A stretch of 14,415 nucleotides of DNA, taken from the NCBI RefSeq assembly GCF_006345805.1, contig NW_021825728.1, forward strand, positions 1 through 14,415, in the 5' to 3' direction. The translations under genes were made by a program, and so were the position numbers. Positions 1-14,415 of this stretch are shown in pieces. The notes beneath the pieces are model-generated. The model saw nothing but the letters and a program-made list of their open reading frames with translations. It had not been told where the DNA came from and searched no databases. Source of the stretch: Octopus sinensis. Lineage: Eukaryota. Position 1 is the stretch's first letter, and every line of letters starts with the position of its first letter.

Positions 1-307
1 CCATAGATTGAGTGGAAAGATGGGTGATACGCTGGAGCCAAAGGGCAGCTGTGTTTGCGACAACAAAGTAGTCCCTTGTTTGACGTAATCCCTATATTTA
101 CAGGCTGTTCCATTATCCACCGCCTGGTAACCTACCGAATAGAAGATACTCACTCAAGATTTACACATTCACACACACATTCATAGCCATCCTTAAATCG
201 CTAGTCGAGCGAGTATGTCTTGGCAACATATCTAAAGCTTTTACTAATTGCTTCAGGTGCCTATGTATTTCCGAGCAGACATAGATAGACTTTTAGCGGT
301 AATACAT

Positions 308-358
308 CCGAAAGGATGAAAGGTAAAGTCAACTTCGGCGGAATTTGAAGTCAGAACG
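308..358 (-). mobile_element. Truncated fragment of an octopus-type tRNA-derived SINE
   Basis: CCGAAAGGATGAAAGGTAAAGTCAACTTCGGCGGAATTTGAAGTCAGAACG. The minus strand reads cgttctgacttcaaattccgccg, a B-box-like TTCAAATTCC. Family recognised from memory of octopus repeats, not from a search. Confidence 0.6.
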
Positions 359-1104
359 ATTAATGCAATATAATACAAATCCTTTAATCTGAAATAATAC
401 TCAGGAAGAGTCGAACCCACTCTGTACAATCTAGGGTACATTTCAGTTAAACTGTAACAGACAGATCAGCTAAATCTTAAGCTTAAAGTATTTTGTAGAA
501 TTATAACTAATGTCTTTTTATTTCTAAAAATGTATCGGGTTTATTTTACCAATGACGTCTTTAATAAAAATACGTTTCATAATACCGGACTATTTTACAT
601 GTTTCATTTACGTAATTTCAGAGTCAAGCAATTTAAGCGGATCTCGTAATTATCTGCAGTTTAATTAGTCTAACAATATCACTTTTAATGGTAAACGTAA
701 TATAGACATGCAATAATTAACTGTCATTCTGTTACTAAATCAGCTAATATCAATATAACTGTAACAATAAATATCTTAAATTTAGGAAATGATGTTGCGA
801 AATGCGGCTTCCGGGGCGCAGCCCAGCAAGCAAATTTTATTAAAGTGGAAGAAGTAGGCATACCCAGCCGGATTATTTGCGTAATGTGGTTCTTCGTTGT
901 CAGGTTCATTTCGACTCCTCACATGGCATCATTACACCGATGTCTTCGTTCACAAATCCACACTGTATGCAGTTCTTCTTCGTCTGACCTCACACTAACT
1001 GTTCACATCACCCAACTCTCATCTCTAACTCTTCACATCGCCCAACTCTTATCCGATTTTTAATTACCCACAAGGGTCTAACATAGAGGGACAATAAACA
1101 TATG

Positions 1105-1535
1105 AAAGAACAGAAGAGTAGTAAGAAGAGAAGAGGAAGGAGAAGGAGGAGAAGAAGACGAAGAAGAAGAAGAAGGAAAATGAGGAAGAGCAGGACGATA
1201 GGATGTGGAAGAAGAGAAAGAAAAACAAGAATGGTAGGACAAGAACAACATCAAATCAACAACATTAAAACAATAAGTAGAGGAAGTAGAAGAAAAAGAA
1301 AACGGAGACGAAGAATATGTAGAAGGAGATAATAACTAATATGATGAAAGGAAGGAAACGAAAATGACGAAAAGAAGAAGAAGAAAAAGAGGAGGAGTAA
1401 GAAGAAGAAGAGCAAGGAAGTGCAGGAGGAGGTAATGAAGATGAAGTGGATGTAGAAGTTAAAGAAGAAGAGAGAGAGGTGAAAAATAAGTAGGAGGAGA
1501 AAAGAAGAAGAAAGGAAGAAGAATATGTCCAAGAA
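1105..1535. repeat. Purine-rich (GAA/GAG) low-complexity tract, unit 1
   Basis: Almost all A/G on the + strand; homologous to 5710-6130 and 10713-11192. Confidence 0.9.
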
Positions 1536-1851
1536 GAATTTTATAAATGAGTTTTATAAATGACGTAGTTCTAAATGTACAAATGCCATCGGTATTGAAG
1601 CATGTTATTTAGCGTAAACACCAGACATAATATCCATACCGAATGATAGACACAGGTGAATAGGGATTTGTATGTTTATAGTGATGATGAACATGGTGTT
1701 GATGCTGATGATGATGGTGGTGAAGTTTCTCTTGTCGATGATGATGAACATATAATACCGTGTGAAAGGAAAATGACGAGAGTGAGCGAAATTACAAACA
1801 TGGAAATATATCGGCAATGATATACTATAAGTGAAGATTGATTTAACTTAC

Positions 1852-1923
1852 AGCTCATATAAATTGGTCAAATATTGGAAGGTTTCTGGTTGGATTTCAG
1901 TAAAATTATTACCGCCAAAACTC
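1852..1923 (-). CDS. Internal 72-nt exon encoding one typical LRR: (L)SFGGNNFTEIQPETFQYLTNLYE(L)
   Basis: Minus strand: tctatattgcag|G AGT TTT GGC GGT AAT AAT TTT ACT GAA ATC CAA CCA GAA ACC TTC CAA TAT TTG ACC AAT TTA TAT GAG CT|gtaagt. It has a canonical acceptor, a perfect GTAAGT donor, phase 2 at both ends and no stop, and it fits LxxLxLxxNxLxxLPxxxFxxLxx. Confidence 0.8.
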
Positions 1924-2263
1924 CTGCAATATAGAATTGAGTTAATTTCAAACTTTATGGAACAGGCAAGTGGCAGTACATAACATATTTCGAGTAAGGA
2001 AATAAACTATGGAAATCACGAAGAGTTGATTACGGTTCCGTTGAAATTGATAATAACGATGATGATGATGTTCAAGTGGGTGCAACTAACTGCGGTAGGA
2101 TATGGTAATGAATAAAGTTGGTGATAAAGCTAACTTATTGCGGTAGTGTGTGGTAATGAATGAAGTTAATGATAAAGGTAATGATGAGCCTGAAAATATT
2201 GAAAACTGAGAGAAAGAAAAGTGTTGCGGATAATAATGTCGGTAATGATGATGGGAACGAAGA

Positions 2264-2947
2264 AATTGATAATGAATGAGAAGTAAATGAAAATCGGTAA
2301 GAAGGAGAATAAGAAAAAGTAGAAGAAAAATATGAAGATGACGAAAAAGCAGACGAAATGGAATATAAATAAGAGCGATTAGAAATGAAGAACGACGAAG
2401 AAGAAGAAAAAGAAGAAAAAGTAGAGCAGGAAGATACGAAGTGGAAGAAAGAAAGAAAAAGAAGACAATTAGCACAAAATCAACAACATTAAAAACAATA
2501 ATTAGAGGAAGTAGAAGAAGTAAACGGAGAGAAAGAATATGCAGATGGAGAAGATAACTAAAATGATGAAACGAAGAAAAGGAAAATGATGAAAAGAAGA
2601 AGAAGACGATGACAGATGCAAAGTAGAAGATAAAAAAATAGAAATGAATAAGAGTGGAAAAAATATGAGTGTGAAGATAGTGCAAAAGAAAAATTAGAAG
2701 AAGAAGAAGAAGAAGAAGAAGAAGAAGAATAAGAAGAAAGAAGAAGAAGAAGAAAAGAGGAAGAAGAAAAAGAAGAAAAAGAGAAAAAGAAGAAGAAGGA
2801 AAAGAAGAAGAACAAGAAGAAGAACAAGAAGAAGAAGAAGTAAAAAAAATAATAAGAAGAAGAAGAACAAGTAGAGGAAGAAAAAGAAGAAGAACCAGAA
2901 GAAGAAGAGGAGGCAGAAGAAGAAAAGAAGAACAAAAACAAGGAGGA
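2264..2947. repeat. Purine-rich low-complexity tract including a perfect (GAA)11 at 2697-2729 and an older diverged copy of the unit purine block at about 2390-2605
   Basis: Direct reading. Motifs AGAGCAGGA (2423) and AATCAACAACATTAAAA (2478) also occur at 1187 and 1254. Confidence 0.85.
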
Positions 2948-2984
2948 AATAATAATAACAATAATAATAATAATAGCAATAATA
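2948..2984. repeat. Imperfect (AAT)n microsatellite
   Basis: aataataataacaataataataataatagcaataata. Confidence 0.9.
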
Positions 2985-4895
2985 GTTTGGGCCACAACCG
3001 ATTGTGCCCTTTGACTATCCCCGCCAGAATCGATGCCTGATGAAGAAATAATTATAGTTATAATTATTTGCATTATTCGTTAGTTTCATAAAATCTATGT
3101 TAGCTAAGTCTAAAAGCGTTAGCGGTAATACATTTCGGAAACTATACAGAAGTCCCTTTGTCTAGCTTCGTATCTTTGTCATCATTGGCTAATTGATGAC
3201 TTTCTCACTGAGACTGTCATATTGTTTCCCACGGCTTTGCCTGTAACCATAGATTGAGGGGAAGATGGGTGATACGCTGAGCCAAAGGGCAGCTGTGTTT
3301 GCGCCAACAAAGTAGTCCCATATTTGACGTAATCCCTATATTTACATGCTGTTCCATTATCCACCGCCTTGTAACCTACCGAATAGAAGATACTCACTCA
3401 AGATTTACACATTCGCACACACATTCATAGCCATCCTTAAATCGCGAGTGGAGCGAGTATGTCTTGGCAACATATCTAAAGCTTTTACTAATTGCTTCAG
3501 GTGCCTATGTATTTCCGAGCAGACATAGATAGATTTTTATATCTCCGACCCTAACCCTAACCCAGCTGTCGCTTCTAACACTTGACTGGTACACATTTAC
3601 AGCTGGGTAGACTGGATAAATCCTGAAGAACTTCCCAAACACCTTGCTCACTTAAAGAAATGAACCAATCACATTATGATCGTGCAGCGACATGCTAATC
3701 ACTGTATCACATCTTTCACACATACTGAGGTACTACAAGTAGAAACCGATACCAACAGCTCAAATGCAGCCCATAGCAAGTTTCCCCTGTCATCAACAAT
3801 TCACTGGATCCACGCTCAAATCATATCCAGTGATATGGTAGTTTTATCGGTCAAAACACCGGATTTAATCTATTGGCTGAAGCTAAAATCACAGAGATAG
3901 GAACTGATTGCAGAAAATGATAGAATATCATAAATGTCTGACAAGAAATTCAAAGTTATCTCTTGAATAAAGTCCAACATCCTTTCACACAAAAACATCT
4001 AAACATCTAAGGATTCTGGCAGCCATAATGGATTCTCATCTCTTTTGATCCTGAAGGAAGTCACTTTTGAAGTAGAACATCACTATAGGAGAAAGTAGAT
4101 CCCGTGTATATCTAGGACTGAATTTAAAAGACAATTTTTTTTCTTTTTAGAACCAGAAAATATTTCAATCCTAACAACTCCCACTTTTTGACGCTCAAGT
4201 AACCAAAGTAAGACCACTCTTTTTATTAACATTCCTTCAGTAATATTAACCGCTATGTTTAGTTCTTCATCCTCAGAACATCGGATTCTGGAATGTCCTC
4301 CATGTTCTCGTCTTCTTTCCGGTGGGAATTTATCTGTAACAATTTAAACGGAGCATTACCATCATCACCCCCACCAATATCGCACAACCAGCGACATTAA
4401 TGAGCTCAACTCCTTCTTCAAAACGCAGAAAGTAAAAGCAAGTGGGATTTGAACTTAAAATGGAAAGAGCTAGAAAATGTCCATACGAGACCCAGTCCGA
4501 TATCCCTACACTTTGTCTAGTCCACTGGCCTCTTTAAGTACGCAAAAAGCCGTAAGATAAGGATGTCCTCGGCTAGATTTAAAGTTAGAATACCGAATGC
4601 CAGATTAAATACCACAAGGTGTCATTCAAGTCGATGAGCTGCAGGTTCGGTCAATTTTTGACTAAATTATGATTTAAAATTTCTAAATAGTATATATCGT
4701 ATATTCACCATCTGCATATATACCGATTTCTATTTTATTCAGACAATCCCAAATGTGTAGAGAAGCAAGTGAATTCGCTTGAATCGATCGAATATAGTAT
4801 TGGAATATTTTATTTAAACTGGAAACTTCAAGTATTTAATGCCATATAACTTTTTCTACTGTAGGCAAAATACCAGATATTTTGGTGTAAGGAGA

Positions 4896-4994
4896 GTCGA
4901 TTAGATCGACCCTAGTATGCAACTGTTAATTAATTTATAGACCCCGAAAGGATGAAGGGCAAAGTCGACTTCGGCGGAATTTGAAGTAAGAACG
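4896..4994 (-). mobile_element. Fragment of an octopus-type tRNA-derived SINE
   Basis: GTCGATTAGATCGACCCTAGTATGCAACTG...GACCCCGAAAGGATGAAGGGCAAAGTCGACTTCGGCGGAATTTGAAGTAAGAACG, with a GTCGA-n5-TCGAC hairpin and a B-box-like motif on the minus strand. Recognised from memory of octopus repeats. Confidence 0.65.
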
Positions 4995-5709
4995 ATTAAT
5001 GCAATATAACACAAATCCTTTAATCTGAAATAATACTCAGGAAGAGTCGAACCCACTCTGTGCAATCTAGGGTACTTTTCAGTTGAACTGTAACAGAGAG
5101 ATCAGCTAAATCTTAAGCTTAAAGAAATTTGTAGAATTATAACTAATGTGTTTTTATATCTAAAAGTTATCGGGTTTATGATATCAACCTAAATTTTACC
5201 GATGACGTCTTTAATAAAAATAAGTTTCATAATACCGGACTATTTTACATGTTTCATTTACGTAATTTCATAGTCAGGCAATTTAAGAGAATCTCGTAAT
5301 TATCTGCAGTTTAATTAGTCTAACAATATCACTTTTAATTGTAAACGTAATATAGACATGCAATAATTAACTGTCATTCTGTTACTAAATCAGGGGGGGG
5401 GGGCGCGCCCAGCAAGCCAAATTGATTAAAGTGGAAGAAGTAGGCATACCCAGCCGGATTATTTGCGTAATGTGGTTCTTCGTTGCCAGGTTCATTTCGA
5501 CTCCTCACATGGCATCATTACACCGATGTCTTCGTTAACAAATCCACACCGTATGCAGTTCTTCGTCGTCTGACCTCACACCAACTATTCACATCACCCA
5601 CCTCTCATCTCTAACTCTTCCCATCGCCCAACGCTTATCGGATTTTTAATTACCCACAAGGGTCTAACATAGAGGGACAATACGCATAATTTGGGGACAA
5701 TTAACATAT

Positions 5710-6130
5710 GAAAAAACAGAAGAAGAAGTAGAAAAAGAAGAAGAAGAAGAAGAAGAAGAAGAAGAAGAAGAAGGAAAATGAGGAAGAGCAGGACGATAAG
5801 ATGTAGAAGAAGAGAAAGAAAAACAAGAATGGTAGGACAAAAACAACATCAAATCAACAACATTAAAACAATACGTAGAGGAAGTAGAAGAAGAAAACGG
5901 AGACGAAGAATATGTAGAAGGAGATAATAACTAATATGATGAAATGAAGGAAACGAAGATGACGAAAAGAAGACGAAGAAAAAGAGGAGGAGTAAGAAGG
6001 AGAATAGCAAGGAAGAGGTGGAGGAGGTAATGAAGATGAAGTGGAAGTAGAGGTTAAAGAAGAAGCGAAAGAGGTGAAGAATAAGTAGGAGAAGAAAAGA
6101 AGAAGAAAGGAACAAGAATAAGTCCAAGAA
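5710..6130. repeat. Purine-rich tract of unit 2, with a perfect (GAA)12 at 5737-5772
   Basis: Direct reading; homologous to 1105-1535. Confidence 0.9.
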
Positions 6131-6446
6131 GAATTTTATAAATGAATTTTATAAATGACGTAGTTCTAAATGTACAAATGCCATCGGTATTGAAGCATGT
6201 TATTTGGCGTAAACACCAGACATAATATCCATACCGAATGATAGACACAGGTGAATAGGGATTTGTATGTTTATAGTGATGATGAACATGGTGTTGATGC
6301 TGATGATGTTGGTGGTGAAGTTTCTCTTGTCGATGATGATGAACATACAATACCGTGTGAAAGGAAAATGACGAGAGTGAGCGAAATTACAAACATGGAA
6401 ATATATCGTCAATGATATACTATAAATGAAGATTGATTTAACTTAC

Positions 6447-6518
6447 AGACTTTTTAAATTGGTCAAATATTGGAAGGTTTCTGGTTTGATTTCAGTGAGA
6501 TTATTACCCCACAATTCC
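6447..6518 (-). CDS. Internal 72-nt exon encoding one typical LRR: (L)ELWGNNLTEIKPETFQYLTNLKS(L)
   Basis: Minus strand: ttttatgttccag|G GAA TTG TGG GGT AAT AAT CTC ACT GAA ATC AAA CCA GAA ACC TTC CAA TAT TTG ACC AAT TTA AAA AGT CT|gtaagt. Splice sites are canonical, phase is 2/2, and it splices in frame to 1852-1923 giving ...LTNLKSLSFGGNNFTEIQP... Confidence 0.85.
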
Positions 6519-6843
6519 CTGGAACATAAAATTGATTTAAGATGAAACTTTATGGAACATGTTTTTGGAAGTATAAACAAAAAAACGAGTGAGGAATTAA
6601 ACTATGGAAATCATGAAGAGTTGATTACGGTTCTGTTGAAATTGATAATAACGATGATGATGATGTTCAAGTGGGTGCAACTAACTGCGGTTGTCTATGG
6701 TAATGAATAAAGTTGATGATGAACCTGACAATGTTGACAGCTGAGAGAAAGAATAGTGTTGCGGAGAATAGTCTCGGTAATGATGATGGGAACGAAGAAT
6801 GTTTCGGGGACCACTACCCTGGGATGATCATGAAGCAAGCAAG

Positions 6844-7132
6844 CGTGTGTTTGTGCACGGACGTGTGTATGTAAGCATGTGTGTATGTATGTGTTTCTGT
6901 AAGCGTGTGTGTGTTAACTCAATAGTTGAACATGAAGAACGAAGAATATTACATCTTCATAATTTATTTGTTGAGGCATTTTCTTCATATTACATTCATT
7001 GGTTAATCAGCCCAAGATTTCCTCAGGGTGCTAAAAAGTATCTGCTCGGATTTCAAATCCCTATTTCATTACGTTACATATGTGTATGTGTGTGGCTGTG
7101 TGTACATATATGTATGTAAATGCCTATGTATA
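6844..7132. repeat. Two imperfect (TG/TATG)n stretches (about 6844-6915 and 7076-7132)
   Basis: gcgtgtgtttgtgcacggacgtgtgtatgt... and atatgtgtatgtgtgtggctgtgtgtacatatatgtatg. Confidence 0.75.
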
Positions 7133-7134
7133 TA

Positions 7135-8029
7135 CGAGGGGATACACAGAAGTAACCGTAAATGTTCTCTGTAAAACAAACCCGTTGTAGTTCAGGTTTC
7201 CATCGCTAAACTCCACTTGATGCGACTGTCAGGCATCAGTCAGCCAACCGGCGTTATCCGGTAGTGTTGTACTGCCGCGTAGTTCGTCTTTGTTTTGACG
7301 TATTTCTGCTCAGTTCGTATGTTTTTTGCAATGGCTGGAACGAAGGAACATTGTGCTTCTGTGAAATTCTGTTTACTGCTGCTGAAAACTGCAGATGAAA
7401 CAATTGTCATGCATCCCATCACAAGGATGATGCAATGGACAAAGCACAAGTTTATGAATGGTTTTCACGATTTAGCAATGGTCACTTGTCGCGTGAAAAC
7501 CAACCTCATTCATGACAACCATCAATCAACCACCCAAACATCATGAAAATTAATGATCTGATCCTTCAGGACCGTCACTGAGCATTTGATGAAATTGTTG
7601 AAATGTCGATTTTGTCCTGGAGCTCCTGCCAATGAATTTTCTGCGAGGAATTGTGAATGAAAAGCGTTCCAGCAAAATATATGCCTCGTTTGCTCACGTA
7701 ATGTCATAAATAGTCACGGCTGAATGCGTGTCGTGAGCTAGAAGAAGGGTTATGAGGTAATCCGAAAGTTTTTTCGAAGGTCTTCACTGGTGACGAAAGC
7801 TGGTACTACGGAATTTGAAGATGTTGAAGTAAGGAAAGAAATCGATGGGGGCGTTAAAAAGCATCACTTCGGAATAGGTCCAACACGGATTCCAGTAGCT
7901 GAAAAGGCGACTGGAACGATGCATTGATTAAAATGGAGAATACTTTGAACACAATAAAAGTGTAAATATGTAAATCTTATTGAATAATATAATATTGCAA
8001 AATTACTGTTTCTTTTGGGCAGCCCCTCG
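7135..8029 (+). mobile_element. Defective, internally deleted mariner (Tc1/mariner) element with both TIRs
   Basis: The left end is TA|CGAGGGGATACACAGAAGTAACCGTAA. The reverse complement of the right end is CGAGGGGCTGCCCAAAAGAAACAGTAA (21/27 identical). The left flank is TA; the right flank is AA (mutated TSD). A transposase remnant lies inside. Confidence 0.9.
7331..7973 (+). pseudogene. Mariner transposase pseudogene
   Basis: With frameshifts and stops it reads MAGTKEHCASVKFCLLLLKTADETIVM / KDDAMDKAQVYEWFSRFSNGHLSRENQPHS*QPS...MKSVPAKYMPRLLT...KVFTGDESWYYG / FEDVEV / ALKSITSE*VQHGFQ*LKRRLERCID*NGEYFE. This shows the N-terminal HTH region, the linker, the first catalytic Asp (TGDESW) and the C-terminal CIxxxGEYFE motif. 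The second and third catalytic Asp region is deleted at about 7812. Confidence 0.9.
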
Positions 8030-10712
8030 AATGTATGTACACACAAGCGGCTAAGGCCGAGCTTCCCTGGGATTATTAATACCTAAAATAGATATTATCT
8101 CATCATTTCCTTATATTTTGGGTAAACTGTTTTATAAAAGATGCCAAGATACCGGAAATCCTCAGTTTGTCTGTGAATGTTAATTCACTGAGAATTGTAA
8201 ATACACAGAACATAAGAAAAAAAACTAAAATACAGTTTACCTTTATATTCATATTTTCTGTGGTAAATGTTTTAAGAACATACGCTACATTTTTCAAAAT
8301 ATCTTCAAAGTAATTTCTTTTCTAATAAGTAAATTTTACAATGACTAACGTAGTGCTTGAAGTATACAATGTTCTTATTTCGCCCTTGGTTGCAGACAAG
8401 TGGTGAAGATCCCACACTGGATATTTAGAATGTCGTCTGGCAAGCTAAGACTTCATAGATTTTATCTTACAGAATATGGCTTATTGTACTCTGTACCTTA
8501 TATATCTTCACCTTTGCAACTATACTCCACATAAGGTATTTTACGCCCACAACCCTTTCATTACTAGATTTATTTTGATTGAGAACTGATGTTAGGCTTG
8601 CTAATCATCATCTCGTAGGGAAGATTTGATAATTGTGTTGTTATCACTTTTCATTAGTGAATTCATGAGTTGTTTTGTCTTTGCTGGTCCATTTCGTTAA
8701 ACCTAGTTTTATTACACTTTCATGCTATTATATATATATAATTATAGACATATCGTTAAATGTCGTCACTAATTACAATAATATTTATATATATCTGATG
8801 CTACCGATTCACTTATTAATGATAATTTAGAGCTCAGGCATTCAAAGTTGATATTATTTCTGTGTGCTTGCATTTTTCTAATGATGAGTTTTAAGGTTGG
8901 CGCTGTTGATTATTCTTTTGAATTATGGGCCATATTGTGGGCCACAACCGATTGTGCCCTTTGTTTATTTCCGCAAGAATCGATGCGGGATGAAGAAATA
9001 TTTATAGTTATAAGTCATTTGCATTATTCGGTAGCTTCATAACATCTATGTTAACTAAGTCTAAAAGCGTTAGCGGTAATACACTTCGGAAACTACATAG
9101 AAGTCCCTTTGTCTAGCTTGGTATCATTGACACCATTGGACAATGAATGACTTTCTCACTGAGACTACAGCGCTGTCATATTGTAGACTGAGTGGAAGAT
9201 GGGTGATACGCTGAGCCAAAGGGCAGCAGTGTTTGCGCCAACAAAGTATTTCCTTATTTGACGTAATCCCTATATTTACAGGCTGTTCCATTGTCAACCG
9301 CCTCGTAACCTACCGAATAGTAGATTCTCACTCAAGATTTACACATTCGCACATACATATTCATAGCCATCCTTAATGCGCGAGTGGAGCGAGTATGTCT
9401 TGGCAACATATCTAATGCTTTTACTAATTGCTTCAGGTGCCTATGTATTTCCGAGCTGACATAGATACGCTTTTATATCTCCAATCCTAAACCTAACCCA
9501 GCTGTCGCATCCAATACTTGACTGGTACACATTTACAGCTGCGTAGACTGGATCAATCCCTATCAACGTCCCAAACACCGAGCTTAGTTCAAGAACTGAA
9601 TCAATCACATTATGATCGTGGAGCGACATGCTAATCACTGTGTCATATCTTTCACACACACTGAGGTACTACAAGTAGAAACTGATACCAATAGCTCAAA
9701 TGCAGCCCAAAACAATTTTCCCCTGTCATCAACAAGTCACTGGATCCACGCTCAAATCATATCCAGTGCTATGGCAGTTTTAACACTCAAAACATCTCAG
9801 CTCAGATGTAATCTACTGGCTGAGGCTAAAGTCACAGAGATGGGAAAATGATAGAATATCATAAAATGCCTGACAAGAAATTTAAAGTTGTCTCTTGAAT
9901 ATAGTCCAAAAGCTTTTCACACAAAAACATTTAAAAATCAAATGATTCTGGCAGCCATAAAGAATTCTCTTCTGTTTTCTTTTGATCCTGAAGGAAGTCA
10001 CTTTTGAAGTAGAACATCACTATAGCAGAAAGTAGATCCAGTGTATATCTAGGACGGAATTTATAAGACAATGTTTTTTTCTTTTTAGAATCAGAAAATA
10101 TTTCAATCCTAACAACTCCCACATTTTGACGCTCAAGTAACCAAAGTAAGACCACTCTTTTTATTAACATTCCTTCAGTAATATTAACCGCTATGTTTAG
10201 TTCTTCATCCTCAGAACGTCAGCTTCTGGAATGTCCTCCATGTCCTCGTCTTCTTTCCGGCGGGAATTTATCTGTAACAATTTAAACGGATCATTACCAT
10301 CATCACCCCCACCAATATCGCACAACCAGCGACATTAATGAGCACAACTCCTTCAAAACGCAGAAAGTAAAAAGAAGTGGGATTTGAACTTAAAATGGAA
10401 AGAGCTAGAAAATGTCCATACGAGACCCAGTCCCACATCCCTACCCTCTGTCTAGTCCACTGGCCTCTTCAAGTACGCAAAAAGCCGTAAGATAAGGATG
10501 TCCTCGGCTAGATTTAAAGTCATTACACCGTTGCCTTCGTTGACAAATCCACACTGTATGCAGTTCTTCGTCGTCTGACCTCACACCAACTGTTCACATC
10601 ACCCAACTCTCATCTCTAACTCTTCCCATCGCCAACTCTTATCCGATTTTTAATTACCCACAAGGGTCTAACATAGAGGGACAATACGCACATTTGGGGA
10701 CAATTAATATAT

Positions 10713-11192
10713 GAAAGAACAGAAGAAGAAGACGAAGAAGAAGAAGAAGAAGAAGAAGAAGAAGGAAAATGAGGAAGAGCAGGATGAAAAGATGTAGAAG
10801 AAGAGAAAGAAAAACAAGAATGGTAGGACAAAACCAACATCAAATCAACAACATTAACACAATAAGTAGAGGAAGTAGAAGAAGAAAATGGAGACGAAGA
10901 ATATGTAGATGGAGATAATAACTAATACGATGAAACGAAGGAAACGAAAATGACGAAAAGAAGAAGATGAAGAAAAAGATGAGGAGTAAGAAGAAGAAGA
11001 CGAAGAAAAAGAGGAGGAGTGAGAAAAAGAAGACGAAGAAAAAGAGGGGGAGTAAGAAGAAGAAGAGCAAGGAAGTGGAGGAGGAGGTAATGAAGCTGAA
11101 GTGGAAGTAGAAGTTAAAGAAGAAGAGGAAGGAGGTGAAAAATAAGTAGGAGAAGATAAGAAGAAGAAAGGAAAAAGAATTAGTACAAGAAG
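10713..11192. repeat. Purine-rich tract of unit 3, with a perfect (GAA)10 at 10734-10763
   Basis: Direct reading; homologous to 5710-6130. Confidence 0.9.
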
Positions 11193-11196
11193 ACTT

Positions 11197-11738
11197 TCGA
11201 AATGAACCTGGCAACGAAGAACCACATTACGCAAATAATCCGGCCAGGTATGCCTACTTCCTCCACTATAATCAAATTGGATTGCTGGGCTGCCCCCCGG
11301 GTACCGTAATTCGCAACATCATTTCCTAAATTTAAGATGCTTATTGTTACAGTTATATTGATATTAGCTGATTTAGTAACAGAATGACAGTTAATTATTG
11401 CATGTCTATATTACGTTTACAATTAAAAGTGATATTGTTAGACTAATTAAACTGCAGATAATTACGAGATTCTCTTAAATTGCCTGACTATGAAATTACG
11501 TAAATGAAACATGTAAAATAGTCCGGTATTATGAAACTTATTTTTATTAAAGACGTCATCGGTAATATTTAGATTGATATCATAAACCCGATACGTTTTT
11601 AGAAATAAAAACACATTAGTTATAATTCTACAAATTTCTTTAAGCTTAAGATTTAGCTGATCTGTCTGTTGCAGTTCAACTGAAAAGTACCCTAGATTGT
11701 ACAGAGTGGGTTCGACTCTTCCTGAGTATTATTTCAGA
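11197..11738 (-). repeat. Inverted copy (about 540 bp) of the block at about 389-913 and 5024-5500
   Basis: TCGAAATGAACCTGGCAACGAAG at 11197 is the reverse complement of 5478-5500. CCTGAGTATTATTTCAGA ending at 11738 is the reverse complement of 5024-5041. Confidence 0.93.
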
Positions 11739-12398
11739 AATTCTGTTTACTGCTGCTGAAAACTGCAGATGAAACAATTTTCATGCATCCAATCACAAGG
11801 ATGATGCAATGGGCAAAGCACAAGTTTATGAATGGTTTTCACGATTTAGGAGAGTCCACTTGTCGCTTGAAAACCAAGTCATTCATGACAACCGTCGACC
11901 TCCCAAACATCATGAAAATTCATGATCTGATCGTGGAGGACCGTCACTGAGCAATTGATGAACTTGTTGACATTTCGGTTTTGCCCTGGAGCTCCTGCCA
12001 ATGAATTTTCTGCGAGGAATTGTGAATGAAAAGCGTTCCAGCAAAATATATGCCTCGTTTGCTCACGGAATATCAAAAACAGTCACGGCTGAATGCGTGT
12101 CGTGAGCTAGAAGAACCGTTATGAGGTAATCCTAAAGTTTTTCCGAAGGTCATCACTGGTTTCGAAAGCTGGTGCTACGGAATTTGAAGATGTTGAAGTG
12201 AGGAAAGAAATCGATGGGGGCGTTAAAGAGCATCACTTCGGAATAGGTCCAACACTGATTCCAGCAGCTGAAAAGGCGCCTGCAACGATGCATTGATTAA
12301 AATGGAGAATACTTTGAACACAATAAAAGTGTAAATATGTAAAACTTATTGAATAATATAATATTGCAAAATTACTGTTTCTTTTGGGCAGCCCCTCG
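11737..12398 (+). mobile_element. 5'-truncated duplicate of the defective mariner (right TIR only)
   Basis: Starts at GAAATTCTGTTTACTGC (equivalent to 7363). It reads VITGFESWCYG, has the same internal deletion and shared stop codons, and ends in CTTTTGGGCAGCCCCTCG. Confidence 0.9.
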
Positions 12399-13355
12399 AA
12401 TGTATGTACACACAAGCGGCTAAGGCCGAGCTTCCCTGGGATTATTAATACCTAAAATAGATATTATCTCATCATTTCCTTATTTTTTGGGTAAACTGTT
12501 GTTTAAAAGATGCCAAGATACCGAAAATCCTCAGTTTGTCTGTGAATGTTAATTCACTGAGAATTGTAAATACACAGAACATAAGAAAATACTAAAATAC
12601 ACTTTACTTTTATATTTATATTTTCTGTGGTAAATGTTTTAAGAACATACGCTACATTTTTCAAAATATCTTCAAAGTAATTTCTTTTCTAATAAGTAAA
12701 TTTTACAATGACTAACGTAGTGCTTGAAGTATACAATGTTCTTATTTCGCCCTTGGTTGCAGACAAGTGGTGAAGATCCCACACTGGATATTTAGAATGT
12801 CGGCTGGCAAGCTAAAACTTCATAGTGTTTATCTTACAGAATATGGCTTATTGTACTCTGTACCTTATATATCTTCACCTTTGCAACTATACTCCACATA
12901 ACAAGGTGTTCTACACCCACAACCCTTTAATTACTAGAATTATTTTGATTGTGAAATGATGTTAGGCCTGCTAATCATCATCTCGTGGGAAGATTTGATA
13001 ATTGTGTTTTTATCACTTTTCATTACTGAATTCATGAGTTGTCTTTCTTTATTGGTCCATTTCGTTATACCTAGTTTTATTACGCTTTCATGCTGTTATA
13101 TATCTATAATTATAGACATATCGTTATATGTCGTCACTAATTACAATAATAATTATATATAACTGATGCTAACGTTTCACATATTAACGAATATTTGGAG
13201 CTCAGGCATTCACACTTGATATTATTTCTGTGTAATTGCATTTTTGTAATGATGAGCTATAAGGTTGGCGCTGTTAGTCATTCTTTTGAATGATGGGCCA
13301 TAGTTTGGGCCACACCGATTGAGCCCTTTGTTTTTTCCCGCAAGAATCGATGTAT

Positions 13356-13723
13356 CAGGGGTCCTTAACCTGAGTCTTGTTGTAACAACACAAAATATAA
13401 AAGGCAAATGTTAAAATGTTAAAATATAGGCAAATGTTAAAGCTACAATTCAGAAATAAGTGAGGGTTCTGAGGGAGATGAAGAGGGGTCACCAATTACA
13501 GAAATGGTGAGTGGCGCTAAAATAGTAGAATAAGAAAACTAAGGGTATTATGCGATAATTTTGCATTTTTTTCATAAACTTTTCATTTTTTGACCATGTT
13601 CTCGTTAAGAAGATAACATATATAATTAGAGAAAATCCTACTTTTTCGCAAGCGGTCGCGCTCCTTTCAGAGTTATTGACGCACTCTGCCCCAGGGAGCG
13701 CGCTCCTAGTTTAAGAACCACTG
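13356..13723. mobile_element. hAT (Charlie-like) non-autonomous element / MITE, 368 bp
   Basis: The left end CAGGGGTCCTTAACCT and the reverse complement of the right end CAGTGGTTCTTAAACT match at 13/16. These resemble hAT-Charlie TIRs (CAGTGGTTCTCAA). Subterminal AAATGTTAA occurs three times at about 13406-13440. The right flank ATCTCGAG resembles the NTCTAGAN target consensus. No matching TSD on the left. Confidence 0.65.
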
Positions 13724-13940
13724 ATCTCGAGGTAAACAACGTACATGATATAGACACTGAATTACACACTAATTTTTATACACTCCCATTAACTCATCCA
13801 TACACTGAGACAGGTATTTATATATAAACACAGGTATGCATTAACTATGCCTCCTCAAGTGTCACACTGATATATATTTATATACCATCTGTCAGAAATG
13901 CAACCACACTCACAGTCACAATCATTCGCAAACATCCCTT

Positions 13941-13941
<1 letters not shown>

Positions 13942-14000
<59 letters not shown>
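13942..14000. repeat. Perfect (AG)29 microsatellite
   Basis: Direct reading. Confidence 0.98.
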
Positions 14001-14002
<2 letters not shown>

Positions 14003-14415
14003 CTTTAGATATAGAGGGCTGAGGGTGCTTAAAAGGATGGATGAGAATATATTAAATAGTTAGAAACCTATCGGCAATGAAATCCTGTGAACAAGACTTT
14101 AAATTAAACAACATTAAAACAATTACATTAACAGGATTACTGAAAATATTATGATAAGGAGAACGATGGCAACAACAACAACAAGTAAAGACTATGTTGA
14201 AGCATTAGTGTATGAATAAAATTGTTCTAAATATACAAGCACAAAGAATATTCAAAGATGTTATTTAACGTCGACCTAGATGTATTCATCGTACATAATA
14301 TACACACCGTATTACAAACACACGTGTTAATACGCTGCCATACACTCATTCATACACACAAACATATTCTTATGATAACGATGCGGATTCGCAGCATTTG
14401 TTGTGATGATGGATA

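Follow-up and report, generated by a model that had tools for sequence, protein, structure and literature searches.

Two 72-nt segments on the minus strand of the DNA analysed here, a stretch of 14,415 nt (the window), are probably neighbouring internal exons, duplicated and then diverged, of one multi-exon gene for an animal-type extracellular 'typical' LRR domain, a reading to which we give a probability of about 0.6. The upstream LRR exon lies at 6447-6518 and the downstream one at 1852-1923, and the remainder of the gene would lie outside the window.

On the minus strand the boundaries of the upstream exon read tgttccag/GGAATTGTGG...AAAAAGTCT/gtaagt and those of the downstream exon attgcag/GAGTTTTGGC...TATGAGCT/gtaagt, with perfect gtaagt donors and pyrimidine-rich acceptors in both. 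Frame 1 is the sole open frame in each 72-nt segment, and the peptides, (L)ELWGNNLTEIKPETFQYLTNLKS(L) and (L)SFGGNNFTEIQPETFQYLTNLYE(L) respectively, are one 24-residue LRR each. Both exons are in phase 2 on either side, one base ending the preceding codon and two bases beginning the next, and they cut the repeat so that the exon starts at its position 5 and ends at its position 4 (LxxL/xLxxNxL). Each exon begins with G and finishes with CT, so any pair of exons restores a Leu codon and keeps the frame, and the exon is in this sense a structural module that can be plugged in. The description in the earlier note of two 72-nt phase-2 exons, with one LRR each and at an equal position in their unit, is borne out by these boundaries and frames and by the offset of 4595 nt between the exons in a duplicated block; the strand, minus for both segments, had not been given there. 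A longer exon using a 52-codon open frame was considered and rejected, since three features, namely the AG, the pyrimidine tract and the LRR match, point to the 72-nt boundary instead.

The putative intron between the exons occupies positions 1924-6446 of the same strand (4523 nt), with GT at 6446-6445 and AG at 1925-1924, and contains AAG/CTT-rich low-complexity DNA together with the repeat segments S, A, D and B described below. Splicing across this gap, as far as the sequence allows it to be inferred, would produce the junction AAAAGTCT/GAGTTTTGG, in which the Leu codon CT/G is rebuilt in frame, and in this respect the 4523-nt gap and in-frame join claimed previously agree with what we find.

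The identity of the encoded peptide as an LRR is well supported. The joined 49 residues score 47.4 bits against Pfam LRR_8 (E 1.6e-12, cutoff 27) and also exceed the gathering cutoffs of LRR_4 (40.3 bits, cutoff 27) and LRR_1 (30.2 bits, cutoff 20.6). The spliced reading, L-K-S-L/E-L-W-G-N-N-L-T-E-I-K-P-E-T-F-Q-Y-L-T-N and then L-Y-E-L, S-F-G-G-N-N-F..., follows the consensus LxxLxLxxNxL and xxIxPxxFxxLxxL of the 'typical' 24-residue class (Pfam LRR_8/LRR_1), although only two consecutive repeats are present in the 14.4-kb window, and these only after the predicted splicing. In a sequence search of the PDB the top matches were all LRR ectodomains, led by LRRC15 (89 bits, E 3.8e-25) and followed by IGFALS (74 bits), TLR3 (69), LGR5 (63.5), LRIG1 (54) and LGR4 (50). 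By these sequence criteria, that is, the Pfam scores, the splice signals, the symmetric phase and a match aligned with the acceptor, both segments are convincing candidates for LRR-coding exons, and the LRR that they would encode resembles the animal extracellular type; the host DNA, with a GC content of 36%, looks metazoan.

We considered whether AT-rich open frames could resemble LRRs, with AG and GT falling at their ends, by coincidence. Runs of 52 codons without a stop are not unusual in the window, and the single unspliced ORFs stay below the LRR_8 cutoff, with 21 bits for the ORF that includes 6447-6518 and 12.9 bits for the other. However, in both unspliced ORFs the LRR_8 match runs only from the predicted acceptor onward, and in the 52-codon ORF of 6447-6518 it covers residues 30-52 only, that is, the exon. 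Moreover, two AG-72nt-GTRAG segments fitting the LRR template occur in the window, compared with none in 300 Markov resamplings, a comparison in which the two exons, being copies of each other, count as one independent event and a single line of exon evidence. The Pfam score, the PDB search and the 300 resamplings effectively refute a chance resemblance, which we regard as scarcely credible.

Both exons belong to a duplicated module. Self-BLAST shows that unit I (308-2134, made up of segments B, 308-743, and C, 813-2134) recurs as unit II (4944-6729), with 813-2134 matching 5400-6729 at 90.8% identity over 1343 columns and 308-743 matching 4944-5393 at 91.8%. The segment S-A-D (2982-4585) is repeated at 8932-10520 (89%), A is found again at 1-295, and D (3540-4585) is missing from unit I. 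Unit III (9184-11738) is rearranged, consisting of A, D, only 929-1541 of C (at 10520-11197) and an inverted copy of 388-914 (at 11197-11738); it lacks an exon because that inverted copy stands in place of the part corresponding to 6137-7362. The window is thus composed of three rearranged tandem units, mosaic and unequal (3246 and 5937 nt between A segments), with large indels. The duplicated exon-bearing module described in the earlier note was found, but the tandem units are not equal repeats. Growth by duplication of exon-plus-intron modules is the straightforward reading of this arrangement and agrees with published systems of 72-nt phase-2 LRR exons (PMC3341825, PMC11378527), and the loss of the exon-bearing stretch from the third unit indicates that the array is, at least in part, decaying.

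The differences between the two copies are unevenly distributed. A divergence hot spot at 1852-2000 (partner 6447-6595, minus strand) comprises both exon ends and 77 nt of intron just upstream of the exon. Within the exon the copies differ at 6/12 nucleotides at the 5' end, 3/51 in the centre and 5/9 at the 3' end, and in the intron at 22/77 in the adjacent patch, compared with 4/152 and 6/120 in the farther flanks. These clean intron flanks are 95-97% identical (about 3-5% different), against a difference of about 50% at the exon ends. The whole exon diverges more than the far flanks (14/72 versus 10/272, Fisher p = 3e-5), and its centre is less divergent than the adjacent intron patch (3/51 versus 22/77, p = 0.0013). 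All 14 nucleotide differences in the exon lie in seven replaced codons, at LRR positions 2, 3, 5 and 7, which are variable x positions, at 6 and 11, where both replacements are conservative changes from L to F, and at 15. The x positions of LxxLxLxxNxL on the concave face, which are the predicted ligand-binding positions, are encoded by the exon ends, and the scaffold, the frame and the splice sites are retained. The NG86 estimates were dN 0.25 and dS 0.16, values that carry almost no statistical power with 23 codons, and the extension of the hot spot 77 nt into the intron means that the signal is not purely one of coding sequence. Taken as a whole, the pattern suggests that the exons are, or were until recently, genuine coding sequence, which was diversified or patched by gene conversion.

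These observations bear on a rather unlikely but serious alternative, in which the segments are fossil exons, derived from an LRR gene fragment (one exon plus intron) carried within a repeat-rich, tandemly amplified block (a macrosatellite-like segmental duplication), that now belong to no expressed gene and look intact only because the duplication is young. Repeats do dominate the surroundings, with AAG tracts, a dead mariner-like element and an inverted duplication, unit III is already without its exon, and the window is devoid of other coding features; a kept frame and kept AG/GT signals are also unremarkable statistically, with an estimated chance of roughly 0.5 each. Searches of protein clusters and representatives likewise returned no homologous protein or transcript. 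On the other hand, neutral decay at the rate seen in the flanks (3-5%) predicts about 2-3 differences per 72 nt, when 14 are observed. These cluster in codons of the concave face, and the scaffold and the middle 51 nt are conserved relative to the intron patch. Decay also fits poorly with perfect gtaagt donors and pyrimidine-rich acceptors in both copies.

No third LRR exon, intact or decayed, was detected on either strand of the 14.4 kb by tblastn with both peptides, a six-frame LRR regular expression or word-7 blastn with the exon and its flanks, and none of these methods found an LRR in unit III; a weak blastn match at 14063-14118 was rejected as a further exon, being just a shared 12-mer. 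A start or a stop, a signal peptide, an LRR cap, a transmembrane segment and other domains are all lacking from the 14.4 kb, as are a long ORF and a cap-like Cys-rich ORF, and Rfam and tRNA scans of the window were empty. LDLa, 7TM or TIR modules, which the earlier note had envisaged, are absent from the 12 stop-free segments of the window scanned against Pfam, where the ten segments other than the exon-bearing ones gave a sub-threshold Mos1 HTH as their sole match. The proposal that the array as a whole forms the inside of a single LRR gene is consequently unsupported, with unit III exon-less and neither a further LRR exon nor a gene end in the window.

The joined 49-residue peptide had no match in about 5.8 billion protein clusters (word-indexed search), and the 52-residue genomic ORF had 45 matches among 1.84 billion representatives (exhaustive HMMER), with no orthologue among them. 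The best of the 45, 50% identical, was a metagenomic LRR protein of 362 residues whose repeats read ...NKITEIHPDTFK.LTQL...; the remaining ones were microbial LRR proteins with uninformative names. In JGI metagenome contigs neither the conserved exon core nor a local repeat turned up when scanned for as exact patterns.

Single LRRs of the ectodomain sit in separate 72-bp exons in Slit- and LRIG-type animal genes, although the window is without EGF, Ig or LRR-cap coding sequence. Gonadotrophin receptor (LHR, FSHR) and other LGR-type genes, according to PMC11378527, carry a single LRR, about 24 residues long, in each exon and have introns that are all in phase 2, and their ectodomain is believed there to have expanded as a prototypic exon was duplicated (citing Koo 1991, Kobe & Deisenhofer 1994). 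LHR, FSHR, LGR4-6 and RXFP1/2 thus share with our segments one LRR per exon of similar size and phase-2 introns; unlike them, the window encodes no 7TM, hinge or LDLa. LRR exons of about 72 nt with phase-2 flanks, an LGR/RXFP feature found here, are not specific to that family (PMC11378527, PMC3341825), and the similarity to LGR ectodomains is generic because LRRC15, IGFALS and TLR3 match equally or better, all three outranking LGR5. The LGR/RXFP precedent invoked before therefore stands for exon size and phase, but the match is no better than that to LRRC15, IGFALS, TLR3 or LRIG1.

Outside animals, the ROCO (LRR-ROC-COR) genes of the brown algae Ectocarpus and Saccharina have 72-bp phase-2 exons with one LRR each, gained and lost in tandem, with variable sites on the binding face (PMC3341825, PMC11378527). 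Our segments likewise measure exactly 72 bp, are in phase 2 and encode a single LRR each, but the register differs, since the algal type I exon reads GxxPxxLxxxxxLxxLxLxxNxLx (PMC3341825) and the exon here cuts LxxL/xLxxNxL; the window also has no ROC-COR, and its LRR is of the animal type, in DNA of 36% GC with a mariner-like element. In Tetrahymena, young LRR genes form tandem arrays of 90-bp exons, biased to an extreme degree towards phase 2, that have been attributed to ectopic recombination and linked to repeat-rich regions (PMC6564038). Equal-length phase-2 LRR exons in tandem and a repeat-rich setting are common to both cases, whereas a 90-bp exon, a 30-residue repeat and short ciliate introns differ from the 72 nt and the 4.5-kb intron seen here.

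It is conceivable, though improbable, that the exons form a diversifying cassette array, either interchangeable through skipping or mutually exclusive splicing or serving as gene-conversion donors, and so produce receptor diversity as in Dscam, brown-alga ROCO genes or lamprey VLRs. In lamprey VLR genes, partial LRR cassettes are copied, without splicing, into a germline gene that is incomplete. Our segments are not of this type, since both have a canonical acceptor and donor, which speak against non-spliced cassettes, and exactly one full repeat. Symmetric phase and identical length would nevertheless allow any subset or order of exons in frame, variation is concentrated on the predicted ligand-binding positions, and the sharp divergent patch in otherwise 97%-identical introns resembles short-tract conversion from another copy; for brown-alga ROCO genes, shuffled 72-bp LRR exons have been reported to be alternatively spliced (PMC11378527). 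However, just two exons are present in the window, and constitutive LRR exons of LGR-type genes have all the same formal properties. An invertebrate receptor locus, in which one-repeat LRR exons would be amplified by unequal recombination and their binding face diversified by selection and short-tract conversion, possibly with combinatorial splicing, is a distinctly speculative extension that we hold to be very doubtful.

Under the favoured reading, of two adjacent exons of one minus-strand gene, each exon, its ends falling between positions 4 and 5 of LxxLxLxxNxL, would contribute one complete repeat to an expressed protein, and a recent tandem duplication of the exon-plus-intron block, leaving the exons 4595 nt apart, would have added one repeat. 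The concave-face x codons may later have been changed, either through selection or because short tracts of other paralogous exons were copied in by gene conversion, while scaffold residues, frame and splice signals would have been preserved.

That LRR exons can be of 72 nt and phase 2 and can multiply by duplication is already known from gonadotrophin receptors and brown-alga ROCO genes and is a textbook principle; the new point is that the intron flanks are near-identical while the exon ends are about 50% different. If real, this locus would be a clean snapshot of LRR domain growth by exon-plus-intron duplication, with introns still 95-97% identical and ligand-facing codons already rewritten, and would offer a compact example in which to study how repeats are born at the level of exons and how a binding surface diversifies rapidly. 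It might also point to a receptor gene not yet annotated in the source genome and, if the idea of a cassette-type receptor locus were true, it would represent the counterpart in animals of what brown-alga ROCO genes show.

Two exons of 72 nt lie on the minus strand, an upstream one at 6447-6518 (GGAATTGTGGGGTAATAATCTCACTGAAATCAAACCAGAAACCTTCCAATATTTGACCAATTTAAAAAGTCT, between tgttccag and gtaagt) and a downstream one at 1852-1923 (GAGTTTTGGCGGTAATAATTTTACTGAAATCCAACCAGAAACCTTCCAATATTTGACCAATTTATATGAGCT, between attgcag and gtaagt). Each has a single open frame in which the first base completes a codon and the last two open the next, placing both sides in phase 2. Since both start with G and end with CT, CTG (Leu) is restored at each junction, and in-silico splicing across the predicted 4523-nt intron (1924-6446, minus strand, GT start and AG end) gives in frame ...ELWGNNLTEIKPETFQYLTNLKS-L-SFGGNNFTEIQPETFQYLTNLYE.... 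The genomic stop-to-stop ORFs over the exons have 52 codons each (1851-2006 and 6446-6601), with a TAA stop that spans the donor; their match to Pfam LRR_8 is confined to residues 30-52, the portion 3' of the predicted acceptor, which places the 28 codons before it in the intron and shows the 72-nt boundaries to be correct. Boundaries, open frame and spliced product bear out the earlier note, which had described 72-nt phase-2 exons of one leucine-rich repeat (LRR) each, separated by 4523 nt and joining in frame; this observation of two LRR exons is confirmed and its interpretation is partly supported.

The joined 49-aa peptide scores 47.4 bits against LRR_8 (E 1.6e-12; gathering cutoff 27 bits) and likewise passes the LRR_4 and LRR_1 thresholds. 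Screening for segments of the form AG-[72 nt]-GTRAG that fit an LRR template and have an open phase-2 frame returned only these two exons in the window versus none in 300 Markov resamplings; as mutual duplicates they count as one independent event, though a solid one. Best phmmer matches among PDB sequences were LRRC15 (3.8e-25), IGFALS, TLR3, LGR5, LRIG1 and LGR4. Coincidental LRR likeness is ruled out by the LRR_8 score, the PDB matches and the 0/300 resamplings. By sequence, the repeat appears to be of the generic 'typical' type of animal extracellular LRR ectodomains. No PDB match pattern is specific to LGR/RXFP and therefore the parent family cannot be named, as the earlier note had said of the parent gene; sequence similarity does not favour membership of LGR/RXFP, since LRRC15, IGFALS, TLR3 and LRIG1 also match.

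A word-indexed search of ~5.8 billion clusters and exact-pattern scans of metagenome contigs gave no match, and the 52-aa ORF, searched exhaustively against 1.84 billion representatives, matched only metagenomic or microbial LRR proteins, at ~50% identity. The closest of these to the exon, P0001, is a 362-aa metagenomic protein in which seven nearly identical repeats of 24 residues (...NKITEIHPDTFK.LTQL...) accompany a Cys-rich, RING-like C-terminus; it shows 50% identity and is not an orthologue.

The window is repeat-rich, with 36% GC and no long ORF, tRNA or Rfam match, a composition that fits eukaryotic intronic or intergenic DNA. Self-comparison resolved three tandem units, heavily rearranged and without a simple equal period, built from segments A (1-295 = 3247-3539 = 9184-9475), B (308-743 = 4944-5393), the exon-bearing C (813-2134 = 5400-6729, 90.8% identity), S-A-D (2982-4585 = 8932-10520) and E (7363-8985 = 11737-13352). 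Unit II is complete for all segments and unit I lacks D and E, while unit III keeps just the 929-1541 part of C, at 10520-11197. The exact place of its missing exon-bearing stretch is occupied at 11197-11738 by an inverted 0.54-kb copy of 388-914 (also matching 5024-5500; 92-98% identity), so this unit is without an exon, which was removed by a rearrangement (inversion or fold-back plus deletion). No third exon or relic was found in the window by tblastn, six-frame LRR regex or word-7 blastn. Duplication of an exon-plus-intron module is supported by segment C; the proposal that the array as a whole forms the inside of one LRR gene is not supported. Units II and III share a 1.4-kb segment (3540-4943, also 9476-10520) made up of D and a unique tail. 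Unit I lacks it and has 12 filler nt (296-307) at the junction; the difference reflects insertion or deletion, with no clear sign of a target-site duplication. At 5394-5406 a run of ~13 G stands in for ~60 nt that unit I (744-812) and the inverted copy (~11300-11370) both have at this place, owing either to a true deletion or to an error of sequencing or assembly.

The minus-strand 7.9 kb upstream of exon 6447-6518 has no recognisable coding feature of the predicted gene; the upstream region contains microsatellites and an internally deleted mariner-like transposon (7129-8035; 33-nt terminal inverted repeats 7129-7161 and 8003-8035, 76% complementary). A second, 5'-truncated copy runs from 11737 to about 12405, with a sub-threshold Mos1 HTH_48 match (17.7 bits), and the transposase remnants (...DDAMDKAQVYEWFSRF..., ...TGDESW...) are riddled with stops. 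Long purine-rich tracts derived from (AAG)n, which show higher-order periods of 23 and 33 nt, occur at 1100-1540, 2290-2980, 5700-6130 and 10700-11190; the second is an older copy of the first, with 70-80% identity, and hints at a prior duplication round within the unit. A perfect (AG)29 microsatellite lies at 13942-14000 and a telomere-like CCCTAA x2 at 3549-3562, within D. The main rival explanation, a fossil exon trapped in a tandemly amplified, transposon-ridden block, draws on the lost exon of unit III, the lack of any other gene part within the window and the failure to find a homologue, but the non-neutral distribution of differences between the two copies speaks against it, and we consider it unlikely.

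Clean intron differs between the copies by 3-5% (4/152 directly downstream of the exon, 6/120 farther upstream), whereas the exons differ at 14/72 positions (Fisher p = 3e-5 versus these flanks). Differences reach 6/12 at the exon 5' end, 5/9 at the 3' end and 22/77 in the intron directly upstream; the exon centre (3/51) is more conserved than this adjoining patch (p = 0.0013). All 14 exon differences fall in seven replaced codons, the other 16 being identical. Four are at LRR positions 2, 3, 5 and 7, which are x residues of LxxLxLxx exposed to solvent on the concave face; those at 6 and 11 are conservative Leu to Phe changes and that at 15 is Lys to Gln. NG86 gives dN 0.25 and dS 0.16, values without statistical power over 23 codons. 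The pattern fits a young duplication followed by fast change of predicted binding-face codons, and also a ~150-nt gene-conversion tract from a more diverged paralogous exon that overwrote one copy, which would imply further such exons elsewhere. Under either reading, scaffold, frame and splice signals were retained while predicted ligand-facing residues were replaced, which is the behaviour of coding sequence and not of junk.

Taking exon anatomy, LRR identity, duplication and divergence pattern as observed, we give a probability of about 0.6 to two adjoining internal exons of a larger minus-strand extracellular-LRR gene, duplicated as modules and then diversified. Both would be spliced and expressed as parts of one gene, each a self-contained structural module; the tandem duplication of the exon-plus-intron block, which leaves the exons 4595 nt apart and probably arose by unequal crossover and not replication slippage or another route, would have added one repeat with the frame undisturbed, and the new pair would have diversified afterwards. 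A cassette or alternative-splicing system, which symmetric exons formally permit, is very improbable.

Brown-alga ROCO genes have shuffled one-LRR exons of exactly 72 bp and phase 2, with positive selection at a few sites (PMC3341825, PMC11378527); gonadotrophin receptor genes have LRR exons of similar size, all in phase 2 (PMC11378527), and Tetrahymena has arrays of 90-bp phase-2 LRR exons attributed to ectopic recombination (PMC6564038). The octopus pair works like these exons and stands outside the algal family: its boundary lies inside LxxLxLxxNxL, after LxxL, whereas the algal one precedes GxxP, its repeat type is animal-like and the ROC-COR domain is not present. The architecture is already known in kind; the most informative new result, and the chief point of interest, lies in how sharply the near-identical introns contrast with the rewritten codons of the binding face.

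What the first reader, a model, noticed from the sequence alone, without database searches (positions are those of the whole stretch)
1852..2010. Sharply bounded divergent patch: the exon plus about 85 nt of acceptor-side intron, inside near-identical flanks
Seen: 1924-2008 vs 6519-6602 (non-coding) differ at roughly a quarter of positions. The next about 88 nt differ at only 2, and the about 315 nt on the other side of the exon differ at about 6. Selection on protein cannot explain intronic divergence. Inference: either the exon and its acceptor came in as a cassette by gene conversion from another LRR paralog, or the introns are homogenised while this patch is protected. Either way this suggests cassette-like exchange of LRR modules.
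Basis: partly seen in the sequence, partly recalled or inferred. Interest (0 to 1): 0.7.

Follow-up and report, generated by a model that had tools for sequence, protein, structure and literature searches.

The report
Divergent island in duplicated LRR exons
Two neighbouring copies of a 72-base leucine-rich-repeat exon sit in almost identical duplicated DNA, but a stretch of about 100-155 bases (part of the exon plus the intron just upstream) differs strongly; this is the known kind of patchwork that gene conversion leaves between tandem duplicates, and it is real but fairly ordinary.

Summary
Units b1 (300-2264) and b2 (4936-6799) differ at about 5% overall and at 2% in the 400 nt flanking the patch. 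They differ at 14/72 exon positions and 20/84 acceptor-side intron positions. The maximum-likelihood island is 1902-2002 (28% against 5.1%), with LLR 25 against at most 10.7 in 300 permutations. Both exons (1852-1923 and 6447-6518, minus strand) are intact 72-nt LRR exons with AG/GT sites and phase-2 introns. All 14 exon differences change amino acids, mostly on the ligand-facing xxLxLxx positions.

The window holds three copies of a 4.6-5.9 kb unit, and their genealogies disagree between blocks, so exchange between units does happen here. Shorter, weaker divergence spikes also occur in non-coding parts.

Best reading: the patch is an island of older ancestry inside a tandem array that non-allelic gene conversion is homogenising. 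It was either shielded from homogenisation (about 0.4) or imported from a third unit (about 0.3). These cannot be told apart because no third copy of the patch is in the window and every external search came back empty. Nothing supports programmed, VLR-like cassette exchange.

The parts
1852..1923 (-). LRR exon 1: 72 nt, with phase-2 introns on both sides (the split codon is CT|G). It encodes (L)SFGGNNFTEIQPETFQYLTNLYE(L).
   Evidence: Sequence read: acceptor ...ttgcag|G and donor CT|gtaagt. Pfam LRR_8 gives E 1.6e-12 and 47.4 bits (cutoff 27) on the two exon peptides joined together.
6447..6518 (-). LRR exon 2: 72 nt, same phase. It encodes (L)ELWGNNLTEIKPETFQYLTNLKS(L).
   Evidence: acceptor ...gttccag|G and donor CT|gtaagt. 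It differs from exon 1 at 14/72 nt, all within 7 changed codons, with no synonymous-only change.
1924..2008 (-). Divergent acceptor-side intron of exon 1 (branch point, pyrimidine tract and acceptor region). The densest block of differences is at 1965-1990.
   Evidence: 20/84 mismatches against 6519-6602. The maximum-likelihood island is 1902-2002. No significant RNA structure on either strand.
6519..6602 (-). Divergent acceptor-side intron of exon 2.
1541..1851 (-). Near-identical donor-side intron flank, paired with 6136-6446.
   Evidence: 6/311 mismatches. Together with 2009-2096 this gives 8/399 = 2.0%, against 5.8% in the rest of the unit; Fisher p = 0.0013.
2009..2096 (-). Near-identical flank on the far side of the divergent intron stretch, paired with 6603-6690.
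   Evidence: 2/88 mismatches.
300..2264 (.). Repeat block b1, the exon-bearing part of unit 1. It is homologous to b2.
   Evidence: 1828 aligned columns, 6.1% mismatches including the patch.
4936..6799 (.). Repeat block b2, the exon-bearing part of unit 2.
10520..11735 (.). Rearranged third copy of block b. Positions 10520-11197 are direct (equivalent to b 929-1545) and 11198-11735 are inverted (equivalent to b 905-308). The exon region is missing.
   Evidence: The inverted part differs from b2 at 2.7% and from b1 at 5.9%.

Best explanation
The window is part of a tandem array of units 4.6-5.9 kb long in an AT-rich, repeat-rich eukaryotic genome. Each intact unit carries one 72-nt LRR exon of a minus-strand gene. 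Non-allelic gene conversion and unequal exchange keep the units similar to each other.

The patch is an island of older ancestry that this homogenisation has not erased. Conversion tracts coming from the donor-side intron stop at the mismatch cluster in the last two variable codons (1854-1859). Tracts coming from the other side stop at the mismatch-dense block at 1965-1990. Everything between those two points is shielded, including about 40 nt of neutral intron next to the acceptor.

The shielding has two inferred causes. One is selection against copies in which the ligand-facing LRR residues have been overwritten. The other is the known failure of heteroduplex extension across densely mismatched DNA.

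Shown here: the island itself, the intact LRR exons, the amino-acid pattern of the differences, the unusually similar near flanks, and the discordant genealogies along the unit. Inferred: that the flanks, rather than the patch, are the exchanged part, and that selection and mismatch barriers are the cause.
For: 1. The island is real and highly significant.
2. The 400 nt directly abutting it are less diverged (2.0%) than the rest of the same unit (5.8%; Fisher p = 0.0013). This is expected if recent homogenising tracts ran up to the island. A simple import into the patch does not predict it.
3. Exchange among units is visible in the window. In block a, unit 3 is the odd one out (18/7/4 sites). 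In b 440-690, unit 1 is the odd one out. In b 925-1550 the pattern is star-like. The a-versus-bL contingency test gives p = 0.006.
4. Divergence between units is patchy in general, with stretches of 0-2% next to stretches of 11-15%.
5. The island covers the only coding sequence in the unit. All 14 exon differences are non-synonymous. Four of the 7 changed residues fall on the five solvent-exposed x positions of xxLxLxx (hypergeometric p = 0.014; LRR positions taken from textbook LRR structure).
6. The left edge lies within 22 nt of the last differing codons.
7. Published theory and cases describe exactly this signature: PMC3924837 (peak of divergence, opsin exon 5), PMC3728101 (islands of divergence, and mismatch clusters that block conversion), and 10.1101/2025.10.29.685298 (mosaic divergence in tandem paralogues).
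Against: 1. This reading needs kilobase-scale homogenisation on both sides, so several events, whereas a single 100-155-bp import would do.
2. The maximum-likelihood island is centred on the intron, not on the changed codons.
3. The 17 unchanged codons show 0 differences at about 11 synonymous sites. That is awkward if the island is old (P = 0.05 at 24% divergence, 0.17 at 15%).
4. The low divergence of the near flanks rests on only 8 mismatches, and purifying selection on intronic splicing signals could also produce it.
5. There is no outgroup copy of the patch and no orthologue, so the direction of exchange is untested.
6. Similar, weaker spikes occur in non-coding blocks where no selection is evident.
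Confidence: 0.4

Rival explanations
1. Import. Units 1 and 2 are recent whole-unit duplicates, about 5% diverged. In one of them, a short non-allelic gene-conversion tract of about 100-155 bp copied the 5' part of the exon and its acceptor-side intron from a third, older LRR-exon unit lying outside the window.
For: - It needs the fewest events, and the tract length is typical for animal gene conversion (my own knowledge).
- Similarity between the units extends over more than 2 kb and includes low-complexity and repeat sequence.
- Several codons differ at 2-3 positions (AGT/GAA, GAG/AGT, TAT/AAA). That is hard to reach by point mutation within the time implied by 5% divergence.
- The array has at least 3 units, and the window edge cuts through a unit, so further donors are plausible.
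- Short spikes in non-coding blocks look like neutral imports from other repeat copies.
Against: - No donor is present in the window; each patch's best in-window match is the other patch, at 78%.
- It does not predict the unusually low divergence of the immediate flanks.
- The separate cluster at 1854-1859, beyond the identical 32-nt core, needs either a donor with an identical core or a second event.
- It shares the problem of zero synonymous differences.
Confidence: 0.32
2. Local complex mutation without an outside template. A few multi-nucleotide events in one copy after a recent duplication would account for the differences: small replacement indels, compensated 1-nt frameshifts, or template switching at a quasi-palindrome.
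For: - The gapped alignment explains both exon ends as pairs of 1-nt indels plus 2 substitutions each, rather than 5-6 substitutions.
- The block at 1965-1990 is about 50% mismatched, which makes it effectively a small replacement.
- Copy 2 carries a GTTTTT...AAAAAC quasi-palindrome there.
- There are no synonymous differences in the unchanged codons.
Against: - At least 5-6 independent complex events would have to fall within 150 nt of a 1.9-kb unit.
- The differences between the clusters (1924-1964, 7/41) look like ordinary substitutions.
- No nearby direct or inverted template was found for either version.
Confidence: 0.1
3. Divergence driven by splicing. The two exons would be alternative or mutually exclusive, and their acceptor regions would have diverged under selection for different regulation.
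For: The divergent intron stretch is exactly the branch-point, pyrimidine-tract and acceptor region. The exons have equal length and phase.
Against: - A 72-nt symmetric exon keeps the reading frame whether one or both copies are included, so nothing enforces exclusivity.
- No docking/selector-type complementarity and no significant RNA structure was found.
- The donor sites and donor-side introns are identical.
Confidence: 0.05
4. Assembly or consensus artefact. A repeat array that was mis-assembled or mis-polished could give a chimeric patch.
For: The region is highly repetitive. An 11-G run at 5393-5403 replaces about 63 nt that are present in the other copies, which could be a technical artefact.
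Against: Both versions of the patch keep an open 72-nt frame, canonical splice sites and the LRR consensus residues. Random error would not do this.
Confidence: 0.05
5. Programmed exchange of LRR cassettes, somatic or germline, in the manner of VLR assembly.
For: Only the general resemblance: tandem LRR modules with a variable ligand face.
Against: - The modules are ordinary exons with AG/GT splice sites inside 3-6 kb repeat-filled introns.
- One unit has lost its exon through rearrangement.
- The mosaic pattern also affects non-coding blocks.
- No donor cassette is present.
Confidence: 0.02

Closest known systems
Peak or island of divergence between paralogs under interlocus gene conversion (Innan / Teshima model). 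The classic case is exon 5 of the primate red and green opsin genes. See also the Tigriopus GOT1 paralogs and the A. halleri HMA4 tandem copies.
   Same: Tandem paralogous sequences have very similar introns and flanks and a narrow, sharply elevated divergence peak over a functionally relevant exon. There is evidence of exchange elsewhere in the duplicates (PMC3924837, PMC3728101, 10.1101/2025.10.29.685298).
   Different: Here the paralogous units are duplicated exons with their introns inside one gene, not whole genes. The peak's maximum lies in the acceptor-side intron. No orthologue comparison is available to prove concerted evolution.
Genes with one LRR per exon. Examples are the gonadotrophin and glycoprotein-hormone receptors (LGR type) with phase-2 introns, and the brown-alga ROCO genes with shuffled 72-bp LRR exons.
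   Same: A 72-nt exon encodes one 24-residue LRR. Both flanking introns have the same phase (phase 2 by the standard definition). The exons are tandemly duplicated, and the variable residues lie on the beta-strand face (PMC11378527).
   Different: The rest of the gene is outside the window. No homologous protein was found, so the family (LGR, Slit-like, LRR-only or other) is unknown. The genome is an AT-rich animal-like one, not a brown alga.
Diversification of LRRs in plant resistance-gene clusters by sequence exchange combined with diversifying selection on xxLxLxx residues.
   Same: Amino-acid differences are concentrated on solvent-exposed LRR positions, against a background of sequence exchange among tandem copies (PMC3924837 cites this for NBS-LRR genes).
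   Different: In plants the exchange is between whole genes, and there is no one-LRR-per-exon structure. An immune role is not shown here.
Assembly of lamprey and hagfish VLR genes from LRR cassettes.
   Same: Only that LRR modules lie in tandem and vary on the ligand face.
   Different: VLR cassettes are not spliced exons and are copied somatically into an incomplete gene (my own knowledge). Here the modules are ordinary exons, and no sign of programmed copying was found.

Membership tests
Leucine-rich repeat (Pfam LRR_8 / LRR_1) | A profile match above the curated cutoff, with the LxxLxLxxNxLxxIxxxxFxxL consensus. | tested here: met
   LRR_8 gives E 1.6e-12 and 47.4 bits against a cutoff of 27. 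LRR_1 gives 30.2 bits against 20.6. The consensus L/F, N, I and F positions are kept in both exons.
One-LRR-per-exon gene architecture (gonadotrophin-receptor / LGR type; brown-alga ROCO type) | Exons of about 72 nt, each encoding one repeat, flanked by introns of the same phase. | tested here: met
   Both exons are 72 nt with AG|...|GT sites, and the codon is split CT|G at both ends (phase 2). Compared with PMC11378527.
One-LRR-per-exon gene architecture (gonadotrophin-receptor / LGR type; brown-alga ROCO type) | The remaining domains that define the family (7TM for LGR, ROC-COR for ROCO). | not testable with these tools
   No other exon of the gene lies in the window. No homologous protein or related contig was found.
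Island of divergence under interlocus gene conversion | A narrow divergence peak inside paralogous sequence that is otherwise highly similar. | tested here: met
   28% against 5.1%; LLR 25.2 against a permutation maximum of 10.7.
Island of divergence under interlocus gene conversion | Independent evidence that the paralogs exchange sequence. | tested here: met
   The three-copy site patterns change topology between adjacent blocks (a against bL, p = 0.006). The near flanks are less diverged than the rest of the unit (p = 0.0013). This is evidence for the array as a whole, not for the patch borders specifically.
Island of divergence under interlocus gene conversion | The peak is centred on sites where selection maintains a functional difference. 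| tested here: inconclusive
   The exon differences are all non-synonymous and enriched on xxLxLxx positions (p = 0.014). However, the likelihood maximum lies in the intron, and no functional data exist.
Island of divergence under interlocus gene conversion | Paralogs within a species are more alike in the flanks than orthologues are between species (concerted evolution). | not testable with these tools
VLR-type somatic LRR cassette system | Cassettes are non-spliced partial LRR segments that flank an incomplete germline gene. | tested here: not met
   Both modules are complete 72-nt exons with canonical acceptor and donor sites, inside introns several kilobases long.
Mutually exclusive exon cluster (Dscam type) | Docking and selector RNA complementarity in the introns next to the variable exons. 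| tested here: not met
   There is no significant inverted match of either acceptor-side patch anywhere in the window. Fold z-scores range from -1.25 to +0.49.

The most novel reading that the evidence does not exclude
The array could be a germline store of LRR-exon variants in an invertebrate-type genome. Short templated copying between units (exon plus acceptor) would then be used, in evolution or somatically, to generate receptor diversity. That would be an animal counterpart of the exon shuffling proposed for brown-alga ROCO genes, or a spliced-exon analogue of VLR assembly.
Probability: 0.03. Interest if true: 0.8.

Novelty: new member of a known kind. Interest (0 to 1): 0.3.

Why it matters
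If the island is shielded older divergence, it marks the residues of this LRR protein that selection keeps distinct, namely positions 2, 3, 5 and 7 of the repeat. It would also be a clean small example of how a tandem exon array can be homogenised in its introns while adjacent repeats stay different. If the island is an import, it documents short-tract exchange of the ligand-facing half of an LRR between repeats. Either way it illustrates a known process rather than a new mechanism. Its practical value is as a pointer to a rapidly evolving, unannotated LRR gene.

Tried and rejected
1. Search for a third copy or donor of the patch inside the window. I used blastn-short with word size 7 on both strands, with the patches, introns and exons as separate queries. 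Only the reciprocal match appeared (78%); everything else had E above 0.05.

2. Search for further LRR exons in all six frames using LRR regular expressions. Only the two known exons were found.

3. Protein search with the two exon peptides joined (49 aa). No hit, and only 1 candidate shared any word.

4. Protein search with a 647-aa composite of all stop-free six-frame segments around both exons, hoping to catch ORFs called on paralogous units or on other assemblies of the same genome. Nothing at E <= 0.01.

5. Metagenome scans, one with a degenerate back-translation of the conserved exon core and one with a 25-mer repeated three times in the window. Both returned 0 matches.

6. Exact-product look-ups of two window ORFs. 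Neither is on record.

A single exon is below the 30-aa minimum and would only have hit generic LRRs, so I dropped this route.

8. Rfam and tRNA scans of the window found nothing. RNA folding of the divergent intron on both strands showed no significant structure, so I rejected the idea of a structured RNA or a docking site.

9. I rejected independent insertion of the same transposon on both sides of each exon, because the flanks abut the patch collinearly on both sides in both units.

10. My first likelihood scan timed out. I reran it in vectorised form.

Full report
**What the window is.** The 14.4-kb window is 36% G+C and is full of GAA-rich low-complexity tracts, microsatellites and dispersed-repeat debris. 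It looks like eukaryotic, animal-type intron DNA. Repeat finding and pairwise alignment resolve it into three tandem copies of a composite unit.
- Unit 1: block a 1-295, block b 300-2290, a GAA-rich block to 2985, block e 2985-3245.
- Unit 2: a 3246-3539, c 3539-4940, b 4944-6800, a unique stretch 6800-7360, d 7363-8940, e 8940-9185.
- Unit 3: a 9185-9473, c 9473-10519, a rearranged b (10520-11197 direct, 11198-11735 inverted), d 11737-13305, and the beginning of e.

Blocks c and d are absent from unit 1.

**The exons.** Block b carries a 72-nt open segment on the minus strand in units 1 and 2. Exon 1 is 1852-1923 and exon 2 is 6447-6518. Both have a canonical acceptor (ttgcag|G and gttccag|G) and the same strong donor (CT|gtaagt). 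A codon is split CT|G at both ends, so both flanking introns are phase 2.

The peptides are (L)SFGGNNFTEIQPETFQYLTNLYE(L) and (L)ELWGNNLTEIKPETFQYLTNLKS(L). Joined together they match Pfam LRR_8 at E 1.6e-12 (47.4 bits, cutoff 27). Each exon therefore encodes one 24-residue LRR. This is the architecture known from gonadotrophin and LGR-type receptors and from brown-alga ROCO genes (PMC11378527). No other LRR exon is present in any frame. Unit 3 has lost the exon region through an inversion and deletion.

**Checking the observation.**
- Acceptor-side intron, 1924-2008 against 6519-6602: 20/84 mismatches (24%).
- The following 88 nt: 2/88.
- Donor-side 311 nt: 6/311.
- Exons compared without gaps: 14/72.

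A two-breakpoint likelihood scan over the 1819 aligned columns of block b places the island at 1902-2002, at 28% against 5.1% outside. Support intervals are 1846-1914 for the left edge and 1990-2009 for the right. The LLR is 25.2, against a maximum of 10.7 in 300 permutations. In non-overlapping 50-column windows outside the patch, the b1-b2 mismatch counts are close to Poisson (mean 2.45, variance 3.0, maximum 6).

The island has internal structure:
- 5 of 6 nt differ at 1854-1859, the last two full codons;
- 32 nt are identical at 1860-1891;
- differences are scattered over 1892-1964;
- a block of about 26 nt at 1965-1990 is about half mismatched;
- the remaining stretch to about 2002 is sparse.

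**Controls.**
(i) Neither patch has any other relative in the window on either strand; the reciprocal match at 78% is the only significant hit.
(ii) Other paralogous pairs (a, c, d, e, and b against the third copy) also show patchy divergence. Stretches of 0-2% lie beside spikes of 17-23% over 46-64 columns, for example 3606-3665, 3833-3888, 7476-7532 and 8784-8847. None is as long or as strong as the exon patch, and none has flanks as clean.
(iii) The 399 nt that abut the island are significantly less diverged than the rest of block b: 8/399 against 73/1264, Fisher p = 0.0013.
(iv) Where three copies exist, the odd-one-out pattern changes along the unit. Unit 3 is the odd one in block a (18/7/4 sites), unit 1 is the odd one in b 440-690, and b 925-1550 is star-like. 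The a-versus-bL test gives p = 0.006. Different segments of the unit therefore have different genealogies, which means sequence has been exchanged among units.

**What the differences look like.** All 14 exon differences fall in 7 codons, and all change the amino acid: S/E, F/L, G/W, F/L, Q/K, Y/K and E/S. The other 17 codons, with about 11 synonymous sites, are identical.

Mapped onto the LRR register L1xxL4xL6xxN9xL11xxI14xxxxF19xxL22xx, four of the seven changes lie on positions 2, 3, 5 and 7. These are solvent-exposed x positions of the xxLxLxx beta-strand (textbook LRR structure). The hypergeometric p is 0.014. Two further changes are conservative L/F swaps in the core.

The gapped alignment offers another reading of both exon ends, as compensated 1-nt indel pairs. 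The divergent intron stretch shows no significant RNA structure on either strand (z from -1.25 to +0.49). It also has no complementary partner elsewhere in the window.

**Interpretation.** Point mutation since a recent duplication cannot produce 22% divergence over 150 nt inside 2-5% flanks. The patch therefore has a different ancestry from its surroundings, and the array demonstrably exchanges sequence. Two versions of this reading remain.

Version A is the shielded island. The units have been homogenised repeatedly. Tracts stop at the mismatch-dense clusters (1854-1859 and 1965-1990). Convertants that overwrite the ligand-facing residues are removed by selection. The intron between the barriers is shielded as a by-product. 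This is the published 'peak of divergence' signature (PMC3924837; PMC3728101, which also notes that small clusters of differences strongly reduce conversion; 10.1101/2025.10.29.685298). It accounts for the very similar near flanks, the edge lying hard against the last variable codons, and the coincidence of the island with the only coding sequence.

Version B is import. After a recent whole-unit duplication, a single short tract was copied in from a third unit outside the window. This needs fewer events and a typical tract length, and it explains the codons that differ at several positions. It does not predict the very low divergence of the near flanks, and it needs a donor with an identical exon core.

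Both versions are mildly strained by the absence of synonymous differences (P = 0.05-0.17). I put A at about 0.40 and B at about 0.32. The remainder goes to local complex mutation (0.10), splicing-driven divergence (0.05), assembly artefact (0.05) and programmed cassette exchange (0.02).

**Why it cannot be settled here.** The decisive data are the other units of the array and the orthologous loci. Every route to them was empty:
- two protein searches, including a six-frame composite of the exon surroundings;
- two metagenome scans;
- two exact-ORF look-ups.

The other collections on offer hold only phage, plasmid, bacterial or archaeal sequence. The gene family beyond 'LRR' and the organism remain unknown.

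**Verdict.** However, its premise that selection cannot account for intronic divergence is wrong when gene conversion is acting, and its 'cassette-like exchange of LRR modules' conclusion is not supported. This is a good example of a known phenomenon (mosaic divergence among tandem duplicates) in an unannotated LRR gene, and its interest is modest.

Noticed in passing
window 10520-11735: The third copy of block b is rearranged. Positions 10520-11197 match b 929-1545 in direct orientation. Positions 11198-11735 are the reverse complement of b about 905-308 (2.7% from unit 2, 5.9% from unit 1). The exon region and everything up to block d is missing, so unit 3 has lost its LRR exon.
   Followed up: partly
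window 5393-5403: In unit 2 a run of 11 G replaces about 63 nt that are present in unit 1 (744-806) and in the inverted third copy. It could be a real deletion at a G-rich site or a sequencing or assembly artefact.
   Followed up: no
window 7320-8040 and 11740-12410: Block d begins with a decayed, internally deleted mariner-like relic containing many stop codons. The only profile support is a weak HTH_48 (Mos1 transposase HTH) match at E 5.6e-4, below the curated cutoff.
   Followed up: partly
window 3606-3665 vs 9542-9601; 3833-3888 vs 9769-9831; 7476-7532 vs 11850-11901; 8784-8847 vs 13152-13215: There are secondary short divergence spikes (17-23% over 46-64 columns) between units 2 and 3 in apparently non-coding sequence. 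They lie next to stretches of 100-150 nt with 0 mismatches (for example 8012-8112 and 8264-8414). The mosaic pattern is array-wide.
   Followed up: partly
window 3539-4940 and 7363-8940 (blocks c and d): Blocks c and d are present in units 2 and 3 but absent from unit 1. If they are insertions, units 2 and 3 are sisters, and the similarity of units 1 and 2 in blocks a and b must come from later exchange. If they are deletions in unit 1, that argument fails. The unit-1 a/b junction (288-304, ttagcggtaatacatccgaaag) resembles a motif in block e (3119-3140, 9070-9090).
   Followed up: no
window 2121-2180: A 60-nt segment in unit 1 is absent from unit 2. It looks like a local tandem duplication of the preceding ...ctgcggtag..tggtaatgaat.aagtt..tgataaag... 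motif.
   Followed up: no
window 2290-2700: An older partial copy of the GAA-rich part of block b lies downstream of exon 1 in unit 1; 2492-2609 matches 1270-1387 at 79% and the other copies at 85-86%. This hints at an earlier round of duplication with a period of about 1.2 kb. No exon remnant follows it.
   Followed up: no
window 1852-1860 / 1911-1924 vs 6447-6455 / 6506-6519: Both ends of the exon can be aligned as pairs of compensating 1-nt indels instead of runs of substitutions. A frame shift over 2-3 codons followed by restoration could be how the variable LRR residues changed.
   Followed up: no
window 3546-3563 and 9483-9497; 13942-14000; 2690-2960: A short telomere-like (CCCTAA) motif of about 2.5 copies lies at the a/c junction, intact in unit 2 and degenerate in unit 3. 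There is also a long (GA)n microsatellite and a (GAA)n-rich tract of about 270 nt.
   Followed up: no
window 2989-3014, 8939-8964, 13310-13335: The motif GGGCCACAACCGATTGTGCCCTTTG occurs three times at the start of block e (the third copy is slightly diverged). It may be a repeat-element terminus. There is no exact match in the metagenome collection.
   Followed up: partly
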